Assembly: GCA_963765205.1 (NCBI GenBank)
Contig: CAVXVB010000007.1
Coordinates: 128,001 to 192,000, forward strand
From: an uncultured Verrucomicrobiae bacterium
GTDB taxonomy: Bacteria > Verrucomicrobiota > Verrucomicrobiia > Opitutales > JABDGR01
Direction of reading: 5' to 3'
DNA: 64,000 nucleotides
The position numbers and the translations under genes are program-made. Shown piece by piece: positions 1-64,000 of this stretch. The notes under the pieces were generated by a model. It saw nothing but the letters and a program-made list of their open reading frames with translations. It was not told where the DNA came from and did no database searches. Every line of letters begins with the position of its first letter. Positions within the stretch are counted from its first letter, which is position 1.

Positions 1-1542
1 TTCGAGGAGACCGAAGTGGAGATGAAGGCCAATGTCGCCTCGCTCGGTTTTGATCTGGCGGGCTTGGTCCGGCGCAAAAAAATTTTGGTGGACTATGTGC
101 ATATCGAGCGCAGCGAAGTCCAGGAAAGCGGCGAGTATGACCTCGAGGGATTGTTCGTCCGGCTCAATCACGCGATTAATTCCATTGGCGCCAAGCGCGT
201 GGTGCTGGACACGCTCGAGGCCTTGTTTGCCAGCCTGCACAACGAAGCCATCCTGCGCGCGGAGTTGCGCCGGCTCTTCCGCTGGCTCAAGGACAAGGGC
301 GTGACCGCCGTCATCACCGCCGAGCGCGGGCGCGAGCAATTTACCCGCCACGGGCTGGAGGAATACGTGTCCGACTGCGTCATCCTGCTCGACCACCGCG
401 TCAATGACCAGATTGCCACGCGGCACCTGCGCGTGGTCAAGTATCGCGGCGCGCTGCACGGCACCAACGAATTTCCCTTCCTCATCGGCGAGACGGGCAT
501 CAGCGTGCTGCCCATCACGTCGCTGGGTCTGAACCACAAAATCTCGAGCGAGCGGATTGGCACCGGCATCCCCCGGCTGGACGCCATGCTGGGCGGGAAA
601 GGGTTTTTTCGCGGCAGCAGCATTTTGCTGACGGGCACGCCCGGCACGGGCAAGACCATTGTCGCCGCCAACTTTGCGCAAGCCGCCGCCCGGCGCGGGG
701 AACGCGTGCTCTTCTTCTCCTTCGAGGAATCGCCCAATCAAATCATCCGCAACCTGCATTCCATTGGGTTGCGCCTGGAGCCGCTGGTCAAGAAAGACTT
801 GCTGCGTTTCCACTCGGCGCGGCCTTCGCTTTACGGCTTGGAAATGCACCTGGCGACGATGTTTAAGGAAATCGACGCGTTTCAACCCGCCGTCGTCGTC
901 ATAGACCCGATTACCAGCCTGATGGACGCCGGCACCGACTCCGAAAGCAAGGGCATGGTGACCCGGCTGATTGATTATCTCAAGGGCAGCCAAGTCACTT
1001 CGCTGTTCACGAGTTTGACCCAAGGCGGCCACGCGCTGCAACAAAGCGAAATGGCCATGTCCTCGCTGATGGACTCCTGGCTGTTGTTGCAGGACTTTGA
1101 AGGCAACGGCGAACGCAACCGCGTGCTCTACGTGCTCAAGGCGCGCGGCATGGCCCACTCAAACCAAATCCGCGAGTTCCTGATTTCCAACCGGGGCATT
1201 GACCTCGTGGACGCCTATATCGGCCCCAGTGGCGTGTTGACCGGCTCCGCCCGCGTGGCCCAAAGCGCCCTCGAAAAAGCCGGCATTCTCGCCAGCCACC
1301 AGGAAGCCGCCCGCCGCAAGCGCGAACTCGAGCACAAACGCGAGGCGCTCGAACGGCAAATCAGCGGCTTGCGCTCCGAGCACGAAGCCAGCGCCGACGA
1401 ACTGCGGCAAATTGACGAGCAGGTTGGCACGCAAACGCGTTTGCTGAAGACCGAGCGGACGGAGTTGGGGCGCTTGCGCCAGGCGGATGTCGCGGTCGCG
1501 GGCAGCGCGGTTGGCAAACACCGCAATGGGAGGCGAAACTAA
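1..1542 (+). CDS. kaiC: Circadian clock ATPase/kinase KaiC (KaiC2-like, 5' truncated by window edge)
   Basis: Frame open from base 1 (FEETEVEM...). Tandem RecA-like domains, CII Walker [14 protein letters not shown], phosphosite-equivalent [14 protein letters not shown] followed by a coiled-coil tail. Confidence 0.95.
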
Positions 1543-1871
1543 TGAAAGCCAAAACAATAAAACGACCCGCCGCCGGCTCCCCTCGCCCGCGTGCCAAATT
1601 CTGGCAACTGCGTCTTTATGTGATGGACCAGACGCCCAAATCCGTGACGGCCTTTTCCAACCTCAAGAAAATTTGCGAAAGCCACCTCAAAGGCCGCTAT
1701 CGCATCACCGTGATTGATTTGCAGAAGCACCCCCATCTGGCCAAAGGCGACCAAATCCTGGCCGTGCCCACGGTCGTGCGCAAGTTGCCGATCCCCGTGC
1801 GCATCCTCATCGGCAACCTTTCCGAAACCGACCGCCTGCTGGTCGGCCTGGATTTGCGGCTGGCGGATTAA
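1542..1871 (+). CDS. kaiB: KaiB family protein
   Basis: LRLYV..TPKS..A..NL..ICE..L.GRY.I.VIDL...[17 protein letters not shown] motif; overlaps the kaiC stop (TAATG). Confidence 0.95.
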
Positions 1872-1886
1872 CCGAGACGAACGCGC

Positions 1887-2234
1887 GTGAAAAACAGCAA
1901 AACCAGAAACCCGGCGGCGGCGAAGGCCCGGCCCCCCCGGCCCGAGGGCCAATACGTTTTGCGGCTCTTCGTGGCGGGGGCCACGACCCGCTCGCGTGAA
2001 GCGGTCCTGCGCGTCCGGCAATTATGCGCCGTCGAATTGCAGGGCAACTGCCAACTCGAAGTGATTGACATCTATCAACAGCCCGAGCTGGCGCGCGCCA
2101 ACCAGATCGTCGCGACCCCGACGCTGATCAAGGAATTTCCCCGGCCGATCCGCCGGTTCATCGGCAACCTGCTCAACCTCACCGGCCTGCTGGTCGAGAT
2201 GGATTTGAACTCCGCAGCTAAAAGCACCGTTTGA
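1887..2234 (+). CDS. kaiB: Second KaiB-like thioredoxin-fold protein
   Basis: YVLRLFVAGAT.RS...LEVIDIYQQPELA...QIVATPTLIK..P.P.RRFIG.L. Confidence 0.9.
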   Translation: MKNSKTRNPAAAKARPPRPEGQYVLRLFVAGATTRSREAVLRVRQLCAVELQGNCQLEVIDIYQQPELARANQIVATPTLIKEFPRPIRRFIGNLLNLTGLLVEMDLNSAAKSTV

Positions 2235-3493
2235 AAGCCCGCCGCCATAAGGGTTCAGCCCACCCCAAGCCGTCCCGCGAACTCGCGGAACTGCGGCTCC
2301 GCCTGGCCGACGCGGAGGAAACCCTCCGCGCCATTCGCACCGGCGAGGTGGACACGGTGCTGGTCGCGGGGAGGCAAGGCCCGCAAGTGTTCACGCTGCA
2401 AGGCGCCGAGCACGCCTACCGGATGCTCATCGAATCCATGAACGAAGGGGCGCTGACGCTGACGGCGGACAAGACGATTCTTTACGCCAACCAGTGTTTC
2501 GCCCGCATGGTTCAATGTCCGCTCGAGCAAGTGATGGGCAGTTCCTTTCGCCGTTTCCTCTCGGCGGAGGATTTGGCCGCCTTCCGGCCCCTGCTGAAAC
2601 GGGCCGGTCAATCCGGCGCAAAAATCCAGGTGCGATTGAAAGTTGCCGACGGCTCGCAAATGTCGGCGCAAATCTCCATTCGCCGGCTGCGCAAAAATGG
2701 CTATACGCGTGCCCCCGTCGGCCTCGTGGTGACGGATCTGACGGAGGCCCGGCGCACTGAGGAACTCCTGCGGGCGTTGACCCACCGCGTGGTGCAAGTG
2801 CAGGAGGCCGAGCGCGGGCGCGTGGCCCTTGAACTGCACGACAACATCACCCAACTGCTGTGCGCCATTCTCTTTCGCAGCCAGGCGCTGGCGGACAGTC
2901 TGTCCGTGCGCGAAGGGCCGGCGAAGCAGGAGGCGATGATCCTGCGCGAGCTGCTCGGCCAGACGGCCGCGGAAGTCGAGCGCATCTCGCGCAATCTGCG
3001 GCCCGGGGTTCTGGATCAACTGGGTCTGGCCGCCGTTTTGGGCGCCACCAGCACGGAATTTGCGGCGCGGACGGGGGTGTTGGTCAAGCTGGCCTGTGTG
3101 GAACTGACCGCGCGGTTGCCGGTCGACACCGAGTTGGCGCTCTACCGCATCCTCCAGGAAGCCTTGAACAACGTGGAGCAGCACGCCAGCGCCCGCCACG
3201 TCGAGGTACACCTGACCAAGCTGGGCGATCTCGTGCAGTTGGTGATCCAGGATGATGGGGACGGCTTTGATTCGGATGACCACCCGGCCCGACGGAAAGG
3301 CAAGGGCGACCTCGGCCTGCTCAGCATGCGCGAGCGCGCGACCTACGTGGGGGGCGCGCTCACGGTCAAATCCGGCCGCCGCCATGTCGGCACGGAAATC
3401 AAGGTGCGCATTCCGCTGCCGCCCACGGTGGTGGCGGTCGGGGCGCGCAGCCCGGCGCGGGGCCGCTTCAAGCAGGAGAACAAGAAAAAATGA
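2231..3493 (+). CDS. PAS-domain sensor histidine kinase (HisKA_3/NarX-UhpB type)
   Basis: PAS (LIESMNEG...YANQ), H-box ERGRVALELHD, N-box QEALNNVEQH, DDGDGF, GLLSMRER; overlaps both neighbouring genes. Confidence 0.9.
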   Translation: MKARRHKGSAHPKPSRELAELRLRLADAEETLRAIRTGEVDTVLVAGRQGPQVFTLQGAEHAYRMLIESMNEGALTLTADKTILYANQCFARMVQCPLEQVMGSSFRRFLSAEDLAAFRPLLKRAGQSGAKIQVRLKVADGSQMSAQISIRRLRKNGYTRAPVGLVVTDLTEARRTEELLRALTHRVVQVQEAERGRVALELHDNITQLLCAILFRSQALADSLSVREGPAKQEAMILRELLGQTAAEVERISRNLRPGVLDQLGLAAVLGATSTEFAARTGVLVKLACVELTARLPVDTELALYRILQEALNNVEQHASARHVEVHLTKLGDLVQLVIQDDGDGFDSDDHPARRKGKGDLGLLSMRERATYVGGALTVKSGRRHVGTEIKVRIPLPPTVVAVGARSPARGRFKQENKKK

Positions 3494-4176
3494 GCGTGGC
3501 GAAACAGATCACCGTCCTCCTGGCCGAAGATCACATCGTCGTCCGGCAGGGATTGTGCGCGCTGCTAAAGCTGGACGGGGATTTTAAAATTGTGGGCGAG
3601 GCGCGAACGGGCCGCGAAGCGGTGCAACTGGCGCAGGCCCTGCGGCCGGATGTCATCCTGATGGACATTGCCATGGCGCTGCTCAATGGCCTGGAGGCGA
3701 CGCGGCAAATTCTCGCCGCCCAGCCGGCCGCGCGGGTGCTCATTTTGTCGGCGCACAGCGACGATGCGTATGTCGAGCGCATGAACGCGGTCGGCGCGGC
3801 CGGGTTCCTGGAAAAACAGTCGTCGGGCAAAATTCTGGCCCAGGCGGTCCACGCCGTCGCGCAAGGCAAAGCCTTTTTCAGCCCCGCCATCGCCCGGCGC
3901 CTGCGGCATAACCAAAACCAACCGGGTGGCCGGGCCGGCCTGCGCAAGGCCAAGGGCGCCCTGCTGACGTCCCGCGAAGCCGAGGTGCTGCAACTGGTGG
4001 CCGAGGGCGCGGCCAACAAACAAGTCGCGGCGGAACTTGGCCTCAGCATCAAGACGGTTGAGAAGCACCGGCAGAGCCTCATGAGCAGGCTCAACCTCCA
4101 TGACACCGCCGGCCTGACCCGCTATGCGATCGCCACCGGCGTCATCGAGTGCAGTGTGCAATTGACCATTGTGTAG
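3490..4176 (+). CDS. NarL/LuxR family response regulator
   Basis: Receiver domain (AEDH...PDVILMD) plus LuxR HTH LTSREAEVLQLVAEG..NKQVA.EL.LS.KTVEKHR. Confidence 0.95.
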   Translation: MSVAKQITVLLAEDHIVVRQGLCALLKLDGDFKIVGEARTGREAVQLAQALRPDVILMDIAMALLNGLEATRQILAAQPAARVLILSAHSDDAYVERMNAVGAAGFLEKQSSGKILAQAVHAVAQGKAFFSPAIARRLRHNQNQPGGRAGLRKAKGALLTSREAEVLQLVAEGAANKQVAAELGLSIKTVEKHRQSLMSRLNLHDTAGLTRYAIATGVIECSVQLTIV

Positions 4177-4502
4177 CCGCCGGCGGTGGTGGGTCGTTTT
4201 GCAGGGCGGCGTGGGGAATCAGGGACAAAACACGGGGGTAAATCAACGGGGATTTCATGGGGGCAACGCGGGGGGTGGGGAAGGGTAATTGTAGTGTGCG
4301 AGCGTCGCCCGGCAAGCCCGCAGTGGGGGGGTGGAAAAAAGTACTAATTTGCAGGCGCTAATTCTACGGTTGGATTTTCGCTGATCTCCAGACAGGACAA
4401 TTTCGTCAGCTTTTCCCATTGAATCAGGTTATTGCCGTCGCAAAACTGTTCCCGGAATGAGTTCGTGAAGCTAGGGGAGGAAGAGCATGGGACGGAAGGA
4501 GC

Positions 4503-4598
4503 AGAGGGACAAAGGGACAAAGGGACAAAGGGACAAAGGGACAAAGGGACAAAGGGACAAAGGGACAAAGGGACAAAGGGACAAAGGGACAAAGGGAC
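4503..4598 (+). repeat. 8-bp tandem repeat, AGAGGGAC then (AAAGGGAC)x11
   Basis: Counted directly in the sequence. Confidence 0.97.
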
Positions 4599-4625
4599 AA
4601 AGGCGACTGAGGATGGGAAAGGGGT

Positions 4626-4770
4626 GGGGAATTTGATTTTTGCGAGCCTTAACCGAACCGAGCTGCCCGCGAGTTGTTATGAATATTCAGCAATCAGCAT
4701 TCAGAACTCAGCAATTAGTCTTGGCCCATCAGTCGCCTCAGTGCCCTTAGTCGCTTCAGTCGCCTCGGCC
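4626..4770 (+). repeat. Dispersed repeat copy 1 containing GAATATTCAGCAATCAGCATTCAGAACTCAGCAAT
   Basis: 35-mer at 4681-4715 is identical to 6423-6457; its first 21 nt occur inverted at 31945-31965. Confidence 0.9.
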
Positions 4771-4773
4771 GCT

Positions 4774-5178
4774 TCATCCCATAATGTGCAATTCCCGCTC
4801 CAATTGTTCGCGCATTTCCGCGGGCAGGCCGGGATTTTGCACCAGAACCTGGAGTGCTTTTTCCGCCGCGACGTGACGCGCGCTGAGTTGCTCTTCATAT
4901 TCACGGGTATCGTGTTCCAACTTCTTCAAGCCCTGGGCGCTTTGCGCGAGTTTGGAGATGGCACCGGCCACGGTGTTCAGGTCGGTGAGTTTCGGTTTTT
5001 TGCCTTTCCAGCGGGTCAAAAGGTCGAAAAGGAATTGCCAGGTCATGGTCAGCGCCTCGCTGGCGTATTCGTGGCCGGGGCCCAGCAAGCGAACCGCTTC
5101 GTCGGTCTGGCAGCGGGCATTGCGCAAGTGGTCCGGATGCTCGGCGAACGGCGCGGGGGTGGCGGTTTTTTTTGCTAT
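4774..5178 (-). CDS. Hypothetical protein resembling the C-terminal part of Mu-like phage gp27/DUF3486; start codon damaged or uncertain
   Basis: Helical pattern AGAISKLAQSA...NPGLPAEMREQLERELHIM; frame open up to the preceding gene's stop, with no ATG there; follows a gp26-like gene. Confidence 0.45.
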   Translation of the reverse strand: MAKKTATPAPFAEHPDHLRNARCQTDEAVRLLGPGHEYASEALTMTWQFLFDLLTRWKGKKPKLTDLNTVAGAISKLAQSAQGLKKLEHDTREYEEQLSARHVAAEKALQVLVQNPGLPAEMREQLERELHIMG

Positions 5179-5179
5179 G

Positions 5180-5448
5180 TTAAATCAAGTGTTCGGCTTC
5201 AAGATAATCGCGGCCGGCGGCGGTGAGGCGGGCGCGGGGGAGGCCGCGGGAGAGGGCGGCGGGGACGATTTCCAGGAGATTTTTTCCGGCGAGGTAGTCC
5301 AGCTCGGCGGCGAGGGCGTCCTCCGCGAGGCGAAAGCCGGCGAGGAGGACGCCGTGGCGGAGGGTGGCGGGGGCAGGGAAGCGGGCGCGGCGGCGGCGAG
5401 CTGGCGCAGGAGGGCGTGGCGCAGGAGCAGGTGTTGTTCGGGGGACAT
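5180..5448 (-). pseudogene. Mu gp26-like winged-helix small protein with a one-base frameshift
   Basis: Adding one base to the G5 run at 5369-5373 gives MSPEQHLLLRHALLRQL...ELDYLAGKNLL...ARLTAAGRDYLEAEHLI*. May be an intact gene with a sequencing indel. Confidence 0.55.
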
Positions 5449-5530
5449 GGGAGGGGGAAGTGTTTTGGTTTTCTGGTGCTTGGTTGCTTGGTTCTTGGTT
5501 TTGGAGATGGTTTCTTCAAATGGGCTTAAT

Positions 5531-5604
5531 CCGGAGCGCGGTGCTTCAGCCCGCGCTCTACATCGTTGTTGGTTAGAAGCGCGGGCCAAAGCACCGCGCT
5601 CCGG
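5531..5604. repeat. REP-like palindromic pair (GAGCGCGGTGCTTCAGCCCGCGC ... GCGCGGGCCAAAGCACCGCGCTC)
   Basis: Inverted arms; same family at 8978-10035 (split by an IS) and 14421-14498. Confidence 0.85.
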
Positions 5605-5665
5605 AAGGCTGGATGAATGGATTCATGAGGTGTCAAGAGAGGTTTTCGTGTCGGTAATACGTCGC

Positions 5666-6106
5666 TCAGCCTTCCGCGTTCCGGGCGCCGCGCTCGATGA
5701 GGCGGTCGAGTTTGGCGTCGAGGTGGTGGAGGCGCTGGGTGAGGAGTTCGGCTTCTTTTTGCAGGGCGGCGACGCCGCGTTCGAGGGCGCGGATGCTTTC
5801 GTAAACTTTTTCGCGGGAGGTGGCGGAGGCGCGGTGGTTGTCCTCGGCCTTGCGCTCGAAGTCGGCGACGAGGCCGTCGAGGCGGGCGTCGAGGTCGGCG
5901 AGGTTTTCGCGGGAGGCATATTCCTTGTGGAGGGGCGGGACCGGGTCGGGCTGGCGCAGGTGGCCCTTCCACAGGTCGAGCGCGTGCTTGAGCGCGACCA
6001 GGATGGCGGCGGTGATGACAAAGTATTGGTAGTATTCGGTCGCGCCGGGGTCGCCGGCGGCCGGGAGGGCGGAGGGATTCTTGCGGGAAATGGGCGAGTT
6101 TACCAC
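5666..6106 (-). CDS. Hypothetical single-TM coiled-coil protein (Mu gp25/DUF2730-like)
   Basis: Hydrophobic segment YFVITAAILVAL followed by a heptad region ending LDAKLDRLIER; first gene of the trio. Confidence 0.55.
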   Translation of the reverse strand: MVNSPISRKNPSALPAAGDPGATEYYQYFVITAAILVALKHALDLWKGHLRQPDPVPPLHKEYASRENLADLDARLDGLVADFERKAEDNHRASATSREKVYESIRALERGVAALQKEAELLTQRLHHLDAKLDRLIERGARNAEG

Positions 6107-6172
6107 AGGTTGCGTCTTTTGGGAAATGATGCGTTGGTTGCGTTGGATAGGTTTGATTAAAGTTTCGAGTGT

Positions 6173-6356
6173 AGAGGGACAGAGGGACAGAGGGACAGAG
6201 GGACAGAGGGACAGAGGGACAGAGGGACAGAGGGACAGAGGGACAGAGGGACAGAGGGACAGAGGGACAGAGGGACAGAGGGACAGAGGGACAGAGGGAC
6301 AGAGGGACAGAGGGACAGAGGGACAGAGGGACAGAGGGACAGAGGGACAGAGGGAC
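6173..6356 (+). repeat. Perfect 8-bp tandem repeat (AGAGGGAC)x23
   Basis: 184 nt = 23 units, counted directly. Confidence 0.97.
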
Positions 6357-6367
6357 GGTGCCGGCGA

Positions 6368-6503
6368 GGGGGAATTTTACTTTTGTCCAGCTTTAAGGGG
6401 GCCGGGTCGCAACAGAGTTTTTGAATATTCAGCAATCAGCATTCAGAACTCAGCAATCCGCCTTGGCCCCTCAGTGCCTTTGTGCCTCTGCCCCTTTGTC
6501 CCT
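6368..6503 (+). repeat. Dispersed repeat copy 2 plus a short arm complementary to the 8-mer array
   Basis: Identical 35-mer at 6423-6457, followed by GTGCCTTTGTGCCTCTGCCCCTTTGTCCC. Confidence 0.85.
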
Positions 6504-6588
6504 TCGGGCTTTCTTTTTGCATTGCCCGCCGGGCGCGGGGCGTGCATGGTTCTTGCTCCACGGATTCCGCCAACCCATCCCTGCCCTC

Positions 6589-7707
6589 GTGAGCACCAAA
6601 ACCGCCACCCGCGCCCCGGCGTCAAAGCCTGAATTGGAACCGCGTGCCATGGCCGCCCTGGCCAAAGACCCGGTCAACGCCGTGTTGACCGCGGCGGACA
6701 AGCTGCGCCTTTACCGCGACATGATCCGCATCCGGCGTTTTGAGGAGCGGTGCGTGCCGGTTTACCAAAAGGGCAAAATTGGCGGCTTCCTGCACTTATA
6801 TATAGGCCAGGAGGCGGTGGCTGTCGGCGCGGTTTCGCTGTTGGGCGAACACGACCACATCATCACGGCTTACCGCGACCACGGGCACGCGCTCGCCGTC
6901 GGCATGAGCATGAACGAGTGCATGGCGGAGTTGACGGGCAAGGTCACGGGCTGCTCGAAGGGCAAGGGCGGCTCGATGCACTTTTTCGCTCCGGACAAGA
7001 AATACTGGGGCGGGCACGGCATCGTCGGCGGCCAGGTTCCGCTCGGGACGGGGCTGGCCTACGCGCTGAAATACAAGGGCGTCAAGGGCTGCTGCCTCAC
7101 CTTCATGGGCGACGGGGCGGTGAACCAGGGCGCGGTGCATGAGGCGTATAATTTGGCGGCGCTGTGGAGTTTGCCGGTGGTGTTCATCATCGAGAACAAC
7201 AAATACTCGATGGGCACGAGTCAGGAACGTTCCAGCGCGGGCGAGCCGCTGGCCAAGCGCGCCGAGGGCTACGACATGGCGTGGGAATTGTGCAACGGCA
7301 ACATCCTTTACGAGGTCCGCCAGAAAACCGCCGAGGCGATCAAGCGCGCGCACGAGGAATCCAAGCCGACCATTTTGGAAATTTACACCTACCGCTATCG
7401 CGGCCACTCCGTGGCCGACCCGGACAATACTTACCGCGCCAAGCAGGAAATCTCCGATTACCGCGAAAACAAGGACCCGATCACGTTGTTTCAAAAATGC
7501 CTTCAGTTCGAAGACGTGCTCGATGACGCCGCGATCGCGAAAATTGACGAGGAGGCCCGCGCCGAAGCCGAGGCCTCCGCCAAATTCGCCGACGACTCGC
7601 CCTTCCCCCAGCCGGAATCCATCATGCAGGATATCTATTGGGAAGAGGACAACCGCACGGAGAAAACAAACTCCAAGGGGCGGATTAGTTTTCAGGATTT
7701 GGAGTAA
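6589..7707 (+). CDS. pdhA: Pyruvate dehydrogenase E1 alpha subunit
   Basis: GKIGGFLHLYIGQEA, TPP motif GDGA..QG...E..N, YRYRGHS; GTG start at 6589 is inferred. Confidence 0.95.
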   Translation: MSTKTATRAPASKPELEPRAMAALAKDPVNAVLTAADKLRLYRDMIRIRRFEERCVPVYQKGKIGGFLHLYIGQEAVAVGAVSLLGEHDHIITAYRDHGHALAVGMSMNECMAELTGKVTGCSKGKGGSMHFFAPDKKYWGGHGIVGGQVPLGTGLAYALKYKGVKGCCLTFMGDGAVNQGAVHEAYNLAALWSLPVVFIIENNKYSMGTSQERSSAGEPLAKRAEGYDMAWELCNGNILYEVRQKTAEAIKRAHEESKPTILEIYTYRYRGHSVADPDNTYRAKQEISDYRENKDPITLFQKCLQFEDVLDDAAIAKIDEEARAEAEASAKFADDSPFPQPESIMQDIYWEEDNRTEKTNSKGRISFQDLE

Positions 7708-7716
7708 ACCCGATTT

Positions 7717-7799
7717 TTCACCGCGAAGACGCAAAGGACGCAAAGAAAATTTTCCCACCAAGAACAACCCCTTCGCGCGCTTTGCGCCTTGGCGGTGAA
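7717..7799. repeat. Inverted tandem-arm element (CGCAAAG type), 83 bp
   Basis: TTCACCGCGAAGACGCAAAGGACGCAAAG ... CTTCGCGCGCTTTGCGCCTTGGCGGTGAA; same arm type and length as 42171-42253. Confidence 0.85.
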
Positions 7800-7815
7800 T
7801 TCCCAAACTTCTCCC

Positions 7816-8790
7816 ATGCCTGTCATCACCTACCGCGAAGCGTTGCGCCATGCCATGGCCGAGGAACTGGACCGTGATCCGAACGTCGTGATCATGGGCG
7901 AGGAGGTCGCGCAGTTCAACGGCGCCTACAAAGTCACCGAGGGCCTGCTCGAAAAATACGGGCCGAAGCGGATTGTGGACACGCCGATCAGCGAGGCGGG
8001 CTTCATCGGCCTGGGCATCGGGGCCTCGATGCTGGGCATCCGGCCGGTGATGGAATTGATGTTTTGGTCGTTCAGCTACGTCGCCTTCGACCAGGCGTTC
8101 AACAACGCGGCGAGCATCCGCTACATGTCGGGCGGGTTGATCAACCTGCCCATCGTCATCCGCGGGCCGGCCAACGGCGGCACCAACGTCGGCGCGACGC
8201 ACTCGCACACGCCGGAGAATTTCATCGCCAACACGCCGGGCCTCAAGGTCGTCTGCCCCACGACGCCCTATGACGCCAAGGGGCTGCTCAAGGCCGCCAT
8301 CCGCGACAACGACCCGGTTTATGTGATGGAAAATACGATTTTGTATAATGACAAGGGCGAGGTGCCCGACGAGGACTACGTGATTCCGCTAGGCGTGGCC
8401 GACGTGAAGCGCGCGGGGACGGACCTGACCATCATCGCGCATGGGCGCGCGGTGCTTACCGCGTTGAAGGCGGCGGAAATTTTGCAGGCCGAGCACGATG
8501 TGTCCGCTGAGGTGGTGGACCTGCGCTCGATCCGCCCGCTGGACACGGAGACGATCCTGCAATCCGTGCGCAAGACGCACCGGGTGCTGCTGGTCGAAGA
8601 AAACAAGCCTTTCTGCGGAGTCGGCGCGCAAATCTCGCACTTGATTCAATCGGAGGCGTTTGACGACCTTGATGCGCCGGTGAAGCGCGTCTCGGCGCTG
8701 GACGCTCCGCAAATTTATTCGATGCCGCTGGAAAAATTCCAAATTCCCGACCCGCAGCGGGTGGTGCGCGCGGCGTTGAGCGTGGGATAA
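7816..8790 (+). CDS. pdhB: Pyruvate dehydrogenase E1 beta subunit
   Basis: ITYREAL..AM.EE, GEEVAQFNGAYKVT.GL, DTPISE, DLRSIRPLD. Confidence 0.95.
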   Translation: MPVITYREALRHAMAEELDRDPNVVIMGEEVAQFNGAYKVTEGLLEKYGPKRIVDTPISEAGFIGLGIGASMLGIRPVMELMFWSFSYVAFDQAFNNAASIRYMSGGLINLPIVIRGPANGGTNVGATHSHTPENFIANTPGLKVVCPTTPYDAKGLLKAAIRDNDPVYVMENTILYNDKGEVPDEDYVIPLGVADVKRAGTDLTIIAHGRAVLTALKAAEILQAEHDVSAEVVDLRSIRPLDTETILQSVRKTHRVLLVEENKPFCGVGAQISHLIQSEAFDDLDAPVKRVSALDAPQIYSMPLEKFQIPDPQRVVRAALSVG

Positions 8791-8792
8791 AG

Positions 8793-8937
8793 AAGGCTAA
8801 GGCATTCAACGCTCAACGTTTAACGTTCAACATTCAACGCTCAATTAAGAAAGCCCTTTCGGCGGGTTCACTGGGCGAAAATCCTTCTGGACTTCAAACT
8901 TGAGCGTTGAGCGTTAAACGTTAAATGTTGAGCCTTC
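8793..8937. repeat. Inverted tandem-arm element (AACGCTC/AACGTTC heptamer type)
   Basis: Left arm of AAC(G/A)(C/T)T(C/T) heptamers; right arm TTGAGCGTTGAGCGTTAAACGTTAAATGTTGAGC. Confidence 0.85.
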
Positions 8938-8993
8938 GGTTCGGATATAAAATGCAGAGATCCATGCAACCCATCTTCCGTAGCGCGGTGCTT

Positions 8994-9976
8994 TAGAGCA
9001 TTTTCAAAAATAGTGTAGCCATTTGGCAGGGAAGCTGCTACAGTTTGGGAGATGAAAACCACCTCGTTGGATTTGCGGGAACGCATCCTCGCCGCGTATG
9101 ACGCGGACGAAGGCCCGCGGGCGGAGGTCGCTTGGCGGTTTCGGGTGTCGCTGGGCTTGGTCAAGAAGCTGTTGCAGCAACGTCGGCGCAGGGGGGCGAC
9201 GGCCCCCAGCACCACCGCAGCGGGCGCAAGCCGCGCCTGCGCGAACAACACCGTCAGCGCCTGCGGCGGTTGGTCGCCGAGAAGCCTGACCGCACCTTGC
9301 GCGAATTGCGGGAGGCGTTGGGCCTGGACTGCGCGCTGCCAACGATCCATTACGCCCTGGCCGCGCTGGGCCTGACCTATAAAAAAAACGCTGCGCGCCG
9401 CCGAGCAAGAGCGGCCCGACCTCGCGCGGTTGCGGCGACGGTGGGTGCGGCGCCAACGCGGCTGGGATCCCGCGCGGCTGGTCTTCCTTGATGAATCGGC
9501 CGCCAAGACGAACATGACACGTTTGCACGGACGGGCTCCGCGCGGCCAGCGGTTGCGGGCGAAGTGCCCGCACGGACACTGGCGCACCACCACGATGCTC
9601 TCCTCCATCCGGCTGGACGGTTCGACCGCCTGCCTGACCATCGAGGCGGCCACCGACACCGACGTTTTGCGAAATCCTCGCCCCCGCGCTGCGTCCCGGC
9701 GACGTGGTGGTCCTGGACAACCTCAGCCCGCACAAAAACGACCACACCCTCGCGCTGATCCGCGCTGCCGGCGCGAGCGTCGAGTTCCTGCCCGCCTACT
9801 CGCCCGACTTTAACCCCATCGAACGGATGGGGAGCAAAGTCAAGGCCAGCCTGCGCGCCGCCGCGGCCCGCACCGCGGCTGACTTGTTCGCCGCCATCGG
9901 ACGGGCCCTGCGCCAAGTCACCGCCGCCGCCCATTGGTTTGCCCACTGCGGCTACAGTTTTGTCTAAAATGCTCTA
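8994..9976 (+). mobile_element. IS630-family insertion sequence, transposase with multiple frameshifts
   Basis: Ends TAGAGCATTTT...AAAATGCTCTA with TA duplication; motifs SLDLRERI, YKK A-run, VFLDES, DNL..HK, FLPAYSPDFNPIE. Confidence 0.95.
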
Positions 9977-10053
9977 GCCCGAGCTTTGAGACTGGCGAAT
10001 GTCCCCCGAGCGCGGGCTAAAGCACCGCGCCACGAAGAGCGTGCTCCTTCAAA

Positions 10054-10938
10054 TTATCTCGCCAGTTGCCCGTTGGTGCCGTTGCGCTGGCCGTGGCCGT
10101 TGGCGAAAAATTTCAGCAGGGCGGTCACGGTTTCTTTCATTTGCTTGCGGGGGACAATCTGGTCCACGAGGCCGTGTTCGAGCAAAAATTCGGCGGTCTG
10201 GAAGCCTTCGGGTAATTTTTTCTGCGTGGTTTCCTCGATGACGCGCGGGCCGGCGAAGCCGATGCGCGCGCCGGGTTCGGCGAGGATCACGTCACCGAGG
10301 GAGGCGAAGCTCGCCATGACGCCAGCCATGGTCGGGTCGGTCAGGATCGAAAGGTAGGGGAGGCGAGCCTGGGAGTGGCGGGCGAGCGCGGCGCTGGTCT
10401 TGGCCATTTGCATGAGGCTGAGGATGCCTTCATACATGCGGGCGCCGCCGGAGGCCGCGACAATGATGACGGGGATTTTCCGCTCGGTGGCGCGCTCGAT
10501 GGCACGGGTGATTTTTTCGCCGACGACCGCGCCCATGCTCGCGCCGAGGAAGCGGAAGTCCATCACGGCGAGGCTGGCGGGCAGGCCGTTGATGTGGCCG
10601 GCGCCGGTGATGACGGCGTCGGTGAGGCCGGTGCGTTTGCGGTGCTGGGCGAGCTTATCGGTGTAGGAGGACTCGCCGGTGAAATTGAGGGGGTCGGCGG
10701 CGCGCAGGCCGGTGTCGAATTCCTGCCAGGTGCCTTCGTCCACCAGGAGGGTGACGCGGCGCTGGCATTCGAGCGGGAAATGGTAACCGCTGAGGGGCAC
10801 GACGTTCCAGTTCGCCTCGAGGTCTTTACGATAGACGATCTCACCGCTGAGGGGACATTTCTCCCACAGCCCTTTCGGGATGTCCTTCTTCTTGACCGTA
10901 ACGGTCGAATACCTGGGTTTGGTGAAAAGCGGGGCCAT
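10054..10938 (-). CDS. accD: Acetyl-CoA carboxylase carboxyltransferase beta subunit
   Basis: [49 protein letters not shown]. Confidence 0.95.
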
Positions 10939-11099
10939 GCGGAAAGCGGCGGAGGTTCTGGTTCAAGGGACACGCAGGAGAGTGTCCTTGTTCAAAAATA
11001 GTTTCGGCAACAAGTCTGAGTGCTTTAGTGTTCTGGTGCTTAGTGCTTGGTTAAGAAACTGTTTCGATAGGGTAATCTGAGATGACTCGCTGTTGAAGG

Positions 11100-11843
11100 T
11101 CAGCCGTGGCCAAGGCTCGCAACATCCAAATGAGCCGCGCCGGCTTGGCGCAGAACTTTGGCGCAGGCGTTGAACGTCGCCCCGGTGGTGAAGACATCGT
11201 CCACCAGAACATAACGCTGGGTGGACTTTACCACCGCGCCGGGGCGCAAGGCAAAGGCATTTTTCATGTTCAACTCGCGCGCCGCGCGGTCGAGGCGCGT
11301 CTGGGTCGGCGTGTCGCGCACGCGGTCGAGGAGTTCCTCGAGGCCCGCCGCGCCGCCGTCGGCCGCGAGGGCTTCGGCGACCCAGCGCGCCTGGTTGAAC
11401 CCGCGCCAGCGCCGCCGCCGGGGATGCAACGGCACGGGGACGAGCACGGCGCCGCGCACGAAATTTTTCAGCGGCCCCATGCGTTGCGCGAGCCCGCGCA
11501 AATCGCCGCGGAGGTGCCAGCCGGCGTGGTATTTCAACTCATGCACGAAAGCGCGCGCGGCGTCTTTCAAAAGCATGCCAGTGCGGCCTTCACCGAAGGC
11601 CGGGTCTAAATCCAGGCAACTCGGGCAGCGCCGCGCGCCGCCGACTTCGCCGGGAAAGGGCCAGCCGCAGGTCGCGCAATGCGGCGCACGCGAGAAGACA
11701 ATGTTCGCCTGGCAGGCTTCGCACATGTGTTGGAGCGGCCCGGTGGGCACCACCCCGGCGCAGCCGACGCACCAGCGCGGGAAGACAACGTCGAGCACGG
11801 CGCGGCCGGCGGACGTGAGTTGCTTTTCGATGGCCGGAGGCAT
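11100..11843 (-). CDS. comF: ComF family phosphoribosyltransferase-like competence protein
   Basis: Double zinc ribbon CxxC motifs, PVPLHPRR...RGFNQA, LVDDVFTTGAT. Confidence 0.9.
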   Translation of the reverse strand: MPPAIEKQLTSAGRAVLDVVFPRWCVGCAGVVPTGPLQHMCEACQANIVFSRAPHCATCGWPFPGEVGGARRCPSCLDLDPAFGEGRTGMLLKDAARAFVHELKYHAGWHLRGDLRGLAQRMGPLKNFVRGAVLVPVPLHPRRRRWRGFNQARWVAEALAADGGAAGLEELLDRVRDTPTQTRLDRAARELNMKNAFALRPGAVVKSTQRYVLVDDVFTTGATFNACAKVLRQAGAAHLDVASLGHG

Positions 11844-11858
11844 CGGGAGGATTTTGGG

Positions 11859-11963
11859 GAACGCTCAACGCTTAACATTTAACGTTTAACGCTCAAGTAA
11901 GAAATGCCCGTATGATGTCTTTGACTTGAGGGTTGAGCGTTAAATGTTAAGCGTTGAGCGTTC
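11859..11963. repeat. Inverted tandem-arm element (AACGCTC type), overlapping the 3' end of the CPBP gene
   Basis: AACGCTCAACGCTTAACATTTAACGTTTAACGCTCAAGT ... ACTTGAGGGTTGAGCGTTAAATGTTAAGCGTTGAGCGTT. Confidence 0.85.
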
Positions 11964-12965
11964 ATTCCGTCGAATCGTGATAACCAACGTCAAAAGGACC
12001 ACCAGCACGCCCGCCGCCGCCCAGCCGTCCGCCAGGCCGCTGCCGCGGTAATAATACATGGCCGTGACCAAGCCGGCGTGCAGGCCGATGGCCGGCCAGA
12101 GCGAGGCGGTGCGCAGCGTCAGCGCGCCGAGCACCAGGCCGAGGAGCCAGAGCGCGGTGAATTGCGCGAGGTCGAAATTCTCGGTGATGCCGAACGTGGT
12201 CCAGAACGCGACGAAGAAGCCGGTGTCGCCATGCACGCCAGGGGCGATGTGCTGCCACACGGATGCGGGCACCTTGAAATGGGTGTAGGCGTAAAATGCG
12301 GACATGGTGGCGAGCGCCAGCCAGGGGCGGCGCGTGGCGGTGTAGCAAATCCGCAGAATCAGGCCGCGAAAAATCACTTCCTCGAGGAAGCCCAAAATCA
12401 GCCCGGCGAACAGCGCGGTGGGCAATCTGCCCAGGATTTGTCTGGCGGACATCGCAGGTGAGGCATTTTCCCACCACGCCAAGCCGAGGATCAGGGCCAG
12501 GCCGCCGAGCCACCAAAATGTGCCCGCGCGCAGAGTTGGTTTGTTGAACGCCAGGCCCAGGTCGCGCCACGACCACAAGTGGCAAACCGACATCAACCAC
12601 GGCAATCCCAGCACAATCGCGGCCATCCTGAGCCGGTCAAAATAAACATCCACGCCCTTGCCGAGCAGCCATGTCGCGGTGGCGGAGTTGGTTTGGTTGT
12701 GCCACCACTCGACGAGCCAATAGGCCGGCGGCGTCAGCACGGCCGCGAGGAGGAGTGAGCCAATAAAAACGACGGCGAGGAGCCCGACCCCGCGCCAGGA
12801 AGTCTGTTCCGCGTCGAGGCCGAAAAGGAGGAAGCGCGGGTCGCGCCGAAAAAGAAATTTATGAACCACGGAGGACACGGAGAACACGGAGAAGCTAAGA
12901 ACGAAAGACAAGAAATGGAAGACGGAAAAACCCCCTCTGTGTTCTCCGTGTCCTCCGTGGTTCAA
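11940..12965 (-). CDS. CPBP family (Abi/CAAX) intramembrane metalloprotease; true start probably closer to 12830
   Basis: EEVIFRG, FYAYTH, AIGLHAG motifs and multiple TM segments; the ORF 5' end is read-through of a repeat element. Confidence 0.85.
   Translation of the reverse strand: MNHGGHGEHRGGFSVFHFLSFVLSFSVFSVSSVVHKFLFRRDPRFLLFGLDAEQTSWRGVGLLAVVFIGSLLLAAVLTPPAYWLVEWWHNQTNSATATWLLGKGVDVYFDRLRMAAIVLGLPWLMSVCHLWSWRDLGLAFNKPTLRAGTFWWLGGLALILGLAWWENASPAMSARQILGRLPTALFAGLILGFLEEVIFRGLILRICYTATRRPWLALATMSAFYAYTHFKVPASVWQHIAPGVHGDTGFFVAFWTTFGITENFDLAQFTALWLLGLVLGALTLRTASLWPAIGLHAGLVTAMYYYRGSGLADGWAAAGVLVVLLTLVITIRRNERSTLNI
12862..12964. repeat. Inverted tandem-arm element (CACGGAGAA 9-mer type)
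   Basis: TGAACCACGGAGGACACGGAGAACACGGAG ... CTCTGTGTTCTCCGTGTCCTCCGTGGTTCA. Confidence 0.9.
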
Positions 12966-12966
12966 T

Positions 12967-14343
12967 TTACTGATCGAAGATTTTCCCCGGATTCAAAAGG
13001 TTCTCCGGGTCGAGCGCGCGCTTGATGGTCTTTAACAAGGCATAGGAGCCGGCGTCGCGCTGGAGGGGCAGGTAGGCTTTTTTGGCCAGGCCGATGCCGT
13101 GCTCGCCGCTGACGGTGCCGCCGCGGCGGAGGGCCTCGACCGCGATCTCGCGCGAGGCGGCGCGGACGCGCGCCATCGCCGCGGGGTCGCGCTCGTCGGT
13201 CAAATACGTCGGGTGGAAATTCCCGTCGCCGGCATGGCCGAAGGTGGCGCACTCGACACCGTGCCGCTGCGTCGCCGCCTCGATGAAGCGCACCATGGCC
13301 GCGAGTTCGCTGCGCGGCACCGTCACGTCCTCGAGGATGGCGGTGTGGCGCATTTGCGCGAGCGCGGGGTAGGCGAGGCGGCGTGCGGAGGTGAGCAAGG
13401 CCGCCTCGGTTTCGTTCGCGGCCTGGCGCACTTCGAGGGCGCGGTGCGCGAGCGCGATTTGCTTCATCTGGGCGGCCTCGTCGGCCACGGCGGCGGGATG
13501 GCCGTCCGTCTCCATCAGCAACAACGCGCCGGCTTGCACCGGCAGGCCGAGGCAGGCGACGGTCTCGACGCAGTGGAGGGTTTTGCGGTCGAGAAATTCG
13601 AGCGTGCAGGGCAGGAGGCGCGCGGCGATGATGGCGGAAACCGCGGCGGCGGCGTCTTCGAGCGCGGGGAAGGTGGCGAGCAGCGTGGCCTTGGCGGCGG
13701 GGCGGGGGAGGAGTTTGAGCAGGATTTTGGTGATGACGCCCAGCGTGCCCTCCGAGCCGATGAACAAATCGCGCAGCGAGTAACCCGCGGCGTCCTTGCG
13801 GCATTGCGAGCCGAGCCACGCGAGCTCGCCGTCCGGCAGCGCGACTTCGAGGGCGAGGACGTAGTCGCGCGTGACGCCGTATTTGATGCCGCGCAGGCCG
13901 CCCGCGTTGCTGGCGACGTTGCCGCCGATGGTCGAGATTTTCAACGAGCCAGGATCGGGCGGATAAAAGAGGCCGTGGGCCGCCGCCGCCTCGTCAATCC
14001 GTTCGGTGATGACGCCCGGCTCGGTGAGCAGGGTGAGGTTATGCGCGTCAATTTCCAGAATGCGGTTGAATTTTTCGAGACTGAGCACGACCGCGCCCGG
14101 CATTGGCACCGCGCCGCCGCTCAAGCTCGTGCCCCCGCCGCGCGGCACCACCGGCGTGCGTGCCGCCCGGCACGCGCGCAACACGGCGGCCACCTGCGCC
14201 GCGTCACCGGGAAAAACGACCGCGGCGGGCACCTGCGCGTAACCCGCCGTTGCATCGCGCGCATAGCGCTCGAGGTCGGCCGGCAAAGTCAGGACGTGTT
14301 CCGGCCCGACAACTTCGCGCAACGCATCGGCCAGGGGGGGCAT
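12967..14343 (-). CDS. FAD-linked oxidase, glycolate oxidase GlcD/D-lactate dehydrogenase family
   Basis: PRGGGTSLSGG, YPPDPGS...STIGGN...NAGG, GSEGTLG, GHAGDGNFH, SGEHGIG, NPGK. Confidence 0.92.
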   Translation of the reverse strand: MPPLADALREVVGPEHVLTLPADLERYARDATAGYAQVPAAVVFPGDAAQVAAVLRACRAARTPVVPRGGGTSLSGGAVPMPGAVVLSLEKFNRILEIDAHNLTLLTEPGVITERIDEAAAAHGLFYPPDPGSLKISTIGGNVASNAGGLRGIKYGVTRDYVLALEVALPDGELAWLGSQCRKDAAGYSLRDLFIGSEGTLGVITKILLKLLPRPAAKATLLATFPALEDAAAAVSAIIAARLLPCTLEFLDRKTLHCVETVACLGLPVQAGALLLMETDGHPAAVADEAAQMKQIALAHRALEVRQAANETEAALLTSARRLAYPALAQMRHTAILEDVTVPRSELAAMVRFIEAATQRHGVECATFGHAGDGNFHPTYLTDERDPAAMARVRAASREIAVEALRRGGTVSGEHGIGLAKKAYLPLQRDAGSYALLKTIKRALDPENLLNPGKIFDQ

Positions 14344-14390
14344 GGGCGGATTCTGCGCCACGCCCGCCCCCCCTGCACGCCTGAAATTTT

Positions 14391-14532
14391 GGTAGTGGTA
14401 TAGTTTGAAGGATAGGTTTCTTCGTAGCGCGGTGCTTTAGCCCGCGCTGCTTCCCGCGGGGACACTACTGGGCGCGGGCTAAAGCACCGCGCTACGAAAA
14501 GAACGGCTGTCGAACCGCACTCTACTACTACC
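14391..14532. mobile_element. 142-bp MITE-like element with 8-bp target duplication, carrying a REP pair
   Basis: Ends GGTAGTGGTA / TACTACTACC; flanked by GAAATTTT at 14383-14390 and 14533-14540. Confidence 0.75.
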
Positions 14533-14580
14533 GAAATTTTGCCCAGCTCGGCGACGGAGCGGGCGAATTATCGGGTCAAC

Positions 14581-14769
14581 TTACGCGCTCGCCGCTTCCG
14601 CGCGCTCTTTCGGGCTGAGTGTTTCCAGATAAAGCAGGGCGGCTTCGCGCAGATGGTCCAAAACTTCTTCCACGGTGTCGCCCTGAGTCTGGCATCCTTT
14701 TAATTCGGGGCAGTAGGCGTAAAAGCCATGCTTGTCCTGTTCAATGATGGCGGTAAATTTGGTGTTCAT
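14581..14769 (-). CDS. HicB-like (UPF0150) antitoxin, orphan
   Basis: FTAIIEQD..G.YAYCPELKGCQTQGDTVEE....L.EA..LYLE; no hicA adjacent. Confidence 0.85.
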   Translation of the reverse strand: MNTKFTAIIEQDKHGFYAYCPELKGCQTQGDTVEEVLDHLREAALLYLETLSPKERAEAASA

Positions 14770-14796
14770 GGCGGGGATATGTTTGCAAGTGAATTC

Positions 14797-15672
14797 CTAC
14801 GCGCTGGCCGCTTCCGCGCCGTAGCGCGCGCTTTGCTCGTCCGCGTGATACGACGAACGCACGAGCGGCCCGGATTCCACGACGCCGAAGCCAAGTTCGT
14901 TCATGCCGAAGTCGCGCCAGCGCACAAATTCCTCCGGCGGCGCCCAGCGCGCGATGGGGGCGTGCGCGGGCGACGGTTGCAGATACTGGCCAATCGTCAC
15001 GATGTCCACGCCGGCGGTGCGCAGGTCGCGCAGGGCCTGGGCGATTTCGTCCTCGCGCTCGCCGAGGCCGAGCATGATGCCCGATTTGGTGACGAAGCCG
15101 CGGCCTTTCGCATGGCGCAGGACTTCGAGCGTGCGGTCGTAGCGCGCGGTTTTGCGGATGGGCCGCTGGAGGCGCTCGACGGTTTCGAGATTGTGGTTGA
15201 GGATGTCCGGCTGTGCGTCGAGCACGGTGTCGAGCGGTTCAACTTGCCCGCGAAAATCGGGGATGAGCACCTCGATGGCCGTCTGGGGATTGCGGTGGCG
15301 CACCGCGCGGATCGTCGCCGCCCAGACGCTCGCGCCGCCGTCCTGCAAATCATCGCGGGCGACGGAGGTGATGACCGCATGGCGCAGGCCCATTTTCGCG
15401 ACGGCGTCGGCCACGCGCGCCGGTTCGCCGAAATCAAGTTCCGTCGGCCGCCCGGTTTGCACGGCGCAAAACGAGCACGAGCGCGTGCAGATGTTGCCCA
15501 AAATCATGATCGTGGCCGTGCCGCGCGACCAGCATTCCCCCATGTTCGGGCATTGGGCGGACTGGCAGACGGTGTGCAGCCCATGGCTGTCCACCAGCTC
15601 CCGCGTTTGGCGGTAACGCGGGCCGGCGGGCAATTTGGCGCGCAGCCAGTCGGGCTTGCGGAGGGTGGGCAT
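14797..15672 (-). CDS. lipA: Lipoyl synthase
   Basis: RKPDWLR, CQSAQCPNMGEC, CTRSCSFC, VRSSYHA; ATG at 15672. Confidence 0.97.
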   Translation of the reverse strand: MPTLRKPDWLRAKLPAGPRYRQTRELVDSHGLHTVCQSAQCPNMGECWSRGTATIMILGNICTRSCSFCAVQTGRPTELDFGEPARVADAVAKMGLRHAVITSVARDDLQDGGASVWAATIRAVRHRNPQTAIEVLIPDFRGQVEPLDTVLDAQPDILNHNLETVERLQRPIRKTARYDRTLEVLRHAKGRGFVTKSGIMLGLGEREDEIAQALRDLRTAGVDIVTIGQYLQPSPAHAPIARWAPPEEFVRWRDFGMNELGFGVVESGPLVRSSYHADEQSARYGAEAASA

Positions 15673-15730
15673 CAGGGAATTAGAGCAGAAAGGGACCGGG
15701 AAGGAAAGGGCGAAGGAGTTGAGGTACTGA

Positions 15731-15819
15731 AGGACAAAGGGACAGAGGCACAAAGGGAAGAGAAAAAGCCAATACAACTATTTGCCTGTGTGTCTTTGTC
15801 CCTCTGTCCCTTTGTCCCT
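15731..15819. repeat. Inverted tandem-arm element (GGGACA(A/G)A 8-mer type), overlapping the lipB 3' end
   Basis: AGGACAAAGGGACAGAGGCACAAAGGG ... TGTCTTTGTCCCTCTGTCCCTTTGTCCCT. Confidence 0.85.
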
Positions 15820-16494
15820 GCGATCCTTCTTGGCCACCGAATATTCCCGCAACTGCCCCCAAAACTCCGCCGCCAAAACACTTTTGATTTCGTCTTTTGA
15901 CGGCAGATTTTTCTCGCCGAGTTCATTAGCCAGCGAAGTAACTTCCCCTACCTCTGGGCCAAGGCCGCAGGGCACTATACCGGCGAAGGGCGCGAGGTCG
16001 CCGTCCACGTTGAGCGCAAAGCCGTGCCAGGCAATCCATGCGCGCGCGGCGACGCCGATGGCCGCGATTTTGCGCCGGCCGACCCACACGCCCGTTTGCC
16101 CCGCGCGCCGCGCCGCCGCCAGGCCGAAGCAGCCGAGGGTGTTGATCAGCGTCTGCTCGAGCGCGCGCAGGTAGGCGTGCAAATCGCGGCGCGGTTCGAG
16201 GCTGACCACCGGGTAGCCGACAATCTGGCCCGGCCCGTGGTAGGTCACATCGCCGCCGCGCGTGGTCTCGACTACGGCGAGGCCATGCTTCTTTAGCTCC
16301 GCGGCGTTCCACAAAACATTTTGCGCCGCGCCGGGCCGTGCACCGAGGGTGAAGACCGGGTCGTGCTCGGTGAAGACCAGCGTGTCAGGCACGCGCCCCT
16401 CACGCCGCGCCTCGACGAGCGCAACCTGCCGGGCCAGCGCCGCGCGGTAATCCGTGCGGCCCCAGTCCACGAACAGCGGAGAAGCGGCTTTCAC
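15778..16494 (-). CDS. lipB: Octanoyltransferase
   Basis: EHDPVFTLG, RGGDVTYHGPGQ, KIAAIG, HGFALNV, PCG; GTG start is inferred. Confidence 0.95.
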   Translation of the reverse strand: MKAASPLFVDWGRTDYRAALARQVALVEARREGRVPDTLVFTEHDPVFTLGARPGAAQNVLWNAAELKKHGLAVVETTRGGDVTYHGPGQIVGYPVVSLEPRRDLHAYLRALEQTLINTLGCFGLAAARRAGQTGVWVGRRKIAAIGVAARAWIAWHGFALNVDGDLAPFAGIVPCGLGPEVGEVTSLANELGEKNLPSKDEIKSVLAAEFWGQLREYSVAKKDRRDKGTEGQRHTGK

Positions 16495-16503
16495 GGAAGA
16501 TTT

Positions 16504-16595
16504 TTTAGACAGAATTAATAGAATTAACAAAATTAAACGAAGGTTCCCTTCGGGCCGGAATTGGGCAATTCTTAATTCTGTTAATTCTGTCTAAA
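16504..16595. repeat. Inverted tandem-arm element (CAGAATTAA 9-mer type)
   Basis: TTTAGACAGAATTAATAGAATTAACAAAATT ... AATTCTGTTAATTCTGTCTAAA; related copy at about 23273-23390. Confidence 0.85.
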
Positions 16596-16612
16596 CTTCT
16601 TTAGGGTTTTCC

Positions 16613-17548
16613 ATGCCTGAATTAGCCGAAGTCGAATTTTTCCGGCGGCGGTGGTGGGAGGCCGGCGCGCGCCAGACCGTGCGCGCCGCGCAAGTCCAGC
16701 CGCGCTCGCGCGTCTATCGCCAGCTCGCCCGCGAATTCCCCGGCGGCGCGGCGGCGCTGGCGAAAACCCTGGCCGGCGCGCGGTTGGTGGATTCCGCCAC
16801 GCATGGGAAGCAAATGTGGTTTGTGTTTCAGCCCACGTCGGCTCGCCGGGAAATTCTCTGGCTCGGCCTGCACATGGGGATGACCGGCGAATTGCGCGTC
16901 GAGGGGCCGGATTATCGCGCGCAGAAGCACGACGCGTTGATTTTGCGGTTGGCGCGGCGGACCTTGGTGTTTCGTGACCCGCGGCAATTTGGGCGGGTCA
17001 GGGCATGGACGTCAAACGAACGCATCCGACGGATCCCGCTAAAGCGGGAGAGAGGCGTCCCTACCGTTCGGCCTGCCGGCCGTCCAGGCGTTTGCCCGCC
17101 GTGGCTGCAAAATTTGCCGGCGGAAATTTTGTCGGGCGAGTTCACGGCGGAACGGGTGCACGCGGTGCTGGCGCGGCATGCCCGTGCGCCGGTCAAGGCG
17201 GTGTTGCTCGACCAGCGCCATTTTCCCGGTGTGGGCAACTGGATGGCGGACGAGATTTTGTGGCGCGCGGAAATCCATCCCGCGCGGCCGGCGGGGCGCG
17301 CGGCGGCGAAAAAAATCGCGGCGCGGCTGCACGCGACGATTCAGGAAGTGACGCGCGACGCCTTGCGCGTAATTGCGGGTGTCGGCGGGAAATTGCCGCC
17401 GGATTTAAATGTTCATATTCCCGATACGTGGTTGTTCAACCATCGTTGGAGGGGCGGCGGCGTGTGCCCGAAAACAAAAAAGCTGCTGCAGCGCGCGGAA
17501 ATTGGCGGCCGCACGACCTGCTGGTCGCCCGCGCGGCAAAAACGGTAA
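16613..17548 (+). CDS. Fpg/Nei family DNA glycosylase
   Basis: N-terminal MPELAEVE, HMGMTG, DPRQFG, H2TH GVGNWMADEIL, GGRTTCW. Confidence 0.92.
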   Translation: MPELAEVEFFRRRWWEAGARQTVRAAQVQPRSRVYRQLAREFPGGAAALAKTLAGARLVDSATHGKQMWFVFQPTSARREILWLGLHMGMTGELRVEGPDYRAQKHDALILRLARRTLVFRDPRQFGRVRAWTSNERIRRIPLKRERGVPTVRPAGRPGVCPPWLQNLPAEILSGEFTAERVHAVLARHARAPVKAVLLDQRHFPGVGNWMADEILWRAEIHPARPAGRAAAKKIAARLHATIQEVTRDALRVIAGVGGKLPPDLNVHIPDTWLFNHRWRGGGVCPKTKKLLQRAEIGGRTTCWSPARQKR

Positions 17549-17675
17549 ATGGGGGCCGGTGTGGGAAGCGATGAAGTGATGGCGTTTTTAAGAATGACGA
17601 GAAACGTTGAATGGCGGGCAGAGCACGTCTTCGAGCGTAGGCGGCGAGGGATGCGCGGCGGACTTTTGAAAAAAA

Positions 17676-17723
17676 GCGGTCGGCGAGACGCCGACCGCAG
17701 CGACCGGGACGGTCGCGCCCCCC
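17676..17723. repeat. REP-like double hairpin
   Basis: GCGGTCGGCG-aga-CGCCGACCGC followed by GCGACCG-gga-CGGTCGC. Confidence 0.6.
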
Positions 17724-17847
17724 GGGACGAAGAAATGCACCAACTCAGCCATGCGGCCAGACCCTCCCCGGGACGAAGAAAGCCGCCGGCACCGTTTAGG
17801 CACGATGGGCTACACAACACAATTCATTTAAGATAAAGCATGATTAT

Positions 17848-20407
17848 TTACGGCGAGTAATTGCCGAACATTTTGATTTCGGCGATGGCGGCGGGCTGGC
17901 CGGGGGGCAGGCCGGTAAAGGTTACGCGGACAAACTGGGAATGGTCGTTTTTGGCGCAAGCGTCGGTGCGGACCGGGCCGGTGCCGGTGGATTGGGACTG
18001 ATTGGCGAGCAAGGTCCAGGCGGCGCCGTCGGGGGAGCCTTCGATTTTGTATTGAAAGGGGCCGGCGCCGGTGAAGGTCGTTTCGATGGAGGTGAGGTTG
18101 TAGGGATGCTCCAAATCCACCTGCAGCCAGGCGCCGGACTGTGGGTTGGACGCGGACCAAAAAGTGGCGGGGTTGCCATCCACGGCGGCGGCCGCGGTGT
18201 GGCCCGGGGCTTCACTGCTGGCGCTGGTGGGGCGGTTGAGGGCGATGTTCTGGATATCCGTGGCTGCGGCGCCGGGCTTGACGTAGCGGACGTAGGGGCG
18301 GTCGGGCGCGAGCGGCGTTTGCCCGGCGACGAAGGCCGGCTCGCCTTCGGTCGTGATGGTGATGGTGGCATCGGTCAGGCCGGGCGAGGTTGCCCGAATC
18401 ACCGACTGGCCACCGTCATAGGAGCGGAACTCGATGGCGGCCTGGCCGTCGCGGATGGCGATGTCGGATTGCGGATCAAAGGTGATCGAGCGCCCGGTGG
18501 GGAATTCGCCCGGCCCGGATTCGATGGTGAAGGTCACCGGGGGTGAATTGCTGAGAGGCTGGCCGGCGCGGTCCTCGACGGTGACGAGCAACTGGCAATC
18601 GTCGGTCGCATTGGTGCCATGAATGACGGTCTTATCCGCCGTCAACGCCAACTGGGCGGGGAGGCCGGGCTGGGGCCAGGCGGGCGGCGGGATATGGGCA
18701 TACTCGTTGCGATACCAATACCAGGAGCGCTTCGGGATGCGGAAATAATCCACGAGTCCCTTCGAGCCCGCGGCCGGCCCGACGATGGTGCCATAATCGA
18801 AGCCGCACCAGACGACCTGCCCGCTGCGCCAGGGAAATTCCGGCGTGTCAAAGTTCAATTGATCGGAGGGTTTGAACTGGCCGTTGTAATTGCCGGGACG
18901 GGTGGAGGTGACGCTGCCGTATTCGGTCACGGCGTTGGGGATGCCGGGGTTGATGAAGAGGCGCGCGCCGTCGCCGTTATAGCCTGCGACATCGCCGAGT
19001 TTGTCCACGCCGCCGCGTTGCGCCCCGCCGATGGCGGCGGGCCGCGTGGGGTCGAGCTGATGGGTGAGATTAACCAGCTTGGTGAGCAGGCCCCGGACTT
19101 GGTCCAAATTGGCGGAAAAGAAAACCTCGTTGCACATGCTCCAGGCGATGATGGAAGGATGGTTGCGGAAGATGCGGATTTCGTCGCGGAGGGTGGCGAG
19201 GGCGTTTTGTTCAAAGGCGGGCTGGTCGGCGGGGTTGGGCGGGTAGGCATTGGCGGTCCAGTTACCCTCCTGATGGGCACCGCCGAGGCCCCAGAAACAA
19301 TTTTCCGACCAGAAGAGGACGCCCAACTGGTCGCAGGCGTCGGCAAAGGCGGGCTGGTGGGGGTAATGGGAGCCGCGAATAAAATCCAGGCCGGCGTCCT
19401 TCATCAATTTCACATCGCGATACGAGCCATATTCCGTGACGGCATCGGCCCAGCCGGCATGGTCCTGATGCACGTCAGCGCCGTGAAAATAGTAGTGACC
19501 GCCATTGATAAAGAGGCCCTGGTCGGCGGTCCATTGGATGGAACGGATTCCGAAAGTGGTTTGGTAATCATCCACCGGTTGGGCGACGTCGGAGACGGTG
19601 GTTCGGGCGGTGTAGAGAAAGGGGTGGTCGGGATGCCAGAGTTTGGGTGCGGCGATGGCGGGGCTGGTTTGGTCGAAAGTCACAGTGGCCCCGGCGGCGA
19701 TGATTTGCGTGGAGGTGAGATGGGCGACGGGTTGGCCGGCGGGGTCGAGCAGGTCGGTGGTGACGACGCAGTTTTTGGGCACGGGGTATTGGTTTTGCAT
19801 TTCGGTTTTGACGTTGACGGTGGCGGCTTCCGCGGAGACGTTCGGGGTCGTGACGAAGGTTCCATACCAGGTGACGTGGAGCGGGTCGGTGACGACGAGA
19901 GACACGTCGCGATAAATACCGCCGATGAAATTAAAGTCGCCGGCGCGGGGCTCGATTTGGGCGTTCCAGTTGTTGTTGAGGCGGACGGCGAGCAGGTTGT
20001 CGCCGGGGTGGATGGCGGCGGTGATGTCCAGCGAGAAGCCGGTGTAGCCGCCTTGATGCCCGCCGATGAGGTGGCCGTTGACAAAGACCTGGGCGTCCTG
20101 AAAAGCGCCGGCGAATTCGCAGAAAGACGCGCTGGGCGGCCCACTCGGGTTTGAGGTCCAAATGTTTGCGATACCAGCCATAGCCGACGTAAAAATCCTT
20201 GCCCTGAAAATAGGGAGTGCTGAAGGAGTGGGGCAGGCCGATGGCGTCCCAGGCGGAGTCGTCAAATTTGGGCGCTTCGGCGCCGGGAAAATCGCCCAAT
20301 TTGAATCTCCAGTCGCGGTTAATATTGAGATTTTGCCGCAGGGGCGCGGCGGCGGCGAGCGGGCCGGCCAGCAAGAGCAAGCCGAGGGCGGCGAACAAGT
20401 ATTTCAT
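17848..20407 (-). CDS. Secreted glycoside hydrolase family 2 (beta-galactosidase-like) with C-terminal F5/8 type C (CBM32-like) domain; one frameshift near 20119
   Basis: Signal peptide MKYLFAALGLLLLAG..., GWYRKH, GGIYRDV, RGSHYP, WSMCNE, TEYG; two overlapping ORFs join by removing one base. Confidence 0.9.
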
Positions 20408-20591
20408 AAAAGTCCGGGGGTGGGCCGAAACTAGCGGGCCGTGGCAGCTATTGGCGACGAAAATACCAACAGAAATAAAATCCAGGCTGGCGGCGGGGGG
20501 CGCGGACGAGGAGCCATGACGACTCGGATAAACAGCAAGGGCGTGCATCCGCCGATGCGGAAGCACGCCCTTGGAGGAAAAACCCGGGAAA

Positions 20592-21278
20592 TTAATTCCC
20601 GCCATTCTTGGTGTAGGTCGCCTTGGCGTTCATGGGGTCTTCAGCCGCCCGGCCAATCGGCTTGTCGTTATAAGTCGCGCTGACGTAATAACCCCAGAGT
20701 TGCACCACGGTGCTCGAGGAGGAACCCCCGCCGCCGCCGCCGCCACCTTTTTTGCCCCCGCCGCCGCCGCCCATGGTGGATGAGATGTTTGACTCGGTGG
20801 TGACGGGGTCGGAAATTACCAAGGTGGTTTTGCCCGCGTCAAGGTCCACGGTTTGCGAACCGGACAGGGACGACCAGGCGATGCTGGCGCCGCCCGAGGC
20901 GGCCGTGCTGGTTTTGACGTAAACGTTCCAATTGACGACGAGGCCGGTGGCCGGGCCGCCCAAATTACGCACGGTGACTTCAATCCAGGATTTGCCCTTG
21001 GCGTCGGAGGACACGGTGTTGCCGCCACCACCCTTGCCACCACCGCCGCCACCACCACCGCCCTTGCCACCCTTGCCTTGTTGCGCGGCCTGGGCGGTCA
21101 CCGCCACGGCGTAGTCGCCCTGGTTGCGTTTCACGGAGAGAGAAATCAGCGGCGGCTTGGCGGGCGCGTTTTGCGCGTCGAGGGTAGCGCCGGAGTTGAA
21201 CCAAAGCGCGGCGGCGAAAAGAACGCCGCCGGTGGTGAGTAAGGAAGCAAAGGATAGGGAGCGCAGGGGTGTGTTCAT
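20592..21278 (-). CDS. Secreted hypothetical protein with Gly/Lys-rich loops (paralog 1 of 3)
   Basis: Signal peptide; conserved core shared with 21408-22097 and 29138-29770. Confidence 0.8.
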   Translation of the reverse strand: MNTPLRSLSFASLLTTGGVLFAAALWFNSGATLDAQNAPAKPPLISLSVKRNQGDYAVAVTAQAAQQGKGGKGGGGGGGGGKGGGGNTVSSDAKGKSWIEVTVRNLGGPATGLVVNWNVYVKTSTAASGGASIAWSSLSGSQTVDLDAGKTTLVISDPVTTESNISSTMGGGGGGKKGGGGGGGGSSSSTVVQLWGYYVSATYNDKPIGRAAEDPMNAKATYTKNGGN

Positions 21279-21407
21279 GGCAACAGGGTATAAACCAGCG
21301 GGGAGTTGATAGGTTGCAGAAATTCTCCAACGTTAACTTCGTGTTAAAGTTAAGCGATTTTTGGGCCAAAAATCAACCTTATTACGAAAAAACCGACTGG
21401 GCCATCC

Positions 21408-22097
21408 TCATTGATTGCCGTTCTGACTTTGCAGGCTTTCGAACATTTGGACGATGCCGGTGGGATTTTCGATGGCTTTGATCGGTTTGTTCGGGTCGGT
21501 GGTGACCGCCTCGATATACCAGCCGGCAATGTCCGTCACCGTCGAGGAAGTGACGGCGGAGGATTTGGCGCCTTTTTTCGCGGTGGTCTGGGTGCCGCCG
21601 CCATTACCGCGATTGCCGGAGGTCGGCAGCCCGCTGCTAATCTGTTTGGTGATGGGCGGGGTTTTCACGACGACACTTTTCTCGAACGGGATGTCCACAT
21701 TTTGCGTGCCCGAGTCATCCTTCATGGTCACGGTCGCGGTCTTGCCCTCGGTGGAAGTCTTGGAAAAGACGTGGTAATTGACGGTCAGGCCGGTAATGCC
21801 ACCATCGCCGACATTGCTGACGGTGATTTCGAGCCAGGTTTGCTCGCTGGTGGGGGAGGGGGCGTAGGTGCTGCCCGCAGCGCCTTTGCCGACCGGGAGG
21901 GCAGGGCCAGTCGAGGTGGCGGTCGGGAGAGGGCCAAACTTCTGAACGGCCTTGATGACGACCAAGGGGGGTGCGCTAAAGGACGCCGGCGCGGCGCGCG
22001 TGCGGTTGGGAATCAAGCAAAAGACGGTGGCCGCGGCGGCCAAACCGCTGATGGCCAGGAGGGAAACCAGTCGAAAGGAATGAAAGGGGGAGTGCAT
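21408..22097 (-). CDS. Secreted hypothetical protein (paralog 2 of 3)
   Basis: Signal peptide; WLEITVSNVGDG.ITGLTVNYHV, DIAGWYIE. Confidence 0.8.
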   Translation of the reverse strand: MHSPFHSFRLVSLLAISGLAAAATVFCLIPNRTRAAPASFSAPPLVVIKAVQKFGPLPTATSTGPALPVGKGAAGSTYAPSPTSEQTWLEITVSNVGDGGITGLTVNYHVFSKTSTEGKTATVTMKDDSGTQNVDIPFEKSVVVKTPPITKQISSGLPTSGNRGNGGGTQTTAKKGAKSSAVTSSTVTDIAGWYIEAVTTDPNKPIKAIENPTGIVQMFESLQSQNGNQ

Positions 22098-22285
22098 GTC
22101 AAGGGGCGGAGACGGCCAAGCCCACGGCCAAACTAGGCGCACTATGGCATATTTTTTCCGTCAAACAAAACTTTTTTTAGGGGCACCCCGCCCCGACCCG
22201 TAAAATAGGCTTGCCTCTTCCGCCCGGCCCTCTACCTTGGTTAGCTTTTTCCCATCACTGCGACCATTCCGCGTCTTCCCACTCC

Positions 22286-22672
22286 ATGCCTACCATCAAC
22301 CAGCTCGTCCGGCACCCCCGACGCGCGCCGCGCTTCAAGTCCAAGGCTCCCGCCCTGGCGGGTAATCCGTTCAAGCGCGGCGTGTGCGTGCAGGTCATGA
22401 CCCGCACGCCCAAGAAACCGAATTCCGCCATCCGCAAAGTCGCCAAGGTGCGCCTGACCAACGGCTATGAAGTCATCGCCTACATACCGGACGAGGGCCA
22501 CAACCTGCAGGAGCACAGCGTGGTGCTGGTGCGCGGCGGGCGCGTGAAGGATCTGCCGGGCGTGCGGTATCATATTGTGCGCGGGCCGCTGGACTGCGTG
22601 GGCGTGGAAAAGCGCCGCCGCAGCCGCTCGAAATACGGCGTCAAGCGCCCCAAGGAAAAAAAGGCGGCGTAA
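22286..22672 (+). CDS. rpsL: 30S ribosomal protein S12
   Basis: [30 protein letters not shown]. Confidence 0.99.
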
Positions 22673-22790
22673 TTGCCGAAGGGGCAGAGGGACAAAGGGA
22701 CTGAGGCCAAACCTTTTTTTCTTCTTTTGCCGGAATTATATTTTTCAAACCAAGCACTAGAGCACCAAGCACTAAAACACTTTACCTCCC

Positions 22791-23264
22791 ATGTCCCGCC
22801 GCCGCCGAGCCGTCAAACGAGAACGCGCCATTGACCCGCGCTATAACAGCCCGTTGGTCACCCACCTCGTGAGCACCATCATGCGCGAGGGCAAGAAGAC
22901 CGTCGCCCAACGCATCGTCTATGGCGCGTTCGAGAAGGTCAGCGAGAAGCTCGAAAAGGGCGACCCGGTGGATTTGCTGCTGGGCGCGCTGGAAAACTGC
23001 CGGCCGAAGCTCGAGGTGAAGAGCCGCCGCGTCGGCGGCGCGACCTACCAGGTGCCCGTTGAAATCACCTTTGAGCGCCAGCAGAGCCTGGCGTTCCGCT
23101 GGCTGGTCGAGGCGGCCCTGGGCCGCAAGGGGCTGCCGATGCGCGAGGCGCTGGCCGCGGAAATCGTGGACGCCTACAACAACACCGGCACGGTGGTGAA
23201 GCGCCGCGAGGACGCGCACCGCATGGCCCAGGCCAACCGCGCCTTCGCGCATTTGCGCTGGTAG
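22791..23264 (+). CDS. rpsG: 30S ribosomal protein S7
   Basis: EVKSRRVGGATYQVP, MAQANRAFAH.RW. Confidence 0.99.
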   Translation: MSRRRRAVKRERAIDPRYNSPLVTHLVSTIMREGKKTVAQRIVYGAFEKVSEKLEKGDPVDLLLGALENCRPKLEVKSRRVGGATYQVPVEITFERQQSLAFRWLVEAALGRKGLPMREALAAEIVDAYNNTGTVVKRREDAHRMAQANRAFAHLRW

Positions 23265-23421
23265 TTTATATTTTTAGACGGAATTTACAGAATTAACAGA
23301 ATTAGCGAAGAGAAAACGCCCCTCGGGCCACGCTGTTGATTTTATTAATTCTATCCGAAGATTTCCCCTTAATTTTGTAAATGCTGTTCATTCTTTCCCA
23401 AAATCTTTCCCCGTTTAAGTC

Positions 23422-25590
23422 ATGAGTGCCACCGACGCCCTGCCCGCCCTATCGCCCGCCAATTCGCCGAACCGCCGCTTTCCGCTGGAATACACGCGGA
23501 ACATCGGCATCGCCGCGCACATTGACGCGGGCAAGACGACCACCACCGAGCGCGTGCTTTTCTACGCGGGCGTCATCCACAAAATGGGCGACGTGGACGA
23601 GGGCAACACGACGACGGACTGGATGGAGCAGGAGCGCGAGCGCGGCATCACCATCACCGCCGCCGCCATCTCCGCGGGCTGGACGACCAAGGAAGGCCGC
23701 TGGGCGAAAATCCCCCACGCCATCAACATCATTGACACGCCGGGCCACGTGGACTTCACCGCCGAGGTCGAGCGTTCCTTGCGCGTGCTCGACGGCGCCA
23801 TCGCCGTTTTTTGCGCGGTAGCGGGCGTGCAGCCGCAGTCGGAAACCGTCTGGCGGCAGATGAACAAATACAAGGTGTGCCGCATCGCCTATGTCAATAA
23901 AATGGACCGCACGGGCGCGAACTTTTTCAAGGCGCTGGACGACATCCGCACCAAGCTCCGCGGCAACGCCCACCCGATCTTCATTCCCTATGGCGCGGGT
24001 GAGACCTTCACCGGCATCATTGACTTGGTAAAAATGGTCCTCTGCGAATACGACCCGACCGACCCGAGCGGCGTGCGCTTCCACGAAAAAGAAATCCCCG
24101 CCACCCACCTGGCCGATGCGAAACTCTGGCGCGACAAGCTCATCGAAGCCCTCGCCGACTTCGACGACGGCGTCGCGGAAAAATTCCTCGATGGCCAGGA
24201 AGTCAGCATTGACGAAATTCGCGCGGCTATCCGCAAGGCCACGCTGACCCAGGAATTTGTCGCCGTCATCCCCGGCAGCGCGCTCAAGAACAAGGGCGTG
24301 CAAATGGTGCTCGATGGCGTGGTCAATTACCTGCCCAACCCGCTCGAAGCGCGCCCGATGACCGCGCACCGGGACGACGAAACCACCACCGAGATCGTCC
24401 CTGACGACAAGCACAAGCCGATTGGCCTGGTCTTCAAACTCTGGACCGACCAGTTCGTCGGCCGGCTCGTCTTTTTCCGCCTCTATTCCGGGACCCTCAA
24501 AAAAGGCGACACCCTCTACAACCCGCGCACGCGGCGCTCGGAGCGCATCTCGCGCCTGTTGTTTTTGAAGGCCGATGAGCGGGTGGACGTGGACGCGATT
24601 TATTCCGGCGACATTTGCGCCATCGTCGGCGCGAAAGACGTGGTCACCGGCGACACGCTGTGCGACGAGGACCTCGAGCTGCGCCTGGAGCCGCCGACAT
24701 TCCCCGAGCCGGTCATCTCAATGTCCATCGAGCCGAAGACGAAGGCCGACCAGGAAAAACTCTCGATTGGGCTGCAACGCCTGGCCGAGGAAGACCCGAC
24801 CTTCAAGCTCTCCTCGAATTCCGAAACCGGCCAGACCATCATCGCCGGCATGGGCGAGCTGCATTTGGAAATCATCCGCGACCGCCTGTTCCGCGAGTTC
24901 AAGGTCGAGGCCGACGCCGGCCGCCCGCAAATCGCCTATCGCGAAACCATCACCGCGCATTCGGAGGGCGTGGGCAAGTTCATCCGCCAGTCCGGCGGCC
25001 GCGGCCAATACGGCCACGTCGAGATCAAGCTCCAGCCGAATGTCAAAGGCAAGGGCGTGGAAGTCATCAACGACATCGTGGGCGGCGTGATTCCGAAGGA
25101 ATTCATCAAGCCCAGCATCGAAGGCATCGAGGAAGCCGCCAAGAACGGCACCATCGCGGGCTATCCGGTGATTGATTTCATCGCGACCATCGTCTTCGGC
25201 TCGTTCCACGAAGTGGACTCGAACGAAATGGCGTTCAAGATGGCCGGCATCTTTGCGTTCAAGGACGCCATGCAGCAGGCCAAGCCGATTTTCCTCGAGC
25301 CGATCATGAAGGTCGAAGTCGTCACGCCCAGCCAGTATCAGGGGGACGTCGTCGGCGACCTCAACCGGCGCCGCGGGCAAATCCAGGGCATGGAAACCAA
25401 GAACGACCTGGTCTATATCAACGCCAACGTGCCGCTCGAAACCATGTTCGGCTACGCGACGGACGTGCGCTCCCTGTCGAAGGGGCGCGCCTCGTACACC
25501 ATGGAACCCTCGCATTTCGAGCAGGTGCCCAACAGCCTGCTGACGAAGATCGTGGACTCGTCCACGCGCAAAGTCGCGCGCACGATTTGA
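23422..25590 (+). CDS. fusA: Elongation factor G
   Basis: AHIDAGKTT, EQERERGITI, DTPGHVDF, NKMD, GMGELHLE, QSGGRGQYGH. Confidence 0.99.
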   Translation: MSATDALPALSPANSPNRRFPLEYTRNIGIAAHIDAGKTTTTERVLFYAGVIHKMGDVDEGNTTTDWMEQERERGITITAAAISAGWTTKEGRWAKIPHAINIIDTPGHVDFTAEVERSLRVLDGAIAVFCAVAGVQPQSETVWRQMNKYKVCRIAYVNKMDRTGANFFKALDDIRTKLRGNAHPIFIPYGAGETFTGIIDLVKMVLCEYDPTDPSGVRFHEKEIPATHLADAKLWRDKLIEALADFDDGVAEKFLDGQEVSIDEIRAAIRKATLTQEFVAVIPGSALKNKGVQMVLDGVVNYLPNPLEARPMTAHRDDETTTEIVPDDKHKPIGLVFKLWTDQFVGRLVFFRLYSGTLKKGDTLYNPRTRRSERISRLLFLKADERVDVDAIYSGDICAIVGAKDVVTGDTLCDEDLELRLEPPTFPEPVISMSIEPKTKADQEKLSIGLQRLAEEDPTFKLSSNSETGQTIIAGMGELHLEIIRDRLFREFKVEADAGRPQIAYRETITAHSEGVGKFIRQSGGRGQYGHVEIKLQPNVKGKGVEVINDIVGGVIPKEFIKPSIEGIEEAAKNGTIAGYPVIDFIATIVFGSFHEVDSNEMAFKMAGIFAFKDAMQQAKPIFLEPIMKVEVVTPSQYQGDVVGDLNRRRGQIQGMETKNDLVYINANVPLETMFGYATDVRSLSKGRASYTMEPSHFEQVPNSLLTKIVDSSTRKVARTI

Positions 25591-25595
25591 GGTAT

Positions 25596-25897
25596 GAATT
25601 AAGATTTATGATTTATGAAGTCCTGAATGCTGGGTTCTGAATGCTGAATCCCCAATACCGCACCCGGCTTTCGTTTTTTCATCTCAAATCCGAAATCCCA
25701 AATCTGAAATTTCAAATTCTGCATTTTGCGTTTTACATTCTGCATTTCACCCTCTACCCTCCACTCTCCAACTTCTTAATTCCTTCCGGCTTCCCCGTTC
25801 TTTCCCAGTTTGATGCCATCCGGTTTGGGCGCCCGCCGCGACCCAACCCAGAACGCTGGCGCATTTCCCAACTCGAAACCCAAAACCCGAAACTAAT
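25596..25897. repeat. Cluster of several degenerate heptamer arrays in the fusA-rpsJ spacer
   Basis: GATTTAT, GAATGCT, AAATC(T/C)N, TGCATTT and GAAAC(C/T)C type units in succession. Confidence 0.7.
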
Positions 25898-25905
25898 TTC
25901 CTCCC

Positions 25906-26214
25906 ATGGCCAGCCAACGCATCCGCATCAAACTCAAAGGCTTCGACTACCGCATCATTGACCAGTCGGCCGTTGACATCGTGGAAACCGCCAAGCGCTC
26001 CGGCGCCCGCGTCGCCGGCCCCGTGCCGCTGCCGGTGCGCATCGAGAAACTCTCCGTCAACCGCTCCCCGCATGTGGACAAGAAGTCCATGGAGCAATTT
26101 GAATTGCGCACGCACAAGCGCATCATTGACATCGTGGAACCCACGGCCCAAACCGTGGACGAACTGAAAAAACTGAACCTCCCCGCCGGCGTGGATATTC
26201 AGATTACGGTGTAG
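25906..26214 (+). CDS. rpsJ: 30S ribosomal protein S10
   Basis: [35 protein letters not shown]. Confidence 0.99.
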
Positions 26215-26247
26215 GCGGCGGCTTCAATCTTCATTCCGCAGTTCAAT

Positions 26248-27385
26248 TTGACCACGGATGCCACGGATAACACGGATGTAAGGACAGGGATGGCTATTTA
26301 TGGCAATACCCATTTACCCCATGGGTCAGCAGTCGAAATTCTTCACGCTCAGGTCTATAGCATTTTAAATAAAACTATAACCACAATGGGCAAACCAATG
26401 AGTGGCGTCCTGTCCGGTGACGCTGCCTAGGGCGGTGGCGATGGCGGCGAGCAAGTCTGCCTGGGTGCGTGCTTCGAGAGCCCGCAACCGGGCTTTGACT
26501 TTGCTCCGCATCAGTTCGATCGGATTGAGGTCGGGTGAGTAGGCGGGCAGGAATCGCACTTGCGCTCCGGCTGCTTCGATCAGCGCGAGGGTTTGCGGGT
26601 TTTTATGCGGGGCAAGGTTGTCCATGGCCACAATGTCCCCGGGCCGCAAGGTTGGGCAGAGCACCTCGCGCACATAGGCCCGGAAGACTTCCGTATCGGT
26701 GGCCGCTTCGACGGTTAGACAGGCCGTCGTGCCGTCCCTGCGAATGGAGGAGATCATGGTCGTGGTGCACCAGTGCCCCTGGGGGCGTTGGGCCAGCAGA
26801 CGTTGCGCCCGGGGCGCGCGCCCATATAAACGGGTCATGTTCGTCTTGGCCGCCGATTCATCAAGGAAGACCAGCCGCGCGGGATCCAGTCCGGCCTGCC
26901 CGCGCACCCACCGCCGCCGTGCCCGGACGATGTCGGGCCGCCCTTGCTCGGCGGCGCGCAGCGTTTTTTAAAGGTCAGGCCCAGCTGGGCCAAAACGTAA
27001 TGAATGGCCGGCAGCGTGCACTTTAAACCCAAGGCCGCGCGCATCTGTTCCAGCGTAAGGTCGGGCTTGGACTGCACCAGCCGGCGCAACTTCTCTCCAA
27101 ACTGGGGCAGCAGCCACGCCTTGCGTCCCGCGAAGTGGTGCCGGGGCGCGATATCACCCTTATGCCGGCGCTGCTGCAGCAGCTTTTTGACCATGCCGAG
27201 CGACACCCTAAACCGGTGCGCGATTTCCTCCCTTGTTCCCTCCTGCCGATCATAGGCCGCCACAATACGTTCCCGCAAGTCCAAGGATAGAGTTTTCATT
27301 CCCCCTACAGTAGCACAACTCATGCCAGGCGGCTACATAATTATTTAAAATGCTCTATCCGTGTTATCTGTGAAATCCGTGGTTT
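26248..27385. repeat. Inverted tandem-arm element (CACGGATAA type) split by IS630
   Basis: Left ACCACGGATGCCACGGATAACACGGAT (26251-26277); right ATCCGTGTTATCTGTGAAATCCGTGGT directly after the IS end. Confidence 0.8.
26356..27357 (-). mobile_element. IS630-family insertion sequence
   Basis: Inverted repeats TA(T/G)AGCATTTTAAATAA with TA at both ends; transposase 27299->26365 in two frames joined at an A-run. Confidence 0.95.
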
Positions 27386-27467
27386 CAACAGCGGTTTTGG
27401 GGATTAAACCGGATTGCGAGAATCCCCGTCAATGCCAGGCACGCTGAGTAAACTTGGGGGAGAAAAA

Positions 27468-28751
27468 ATGAAACTCCCTGTGAAGAAATGGGGTTATACG
27501 GAGATCCCCGTGTTTTTGCCCCGAAATTTTGCCTGCGGCGCAGTGGTTGCGGCGTTGCTGGCTGGCTTGATCGCTTCCGTGACCTCGGCTGCGGATGGGG
27601 CGCCAAGCTCGGCTGCGACAGGCTCCGCCCCGGCGGCAACCGCGCCCGCACTGCCGCCTCTCCCACCCCCGCCGCCGATGTCACCCCCCGCGTTTGGAGC
27701 GGTTCCGAAGGTTCCACCGGCTCCGCTCCCGGAAGCTTTGGCCGCCGCCATCGCGGAAGCCAAACGGAAAGCCCTTAGCGGCGAAGACACGGCGACGACC
27801 CGGTTGCAGGCACTGGCCACGGACTTGGACACGGCCCTTGCCGCGCTTAAACAGTTACCTCCCGATTCGACGAAATATTTTGCCCCGACCCTGGGATCCC
27901 TCTTGCAGGCCCAAACGGCAGTGTCGCACGGCCTCGACTACGTCAAAGCCCACCCCGAGGATAATTCGCTGGCCTCGCGCGTCCGCGAGCTCAACTATTA
28001 TGGCGCGTATGATGGCGCGTCCGGGGGGTCATGGGGGGCGGGGGGATGGGCTCCGCCCGGTTCGGCTCCTCTTGTTATAACTGGCGGCAAAAATTTGGCC
28101 ACGGTAGAAAAATCGTTAAGGGCTGGGTATGACGTATTTATTGGCTTTCCCCAGCAGGGGCGCCCCATCATCGGGGAAATCGGTGGAAACCGCGACCTCA
28201 TCATGCGCGCGGTGGTCGTGGCGAATATGGATTTGGTGGCAAATAATGTAGACTTAGGCTATGCCACCAGAGGGTCACGGGCGACCGCATTGGCGCCAGC
28301 AAGCGCAACAACGACCGTGTCGGCCGCGACCGCCACCCGCGGGTTACCGCCCGCGGCATCGGCGTCCTCGAGTCAAAAAATCACCTTGGCGGCCCTGGCG
28401 AAGGGCTTGGGCGATCCTGACCATACGGGCTCTATTGCCGGCACCGCGGAGCCGACGGATCCCGTACTTTTCGTCTATGCCTTGGTCTGTGTCACAGCGC
28501 TGGAGAATTCGATGGACCCTTCCTTGACCGGTCGCGGCGGTATCTTTGCCAACGTGCCGGCGACCTACGCCGATGATAAGGGAAACTTTGTGATTAAGAA
28601 TCTGCCGCCGGGCTTTTATGTAATTACGGCGACCGGCGGCTCGATGACCGGAAGCGCCAATCACGTCGTGGTCGAGGTCAAGGAAGGGGCCGAAACTAAA
28701 TTGCCTGCACCGCTCAAATATACTTTCGAGCGTCCCATGGTGGGCGGCTGA
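27468..28751 (+). CDS. Secreted hypothetical protein, Pro/Ala-rich N-terminus, C-terminal carboxypeptidase-regulatory-like beta-sandwich
   Basis: Hydrophobic signal-like segment; TYADDKGNFVIKNLPPGFYVITA...VEVKEG motif; start uncertain. Confidence 0.7.
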   Translation: MKLPVKKWGYTEIPVFLPRNFACGAVVAALLAGLIASVTSAADGAPSSAATGSAPAATAPALPPLPPPPPMSPPAFGAVPKVPPAPLPEALAAAIAEAKRKALSGEDTATTRLQALATDLDTALAALKQLPPDSTKYFAPTLGSLLQAQTAVSHGLDYVKAHPEDNSLASRVRELNYYGAYDGASGGSWGAGGWAPPGSAPLVITGGKNLATVEKSLRAGYDVFIGFPQQGRPIIGEIGGNRDLIMRAVVVANMDLVANNVDLGYATRGSRATALAPASATTTVSAATATRGLPPAASASSSQKITLAALAKGLGDPDHTGSIAGTAEPTDPVLFVYALVCVTALENSMDPSLTGRGGIFANVPATYADDKGNFVIKNLPPGFYVITATGGSMTGSANHVVVEVKEGAETKLPAPLKYTFERPMVGG

Positions 28752-29137
28752 TTGTCGCCAACGGGCGGAATCCGCAGCGCGAGAGCAGGTCCATTTTTTT
28801 GTGCTTTGAAGAAAACAGGCGGTTTCTTGATTCCAAGCCGGGGTCGTCGGCAAGCGACGCCCTTACAGTGCCGCGCAGGCGATTGTGGGCTGCGTGGGAG
28901 GGGAAGGGCGCGCCATGCGCCCGGACAAATCATTTACAAATAAACGGCCAACTTATACCTTGCAAAAATTGGGTAATGAACGATAGTTAGCCCCATCCTT
29001 TCCCATGACCTGCCGTGGGCTTTGAGCGGCCAAAGAGCGTGGCCAGTCCAAAAGTGCTGCCTACCCCCGGATGCGCCATCATGATGGACATGATTCGTGC
29101 AACTTATAGCCCCCCCTTCATGTTTAACCCCCATACC

Positions 29138-29770
29138 ATGAATGCAACCCCACGTTCGACATCGGTGAGTTTGTTGGTGTTGGTGGCCGTCCTGGCCGTC
29201 GCCGCCCTCGCGGGCCGCTTCTCTCTGGCGCAAGCCGCCAACGTCCCCGGCGCGGTTCCCCTAGTTTCGATCAACGTGGAAAAGAAGAACGGCACCTTCA
29301 AAGTGGCGCCGACGAGCGGATCGGGCACCGGGTCGGGCAGCGGCAAGAGCAAAAGTGGTTCATCGAACAGCACGGATGCGACGGCGTCCAAGTGGCTCGA
29401 GATCTCGATTCGCAATGTGGGCGACGGGGACATCAAGGGCCTGACGGTTAATTATCATGTTTATGTGCGGACGATTGCGTCCAGTTCCACCAGCAACACG
29501 GACACGCTCACCGACAGCTCGGGCAGCGCCACGATTGACATTCCGCACGCGGGCGTCAAACAGGTTGAAACCACGCCGATCACCGCGCAATTTTCCAGTT
29601 CAACGTCGAGCTCCAAGTCGAAAAAGGTGTCGAGCAGCTCGACATCCATCTCGAGCACGGACATTGCGGGCTGGTACATTGAGGTAGATTACGACGGCAA
29701 GTCCATCACCCGGCCCAACGAAAGCCCCTCGGGCATCAAGGCCCGCTACGAGAAGTCGCAGGGCAACTGA
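29138..29770 (+). CDS. Secreted hypothetical protein with Ser/Lys-rich loops (paralog 3 of 3)
   Basis: Signal peptide ending AQA; WLEISIRNVGDGDIKGLTVNYHV, DIAGWYIE. Confidence 0.8.
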   Translation: MNATPRSTSVSLLVLVAVLAVAALAGRFSLAQAANVPGAVPLVSINVEKKNGTFKVAPTSGSGTGSGSGKSKSGSSNSTDATASKWLEISIRNVGDGDIKGLTVNYHVYVRTIASSSTSNTDTLTDSSGSATIDIPHAGVKQVETTPITAQFSSSTSSSKSKKVSSSSTSISSTDIAGWYIEVDYDGKSITRPNESPSGIKARYEKSQGN

Positions 29771-29892
29771 ACCGGCGGGGCGGGTGCGCGGCCCGCGCGG
29801 CTCGCCGCCGACCCAGCGCCCACCGCAAATTCCGCCCCGTGATTTTAACCACGGAGAACACGGAGAACACGGAGGGGGCGAGGGGGCGAGGC

Positions 29893-30940
29893 TATTGATA
29901 CCTGCATAAGTAAAGTCCTATTGGAGGCCGACAAAAAGGGGACTGTGATTGAGGAAGGCGCGCAGGAGATTGGGTCGTCGCTGGAGGGTGCGGGCGTGGC
30001 CGTGGGCGTGGCGGTTTAGTTCTGCGGCGTCCACGGGGGCGTAGTTGGCGAGGGGATTGCGTTTGAGCCAGCTCCACACGCCCTCGACCGGATTTAACTG
30101 CGGAGCATAAGGGGGCAGGAACACGAAGTGGAAACGCGGGTTTTGCGCGGCGAAGCCGCGTGCTGGCGCGCTGAGGTGCCCGGCCAGGCGATCCCACAAC
30201 AACACCACCGGGCCGCGCAGTTGTCGCCGCACCTGGTTGAGGAACGCCCGGATGCGCGGGCCGGTGATATTCACCTTGGGATGCAGCCGGAAAAACAACC
30301 GGGCCGGCCCACGCTCGCCCCGCACGGCCAGGGCGGCGATGACGGAGACCTTCTCGTGGTGGCGCGTGCGCTGCAGGAGGACCGGGGTTGGTCCGCGCGG
30401 ACTCCAGGTGCGGCGCAACAGCGGCGCGAGGAGCAGCCCGCTCTTGTCGATAAACACCAGCGTGGCGTTCAACTGCCGGAGTTTTTTTCACCCGCACCCA
30501 GGTCGTTCGCCGCCACTGCCGCACCAGCGCCGGGTCTTGCTCGCGGGCCTGCCGCCGAGGCCGTTGCGGACTCCAGCCCAGCGCCCGCAGCAGCCGCCCG
30601 ACGTGATCCACCTGGTAACTCACGCCAAACTGCTGGCGCAGCAGCGTCACGATGCGCGGACAAGTCCACAGATCCGTTGCAAACCCCGCCGCTTGCGCCC
30701 CGCGCAACAACGCACGTTCCAACCGTGGCCGCTGCCGCGGCGCCAACGTGGGCGGACGGCCACTGGCCGGGCGCGCGCCCGCCAGCGCCGCACGCTGCGG
30801 CGCTCCACCCCGAGTTGCTCCGCCACGTCCACCGGTCGCCAGCCGTCATCCAACAAAGCGAGCGCCTTGCGACGCCGCTGCTCCAACTGTTCGGGACTGC
30901 CATAAGGTCTCATGGGTTAGCCTCCTTAACCCATAGAATA
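29893..30940 (-). mobile_element. IS630-family element of a different subgroup (winged-helix + DDE), frameshifted
   Basis: MRPYGSPEQLEQRRRKAL.LL..G, GF..DLWT..R, VFIDKSG, FLPPYAPQLNPVE; TA at both ends; imperfect inverted repeats. Confidence 0.85.
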
Positions 30941-31944
30941 GAGCATTTTAGATAAAGCTGTAGCCACAATGGGCCAACCAATGGGCGGCATCCTGGGCGG
31001 TGACCTGGCGCAGGGCCGCGCCGATGGCGGTGAGCAGTTCGGGCGCGGTGCGGGCCTCGGCGGCGCGCAGCAGGGATTTGACTTTGCTCCACATCATTTC
31101 GATGGGGTTGAGGTCGGGCGAGTAGGCGGGCAGGAACTCGATGCTCGCGCCGGCGGCGCGGATCAGCGTGCGGGTGTGGTCGTTTTTGTGCGGGCTGAGG
31201 TTGTCCATGATCACCACATCGCCGGGGCGCAGGGTGGGCGCAAGCACTGCGCGCACATAGGCGCGGAAAACGTCCGTGTCGGTGGCCGCCTCGATGGTCA
31301 GGCAGGCGGTCGAACCGTCCAGCCGGATGGAGGAGAGCATCGTGGTGGTGCGCCAGTGCCCGTGCGGACATTTGGCCCGCAGCCGCTGGCCGCGGGGGGC
31401 GCGGCCGCGCAGGCGCGTCATATTGGTTTTGGCCGCCGGCTTCATCGAGGAAAACGAGCCGCGCGGGGTCCCAGCCGCCTTGCCGGCGCCGCCAGCGCCG
31501 CCGCCGCCGGGCGAGGTCGGGCCGGTCTTGCTCGGCGGCGCGCAGCGTTTTTTTTATAGGTCAGGCCCAGCGTGGCCAGGGCATAATGAATCGTCGGCAG
31601 CGCGCAGTCCAGGCCCAACGCCTCCCGCAATTCGCGCAAGGTGCGGTCAGGCTTCTCGGCGACCAGCCGGCGCAGGCGCTGACGGTGTTGTTCGCGCAGG
31701 CGCGGCTTGCGCCCGCTGCGGTGGCGCTGGGGGCGCAGGTCGCCGAGGCGGCGGCGCTGCTGGAGCAGCTTCTTGACCAGCCCCAGGGAAACCCGGAAGC
31801 GCCAAGCCACCTCCTCCCGCGTGCCCTCGTCCGCGTCATACGCGGCCAGGATGCGTTCCCGTAAATCCAGCGAGATGGTTTTCATGCGCCCGCAATATAA
31901 CACACCTTTCTAAAAATGGCTACACTATTTTTGAAAATTCTCTA
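30939..31944 (-). mobile_element. IS630-family insertion sequence, close isoform of 8994-9976
   Basis: Ends TAGAGCATTTT / AAAATTCTCTA; transposase 31885->30948, sequence very similar to the 9-kb copy. Confidence 0.95.
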
Positions 31945-32060
31945 AATGCTGATTGCTGAATATTCAAAAGCTCGATTGCTCTTGAGTTCAGTTAGAACTG
32001 GACAAACATCAAATCCCCTCCGCTCATCATTCTCAGCGCCCCAGTGCCTCAGCCCCTTTG
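31945..32060 (-). repeat. Dispersed repeat copy 3 (inverted, truncated at the IS end)
   Basis: Reverse complement reads GGGGATTTGATGTTTGTCCAG...TTTTGAATATTCAGCAATCAGCATT, matching 6368-6443. Confidence 0.8.
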
Positions 32061-32152
32061 CTCCTCTGCTCCCTCCTTCGTCCCGTGTGGCGGGACTGCG
32101 GAGGGCAAGCCTTTCCCTTTGCCTTCGCCGCCTGTCCTGCTAACTTCTGCAA

Positions 32153-33250
32153 ATGGCCGATGACGCGCTCTCCATCCTGCAAACGGCGAGGAAACCCGCC
32201 TATGCCGTCAGCCCGCCGTTGCGCGATTACCTCGAACGCTGGGGGCGCGAGGCGCAGTTGCCCGTCACTTACAAGGACCTGACGGGCTTTTCCGAGGGTG
32301 CGCCGCTGCTCGACCATGCCGGGCGTGACACGCTGTGGGAGTCTGTCATATACCCGCGCGAGCAGATGGCCGCGCTGCACCAGGGCCTCAAGGAGATTTA
32401 CGCCCTGATGCAGGCCGAGGGCAGCATCTCCGTCATGGACCATTTGTATGTGGACCGGATTGACTACTGCACCTTCGGCAACAGCAACCCGTTCCGCGTG
32501 CGCATCGTCAATTCCTATAACGACAACTTCGACCATTTCTACGTGAAGAAGGCCGACGCTTCGCGCGTGTATGGGCTGGAGCTCGAGCATTTGCTCTCGC
32601 CCAACCGGCTGCATTTCCTCACCAGCGGCGGGACGCTCGTCGAGGAGCACCTGGCGGGGATTCCCGGCGACGTGTTCATTGAGCGCTGGCTGCACGACCC
32701 GCACGTGTCGTCGGTGCGCCTGGCGAAGGAACTGGTCAAATTCAACGAGCGGTGCTTTGTGCGGCTGCTGGGCGACATGCGCGCGTATAACTTCGTCGTC
32801 GTGCTGGTGCCGGACTTCGAGGGCGTGCAGGTGCGCATCCGCGCGATGGACTTCGACCAGCAGTCGTATAACGGCCGCCTGCGCTTTTACCTGCCGCAGT
32901 TTTTCAAGGATAACTTCGCGCTGGTCGAGTATTGCCAGAAGCGGCTCAACCCGCAGACGGCGCGGCAATACCGGCGCGAGGAGCAGGCCCTCATCTTCCG
33001 CCGCGCGGAGACGGAGCGCGCGCGCATCGGGCAGCTTCTCGCCGCGATGGAACACACGGAGCTGGCCCCGCCGGAGAAAGTCGCGCAGCTCGGGGCCGAA
33101 CTGGCCGAGCACCACCAGGACGGCCGCTTTGCGCAGGCGGCCTCGATGGGCGACCTGGTGCGCGAAAACCTCGCCCTCATGTGCAAGCAGTTCGCCGAGC
33201 ATAGCGGCCACACCGGGCCGAACCCCTTTGCGGCGGAGGCGGAGAAGTAA
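32153..33250 (+). CDS. Conserved hypothetical protein with kinase-like (HipA/PI3-4K-like) motifs
   Basis: Long ORF with typical codon use; FGNSNPF..., FYVK, LLGDMRAYNF, MDFDQ. Confidence 0.75.
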   Translation: MADDALSILQTARKPAYAVSPPLRDYLERWGREAQLPVTYKDLTGFSEGAPLLDHAGRDTLWESVIYPREQMAALHQGLKEIYALMQAEGSISVMDHLYVDRIDYCTFGNSNPFRVRIVNSYNDNFDHFYVKKADASRVYGLELEHLLSPNRLHFLTSGGTLVEEHLAGIPGDVFIERWLHDPHVSSVRLAKELVKFNERCFVRLLGDMRAYNFVVVLVPDFEGVQVRIRAMDFDQQSYNGRLRFYLPQFFKDNFALVEYCQKRLNPQTARQYRREEQALIFRRAETERARIGQLLAAMEHTELAPPEKVAQLGAELAEHHQDGRFAQAASMGDLVRENLALMCKQFAEHSGHTGPNPFAAEAEK

Positions 33251-33336
33251 GGGACAAAGGGACAAGGGGAAACAATCGAGACCCGGCTTACAGGAATTTC
33301 AGCATTCAGAATTTAGCAATCAGAAACCTCACCCGC

Positions 33337-34869
33337 TTACCTCCCCACTCCCGCGCAGCGGGCCATTTCGAGGGCGAGCCAGTGGGCTTCGTGCGCGTCG
33401 GGGATTTCGTCGCCGGCCGTCACCAAGCCGCCGTTTTGCCGGATGATTTGGATATTATACAATACGATGTTGTTATAAGTCTCGCCGTGAACGATGTTGA
33501 TTTCACGGATGTCCGACGCCGCCAGCGTGCGCGTGCGCCCCACCCCGCCAAGATGCTTGGCCAGGGTGAGGCCGTCGCGCCCGGCGACCACGCGGGTTGT
33601 CGCCAACCATTCGTGCAGCGTCCACAACACCAGGATGACAGCAAAGAAACCAAACACGACGGGAAAGAGCAACGGCGCGTGGTGATCAATTAAAAACCAA
33701 ACGACGCCGCTCCAGAACAGGGTGAAAAACGCCAGGAAGACCGCCGCGCCGCGGTTGCGAAACGCGGGGAAATAGAATTCCTTGCCGGCATCGGTGTCCC
33801 GCACGCGGATGCGCGAATGGGCGGGTTGCTGGAAATGGGCTTCATCGTCGCTGCCAACGAAGGGCACCGGGCGCGCCGGATCCGGCATGCCCATGGCGAG
33901 GCGCGCCTGCGCCAGCGAGGACGATTCCGAAGGCGGGCGCGGCGGGATGGGCGCAGGAGCCGAGCGCGGCGCGGCCACGACGGGGACTTCAAATTCCGCC
34001 GCGTAATCCACGCCGGGCAATTTTGCGGTGGCGTGCAGCCGCCAGAAGGTCCGGTTGTCCTTGTCGGTGGTGTCGGTGGCTTCCGCGTCCCTCGGCAGCG
34101 TAAATGCCACGGGAATGACATCGCCGAGGCTGGCATCCACCTGCTTTTCTTCCTGCCACAGAATCTCCTCCTCGACATGGCGGCCTTTGCCCGTGCCGGT
34201 GACGAGGTGATGGATGTTCGAGAGCTTGAGCGCAAAGCCCGCCGCCGGCTGGAGGGCATGGCTCAAGACAATGTTGGCCGTGAGCGGGCCGCCCAGCGCC
34301 GCCGGGGCGTCCTTCATTTCCAAAACGGATTCGCCGAATTTGAGGCGCCGCAACGTCCGGTAAGCGGGCACCGCTGCCACGGCCGCGCCGGCCACCCCCA
34401 ACGCCAACGGAAAAATCAGCATGACCGGGTTGTGGTCAAAATCGCGGACGAGCACCGCCTGGCGCGGGTCTTGCGGGTTGACGTAACAGACGGACAGTGT
34501 GCCGGGCTTGAACCGGCTCATCCCCGCCGCCCACCAATTATAGTCGCTCGTCGAACCCACCGTGAAATCGTAGTCGTTGGACTGGTAGGTGCGGTCTCCG
34601 ACCAGGTAAGCATAAGCCAGTGTCAGACTGTAAGTGGTGGAGGTGCTGCCGTGCGAGCCGTGGCTGACGTGGGTGGTGATCTGGCATTGGAGAATCCGGC
34701 AGGGAACTTGCGTCCACGCCTGCGCGGCGCGGCTTTGCTGCAACGGGCGCAGGTAGAAAAAATAATTGAGCACCACGCCGCCCGCCAACAACAGGGTGGC
34801 AATCAGCCCCAGCCCGACAATGGCGGCGCGGCGATCCAGCGAGGAGGGTATTTTGAGCGGTGCGCCCAT
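33337..34869 (-). CDS. DUF3592-like membrane protein
   Basis: TM, W.QVPC.I, Y.Y.VGDRTY, CYVNPQDPRQAVL, further TM pairs. Confidence 0.75.
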   Translation of the reverse strand: MGAPLKIPSSLDRRAAIVGLGLIATLLLAGGVVLNYFFYLRPLQQSRAAQAWTQVPCRILQCQITTHVSHGSHGSTSTTYSLTLAYAYLVGDRTYQSNDYDFTVGSTSDYNWWAAGMSRFKPGTLSVCYVNPQDPRQAVLVRDFDHNPVMLIFPLALGVAGAAVAAVPAYRTLRRLKFGESVLEMKDAPAALGGPLTANIVLSHALQPAAGFALKLSNIHHLVTGTGKGRHVEEEILWQEEKQVDASLGDVIPVAFTLPRDAEATDTTDKDNRTFWRLHATAKLPGVDYAAEFEVPVVAAPRSAPAPIPPRPPSESSSLAQARLAMGMPDPARPVPFVGSDDEAHFQQPAHSRIRVRDTDAGKEFYFPAFRNRGAAVFLAFFTLFWSGVVWFLIDHHAPLLFPVVFGFFAVILVLWTLHEWLATTRVVAGRDGLTLAKHLGGVGRTRTLAASDIREINIVHGETYNNIVLYNIQIIRQNGGLVTAGDEIPDAHEAHWLALEMARCAGVGR

Positions 34870-35119
34870 CCCTGCCGATTAACGCGCCGCGCCGGAAAAT
34901 GCCAGCCCGCAATTTGTAAAGCAATGGCTTCGCTACACAGACGGGCAGCTCCTTGCGCTGCGCCAGGTGCCCTCCATGTTGGCTTTCCCCGCCCGGTCTC
35001 CCTGGGCAAACTCATCCGCACTCATCGCCATGGCCAAAAACCTTATCGCGTCCTGCAAATCTAGGTAAAAAGGTGCAGCCTGACCTCTGCTATGAGCCCC
35101 TGCTATGAGCCCTGCGCTG

Positions 35120-35220
35120 AGGCGTCTCCTTTAAGCGTCGCGACGCGACGCGGGGAACGCCAACCAGGTTCCGTGGACTGAAGTCCACGGCTAGGTTCGG
35201 AGCCTCGCTCTGCGAGGCCA
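35120..35220. repeat. REP-like hairpin cluster
   Basis: GCGTCGCGACGCGACGC, CCGTGGACTGAAGTCCACGG (35171-35190), GCCTCGCTCTGCGAGGC. Confidence 0.6.
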
Positions 35221-35516
35221 AGTCACCATCCAAAAATTGAGCTGCACCCTGTGTTTCCTGCGCCCGCCCTTTTAACTCGCCCAACCTCCTCCCATCTGGG
35301 CCAAGTCATTTGGATTCATCGCCAAACCCCAAAACTTCATCGCATCCTCCACATACTCAAGTAATAAGGTGAGGCCTAATCTGTATGGGACGTCCCTGTA
35401 TTACGCGCAAAATTTACAAGTTATTTACCTAGAAAAGAAAAATGAGGATTTGCCCCCAGAAGAAAAAGGCATTAGATTGAGAGTATTCAAAAAACCCTTT
35501 CAATTGCACCACTGTC

Positions 35517-37550
35517 ATGAAAATCGTCCAAGCTCTTCGTCGGTTCTCCTCGATTCGCCCCGTGTTTGCCGCGGTGGCGGCACTCTCTGCGCTCCTTGCC
35601 GCCCCCGCCGCCTTCGCCGGCACTTCCGGTGGCGCCGGGGCGGTGACCTACAATATTCCTGAACAGATTGAGCAGGGCAATATGCCCTATACGGCGTCAT
35701 ATACGCTGATCATCACGTCGCCTGAGTATCTGCCCGCGGGCAATTACTCCGTTACCCTCAATTTGACCCTCCTGTCCGCGCCCACTGGGGTAACCACCTC
35801 CCAGGCCTTGAGCTTTGTCACCATCTCTTCGAACACGTCGTTGCTGGGCGGTCTGTTGGGCAATATCACCAATCTTCTGGGCCCGATTGTCGGCGCCACC
35901 CAAACCGGCGCGGCCACGATTGGCTTCACCGGCCCCAGCCAGCAGGTGGCGGTCACCGTGACGACGACCATCCCCGCGGGCAATTGGGCGGGCAGTTTTG
36001 GCTATGGAATTCAGACCAGCGGCTGGGCGAGCTCCTTGGGCGTTACCGACCAGGGTTGCACGATCAATGACACTGTGGCGCTGCCGCCGGGCTTGCTGGG
36101 CTTGCCCAGCGTCACCATCCTGGCCCCGATCAATAACACCCAATATGCCTTGCAGGCCGGCTCTTATGAATATGTGGCGGGGAATTCGACGGAGGTGGAC
36201 ACAGTCGAGAACGTCGAATATTCGACAGAAAATGGTTTTTTTGAGTATGTGCCGAGTGCCGGCAGTAATATCTCCATTGCGTATAATTTCACGGGAAACA
36301 CCTCGGATGGTTCACCTTTGATTGCCATGAATGGCACCGTCAACGGCATCAGCCTGGGCGTGGTGCCCACTGGCCTCAATGAGGCCAACACCACCGCGAC
36401 CGCGAAGGGGACCTTCAGCGTGTCCGAACCTGGCATTTATACGGTGACGGCGACGGACGCGAATGCCAATGGCGTGGATTCCCAATCGGTGGAGTTGGGC
36501 GTAAACATCAAAGCGGGCCCGCCGAGCGTGGTGATTGACACCCCGGCCGCCAATTCCACCTACACCTTGACGGGCAATTCCATTTCCGTGCCCTTGACGT
36601 TTACCGGCTTCAGCGAATACGGCGGCGTCACCGAATTGTCGGCGACGCTGGATGGCACTCCCATCTCCGTCTCTACAGGTGACTTGGGCAACAATACGGG
36701 TCCGGGCGGCAGCGGCACGTCCTTGGGCACGGGAACGCTGCCTTTGACCAGCGTCGGCCTCCATACCTTGGCCGTTACCGCGACGGACGACTTCGGTTCC
36801 ACGACCGCTTCGGAGCCCATCAATGTCATTCCGGGCAGTGTCATCAATCTCGGCGACGCCGCCGGCTTTTCCGTTTTGGTTTACAACGCCAGCAATAACT
36901 CGGACTCCGCCTATCAGTGCGGCTCGATTGGGGTGGTCAAGGGGAATTGGGCGCAAAGTGGCGGCCAGCAAACGAATGCCCAGGATGAGACGACCGTTTA
37001 TTTGAGCCCCGGCTATACCAGCAGCGGGCCTGCAGTGGAGACTACGGTCATTGATGGCACATTGCTGAATTCAGCGTGGACCGCGGCGGTGAATGAATCT
37101 GCCACGCTGGCGGCGATGACTCCCACCCAAACGTTTGGGAGCATTAACTTGAACAACTCGAATTTGACCATAACCGAAACGGTCGTTGGCACCTATGTGT
37201 TTGATTTTACCAATATCAGCCTGAATCACCCCGCGTCCCTGGTGTTGAATGCCCCCGCGGGAAGCACTGTGATCGTGAATATCTCCGGCTCGGTGCAGTT
37301 AAACGGCTCCTCCAATGGTGGCTGGATGGTGATTGGGGGCGGGCTGACGAGCACCAATGTCATCTATAACTTTACTGGCACCGGCAGCGTGCTGCACACG
37401 GCCGGCGGCGGCAACGGATCCGTTATCCAAGGCATTGTCCTGGCGCCCAATGGCCAGGTGCAATTGGATCCAGGCGAGGTGGAGGGTGAAGTCATCGCGA
37501 ACACGTTTTCGACTTCTTCGGGCACCCTCGTGCAGGCGCCTTGTCAATAA
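35517..37550 (+). CDS. Secreted protein with Ig-like repeats and C-terminal choice-of-anchor-A/ice-binding-like beta-helix domain
   Basis: Signal peptide (AFA); two P.V.I..P...ATD..G Ig-like units; INLGDAAGFSVL...NVIYNF...QGIVLAPNG.V. Confidence 0.7.
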   Translation: MKIVQALRRFSSIRPVFAAVAALSALLAAPAAFAGTSGGAGAVTYNIPEQIEQGNMPYTASYTLIITSPEYLPAGNYSVTLNLTLLSAPTGVTTSQALSFVTISSNTSLLGGLLGNITNLLGPIVGATQTGAATIGFTGPSQQVAVTVTTTIPAGNWAGSFGYGIQTSGWASSLGVTDQGCTINDTVALPPGLLGLPSVTILAPINNTQYALQAGSYEYVAGNSTEVDTVENVEYSTENGFFEYVPSAGSNISIAYNFTGNTSDGSPLIAMNGTVNGISLGVVPTGLNEANTTATAKGTFSVSEPGIYTVTATDANANGVDSQSVELGVNIKAGPPSVVIDTPAANSTYTLTGNSISVPLTFTGFSEYGGVTELSATLDGTPISVSTGDLGNNTGPGGSGTSLGTGTLPLTSVGLHTLAVTATDDFGSTTASEPINVIPGSVINLGDAAGFSVLVYNASNNSDSAYQCGSIGVVKGNWAQSGGQQTNAQDETTVYLSPGYTSSGPAVETTVIDGTLLNSAWTAAVNESATLAAMTPTQTFGSINLNNSNLTITETVVGTYVFDFTNISLNHPASLVLNAPAGSTVIVNISGSVQLNGSSNGGWMVIGGGLTSTNVIYNFTGTGSVLHTAGGGNGSVIQGIVLAPNGQVQLDPGEVEGEVIANTFSTSSGTLVQAPCQ

Positions 37551-37696
37551 TGTTGTCCTCGAGGCAAACCTTCCGCTAATCCTCCGGCCTCTTGCACCCC
37601 CCTGCCAATTACCGTTGACACTTGGGCCGGCACCGGGTTTGATATCCGGTTTTCCCCCGGCCCTTCCGGGCTGGTTCACATCCTCATCCACTGGTC

Positions 37697-38020
37697 ATGG
37701 CCCTCAAAATCCGTCTGCAACGTCACGGCGCCAAAGGCGCGCCCATCTTCCGCCTGGTCGTCTGCGAGCACACCACCCGCCGCGACGGGCGGTTCATCGA
37801 GATTTTGGGCACCTACCACCCCTCGCCCACCGGCCAGGACACCAAGCACCCGCTGACCGTGCGCCTCGACCGCGTGGACCATTGGATGAAGGTCGGCGCC
37901 AAACCGTCGGACACCGTCTGGACATTGATCAAGAAAGCCCGCAAAGGCCTGGCGGAAGCGCAGGCGGCCGCGCCCGTGGAAGCCGTGGTGGCGGCGGTCG
38001 GTGTTTCGGCTACGACGTAA
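37697..38020 (+). CDS. rpsP: 30S ribosomal protein S16
   Basis: MALKIRLQRHG, RRDGRFIE.LGTY.P, GAKPSDTV. Confidence 0.98.
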   Translation: MALKIRLQRHGAKGAPIFRLVVCEHTTRRDGRFIEILGTYHPSPTGQDTKHPLTVRLDRVDHWMKVGAKPSDTVWTLIKKARKGLAEAQAAAPVEAVVAAVGVSATT

Positions 38021-38033
38021 CCCAGGATAGCCC

Positions 38034-38158
38034 AAGGATGAAGGATGAGGGATGAAGGATGAGAAGAACGGCGGCACGCAGGTTTGATGCTGCACAATTA
38101 TTTTTGCGTTAATCCCCGCTTTCCCGGGTTGGTTTTTTGGATTTCATCCTTCATCCTT
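38034..38158. repeat. Inverted tandem-arm element (AAGGATG heptamer type)
   Basis: AAGGATGAAGGATGAGGGATGAAGGATGA ... TTCATCCTTCATCCTT. Confidence 0.85.
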
Positions 38159-38167
38159 TTCGTAGTC

Positions 38168-38860
38168 GTGTCCGCCCGTCTTTCCATTGACCTGCTGACC
38201 CTCTTCCCCGGCATGGTCGAGGGGTTTTTGCGCGAGAGCATCGTCGGGCGCGCGCAGGAACAGGGATTGATCGCCGTGCGGGTGCATAATTTGCGCGACT
38301 GGGCCACCGACAAGCACCACACCACGGACGACCGCCCGTTCGGCGGGGGCGCGGGCATGGTGCTCAAGCCGGAGCCGGTTGCCGCAGCCATCGAAGCCGT
38401 CGCCACGCCTGGCTGCATGGTCATTTACCTTTGCCCTGATGGCGAGATGCTGAGCACCGGCCTCGCGCGCGAATTGGCGGGTGCGGGGCACCTCGTCCTC
38501 ATCAGCGGCCATTACGAAGGCCTGGATCAGCGCGTGCGCGATTTGCTGGTCCATCGCGAAGTCTCCATCGGCGACTACGTTCTGACCAACGGCACCCTGC
38601 CCGCCGCGGTCCTGATTGACTGCGTGGCGCGCCAGGTGCCCGGCGTGCTCGGCGAGGAATTGTCCTTGACCCAGGATTCCTTTCACGGCAGTTTGCTCGG
38701 TTTCCCACAATACACGCGGCCTGTTGAGTTCCGTGGCCGGCGGGTGCCCGAGGTTTTGCTCTCTGGCAACCATGCCGCCATCGCCCAGTGGCGCCGCGAA
38801 CAACAAACCGAAAAAACCCGCCAGCGCCGCCCGGACCTGCACAACCAAATTAAGAAGTAA
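38168..38860 (+). CDS. trmD: tRNA (guanine37-N1)-methyltransferase
   Basis: LLTLFP, DDRPFGGGAGMV, GHYEGLDQR, SIGDYVL, YTRP, VPEVLLSGNH. Confidence 0.97.
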   Translation: MSARLSIDLLTLFPGMVEGFLRESIVGRAQEQGLIAVRVHNLRDWATDKHHTTDDRPFGGGAGMVLKPEPVAAAIEAVATPGCMVIYLCPDGEMLSTGLARELAGAGHLVLISGHYEGLDQRVRDLLVHREVSIGDYVLTNGTLPAAVLIDCVARQVPGVLGEELSLTQDSFHGSLLGFPQYTRPVEFRGRRVPEVLLSGNHAAIAQWRREQQTEKTRQRRPDLHNQIKK

Positions 38861-39036
38861 GATTTTAAGAAGTAAGATTTAAGAATTAAGAAATCAATCT
38901 CCGCCCCTTTCCTCTTTTATCTCCAGGTTTAGCCCTTCGTTCCCTTCATCTTTCTTCTTCGCCCTTCGCCCTTTCCCCCTTCACCCTATCGCCTCCTCTC
39001 TCTGACTTCTTAATTCTTCCTTCTTAATTCTTAATT
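38848..39036. repeat. Inverted tandem-arm element (AATTAAG heptamer type), overlapping the trmD stop
   Basis: AATTAAGAAGTAAG...AAGAATTAAGAA ... TTCTTAATTCTTCCTTCTTAATTCTTAATT. Confidence 0.85.
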
Positions 39037-39040
39037 TCCC

Positions 39041-39553
39041 ATGAAACCCATCGTCATTGAAATCACCCGCGGGCAACTCCAGACCGGTCGCGACGTCTTT
39101 AAGGTCGGCGACGGCGTGCGCGTCCACACCAAAGTCAAGGAAGGCGACAAGGAGCGCGTCCAGATTTTCAGCGGCATCGTCATTGCGCGCAAGGGGCGCG
39201 GCGTGGCCGAGACCTTCACGGTGCGGCGCATTTCCTACGGTGAAGGCGTCGAGCGCGTCTTCCCGGTGCACGCCCCGACCATCGCCAAGATTGAAGTCGA
39301 GCGCGACGCCGTGACGCAAAAGGCCCGCCTCTATTATCTGCGCAAGCGCATTGGCAAGCAGGCGACGAGCGTCAAGGAACGCCGACTGCTTGAAGCCGCG
39401 GGCGCGATTGACGCGACGAGTTCGCCGGAAGCCGGCCTCGCCGCCGCCGAAGCCAAAGCCGAAGCGGCCGCCAAAGCGGAAGCCGAGGCCGCCGCGAAGG
39501 CGGAGGCCAAAGCCAAAAAGGCCAAGGAAGCGGAAGCCGCCGCAGTGAAGTAG
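39041..39553 (+). CDS. rplS: 50S ribosomal protein L19 with Ala/Glu/Lys-rich C-terminal extension
   Basis: FKVGD.VRV, EGDKERVQ.F.G, TFTVRRISYGEGVERVFP, ARLYYLR. Confidence 0.98.
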   Translation: MKPIVIEITRGQLQTGRDVFKVGDGVRVHTKVKEGDKERVQIFSGIVIARKGRGVAETFTVRRISYGEGVERVFPVHAPTIAKIEVERDAVTQKARLYYLRKRIGKQATSVKERRLLEAAGAIDATSSPEAGLAAAEAKAEAAAKAEAEAAAKAEAKAKKAKEAEAAAVK

Positions 39554-39633
39554 CAGGGAGCAGGGAGGGCGGAAGAGATTCCTGAGTGCTGATTGCTGAA
39601 TTGAGGCAGTCGGCGTTTGTCCGCACTGTCTTC

Positions 39634-40914
39634 TCAAATCTGGAGCACCTCGACGATACGAACTTCTTTGACCGCGTGGTCGGTCCAGTAAGTGATGACC
39701 CAATCGTCCACCTGTAGATTTTGTAAAACACGTCCGGTATGGTCGGTGGTCGGGTAACCTCCAATCCGGTGCGGAGTCTCGGCTAGAGCATTTTCGATTT
39801 AGATAGACGCATATTGGGCATGACCAAAGAAGCCTTGGCAATGGGTGGAGGTGAAGGAGGCGAGGGCTGGAACCAAAGCGGTTTGGAGGTCCGTGAGGGT
39901 TCGTGCGGCGGCTTGCCGAAGATGGGCTTTGAGTTTGGCGAAGGCCTGTTCGATGGGGTTGAGATCGGGGCTATACGGCGGCAGATAGCGCACGCGGGCG
40001 CCGCGGGCGGCCAGCACCGCGGCGACGCTGGCCGTTTTGTGGGTGGCGAGGTTGTCGAGGATCACGGTGTCGCCCTCCCGCAATTCCGGGCCGAGCACTT
40101 GTTGGAGGTAGGCGGTGAACACGTCGGTGTCCACTGCGCCTTCGATCAGAAAAGGCGCAGTCACGGCGTCCACGCGCAACGCGGCGATAAAGGTGGAAGT
40201 GTGCCAGTGCCCGTGGGGCACGCGCCCGAGGCAACGCTGGCTGCGCGGGGCCCGCCCATACAGCCGCGCCATCTTGGTGTTCAAGCCGGTCTCGTCGATG
40301 AAGACCAACCGTCGGCTGTCCCAGCTGGGCTGATCCTGGCGCCACTGGTGCCGGGCCGCTTTAACGTCGGGTCGATCTTGCTCGGCGGCGCGCGTCGTTT
40401 TTTTTATAGCTCAAGCCCAGCCGCTCCAGCCGGTGCCACAGCGCGTTGAGGCCCAGCCGCACGCCGAGTTGCTCGCGGCAGCGCGTTTGCAGTTGCGCCA
40501 GCGTCAGGTCGGGCTGCGCCGCGATCCACGCCCGCACCTTGCGCTCATGCTCCGCCAGCCGGGAGCGGCGGCAGCCGCCGATTTGTTTCGGCGGCAGTGG
40601 CCCCGGCGGCGGTATTGGTTCCAGAAGCGTTCGGCGCTGCTGCGGCTGACCCCAAAACGGCGGCAGACCTCGCCCGTGCCTTCCCCGGCTTCGCGCGCCC
40701 GCACGATGCGCTGGCGCAAATCTTCCGAGAGTGGTTTCATGGTGGTGGCCTCCTTTTCCACCATTATACACCGCTTTCAGCAATACGTCTATTTAAATCG
40801 AAAATGCTCTAGCAAGCGGCAGGCCTTGGCCACGCGTTTCTGTTGTCGGCGTGGGAGCCGGAACACGTATTCGCTCGCGGCTTCCGACAAAGCGTAAGTG
40901 TAACCCTCCGGCAT
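39634..40914 (-). pseudogene. RelE-like toxin gene (84 aa reconstructed) interrupted by IS630
   Basis: Removing the IS and one TA joins MPEGYTYALSEAASEYVFRLPRRQQKRVAKACRLL to AETPHRIGGYPTTDHTGRVLQNLQVDDWVITYWTDHAVKEVRIVEVLQI* in frame. Confidence 0.8.
39784..40811 (-). mobile_element. IS630-family insertion sequence
   Basis: 26-bp inverted repeats TAGAGCATTTTCGATTTA(G/A)ATAGACG including the TA; transposase 40740->39799 with VFIDETG, DNL..HK, YSPDLNPIE. Confidence 0.96.
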
Positions 40915-40922
40915 GACGCGGG

Positions 40923-41126
40923 CTAGTTTTCGGTTAAACCAACCCGCTGTTCAAACTCCTGCTGGGTCATCTTATGGCCCGTGTCCATGCCGCGCATCCG
41001 CCGGCTCATTTCTTGCCGCCACTCCTCGTTGCGCTCCCGGCCCAGTTGCAGCAAAAACGCAGACAGTTCCCGGCGCTCCGCCTCCGGGAGTTCGATCGCC
41101 TCTCGCTTCATTTCCGCGACGGACAT
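40923..41126 (-). CDS. Putative addiction-module antitoxin
   Basis: MSVAEMKREAIELPEAERRELSAFL...EEW..E..RR pattern; lies immediately upstream of the RelE-like gene. Confidence 0.7.
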   Translation of the reverse strand: MSVAEMKREAIELPEAERRELSAFLLQLGRERNEEWRQEMSRRMRGMDTGHKMTQQEFEQRVGLTEN

Positions 41127-41307
41127 GGCTGCCAGCATGGGCCACAATTCACCCTTTGACAAGCCATTCCTTCGCCGATGCGCATGGCAAACGGTTCCTG
41201 AAATAATCACCTATTAAAAAAGGCCGCGAGCCTTGGTGGTTGGGCTTGTGGCGGGCGGGTTTTTTGCCTAAACGTCACGGGCAGGCCGTCCCGCTCGCGC
41301 CCCCCCC

Positions 41308-42150
41308 ATGCAAACCATCCCGAGCATCCCCGAGATGCAGTCGCTGGCGATTTCCCTGCGCACGCATGGCAAATTGATCGGCCTGGTGCCGACCATGGGC
41401 GCGCTGCACGAGGGCCACCTGCGCCTCATTGACGCCGCCAAGCAAAAGGCCGACGTCGTGATCGTTTCCATTTTTGTCAATCCGACGCAATTCGGCCCGA
41501 ACGAGGACTTCGCCAAATACCCGCGCACGCTCGAAGCCGACCTCGCCGCCTGCGAAAAGCGCGGCGCCGACATCGTTTTCGCCCCGAAAATGCCCGACAT
41601 CTACCCGCCCGGCTACTCGACTTACGTCAGCGAAGAACGCATCAGCAAAGGCCTCTGCGGCATCTCGCGCCCCGGCCATTTCCGCGGCGTCTGCACGGTC
41701 GTCAACCTTCTCTTCAACATCACCCGGCCCGACTTCGCCGTCTTCGGCCAGAAGGACGCCCAGCAGGTCGCCACGATCAAGAAAATGGTCGCCGACCTTT
41801 GGCTCCCCGTTGAGGTCGTCGTCGCCCCCACGCTGCGCGAGCCGGACGGCCTGGCCATGTCCTCGCGCAACCAATATCTCAGCGAGGAACAACGCGGGGA
41901 GGCGGCGAAAATCTACCGCGCCCTGCGCGAAGGCAAGCGCCTCGTGGACGAAGGCATCCGCTCGCCCGACCGCGTGCTTGCGGAAGTCACCCATGTGCTC
42001 GCCCAAAGCCGGCGCATCCGCGTCATCTATGTAGCGCTGGTGGACCGCGAGTCCTTCATCCCCGTCCGCGAAGTCGTCCCCGGCAAAGGCCTCATCGCCG
42101 TCGCCGTCTGGGTCAATGACATCCGGTTGATTGATAATTTGGAGGTGTAG
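41308..42150 (+). CDS. panC: Pantoate--beta-alanine ligase
   Basis: VPTMGALHEGH, SIFVNPTQF, RPGHF.GV, FGQKD.QQ, GLAMSSRN, RLIDN. Confidence 0.97.
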   Translation: MQTIPSIPEMQSLAISLRTHGKLIGLVPTMGALHEGHLRLIDAAKQKADVVIVSIFVNPTQFGPNEDFAKYPRTLEADLAACEKRGADIVFAPKMPDIYPPGYSTYVSEERISKGLCGISRPGHFRGVCTVVNLLFNITRPDFAVFGQKDAQQVATIKKMVADLWLPVEVVVAPTLREPDGLAMSSRNQYLSEEQRGEAAKIYRALREGKRLVDEGIRSPDRVLAEVTHVLAQSRRIRVIYVALVDRESFIPVREVVPGKGLIAVAVWVNDIRLIDNLEV

Positions 42151-42170
42151 ATTGTGTTTTAACGTTGATT

Positions 42171-42253
42171 TTCACCGCCAAGGCGCGAAGAGCGCCAAGG
42201 TTAAATCCCGTCAAAAAAATCCTTCTTTGCGTTCTTTGCGCCTTCGCGGTGAA
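42171..42253. repeat. Inverted tandem-arm element (CGCAAAG type), 83 bp
   Basis: TTCACCGCCAAGGCGCGAAGAGCGCCAAG ... CTTTGCGTTCTTTGCGCCTTCGCGGTGAA. Confidence 0.85.
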
Positions 42254-42271
42254 CTCTCCGCATTGCCCCAC

Positions 42272-43891
42272 GTGTCCACCGCCACCATCCCCCCGCCCAC
42301 CGACTACGATGTGCTCGTCGTGGGCAGCGGCATCGCGGGGCTGAGCTTCGCGCTCAAGCTCGCGGCGCAGGGGCGGCGCGTCGCCATCCTGACCAAGAAA
42401 GATCGCGCGGAGTCGAATACGAATTATGCCCAGGGCGGGATTGCGGCCGTCACTTCGCGCACGGATGATTTCAATTCGCATGTGCGCGACACGCTCGAAT
42501 GTGGCGACGGCCTCTGCCGTGAGGACGTCGTGCGCGCCATTGTCGAGGACGCCCCGCCGCGCATCCACGAACTCGCCGAGATGGGCGTGGCCTTCACCAC
42601 CCAGGCCGGCGGCGGCTACGCCCTCGGCAAGGAAGGAGGGCACTCGGCGCGCCGCATCCTGCACGTCAAGGACGTGACGGGCCGCGCCATCGAGGAGGCC
42701 CTGCTCCACGCCACGGCTACGTCGCCTAACATCACCACGCTCGAACATTTCTTTGCGATTGACCTCATTACGCGCGGCAAACTCGCGCGCGGCCATGCCG
42801 CTGCGCCCGACGAGGTGCTCGGCCTCTACGCGCTTGATGTGCGCGCGGGCCGCGTCCTCACGTTTCGCGCGCCCGCCGTCCTGCTCGCCACCGGCGGCGT
42901 CGGCCAGGTTTATCAATTCAGCACCAACCCCGACATCGCCACCGGCGACGGTCTCGCCATGGCCTACCGCGCGGGCGTCGCGGTGGCCGACTTGGAATTC
43001 ATCCAGTTCCATCCGACGGCGCTCTACACGACCAGTCATGAACGCTTCCTGATTTCGGAGGCCGTGCGCGGCGAAGGGGCCGTCCTGCGCAACGCCGCCG
43101 GCGCGGCCTTCATGAAAAATTACCATCCGCGCGCCGACCTCGCCCCGCGCGACATCGTCGCCCGCGCGATTGACGCCGAGATGAAGCGCTCCGGCGCGCG
43201 CCACGTCTGGCTCGATCTGACCCACTTCGCGCCCGGCGTGGCCCGCGAACATTTTCCCAATATCGTCGCCACTTGTGCGCGCCACGGCATTGACGTCGAA
43301 AAGCAAATGATCCCGGTCGTGCCCGCCGCGCATTACCTGTGTGGCGGCGTGCCAACGAACCTCCGCGCGGAAACCAGCCTGCCGGGCCTCTACGCCTGCG
43401 GCGAAGTCGCCTGCACGGGCCTGCACGGGGCGAACCGCCTCGCGAGTAATTCGCTCCTCGAAGCCGTCGTCCTCGCCCATCGGGGCGCGCTGGCCGTCGC
43501 GGATTATCTCGCGGCGCATCACGCCAGCAACCTCGCCCTGCCGGACTGGGTGGACGGCTCCGCGCAGGACCCGGACGAGCGCGTCGTTCTCACCCACAAT
43601 TCCGCCGAACTCAAGCAGGCAATGTGGGATTATGTCGGCATCGTCCGCACCACGAAACGGCTGCAACGCGCGCGGACGCGTCTTGAAGTCCTCGCGCGCG
43701 AAGTGGACGAATACTACTGGAATTTCAAAGTCGAGCCACGGCTGCTGGAGCTGCGCAACCTCGTCCTCGTCGCCAGCCTGATCGTCGAATGCGCGCTTCA
43801 GCGCAAGGAAAGCCGCGGCCTGCATTACATCCTGGACTACCCCGATAAATTGCCCGAAGCCCGGGACACGGTGGTGCGGAAAGCGAGTTGA
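42272..43891 (+). CDS. nadB: L-aspartate oxidase
   Basis: GSGIAGL, SNTNYAQGGIA, EGGHS.RRILH, QFHPT, GLHGANRLASNSLLE, ESRGLH; GTG start is inferred. Confidence 0.95.
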   Translation: MSTATIPPPTDYDVLVVGSGIAGLSFALKLAAQGRRVAILTKKDRAESNTNYAQGGIAAVTSRTDDFNSHVRDTLECGDGLCREDVVRAIVEDAPPRIHELAEMGVAFTTQAGGGYALGKEGGHSARRILHVKDVTGRAIEEALLHATATSPNITTLEHFFAIDLITRGKLARGHAAAPDEVLGLYALDVRAGRVLTFRAPAVLLATGGVGQVYQFSTNPDIATGDGLAMAYRAGVAVADLEFIQFHPTALYTTSHERFLISEAVRGEGAVLRNAAGAAFMKNYHPRADLAPRDIVARAIDAEMKRSGARHVWLDLTHFAPGVAREHFPNIVATCARHGIDVEKQMIPVVPAAHYLCGGVPTNLRAETSLPGLYACGEVACTGLHGANRLASNSLLEAVVLAHRGALAVADYLAAHHASNLALPDWVDGSAQDPDERVVLTHNSAELKQAMWDYVGIVRTTKRLQRARTRLEVLAREVDEYYWNFKVEPRLLELRNLVLVASLIVECALQRKESRGLHYILDYPDKLPEARDTVVRKAS

Positions 43892-44049
43892 GCTGGGGGG
43901 GCCGCCAGACCCGTCGCCGGGGCCGGAGATTCCGTGACAGGTTTTTAACCATCCGAGCCTTGCCTTTGCCGGGGCTTTGCGGCAAGAGGCAATGCCCCCC
44001 GCTCCGTTCGCGGGGGCACCGCCCTTCGATTCACTCGCCTGCTGCGCCC

Positions 44050-45794
44050 ATGAAATTTACGCTTCCCACCCCGACCGCCGGCGGACCAGGTTTAGCTGGG
44101 TGGACTTGGTCGTGCTGCTGGGTCTGTTCGGGTTGGGCTGGAGCGTTTTGCATTTCGGCCGGGGGATGCTGGTGCATTTCGATGAGAAGAGCATGCCGCC
44201 GCTGTCCATGGACTTGTGGAACATCCCCTATTACGCGGGGCGGACAATGCTGCGAATGTGGATCGCCTTTGGATTTTCGATGGTGTTCACGCTGATTACC
44301 GGCTACGCGGCGGCGAAGAACCGGATCGCCCGCGCGCTGATCCTGCCCGCGATGGATATTTTGCAGTCGGTCCCGGTGCTGGGATTTCTCTCGGCGACGG
44401 TGACCGGCTTCATGGCGTTGTTCCCGGGGAGCCTGATGGGGGTCGAATGCGCGAGCATTTTCGCGATTTTCACGGGGCAGGTTTGGAACATGGCGTTTGG
44501 TTTTTACCATTCGATGATCACGGTGCCGACGGACTTGCAGGAGGCGGCGACGACTTACGGCCTCAACCGCTGGCAGCGGTTCACGACGGTCGAGGTGCCG
44601 GCGGCGATGCACAGCTTGATTTGGAATTCGATGATGTCGTTCGCGGGCGGGTGGTTTTTCGTGGCCGCCAGCGAAGCCATCAGCGTCTATAACAAGAACA
44701 TCCGGCTGCCCGGCTTGGGCTCGTATATGCAGTCGGCGGTGGATCAGGGCAACAACGCGGCGGCCTTTTGGGCCATCATCGCGATGCTGGTGTTGATCCT
44801 CGGCAGCGACCAGCTCATCTGGCGGCCGCTGCTGGCGTGGGCGGACAAGTTCAAGATCGAGATGACGGAATCGGGCGAGGCGCCGCATTCCTGGATGTTT
44901 GACCTGCTGCGGGCGACGCAGGTGTTTACATGGGCGCGCGGACGGATCTGGGCGCCGTTTTCCGAATGGCTGCGGAACGTGACAGTGCGGGTGTCCGCAG
45001 TGTCGGGCAAAGTGGTCCGGGCGCGGCCCAGTTGGGCGAAGGTGGCGATCCGCGCGGCGGGCTGGCTGGTGGCGGCGTGGCTGGTCTATCAAATGGCCCA
45101 GGGCATTTGGGCGGGGGCGACTACGGTGCGGGACAACGTGAAGCCGACGGACTTCGCGCACATGGGCTGGCTGGGCCTGCTGACGCTGCTGCGGGTGGCC
45201 GCGGTGACCATCCTGGCCACGATTATCTGGACGCCGGTCGGGGTGTGGATGGGTTTTCATCCGAAGGTGGCGCGGTTCACGCAGCCGCTGGCGCAGATTG
45301 CGGCCTCGTTTCCGGTGAACATGACGTTTCCGTTCGTGGTCGGGTTTTACGTGGCCTGGCATGTTTCCATGAACTGGGGGAGCATCCTGCTGATTGCCAT
45401 GGGCACGCAGTGGTATATTTTATTTAATGTCATCGCGGGGGCCATGGCGATCCCGACCGACTTGAAGGAAGCCGCGCAAATCTACGGCCTGGCGGGCTGG
45501 CCGCGCTGGCGGCTGCTGATTCTGCCGTCCATTTTTCCCTTCTGGGTCACCGGGGCCTGCACGGCGGCGGGCGGGGCGTGGAACGCGAGCATCGTGGCGG
45601 AACTGGCGACCTGGGGCAACACCACCCTCAAGGCCGACGGCCTGGGTGCGTTCATCTCCGACGTGACGACCTCCGGGAACACCCCGCTGATCATTTGCAG
45701 CATTTGCATGATGTCGCTTTTTGTCGTGGTCACCAACAAGCTGCTGTGGAGGCGGCTTTACGACCTCGCGGAACGGCGCTACCGTTTGGATTGA
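44050..45794 (+). CDS. NitT/TauT family ABC transporter permease (duplicated membrane domain); start uncertain, possible indel just after ATG 44050
   Basis: DILQSVPVLGFL, FTGQVWNMAF, WNSMMSFAGGWFF, GTQWYILFNVIAG, GGAWNASIVAE. Confidence 0.88.
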
Positions 45795-45803
45795 TTTTTT
45801 CCC

Positions 45804-47153
45804 ATGAGCCAAGATCCCACCGCGAACGGCCCGACCGGGCTGGAACCCATTGCCGAGCTGCGCCAGGTTTCCAAAAGCTTCTCCCTCGAGGGCGGGCACG
45901 AATACACCGTGCTGGACCAGATTGACCTGGCGGTGCGCGAGGGCGAGCTGCTGGCGCTGCTCGGTCAGTCGGGGTCCGGCAAATCCACCATCCTGCGCTG
46001 CCTGACCGGCCTGGCCCAGCCGACGCGCGGACAGGTCTTGTGTTACGGGCAGCCGCTGCAGGGCATCAACCCCTACGCGTCCATCGTGTTTCAAACTTTT
46101 GCGCTGTATCCCTGGCTGACGGTCGAGCAGAACGTCGCGGTGGGGTTGACGGCGAAGCGGATGACGCACGCGGACAAGGACGCGGCCGTCGAGAAGGCGA
46201 TTGACCTGATCGGGCTGCGCAATTTCCGGGCGGCCTACCCGCGCGAGCTGTCGGGGGGGATGCGCCAGCGGGTGGGCATGGCGCGCGCCCTGGTGGCCGA
46301 CCCGCGGCTGCTGTGCCTGGACGAGGCGTTTTCGGCGCTCGACGTGCTGACGGCGGAAAGCCTGCGGCAGGAAGTCATCGCCCTATGGCGCGACAAGGCC
46401 ACGCCGCTGCGGAGCATTTTCATGGTGACGCACAACATCGAGGAGGCGGTCGAGATGGCCACGCGCATCTGCATTTTGTTTCCGCGCCCGGGCCGGCTGG
46501 GGTTGGTGCTGGAAAACCATCTGCCTTACCCGCGCGACACCAAATCACCGGAATTCCAGACCTTGGTCACCACGATTCACGAGACGATCACCAAGCTGAC
46601 CCTGCCGGACCATCCGCCCGAACCGCCGCCGCAACCCGGCCAGCCGATCTCGCGGGCGAAGACGCGGATGGAGTCCATCCCCTGCGTGCCGGTGGGCCAG
46701 ATCATCGGTCTGATCCGCATTTTGCACACCACCCCGGATCTGCCGAACATCTACGACATCTCGGGGGAGATCGGCAAAGGCTTTGGCGAGACCATTTCCG
46801 TGGTCAAGGCCGCGGAAATTTTGGAATTGGTGGACACGCCGAAGAACGAGGTGTTTTTGACGGCGCTCGGGCGGGCCTTTCACGAAGCCGGCCGCGAAGA
46901 CCGGAAAAAGATGTTCGCCGACCAGCTCCACAAACTGCGGCTCTTCCACATCATTCTGGCCTACCTGAAGGAGAACGGGGAGGTGGACGCGGACATCGTG
47001 CTCAAGGACATCGCCAAGGCGCTGCCCTTTGACAATCCGGAACAAATCCTCGAAACCATGATCGCCTGGGGCCGCTACGCCGGCATCATGGATTACAGCA
47101 CCGACACCAAGAAAGTGTTCATCCCGAAGCCGGAGGAAGAACCGGCCGGGTAG
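45804..47153 (+). CDS. NitT/TauT family ABC transporter ATP-binding protein with C-terminal AAA-associated domain
   Basis: GQSGSGKST, LSGGMRQR, LDEAFSALD, VTHNIEEAV, terminal WGRYA. Confidence 0.92.
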   Translation: MSQDPTANGPTGLEPIAELRQVSKSFSLEGGHEYTVLDQIDLAVREGELLALLGQSGSGKSTILRCLTGLAQPTRGQVLCYGQPLQGINPYASIVFQTFALYPWLTVEQNVAVGLTAKRMTHADKDAAVEKAIDLIGLRNFRAAYPRELSGGMRQRVGMARALVADPRLLCLDEAFSALDVLTAESLRQEVIALWRDKATPLRSIFMVTHNIEEAVEMATRICILFPRPGRLGLVLENHLPYPRDTKSPEFQTLVTTIHETITKLTLPDHPPEPPPQPGQPISRAKTRMESIPCVPVGQIIGLIRILHTTPDLPNIYDISGEIGKGFGETISVVKAAEILELVDTPKNEVFLTALGRAFHEAGREDRKKMFADQLHKLRLFHIILAYLKENGEVDADIVLKDIAKALPFDNPEQILETMIAWGRYAGIMDYSTDTKKVFIPKPEEEPAG

Positions 47154-47338
47154 GCGGGTGCGGGTGGCGCGGGATTTTATTTTACCCAACAACGCAGTAT
47201 TTTGCTGCGGCTCTGGATGAAACGGGGCGGCAAAAAATGCGCGTGCGATGTAATTCAGGCTTGTGCTTCGCGTGAAGTGCGTTAACCTCGCCCTTGTGGC
47301 GGCTCTGCGCGCTGCAGGACGCCGTCCGTATTTGCTCC

Positions 47339-48934
47339 ATGCTTTCCGTTGACGACTCCCACCCTGTTCCTGCCACCCGCCTGGCCGTTCCCAAATGGCC
47401 GTTTTTCGTCGCCGACGCGACTTTGCTGGCCGTCGCACTCGGGGTGTGGATGACCGGCGGCGCGGTGGGTGTGCTGCCCCAGTTGTTTTGCCTCGGCTCG
47501 GTCGCGCTCGGCGCGGTGATCATGGTGACGCCTTTCGCGCTCGAAGCTTTTCCCCCGGGCAGTTGGCGGATTTTGGCCGGTGGCGGCGCGGGCGGTGGTT
47601 CTGCAGTTGGCGCGGAAGGCGAATGGCGCCGCCAGGCCCAGGCGGCGGCGGAGGCCGTCGAGCACGCCGCGCGAGCCAATGCGGCGCTGGAAAATTCCGC
47701 CCGCCGCTTTGACGCCCGGTTTGCGCCGTTGATGGAAGTCCACAAGGGCCTCGAGGCGGCGGTGGCCGAATTGCGCGAGGCAACGGCCGCCCGCGCCGCG
47801 GCGGTCGCCGACGAGGCGCAGGCCACCACGCGGGAATTCGAACGCCTCCGGAAGGACCAGGCGGAAAAATTTAAAACCACCGAGTCTAAAATCACCGCGC
47901 TGGAAGACACCCTCGGCCTCCTTGCCGCGCATATCCGGCCTCTTTCCGCCCCGTCCCCGTCCGCTCCGGTGGCGTCAGTCCCCGTGTCAGCGCCCGCGCG
48001 CGTGCGCGAGGTCGCGCGGGTTGAGGAACCAGTGCCTGTGCCGGCCGAGGCACCGGTTTTGGTCGCCGCCGGCGGCGCGGCGATGGAATCCAGCGAGCCG
48101 GCCTATCTCGGCTCGGTCGCGGCATTTGCGCCCGCTCCCGTGGAGGCGCCCACCCCCGTCGAAGAGCCGGCGGTGGAAAAAACACCGGAGGAGCAAACGA
48201 TGATGTCCCGGGCCTTGTCTCGCGCGCAATCGAGCAGCGAGACCCCGGCAGTGGCGGGCATCATCATGGCGCGCGCGCGCCGCCCGCGGAAATCCAAGCC
48301 GCCGATGCCGGTTGCCACCGCCGCCGCGCCAGCCGAAGCAGCTGTACCCGTCGAAGTGGAAACACCCGTCGAAGCTACCGCGAGCGTTGTGCTCGAAGCG
48401 CCAGTGGCGCCCGCCAAGGAAGTGTCCCCGGCCGAGGTTGTGGGCGAACCCGTCGAAGCTGAAACCAATTCGGAACTCCGCCGGGCGGCCCGCGCCAAGG
48501 CGCTGGCCTTGCGCGGGGCCGAAGACGAAGAGGCGAAGAAAAACACGCCGATTGTTTTCCCGCCGTCCCCGGCGGCGGAAAGCACGGTCGAAAACGGCCC
48601 GACGCAGGGCGAATTGCTCGCGCGCGAGGCCGACACCATCCGCCGCAAACGCGCCAGCCGCAGCCCGCTCAGCGCCTGCTCGCTGACGGCGAATGTGCTC
48701 ATCGGCATCGGCAACAAGCCTTTTGTGCGCGGCACCGGCCCCGGGCTTTCGCAGGACAAAGGGGTGCCAATGGAGTTTGTGGAAATTGGCCAGTGGCGCT
48801 GGGTCGCCCCCAGCGCGGGCAAGGAGCCCGTCACGATCCGCATTTTCAAGAACGACGAAATCGCCGCCACCGGCGAGGACATCGTGCTGCGCCCCGGCCA
48901 GACGATGGAGGTCAACCCGGTGTTTCCGGCGTGA
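47339..48934 (+). CDS. Hypothetical membrane-anchored protein: two TM, coiled coil, long Ala/Pro/Glu linker, small C-terminal beta domain
   Basis: PKWPF..AD..L N-terminus; C-terminal IGIGNKPFVRG.GPGLS.DKGVPM....GQWRW. Confidence 0.75.
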   Translation: MLSVDDSHPVPATRLAVPKWPFFVADATLLAVALGVWMTGGAVGVLPQLFCLGSVALGAVIMVTPFALEAFPPGSWRILAGGGAGGGSAVGAEGEWRRQAQAAAEAVEHAARANAALENSARRFDARFAPLMEVHKGLEAAVAELREATAARAAAVADEAQATTREFERLRKDQAEKFKTTESKITALEDTLGLLAAHIRPLSAPSPSAPVASVPVSAPARVREVARVEEPVPVPAEAPVLVAAGGAAMESSEPAYLGSVAAFAPAPVEAPTPVEEPAVEKTPEEQTMMSRALSRAQSSSETPAVAGIIMARARRPRKSKPPMPVATAAAPAEAAVPVEVETPVEATASVVLEAPVAPAKEVSPAEVVGEPVEAETNSELRRAARAKALALRGAEDEEAKKNTPIVFPPSPAAESTVENGPTQGELLAREADTIRRKRASRSPLSACSLTANVLIGIGNKPFVRGTGPGLSQDKGVPMEFVEIGQWRWVAPSAGKEPVTIRIFKNDEIAATGEDIVLRPGQTMEVNPVFPA

Positions 48935-48986
48935 GGCCGGGAATTAAGAATTAAGAGTTAAGAATTAAGAAGTGAGGGACCGCCCT

Positions 48987-50150
48987 TTACCCCTGCCGGT
49001 CATCCACCCGGGTGATGAACAAATCGTCGTCGCTGATCCAGGTTTCGCGGTCGCGGATGATGGCTTGCGGCGGGAGGGTGGGGGTGAGGGTGCCGATGCC
49101 GGGGAGGCGTTTCACCGCCGTGCCGATGGCCATGAATTCGATGAGGCCCTGGAATTCGTGGACGTGGGTGCGGATGCCGACGACGTCGTCCGCGCCGAGG
49201 GCTTCGGCCTCGCGCTTGAGGAGGCCGAGGGCGTGTTCGCGGGCGTCGTAGATGAGGGAGGTCAAGTCGCTGATTTCCCCGCGCGTGAAGGACTTGAGGG
49301 CGGCCATGAAGCCGCCGACCAGGCCGAGCGAATACACGGCGGTGCCCAGCACGAGCTTGAGCGGCGCGTAGCCCAGATTGGCAAGGTTCCACATTTCCTC
49401 GCAAGTCAGGTCGCTGGTGACGGGTTGGCCGTTCAGCAAATTCCCCGGCAGGGCGGGGTGGCGCGCGGCGGTGCCCATCATGAGCATCTCATGCACGCCT
49501 TGGAAGGGCATGATGCGCGTCTCGATGGCGAGGACGGCGTTCGCGCCGGCCGCCTGGGCCTCGCGCATGACGCGTTCGAGCGCCATGTGCCGCGTGGCGT
49601 TGAACACGTCGCTGTATTCGCGGATTTCCCCGCGCGCCATGCTCTTCAGTCCGCCCAGCAGCCCCCCGCCGACGCCGATGGCGTAGGCGATGTTGCCAAA
49701 GACGAATTTGACCGGCGTGTAGCCGGCATCCATCAGCAGGTAAAGTTCCTGGCCGTCGCAATCCGAGGTGAAGGACACTTGCTCGGGTGCGTCGCCGCTG
49801 CCGTGCAGACAGGAGCCGACGGACAGGAATTCGATGTTCCCGCGAAAATGTTTCAGTTCGCTGGTGACGCCCGCGATACCGACGCCGCCGCGGTCGGTGG
49901 CCTCCTTGGTCATGCGCACATAAGAGGCCTGCCGCCCCTCATGGATGATGTCGGTGATTTGCGTCACTTCGCCGCCGAAGACACTTTGCAGCCCCGCGCC
50001 CAGCCCGCCCAGAAAACCCATCGAGTGGACGCTGTTGCCGATGACGATGTCGCCCGGCGCCAAGCCCTTTTGGCGCAGGCAATACATTTCATTGCCGGAC
50101 AGGCCGGTGAGGACGGAGCGCAGTTGCGGGGGCTTGGAAGAGGAAGGCAT
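48987..50150 (-). CDS. YbjQ-like (heavy-metal-binding-domain family) protein with three tandem repeats
   Basis: Three units of GE(V/I)...(T/S).......R..A..R...EA...G...V.G/A and TSD....E...L...GY.P...V.G. Confidence 0.8.
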   Translation of the reverse strand: MPSSSKPPQLRSVLTGLSGNEMYCLRQKGLAPGDIVIGNSVHSMGFLGGLGAGLQSVFGGEVTQITDIIHEGRQASYVRMTKEATDRGGVGIAGVTSELKHFRGNIEFLSVGSCLHGSGDAPEQVSFTSDCDGQELYLLMDAGYTPVKFVFGNIAYAIGVGGGLLGGLKSMARGEIREYSDVFNATRHMALERVMREAQAAGANAVLAIETRIMPFQGVHEMLMMGTAARHPALPGNLLNGQPVTSDLTCEEMWNLANLGYAPLKLVLGTAVYSLGLVGGFMAALKSFTRGEISDLTSLIYDAREHALGLLKREAEALGADDVVGIRTHVHEFQGLIEFMAIGTAVKRLPGIGTLTPTLPPQAIIRDRETWISDDDLFITRVDDRQG

Positions 50151-50417
50151 GGGAGGGGGGAATTAGGAATTAAGAATTAAGAAGTGAAGAGGGGGGAGGA
50201 GGGCGAAGGGGGGAGGAAAGTCGCAAATTTCAAAAACCCGAAGTCAGAAACCCGAAGTCAGAAATTGGAGATCAGGATTCAGAAATCGGGGTTCGATATT
50301 TAGAGATCAGCAATCAAGAAAGATTCAGAAATCAAAAGGGTAGCGCAACACTTCTTCGATTTCCCAACCGTGGGAAGTGGGTTGTCATCCCCGCCGTTTC
50401 ATGCTATTATGTTCACT

Positions 50418-51569
50418 ATGTCCTCCCATCCTGCTAATTCTTCCCCAATTTCCCATCTTTCCCATGCCCCCCGTTCCCCGGCCCCGCTACCCCCGGCCGC
50501 CTTGGCCCGTGGGCGCGGGGCGCAGGAGAATCCACGGAATCGTTTCGAGCAGGCCGTCGCCGTGTCCGACTGGGAGCAGTTGCCCGCCGAAGAATTGGTG
50601 GAAGCCCGCCGCGCCGACACCGTCTTCATTCCCGACCAGGCCCAGACCATCATCAGCCACAACGACAGCCCCGACCTGCCTTTCCGCAAGAGCATCAACC
50701 CCTACCGGGGCTGCGAACACGGCTGCATCTATTGCTATGCCCGCCCAACCCACGAATACCTCGGTTTCAGCGCCGGGCTGGATTTCGAGACCAAGATCAT
50801 GGTCAAGCACGCCGCGCCGGAATTGCTCGAGGCCGCGCTCAGCCATCCGCGGTGGGATCCGACGTGGGTGAACATGAGCGGGGTGACGGATTGCTACCAG
50901 CCGGCCGAGCGCCGTTTCGCGCTGACCCGGCGCTGTCTGGCCGTGCTCGCGCGCTTCCGCAACCCCGTCACCATCGTCACCAAAAACGCCCTGGTGACGC
51001 GCGACCTCGATCTGCTGGCCGAGATGGCGCACTGGCGCGGCGCGGCGGTGCTCGTCTCGCTCACCTCGCTCGATCCTGATTTGGCCCGGCGGATGGAGCC
51101 GCGCACGGTGTCGCCCCGGCAACGGCTGGACACCGTGGCGCGCCTGGCGGCGGCGGGGGTGCCGGTCGGCGTGAATCTCGCGCCGATGATCCCGGGCTTG
51201 AACGACACCGAGATGCCCGCGCTCATCCAGGCCGCCGCCCAAGCCGGCGCCAGTTTCGCGCATTACCAGGCCCTGCGCCTGCCTTACGCGGTCAAGGACT
51301 TGTTCACGGCCTGGCTGGACCGCGAATTTCCCGGCCAGAAGGCCCGCATTTTGCAGCGGCTCGGCGACTTGCGCGGCGGCGCGGGGCGGTTGAACGACGC
51401 CCGCTTCGGCACCCGCATGACGGGCGAGGGAATTTGGACCGAAACCTGGGCCGGGCTGTTCGCGCTGGCGTGTCGGAAGGCGGGGCTGGAGCCGCGCGCG
51501 CTCGAATTGAACCCGGGGGCATTCCGCCGCCCGGGCCCGCGCCAAGGCACCCTGCCCGGGCTGGAATGA
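50418..51569 (+). CDS. PA0069 family radical SAM protein (SplB-like)
   Basis: RGRGA..NP.NRF, SINPYRGCEHGCIYCYARPTH, TDCYQP.E. Confidence 0.92.
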   Translation: MSSHPANSSPISHLSHAPRSPAPLPPAALARGRGAQENPRNRFEQAVAVSDWEQLPAEELVEARRADTVFIPDQAQTIISHNDSPDLPFRKSINPYRGCEHGCIYCYARPTHEYLGFSAGLDFETKIMVKHAAPELLEAALSHPRWDPTWVNMSGVTDCYQPAERRFALTRRCLAVLARFRNPVTIVTKNALVTRDLDLLAEMAHWRGAAVLVSLTSLDPDLARRMEPRTVSPRQRLDTVARLAAAGVPVGVNLAPMIPGLNDTEMPALIQAAAQAGASFAHYQALRLPYAVKDLFTAWLDREFPGQKARILQRLGDLRGGAGRLNDARFGTRMTGEGIWTETWAGLFALACRKAGLEPRALELNPGAFRRPGPRQGTLPGLE

Positions 51570-51609
51570 GGCGCGCGGCGGGCTTCGCCCAACCGTCGCC
51601 GACGAGGCA

Positions 51610-52438
51610 GGATAAAACAGTATTTTAGACTATAAATAATAACTTTTATATATTTAAATATTATAATTAATAGAAATAATGAGTAATTACGCGATCCACG
51701 GCCCGGTCGGAGTTCATGAATAACGAACGACAAGAGGGAACATCTGAGCACCGGCATCTAGGCATTTTACCCTAGAAAATTCAAATGAAGTGGCAATGGG
51801 CGGGCTGGGTTCCAAGCAGGAAACCAAAATGTGAACAACTCATGTCTTTTGCTCTGAATCAAAGACTTGGCAGGATGGTAAACTGTGAATAAAAAGGATA
51901 AATACTACGTTTAAGAACGTTATTATTGACCCAGGCCAGTCATTTTTGGCAGGGGGGATAAAAGGGGCGGTTTTCGCTCTTAAAAAAAATGAAAAAAATT
52001 CGTAGAAATATGTTGCGCCCTACAATTTTTTTACAATAATGGAAGTTAGCTGCGATTCTTCTACCCTCACCCCCCAACGCGTGTGTTCCCGAGTTAGATT
52101 ACGGGAAGGCCGCGTTTAGGTGTTTTCGCCCGTTGCTTTCCCCCAACTCCTGATAAGGGTTATTATTCCCTTTAATTCCCCTTAAAACCCCTTAAAACCC
52201 CTTGAATGATCGTTGCCCCGCCGCCCGCCGCCGCGCGTTTTCCCCTGGGAAAGGCGTTTTTCCGCTGTGCGGCGAGCGTTGATGATGCGCCAGTCAGGCC
52301 GTTGGTTTCCACCCCACCCCCACCCCTTTAAAAATAAACCCCCCCCCCCCTTGGTTTTCCGGTCCGGTTGCGCCAGTGCGGCAACCCGGGCTGAAATCCG
52401 AGGGAAAAAATCTCACCCCCGACCGCTGTTTCTGCAAC
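51610..52438 (+). promoter_or_regulatory. Long AT-rich upstream region of the giant surface-protein gene
   Basis: Very AT-rich block 51610-51690, 10-bp direct repeats (CTTAAAACCC-like) about 52165-52204, C12 tract 52339-52350; no credible ORF. Confidence 0.55.
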
Positions 52439-55400
52439 ATGAACGCAACCCACCAAACTCGTTGTGACCGGACGAAAGTCCGGCCTGGGATCATTTTTCT
52501 TTTTGGCGCCCTGCTGGCGGGCCTCCTGGTTCCCCTGGGGGCGAGAGCGCAATTAACCATCGTGGACAAGGCCGACAATTCGTTGAGCCTGGACCAGGCG
52601 CTCACCGACATTCAGGACATCGCCCTGAACACCACCGCCGGCAGCGGCGACGAGTTGATATTCAACGGCACGCTGGAGTCGTTCAACCAGACGATTTCGG
52701 TGGGCGGCGGGGTTTGGGTGGGCACGCTGGCGGTGCAGAATCCGCAGGGGGCCATTTTTATCACGGGCAATGCGACCAATGCCGCGGCGGCGCTGACGCT
52801 GGGCAACCTGTCGGTCACCGGCGGCGGCGGCATTGACATGAGCAACACCTCGGTGAACCTGAGCATCTCCGCACCCGTCACCCTGGCCAACAGCCTCACG
52901 TTCACGACCAGCGTCAACGGCACCATCACGGTCTCGGGGCCGATTAACGACAACGTCCTGGGCGTCAGCCAGGGTTATGGCATCACCATCGGCCAGTCCA
53001 CCACGGCGGGCGACGTTTTTCTTTCGGGCAACAACACCTTCACGGGCAACCTCACGCTCAACGCCGGCACGCTGTATTTGAGTGGAAACAACAGCGCGGG
53101 CAACGGCGCGCTGGTCATCAACTCCGGCGTGCTGGAGAACAACAGCGGCAACGCGATTGTGCTCAATATTCCCGTCGTCATCGGCACGGCCGGGAACGCG
53201 ACGAGCGGCAACTTCACGTTCGACACCCAAGGCAATTCCAGCATCGCCAACGCTTCGAACAGCATGGTGTTCAACGATGGCGTCACGCTGGCGGTAAACA
53301 CAACGGTGACGACTTCCACGAACAGCGGGTCGTATGGTGGTTCCGGGAACCTGACCTTTAGCAACGTTACCGGCCCGGGGAACCTGACCCTGAAGGGCGC
53401 AGGCCCGAACCAGTTGGTGCTGGTGGGCACCAATAATTTTGGCGGCGGCGTGAACTCGGTGACGCCGGTGCTGACCATCAGTTCGGGGTCGGTGCGGTTG
53501 GGGTCGAACGGTTCGGTAACCGGCATCCCCGCGGAAATGGGCACGATTGCGGGTAACATTAACTCCGCCGGCGCGTTGCTCATCTTTAACGAGCCCTCGA
53601 ACTACACGGTCACGAACAACATCACCGGGACGGGCGGCGTGCAGCAACTCAGCACCAATAATACACTGACCTTCGGGATCACGGAGACCTACAGCGGCAC
53701 CACGACCGCCACCGGCCCGATTCAGCTCGGCTATTTTGGCCCCAACTTCAGCGGCAATTCCGCCTTCGGCATCCTGACGGCCAGCAACATTTCCATCGGT
53801 AATGGCAGTGCCCTCACCTTTGCCGAGCCGGGCAGCACCACTTATAATGGAACCATTTCCGGCGGCAATGGAGGGACTTCAGTGACCCTGACCGGGGCCG
53901 GGGTCCTGGCGAATGCCACCTACACGACCAACCAGACGGGCGCGAACAACAATTTGACCTTTGCGGCGAACACCTCGAACGCCTCCCTGGTTGGCGGCGC
54001 GGGCGACAACATCACGGTAACCTATATATATACCGGGGCGAATGCGGCGGAAGCGGTGGCGGTCAACGGCACGGCGATTACGGTCACCCTTGGGGCCACC
54101 GGGGGCAACACCGCCAGCGTGACCACGAACCTGAGCGGGAACAAGGACATCACTTACACGGCGGTGAACGCCGGGGCGGGGGCCGGCAACATCAACATTC
54201 AGTATGCCCAAAGCTCGACCTCGAACATCACCACGGCGTCGGTCAGCAACGGCAACATCATCGTGAGCCTGGCCAACGCCACGGCGAATGCCACGGCGCA
54301 GAATGTCATCAACGCCATCATGAACAATGTGCAGACGAATGCGCTGGTGACGGCAACGCTTGCGCCGGGCAGCGCCGGCAACGGCACGGAAGTGGCCACG
54401 ACGTCCAACATCACCCTGGCCGACACCGGCCCGGTGATAACCGCCACCACCGGCCCGGGCGCCTATGTTGCGGGGGTGAACTCGACCATCACCTCGACGG
54501 CCAATTCCATCATGGCCGATTTGAACATCAACAGCACCGCCAATGCGGTGATTAGCACCTCGCTGGCGAGCAGTGACGGCGGGGTCGGCACCGGGGCCTT
54601 GACGTTCGAATCTAGTCAGCGCGCTGGTGGGCACGGCGAATCTGACGGGCGGCACGAACCCCGCCATCACGCTGACCCTGGGCAATTTGACGAATGGGAG
54701 CAGTTACAATGGCACGACGACCATCAGCGCCGGCACCATCGTGATGGCCAACTCCTCGGCCTTGGGCAATTCGACGCTCATATATAATACCGGCGGCGGG
54801 GTTTTGAGCTTCGGCACCTTGACGACGGCGAATTTGGGCGGCTTGAGCGGGAACCAGAATCTGGCGCTCACGAATGCCACCGGAACCAACATCACGTTGA
54901 ACGTGGGCGGGGACGGCGCGAGCACCACTTACACCGGCGTGCTTTCGGGCAACTTGGGCAACTTCACCAAGTCCGGCGGCGGCACGCTATATTTGACGCA
55001 AAACAACACTTACACCGGTTTCACCAACATTACGGGCGGCCAGCTTGAAATTGGCAATATAAACGCCTTGGGCGCCAACGTTGATGGCGCGGCCAATAGC
55101 AATACCAGCCTCCAAGCGGCGAGCTTGAACATCAGCGGCGGCGGCGTGGAATGGGCGCCGAATTACCTGAGCACCTCCGGGGACAATGGCGACTTCACCG
55201 GGAAACTGGGCGTCCCCTCCCCCTCGACGCCGAATATCGGCAATGCGAATTTTAACACCAATGGCAACAACATCACCCTCACCAACAATATCCTGTTCCC
55301 GAATGGTACTTACGCTCTCTCGGGCAATGTCGGCATGACGGCGGTGCCCGGCAATGCCAGCGAGACCATCACCAAGTCCGGCACCGGCACCCTGGTGTTG

Positions 55401-58400
55401 GCCGAACCGTTGACAATCAATGTTACGACCGGCGGCAATGGCTCCGCCACTTCCGCGACCGTGAACGTAACGAACGGGACCTTGCAATTGGGCAATTTCG
55501 CAGTGGCGGGCGGGCAGCCGGTGAGCACCGCCGTCGGCGCCACCTTCAGCATCGCCTACAACATTTCGGACAACGCGAACCTGACGATGGAGGAACCGGT
55601 TTCGGCGACGATTAGCGGCGCGATTTCCGGCAACGGCGTCCTCAACGTCAACTCGACCGCCGGGCAGGTGGCGAATTTGACCACGACGGTGGCCGGGGCC
55701 AACAATGACATTCTTTATACGGCGGCCTCGGGCGTAGGCCCGACGGGAAACAACATCACCGTCGCTTATAACACGGGGTTTACCAACAGCTCCTTGGATA
55801 GCCAATATGCCAATGGCACCGGCGCGCCGACCTTTTCGGTATCGGGCAACGCGATCACGGTGAATCTGGCGAATGACGGAACCGCGCATGGCGCCAATTT
55901 TACGACCACTTTTGGCAGCAATAATGACGTCACCTACACGGCGAACACCTCGACGGAGTTTGGGGCGGCGGGCAACGGCATCAACATTGCCTACGTCAAC
56001 CCGAACGCCACCACGACGAGCACGACCGCCGTCGTTAATGCCACGACCAACACCATCACCGTCAACCTGGCGAACACGGGCTATGCCACGGCGAACCAAA
56101 CCGTGCAGGGGCTTACTTACACGGCCAACACGACGAATTTTGGCGGCACGGCCGGCAACGGCATCAGTGTCAGCTACGTGAATCCGGAGACCAGTAACGC
56201 GCCGCTCGGCTTTGTGGTGAACGGCACGAACCTGACGGTGAATTTGGCCACCGGGAGTTTCACCAGCGCGAACTTGGCCACCGGGCCCGCCAACGGGAAT
56301 ATTACCTACACGGCCAAGGCCAACGGTACGGCGACCGACAACATTCAAGTTGCCTATGTGGTTGCCGGCAATAACACCCCCCTGACGCTAAATGTCACCG
56401 GCAACCTCATTACGGTTAATCTGGCGACGGGCCCCAGCGGCACAGTCAGCACCACGGCCGCGACGTTGATCACGACCATAAACGGCAATTCCTCGGCCAA
56501 CGCCGTGCTGACGGCGGCCAACACGACGGGCAGCACGGGTGCTTCGACGCTGACGGCGTTAAGCGCGACGAACTTGACCGGCGGCTTGAACGGCGCCTCC
56601 GCGGCCAATCTCTCCACCAACAGCACGGCCACCGGCAGCAATGTCACCTTTACGTCGGTCGGGCTGGGCACGGCGCAGGACAACATTAAAGTTGCGTATG
56701 TCATTCCGTCCACGGCGAACTCCCCGCTTTCCATCGGGGTCTCGGGCAACAACATTACGGTGAATTTGGCGACCAATGGCGCCGATGCCCCGACGACGAC
56801 GGCGGCGCAATTGGTCACGGCCATCGCTTCGACGCCCCTGGCCGCCAATCTCGTCTCGGCCAGCGACCCCATCGGCAACGGCACGGGGGTGGTCGCGCTG
56901 TCCAATGTCAGCCTGACGAGTCTGGCGAATGCCACGGATCCCTCGATTACCACGAACGCCACCGCCCTGCAGACGGCGCTGACGGCCAATCTGACCTCCA
57001 ATGCCACGTTGGGCGCCTTGCTCAGCGCCGTGGCCGGGACGGGCACGAGCAACCTGACGACGGCGGGCGCAACGGCTTTTGCGAATGGTTCCACCGGCAC
57101 GATAACGGCCAACGCGTCCCAGGTGGTCACGGCGGTTAATGCGGTGGCCAGCGCTCTGGTGACGGCGGCTGTCGCGAGTAACGAGACAGGTGCGGGGCTA
57201 ATCACGAATGGCACGGGAACCATCCTGGCCACGAATCTCACTGGCGGACTGAACCCGAACATCACGACGACGGCGGAGGACCTGCTGACGGCGATCTCCG
57301 GAAACACGAACGTGCTGAACCTGGTGTCGGCGAATCTGGCCTCCGGGAACGACGTGGGCGAGGGCTTGCTGACGGGGATGAACACCACCAGTTTGGGCGG
57401 GGGCGCGATTTCGACGGCCACCACGCTGACGCTCACCGGCAGCAACAGTTTCAACGGGACGATCAACCTCAATGGCGGCACGCTCGCCATCGCGGTCACC
57501 AACGGGACGAACAACAGCACCACCACGCTGCAGAATTCCATCCTGAACTATGCCAACGGCACGTTCAATTACGGCAACTCGACCATCGTGGATTTGGGCG
57601 GCTTGACCGGCAACCAGAACATTGCGCTGACCAACCCGCAGAATGGCAAGAATGTGCAGTTGGTCATTGATGGATTCCAAAGCCCGGCCACGAGCAGCAT
57701 CCTGGGCGGCACCTCGAATACCAGCACCGGCACCGGGGTGCTCTATACCGCGACCCCGAACAACACAAACGGGAACCTTTCCATTGCTTATGTGGTGAGC
57801 GGCAACAACACAGTGCCTTCGGTGACCGTCAGCGGCAACGATGTCATCACGGTCAACCTGGCCACGAATGCGACGGGCGCCGTCGCTTCGAATATGACCG
57901 CCGCCGCCGTGGCGGCGCTGATCAACGCAAATTCCGCCGCAAGCGCGTTGGTGACGGCCGCCAGCAGCGGCACGGGGGTGGTGGGGGCGTTGTCCGCGAC
58001 CACGCTGGCCAATGCGGCCAATCCGACGGCGGGCGCGGCGGGCACGGTGGTGTCGAATGGGGTTTACAGCGGCGTGTTGTTCGGCGCAGGCTCATTGTTC
58101 AAGAGCGGCGTGGGCATCTTGACCTTGAGCGGCACGAACACCTACACGGGCGGCACCGTCATCACGGGCGGCGAAGTGGATTTCGCTTCGGGGGTGAATT
58201 TCGGCACGGGCAACCTGGTGTTGTTCAATGGCGGCATCCAGTGGGCGCCGGGCACGACGACGGACATCTCGAGCCAGTTGAAGGGGCCGTTCGGCGGCCT
58301 GATCGGGAACCTCACGCAGAATTCCGGCAACGACACGCTGGACACGAACGGCAACAATGTGATTTTCAACACGCCGGTTTCCGGCAACGGCACGTTGGTC

Positions 58401-61400
58401 AAGGCCGGCCAAGGGATTCTGACGCTGGCGGTTCCGAACACCTACAGTGGCGGGACCATACTGTCGGCCGGCCTCATAGACTTCAGCTCCCTCAGCGACT
58501 TTGGCACGGGGCAAATTACCCTGGCGGGCGGCGGCTTGCAATGGGGGCTGAACACCAACCTTGACGTCAGCAGCCGGTTAAACCCGGTCGTCATGGGCGC
58601 GAACGCAACCTTCTCGACGCCCAACAATTTGAATCCCGCCTTCACCAACACCAACATCGGGTTGGTGATCACCGCGAACGGCAGCACCACCCTGGCGGAC
58701 GGCTCGAACGGCAACAACATCACGATAATTTTTGGGCTTTCCCCGTCCAACACCACGGGGTTGACGATTAACGGCACCACCATCAACGTGGCCCTGAACA
58801 CGACGGCGACCGCTTCAAACGTGGTCTCGCTCATCAACGGCAACGCCACGGCGGCGGCGCTCGTCAGCGCGGCCCTGGCCCCGGGCAGCAACGGCGGCGG
58901 GGTGGACAACTATTTTGGGACGTTTAAGCTCTCGGGCGGCACGGACAGCACCCTCGACACCCAGGCGAACAATGTGACGTTGAGCGCGTCGCTGACAGGC
59001 CCCGGCGGCCTGGCCAAAGCCGGCAGCGGCATCCTGACGCTGACGGGCATCAACACTTTCACGGGCCCCACGAGCGTGAACGCCGGCACCTTGACGCTGG
59101 GCAACTCGCTGGCCTTGGAAGACAGCACGCTGACGCTGACCAATGGCAGCGTTGGCACGCTCAATTTCGGCAGCCTGACCAGCGTGACGTTTGGCTCCCT
59201 GGCGGGCAACGGCACCTTGGACCTGTCCAATTCGGTCCCCTCCGCCAATGCCACCACCGGGGTCCTGAATTTGATCGTCGGCTTGAACAATCTGAGCACG
59301 ACCTTCAACGGCACCATCACGGACGTAAACAGTTACGGCGGCACGGTGACGAAAGTCGGCAACGGCACCCTGACCCTCACCACGCCGAATACCTACACCG
59401 GCCAGACGTTCCTTAATGGCGGCGCGTTTGACTTTAACAACGTCAATAACTTTGGCGCCAACGGCGACGCCAACCTGACGATCAATGGCACGCTGGGCAC
59501 CAGCGTCATCTGGGCGCCGCAGGCCACGGGTCCGAGCGCGGATATTTCGAGCATCCTCAACAGCACGGGCGGGCTGGTTACCGGGAACATCACCTTCAAT
59601 TCCAACAGCAATGAGGTGACCCTCGCCACGCCGCTGAAGGGCAGCGCGAATTTGACCGCCGCGGCGGGGACGAGCATCCTGACGCTGGCGGGCGGCGTCA
59701 GCTCCAGCGGCCTGCCCAATGTGACGATCACGTCGGGCACCCTTGCGCTGGGCAACATCGGCAGCAATGGCGGCAACACTTCCGGAAACATCGCCATCAA
59801 CAATGGCACCACGTTGTATTTTAATGAGAACACGGCGCAAACCTTCTCGGGCCTGCTTTCCGGCGGGGGCAACATTAATGTCAACCCGGGCATGCCGGCC
59901 CTGAGTGTGGCGGCCGAGTCGCCGGCGAACACGAACCTCAACCTGTTTGCGAACGTCTTTGGGCCGATTAGCAACAACATCACCGTCCAATACGTCAACC
60001 CGGAGGCCAACAACCAGGCGCTGGGCGTCACGGTCAACAACACGACGGCGAGCCTGCTCGTCGGCTCGGTGGGTGCGAACAACGGGATCACGATCACGCC
60101 GAACGCGGCGAATGCGTCGGTGGCGGGCATTTACGGCGACGGCATCACGATCCAATATGTGCAAGGCGGCGGCAACACGACCACGGCGGCCAGCAGCGGC
60201 AACGTCATCACGGTCACTTTGAAAAGCGGCGGGGACACGGCGGCTGACGTCATCACGGCCCTGGCGAACAACGCCACGGTGGCCGCGTTGGTGACGGCGA
60301 CCAACGCGACGGTGGCCAATGTCACCAGCACGGGCGCGGGAATTATCAACACGACGGTGACGACGACGGCGTCGCTGCCGCTGATGGGCGGGGCGACGGC
60401 CATCGTGGCCAGCCTGGCCACGGACGGGAACGGCACGGCGGCCAACGCGACGACCACCTTTGGCAACAACAACGACTTGGTGTTCACCGCCAACGGCACG
60501 GGAGCCACCGGCTACTTTGGTTTCGCGGGCAATAATATCACAGTGCAGTATGTGAATGGCGTGGGCAACAACACCGCCACCACGGCGTCGGTCACGGGCA
60601 ACACGATTACGGTGACCCTGGGCACGAACGGCACCGGGGTGGTAAACGCGACGGCGGCGCAGGTGGCGGCGGCGATTGCGGCCAACACCTCGGTGGCCGC
60701 GTTGGTGACGGTCGCCAATGCCGCGAACAGCAACGGGTTGGGTTTGGTCTCGGCGACGACCTTGAATTTGACGGGCGGCGTGGACCCGAACATCACGACG
60801 TCGGCCAGCGCGCTGCTCTCCGCCCTGAACGGCAACACGACGGTGCTCACCGCGGGATTGGGTTCGGGCAGCAACGGCTCGGGGGATGTCACCAACGGCA
60901 CCTTTACCCTGAGCGGCGGCCTCAATGGCAGCGCGACCCCGGTGACGCTGAGTGACAACAGCAATCTCTTTTCGGGCAACGTCTATTTGAGCAATGGCTC
61001 GCTCACGCTGGGCGCCCCCCTGGCGTTGCAGTATGCCACGGTCAATGACAACCTGGGCGGCGGCACGCTGAGTTTCGGCAGCTTGACGAATGCGACCTTG
61101 GGCGGCCTCACCGGCAATGGCAACCTGGCGCTCGTGACCACGGCCGGCTCGGGGAATGTGACGCTCACTTTGGGCCAGGGTAATGTCAGCAGCGCCTTCT
61201 CCGGCATTATATCCGGCAATGTCAGCACCGGCGCCGGTTCGTTGATCAAGATCGGCTCGGGCACGCTGACGCTGTCCGGCATCAACACCTTCACCGGCGG
61301 CATGGTGATTGAGGGCGGCTTGGTGAATTTCAATTCGGTGCGCAGTTTTGGCAATGGCGGGGCCAACAGCGTCACCCTGCTGGGCGGCGGCATCCAATGG

Positions 61401-64000
61401 GCGACCAACACGGCCACGAATGTTTCCGGCATCCTGAACCCGGTGCTGGCCAGCGGGCCGACGAACGACTTGAACACCTTCGACACCAACGGGAACAGCG
61501 TCACCTTGTCCACGGCGCTGTCGGGCGTGGGCGGCATTGTCAAGCAGGGCGCCGGCACGCTGACGCTGACCGGCAACAACACCTTTATCGGGCCGACGTT
61601 CATCAACGCCGGCAGCCTGGCCTTGGGCAACGGCACGTTGCCGGGCTTCCTGATCAATTCCGCCCTCACCAACAATTCCAGCCTGCTGTTTAACGAGCCG
61701 CTGGACACCGTTTACTCGTCGGTGCTGGGCGGCGGCGGCGGCGTGTCGCAAGCCGGCCAGAACTCGAGCGGCATTTACTCGATCACGACGGGAAATACGA
61801 CGGCCAACAACGGCCTGACCTACGTCGCGACCGTGGCGAACCCGACGGGCGCCGGCGTTACCGTCTCTTATGTGCAAGGCACCGGTTCCACCACGACCGT
61901 GGGGGTTTCCGGCAGCAATATTACGGTGACGCTCCCCGCGGGCGGCGCGAATGCGACCCAGGTGCTGACGGCCCTGACCGGGTGCAGCAGCGCGCTGGCC
62001 TTGGTGACGCCTGAATTGACGCCGGTGATTGCGCCCTCCGTCGCGGTGCCGAATAACACCGGAAATGGCAGTGTCAGCGTGACGGGACCCTTGAATATGA
62101 GCGCGCCGCTTTACCAGGCGACGATCGGTTCGGCCAGCCAAGGCACGGGCTTGACCTTTACGGCGAGCACGGCGACCGCCGGCGCGGCGGGCGGGACCAC
62201 GACGATCCAGTATCTGGCCGGCACAGTTGCGAACCCGACCGTTTCGGTTAACGCGACCAACAACACCGTCATTGTCACCTTGAGCAATGTGACCGCCAAC
62301 AACACGGCCTCGAATGTCTTGGCGGCTTTGACGGCGGCCATTAATAGCAATACCGGCGGCATTGACAATTACCTGAGCAATGTGACCCTCACGCCCGGCC
62401 CGCAGGCATTTGGCGTCACGGCTGGCGCCGGTTTGGTCACGGCGGCGTCGCCGAAATTGATTGCGCCATTTACGAACCTGGTGCTCACCGGCAACAACTC
62501 TTACACCGGCACCACCTCGATCCAGGCGGGCACGCTGGTGGTGGGCAGCACGCTGGCCTTGCGGGACACCACGCTGAACTACAACACCACGACAAGCGGC
62601 ATTCTGGCCTTCGGCTATGCGAACGCGACCGCAAGCTACCCCGTCACGGCGGCCAACATCAATATCTTCAACGGCAACACGGATTTGGCCTTGATCAACA
62701 ACCAGGGCGGCGGCGTGGCCTTCAGCATCGGCGATAATAACGGCAGCTCGAGCTATTCCGGCAACTTAACCGGGCCAGGCTCGATCTTTAAAGTCGGCAG
62801 CGGCACCCTGACGCTCGGCGGCAATCTGAGCAGCTATGCGGGCGGGACGACCGTCGCCGGCGGCACCATCCTGTTGACCTCGGCGGACGACAGCACCTCG
62901 AGCCATCCGCTGGGCACCGGCTTGATCACGATGAACGGCGGCACACTCTCCCTGCCTTCCGGCGACACCTTTGATCCGACCGCGCAAGGGTTCACGTTGG
63001 GCACGGTGACCGCCAACGTGAACGGCACCTTGACCCAGGTTGCGACGAACAGCACACTGATCACCGTTAGTAACCTGACGTTGGCAAGCCCCATCACCGG
63101 CCCCAGCAATGGCGCGGCTTCCGGTTTGGACATCCAAACCGGCAGCAACATCACCACCTTGGTGGCGACCAGCACCTACCTTGGGACGACGACGGTCGGC
63201 GCGGGCACGACCCGAGGCAACCTGACGTTGAGCAACAACGCAACCAGCACCGGCGGTCTGGCGGGGCCGATCAACTTGTCGGGTAACCTGGGCAATTCCA
63301 CCTTTTCGAATCTGACCTTTAACATCAGCAGTTCGGCGCCGGGACTCACCGCCGGCAACTATACGTTTACGCAGAACATCAGCGGCAACGGCAACTTGAG
63401 CGAAAATGGCACCGCCAGCCTGATTCTGTCCGGCACCAATACCTACGACGGCAATACGACGATAGCCGCCGGGGCCGGCAGCATCTATCTGGGAAGCTCG
63501 AATGCCTTGGGCAACAGCACGTATGCGTCCAATAGCACGACGGCCGGCACGCTCCAGTTTCTCGCGGGGGCGGGCGGCACGTTTGTCTTGGGCGGTTTGG
63601 CGGGCAACGCGAGCATCCCCTTGGTGGACACGGGGAATAATCCCGTGATTTTGGCGGTCGGCGCCAACAGCATAACCTCCGCCACGCCCTACAACGGCAC
63701 GCTGTCGGGGGCCGGCGGGCTGATCAAGACGGGGTCGGGCACCCTCGTGCTGGTCGGCAACCAAACTTACACCGGCGCGACGGCGATTCCCTTTGGCACT
63801 TTGCAACTGGGCAACAACACCGCGGGCCTCACGACCGTGTTGACCAGCACCTCGGGCATCAACGATGTTGGCAACCTTGCTTTTGACGAACCGGCGGGCA
63901 CGCTGACCCTCAGCACCCTGATTTCCGGCGGCGGCACCCTGGCGCAAATTGGCAACGTGGGTTCCACGCTCGTGTTCATCAATCCCAATGACGCCCTCAG
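52439..64000 (+). CDS. Giant secreted autotransporter-type protein (>3800 aa, runs off window) with passenger-associated beta-strand repeats and inserted modules; one frameshift near 54605
   Basis: Signal peptide ending GARA-Q; many LxKxGxGTLTLxGxNTY/FTG repeats; after one extra base at about 54605 the next frame appears open to 64000. Confidence 0.92.

Follow-up and report, generated by a model that had tools for sequence, protein, structure and literature searches.

A giant gene, the first quarter of which lies in the window (the 64,000-nucleotide stretch of DNA analysed here), most probably encodes an exported fibre of PATR repeats bearing arms of sheath-like domains, which are split into two halves and nested in one another by self-insertion; the probability of this reading is put at about 0.8. 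The gene spans 52439 to about 92402 in window coordinates (~40 kb, + strand, six frame segments), with the remainder past position 64000, and its predicted product of ~13,300 aa (in the 13,000-residue range) extends far beyond the stretch considered in a preliminary description of this DNA. Nested self-insertion as such is known from other proteins; the new aspects are the scale (many times on one chain) and the beta-helical fibre that serves as the scaffold.

Extent and probable intactness of the giant gene and predicted export of its product

The first frame segment (52439..54615, + strand) begins with MNATHQ..., which matches the conserved start of the orthologues, and a hydrophobic, signal-peptide-like stretch after the conserved Met (52439-52552, judged by eye) is followed by PATR-type beta-helix repeats. 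The second segment of the same gene (54603..64000, + strand) exits the window; four further frame changes and a PEP-CTERM end follow. The junction between the two segments (junction 1, 54603..54615, + strand), where frame A passes into nonsense and frame B opens, has no homopolymer and corresponds to the frameshift noticed earlier, which is now located at the last C-half of the first nest.

Five frame changes within 40 kb, the absence of a homopolymer at junction 1 and the failure of other contigs to explain junctions 1 and 5 would suit a pseudogene in decay or a wrongly assembled repeat, in which case the architecture would not derive from a working protein. This is unlikely, since each frame segment is open for 0.8-3.3 thousand codons and two orthologues of the same genus are uninterrupted ORFs (13,111 and 15,328 aa, without stops), both holding richer nests than the window gene. 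Furthermore, at three of the five junctions a 1-nt indel in independently built contigs (soil run X1) brings the frame back; this comparison concerned the junctions downstream of junction 1 and returned no indel at junction 5 (82506-82518), which the contigs may not cover. Long-read assemblies are known to break giant genes by single-base indels (10.1101/2023.11.21.568195), and the frameshifts are probably assembly errors.

The repeats of the trunk are of the PATR type (PF12951, E 5.6e-45, 12 stretches; TIGR02601, E 6.8e-53), the best-scoring example among the 12 matched stretches being located at 61539..61625 (+ strand). On the flanks of the inserts the PATR repeat continues, so that the inserts do lie inside passenger repeats that resume afterwards, as was originally proposed. 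All seven nests of depth at least two in the gene are flanked by '..SGxGxLxQxG..' and '..LTLTGxNTFxGxxxxxxGTL'.

The protein is predicted to be an exported, cell-surface-anchored fibre on the basis of its signal-like N-terminus, its PATR trunk, a C-terminal PEP-CTERM signal (PF07589, 25.3 bits; cut-off 20.7) and two exosortase genes in the genome (PF09721, 150 and 121 bits, on contigs C8 and C10, neither adjoining the gene). The orthologues end in VPEP...LLLGLRRKR, comprising a PEP motif, a membrane-spanning stretch and a basic cluster. The preliminary description had treated the protein as an autotransporter. A beta-helical passenger with PATR-type repeats, a feature of type Va, is present, but the protein ends in a PEP-CTERM signal. 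Over the final 500 residues of the gene product and of one orthologue, Pfam gives only PATR and PEP-CTERM and no beta-barrel translocator (the scan covered the gene outside its middle segments at 64-82 kb). The annotation is therefore corrected to a PEP-CTERM fibre.

The module and its bracket grammar

The inserted module (~105 aa) has a fixed split point that separates an N-half of five strands from a C-half of a helix and two strands; separate HMMs for the halves, seeded with the ten halves of the nest at 55659-57422 and then iterated over the gene, map both, in agreement with the beta-like and helix-plus-strand parts first recognised. At E<=1e-3, 13 N-halves and 13 C-halves are called in the window, all groups being on the + strand, and with N as the opening and C as the closing bracket they can be read as words. 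Nest 1, (()), occupies 53921..54640 (HMM calls to 54631). Nest 2, (((()()))), at 55674..57410, consists of five units with a depth of 4 and two sibling guests at the tip, while nest 3, (()()), at 59910..60926, is one host with two guests. Single units () with both halves called by HMM are located at 57708..58022 and 61785..62105. In the single unit at 58596..58946 the C-half is strong (53-56 bits, 58803-58946) and the N-half is divergent, being seen at 58623-58811 with a weak 6.5 bits and with a broader HMM only. The single unit at 62121..62471 has an N-half of 33 bits (62121-62288), whereas its C-half (62292-62465) is missed by both HMMs (-8.1 bits) and fits the unit consensus only in a MAFFT alignment. 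The 14 module copies counted previously are thus recovered, 12 of them firm on both halves. Balanced words are likewise found for all the groups described, but at the HMM threshold 58803-58946 stands as a C alone and 62121-62288 as an N alone.

Over the whole gene, 15 of 19 clusters are balanced and 4/19 are unbalanced at HMM thresholds. Among clusters with at least four halves in this gene, all nine are balanced (9/9), against a mean of 2.5 and a maximum of 7 in 2,000 label shuffles. Two same-genus orthologues and a third, partial one together give 16/19 balanced clusters (4.3 in shuffles), and the best 150 of 2,978 database matches give 109/141 (34 in shuffles), with depth up to 5. A search of related genomes for other nesting depths was successful: at the site of nest 2 the orthologues carry (((()))), which differs from the window nest by exactly one in-register unit, indicating that the unit is an evolutionary module, and (()(()(()))) is also present within the genus. 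In the rest of the genome, no copy of the module was found outside the giant gene.

Fold of the unit and pairing of its halves

For fold comparison, a (()) nest at 69520-70206, which is a paralogous nest of the same gene outside the window, was modelled with AF2 (44 rows; pLDDT 93.9, pTM 0.77), and the order of strands and helices is identical in its two units. A superposition with Z 8.2 and rmsd 2.9 A over 96 residues was obtained between the inner unit (model residues 61-169) and the sheath of phiCD508 (9gb1_1), and others with Z 6.9-7.1 for the phi812, Lin1278 and DSY3957 sheaths, so that the fold is that of the solved sheath outer domain in five sheath entries (Z 6.9-8.2, 81-96 residues, 2.8-3.1 A). 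In the phi812 sheath the matched domain extends across chain residues 47-313 with 91 residues aligned and therefore looks interrupted in the solved structure. That the outer N and C halves pair in the depth-2 model is deduced from its confidence, from the agreement in secondary structure and from single-domain superpositions that are weak (residues 1-206, Z 2-2.7). Searches by other routes gave little: the unit profile found nothing below E 0.26 among PDB chains, Foldseek gave no match in the PDB at E<=0.001 (top rows being sheath proteins, E 0.2-0.8), and the ESM Atlas returned unnamed clusters only, with DUF3383 at 0.80 as a lead.

For the five-unit nest (55659-57422), AF2 with a three-row alignment (query and two orthologues) gave an unusable model (pLDDT 34.7, pTM 0.23); deeper alignments, MAFFT trials included, were dropped because they placed N-halves on the wrong level, set C-runs on N columns and split hosts. 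Arms four domains deep with forks, as initially suggested, are hence borne out by the bracket order of the sequence but not by a model of the whole nest, and the packing at depths 3-4 and at the forks would be that predicted from this order. The outermost halves of the nest, N1 and C1, were further modelled as two chains. Their complex score was 0.41 against 0.00 for the best control, which is graded as weak support: the mark is reached by 116/157 solved complexes and 2/215 mismatches, and scores that reach it and are <=0.60 belong to 18/157 solved complexes and to both passing mismatches. Contact agreement in the N1+C1 runs was at least 96%, and partner pLDDT was at least 71. N1 reached a pLDDT of 68-70 next to C1 but of 38-39 next to unrelated partners, and C1 one of 72-73 next to N1 as against 43, which lends weak support to the mutual dependence of the outermost halves. 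Together with the balanced, prefix-ordered N/C strings and the confident depth-2 model, this shows the guest to interrupt the host domain, whose two parts lie on either side of it in the sequence.

If N and C were two independent small domains, arranged as beads on a string and kept in equal numbers by block duplications, the runs of N-halves without detectable C-halves in some database proteins (P0007, P0016 and P0034) and the lack of a usable whole-nest model would be accommodated. In these N-only proteins either the C-halves are too divergent to be detected or the N-halves are able to stand alone. Nevertheless, such independence is highly improbable, since the balanced, prefix-ordered counts in the gene (9/9), the orthologues (16/19) and the database (109/141) are far above shuffles and the pLDDT of each half drops by ~30 points when its partner is absent; an NC unit duplicated in tandem, moreover, yields NCNC and never NNCC. 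The contiguous N+C also superposes on solved sheath domains as a single domain, and this, along with the confident depth-2 nest, upholds the earlier view that the two halves form one domain rather than independent folds.

As to the order of pairing, bracket balance alone cannot distinguish nested from queue pairing. The first N could pair with the first C, or halves could pair between molecules, with the fibre cross-linked by domain swapping; the halves of one unit are homologous to those of another and could perhaps replace them, and any C-half might complement any N-half, N1/C1 being the single pair compared. Un-nested pairing is nevertheless very unlikely. The linker at each N-to-C turn is short (median 5 residues), as in free-standing units, and the innermost pair would therefore resemble a contiguous domain in its construction, in line with the model, with the outer halves left to each other. 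The nested form is also described for solved sheath structures and flagellin (PMC11532411 and PMC9230969). Nested pairing of the split halves is thus retained as the preferred reading.

Known systems, spread of the family and proposed architecture

The preliminary description regarded the recursive grammar as undescribed. This is not the case, as recursive self-insertion with forks is already in print for the Si3 insertion of cyanobacterial RNA polymerase (PMC13114784), flagellin outer domains (PMC11532411) and tail sheaths (PMC9230969). Tail-sheath outer domains (PF17481, Phage_sheath_domII) are the best structural match of the unit, and sheath proteins are described as extending outward by domains made of outgoing and returning chain segments (PMC9230969). 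However, the sheath host is a polymerising core, whereas the giant gene has a monomeric beta-helix fibre as host and reuses the same domain at every level. In the flagellin of Geovibrio thiophilus, D5 is reported as a duplicate of D4 inserted in a D4 loop, with D4 related to FliD D2 (PMC11532411); the unit has weak structural similarity to solved FliD and FliC (Z 2.0-2.8), and flagellin carries one arm per polymer subunit as compared with about 19 arms per chain in the giant gene. Si3 of the cyanobacterial RNA polymerase beta' is described as sandwich-barrel hybrid motifs with self-insertion six levels deep, some hosts having more than one guest (PMC13114784). The grammar is the same as that of the giant gene's nests, but Si3 has an unrelated fold, belongs to a cytoplasmic enzyme and forms one nest per protein. 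The trunk repeats are shared with the PATR-repeat passenger fibres of Fusobacterium Fap2 and other type Va autotransporters, while the giant gene has a PEP-CTERM signal in place of their C-terminal barrel. A full-text literature search turned up no account of PATR proteins with nested inserts.

The module family is widespread: the unit profile matches 2,978 representative proteins at E<=1e-3, including tail sheaths, flagellins, FlgE, FliD, PATR and phage virion proteins, with self-nesting to depth 5. The nest profile is matched by sheath proteins at E 1e-25 to 1e-45 and also by FliD-type and flagellin proteins, and a word-indexed database search returned 138 proteins at E<=1e-10. Among 58 matches scanned, the module lies between Flagellin_N and Flagellin_C in six (6/58), once as (())(). 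PF17481 gave no match on the window protein and 20-24 bits in 4/58 relatives scanned, none reaching the cut-off of 31.4. One relative carries a precomputed PF17481 annotation. Two window units searched against PHROGs gave no family; a genome-contig search for related loci gave 187 pattern matches, none confirmed; and a metagenome scan gave 80 loci, each matching one or two units, with no orthologue of the whole nest. The module thus represents a large family of 2,978 representative proteins that no Pfam model reaching cut-off annotates, and it is habitually inserted into itself and into loops of structural proteins that are exposed.

In the proposed architecture, the fibre of this soil bacterium would have a PATR beta-helix trunk with copies of a ~105-aa domain inserted at one particular repeat turn, the domain being of a type known as an outward decoration on phage tail sheaths, flagellins, hooks and caps. 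The two chain ends of the domain would lie together, and the loop between its fifth strand and helix would accept another copy. Repeated self-insertion would then give arms one to four domains deep, and tandem duplication of a guest would give forks. Two linkers of only a few residues each (median 4-8) connect one domain to the next, which suggests that the arms are stiff stacks projecting from the trunk; an outward-stacked geometry is likewise envisaged for the deeper arms. By analogy with sheaths and flagella, on which such domains are exposed and dispensable, the fibre may serve in adhesion or form a protective brush coat that is possibly glycan-binding or glycosylated.

A bolder version, to which slightly less than an even chance is given, is that of a true tree in one chain: a beta-helix trunk of perhaps 0.1-0.2 micrometres with ~19 arms, each a branching stack of up to six domains of identical fold, the bracket word changing fast from one sister species to the next as units are duplicated and inserted, and the module being a general self-inserting block common to phage sheaths, flagella and surface fibres. 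If so, the module would be one used for variable, projecting surface structures.

Applied many times on a single beta-helical fibre, the principle of self-insertion would yield a branched protein and a natural template for the design of branched or brush-like proteins. The deep nest, which defeats present domain-parsing and structure-prediction tools, offers a test case for them. Furthermore, the giant gene provides a lead on how the cell surface may be built and varied in the little-studied Verrucomicrobia of soil.

Extent and continuity of the giant gene

Two long open frames run on the + strand from 52376 to the window end, overlapping each other at 54603-54787, and like sequence carries on past the window to ~92402 (same numbering) in the genome contig CAVXVB010000007.1, where the window spans 128001-192000. 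The gene comprises six stop-to-stop frame segments, each rich in N, T, G, S and A, of which the first opens with a conserved Met at 52439 followed by a hydrophobic signal-like stretch (recognised by eye), and the last is closed by a PEP-CTERM motif (PF07589, 25.3 bits against a cut-off of 20.7). Because segments of the same kind run to ~92402, with the conserved Met at the start and the PEP-CTERM motif at the end, the finding in the window is the first quarter of one ~40 kb gene (~13,300 codons). Its product bears export and sorting signals, the former as the stretch seen by eye, and a C-terminus of this type is at odds with the autotransporter identity first proposed. Only the trunk repeat, a beta-helix repeat of PATR type, is named by Pfam and NCBIfam (PATR, E 5.6e-45 over 12 stretches; TIGR02601, E 6.8e-53).

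The five frame changes along the gene bear on whether it is intact. One stretch was found in four runs of one soil-metagenome study, and contigs of those runs were compared with the genome over 64001-84000. Contigs of one run, X1, have one base fewer at 64104 (L001:104, in the locus starting at 64001), an extra G in the G8 run at 70322 (L001:6322) and one base fewer at 78056 (L001:14056). These differences hit three of the four junctions within 64001-84000, each with the sign that restores the frame (arithmetic on segment starts); the comparison has no entry for junction 5, and junction 1 (54603-54615) falls outside the compared stretch. Since X1 may be the source sample of the genome, its contigs count as another assembly rather than as evidence from a separate population. 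The extra G in the G8 run could reflect either an assembly error or a tract of variable length. A preprint reports single-base indels that break giant genes in long-read assemblies (10.1101/2023.11.21.568195). Given this known fault and the frame-restoring differences at three junctions, the gene is most likely intact.

N-x-S/T triplets are enriched in the protein encoded by 54627-64000 (171 observed vs 100 +/- 8 in shuffles) as well as in the orthologues at loci L011-L016 (606 vs 384 and 732 vs 467, observed vs shuffled). Charged residues are nearly absent from the protein (K 0.6, R 0.1, D 2.0, E 0.7 and H 0.1 per cent), and Cys is missing. These features may stem from strand patterns or from extensive N-glycosylation. 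The neighbouring genes examined (window 48972-51569 and L002:8839-9876) comprise a minus-strand YbjQ-like gene, a radical SAM gene and the gene for ATP synthase subunit a, all unrelated genes of housekeeping type, and give no clue to function; no secretion or exosortase gene adjoins the giant gene, and two exosortase genes sit on other contigs.

Nested insertion of a split module

The inserted module of ~105 aa is split into an N-half, written “(”, and a C-half, written “)”. Ten halves of 55659-57422 were cut by eye to build one N-half and one C-half HMM, which were iterated over the six segments and matched 33 N- and 29 C-halves at E<=1e-3, with no matches outside the giant gene in the 4.0-Mb genome. 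All on the + strand, the window holds the nests (()) at 53921-54631, (((()()))) of five units at 55674-57410 and (()()) at 59910-60926, single units at 57708-58022 and 61785-62105, a lone C-half at 58803-58946 and a lone N-half at 62121-62288. With broader HMMs the lone C-half gains a weak partner at 58623-58811 (6.5 bits); the partner of the lone N-half, at 62292-62465, is undetected even by these and fits the consensus in alignment only. Past the window follow, in order, (()), ((())), (()()), (()) and then about ten single units.

With gaps of >80 residues taken as cluster boundaries, 15 of the 19 clusters over the whole gene are balanced, as are all nine clusters of at least four halves (mean 2.5 and maximum 7 in 2,000 label shuffles within clusters), confirming the recurring split module with balanced nested words of the preliminary description. 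Linkers between halves are short, with medians of 6 (N-N), 5 (N-C), 8.5 (C-N) and 4 (C-C) residues. The split point of the module is fixed, and the unit is the evolutionary module. Furthermore, the trunk repeat does resume after the inserts, as had been claimed: all seven nests of depth >=2 share one trunk-repeat site, between the stretches ‘..SGxGxLxQxG..’ and ‘..LTLTGxNTFxGxxxxxxGTL’. Their shared position, in one turn of the PATR repeat, makes the deep nests look like segments of a large super-repeat that has been duplicated. Single units (57708-58022, 58596-58946 and those beyond 71 kb) occupy other trunk sites than the deep nests.

When the 5-unit nest was searched against 40 related genomes, matches came from two, both of the same genus. 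One, G003, has two uninterrupted ORFs (13,111 and 15,328 aa), and the other, G004, has one ORF of at least 8,949 aa interrupted by the contig end; every C-terminus of these ORFs reads VPEP...RRKR. Among their bracket words are (((()))), present three times in G003, (()()((()))) and (()(()(()))), and 16 of the 19 clusters with at least four halves are balanced (shuffle mean 4.3). Bracket words thus differ between sister species, and the different nesting sought among relatives is found at the 5-unit nest itself, both G003 counterparts of which read (((()))) for (((()()))) in the window. In alignment, the window nest (55659-57422) has exactly one unit more than L012:14999-16450 and L006:712-2241 of G003, with the gap in register inside an N-half; the fork at its tip therefore goes back to a guest that was recently duplicated in tandem.

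Distribution and predicted fold of the module

A profile of nine contiguous window units, scored against 1.84 billion representative proteins, gave 2,978 matches at E<=1e-3, of which 973 reached 1e-10 and 50 reached 1e-30. Half-HMMs mapped on the best 150 of the 2,978 found 109 of 141 clusters with at least four halves balanced (shuffle mean 34), nesting to depth 5 (P0011 and P0064) and plain (()) in dozens of proteins of 250-430 aa; the unbalanced clusters mostly have surplus N-halves, and P0007, P0016 and P0034 have N-halves only. Some large proteins (these three and P0015) show long N-half runs without a detectable C-half, at times with 67-residue spacing; in these proteins the C-halves may have diverged beyond the reach of the HMM, or the N-half may be able to stand alone as a repeat.

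Among 58 of the best 150 scanned with Pfam, six are flagellins in which Flagellin_N and Flagellin_C flank the module, one is a FlgE hook protein, two are PATR proteins and four reach PF17481 (Phage_sheath_domII) only below the cut-off, the majority being without any family. Seven of 20 scanned with PHROGs matched phrog_8757, ‘virion structural protein’. Of at least 120 proteins matched in a search with the (()) alignment, precomputed Pfam accessions mark at least nine as tail sheath proteins, four as FlgE-type proteins, two as flagellins, one as a FliD-type protein and one as bearing the lambda head-decoration family. The small (()) proteins are named in none of the sources examined, and no family description of the module as a self-nesting unit was found in the full-text literature searched.

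The (()) nest at 69520-70206, in the same gene past the window, was modelled by AlphaFold2 from an alignment that also included three nests paralogous to it and 40 small (()) proteins (pLDDT 93.9, pTM 0.77). Outer and inner units have an identical order of five strands, helix and two strands. In a structural search against representatives, tail sheath proteins rank top: the phiCD508 sheath (9gb1_1) matches the contiguous inner unit (model residues 61-169) at Z 8.2 (rmsd 2.9 A, 96 residues), followed by 3hxl (Z 7.0), 9ezm (Z 6.3) and T4 gp18 (Z 2.9), with flagellar matches to FliD D2-D3 (Z 2.8) and FliC (Z 2.0). Foldseek itself gave nothing at E<=0.001; on closer comparison of its listed candidates, the phi812 sheath and Lin1278 reach Z 6.9-7.1. 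As the ~90-91 aligned residues of the phi812 sheath (8q1i_O / 8r5g_N / 9euf_T) are spread over chain residues 47-314, its matching domain looks interrupted by an insert in the solved structure. Single-domain chains superpose weakly across model residues 1-206 (Z 2-2.7), and these superpositions, together with the high confidence and matching secondary structure of the outer halves, indicate that outer N and outer C form the second domain, so that the depth-2 nest is predicted to fold as two sheath-type domains.

For the window 5-unit nest, AlphaFold2 from a three-row alignment reached pLDDT 34.7, too low for a usable model. Its outermost halves, N1 and C1, were predicted as two chains (alignments of 78 and 70 halves) and scored 0.41 (best control 0.00), past a mark that 116 of 157 solved complexes passed, as did two of 215 mismatches; in its own range (<=0.60) only 18 of those complexes, and both passing mismatches, reach it. 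Runs share >=96% of their contacts, and partner pLDDT is >=71; N1 stands at 68-70 with C1 vs 38-39 with unrelated partners, and C1 at 72-73 with N1 vs 43. The models thus lend weak support to N1-C1 pairing, from which C1 as the partner of N1 over any other C-half does not follow, and the pass may be partly due to likeness to solved sheath domains.

Precedents and a putative mode of action

Three publications describe comparable architectures. In the flagellin of Geovibrio thiophilus, D5 is a duplicate of D4 inserted in a D4 loop, D4 being related to FliD D2 (PMC11532411). Additional domains of tail sheaths are built from one chain region or from outgoing and returning regions, and sheaths of large phages have five or more domains, their likeness to flagellin having been remarked (PMC9230969). 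In Si3 of cyanobacterial RNA polymerase, hybrid motifs are inserted recursively over six levels and hosts carry several guests, as set out in a 2026 survey of domain insertions (PMC13114784). Therefore, the bracket grammar is not new; from the preliminary interpretation the nesting is retained, while the autotransporter family and the novelty of the principle are not. Within PATR or PEP-CTERM fibres, no description of such a grammar was found in the full-text literature searched.

By analogy with sheaths and flagellins, each guest would sit on a loop far from the chain ends of its host, and the arms would therefore point outward. Rough estimates from domain size and helix rise, rather than computation, would put the length of a depth-4 arm at about 10-15 nm and that of the trunk at perhaps 0.1-0.2 micrometres. 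Such arms may serve the organism in adhesion or as a protective brush.
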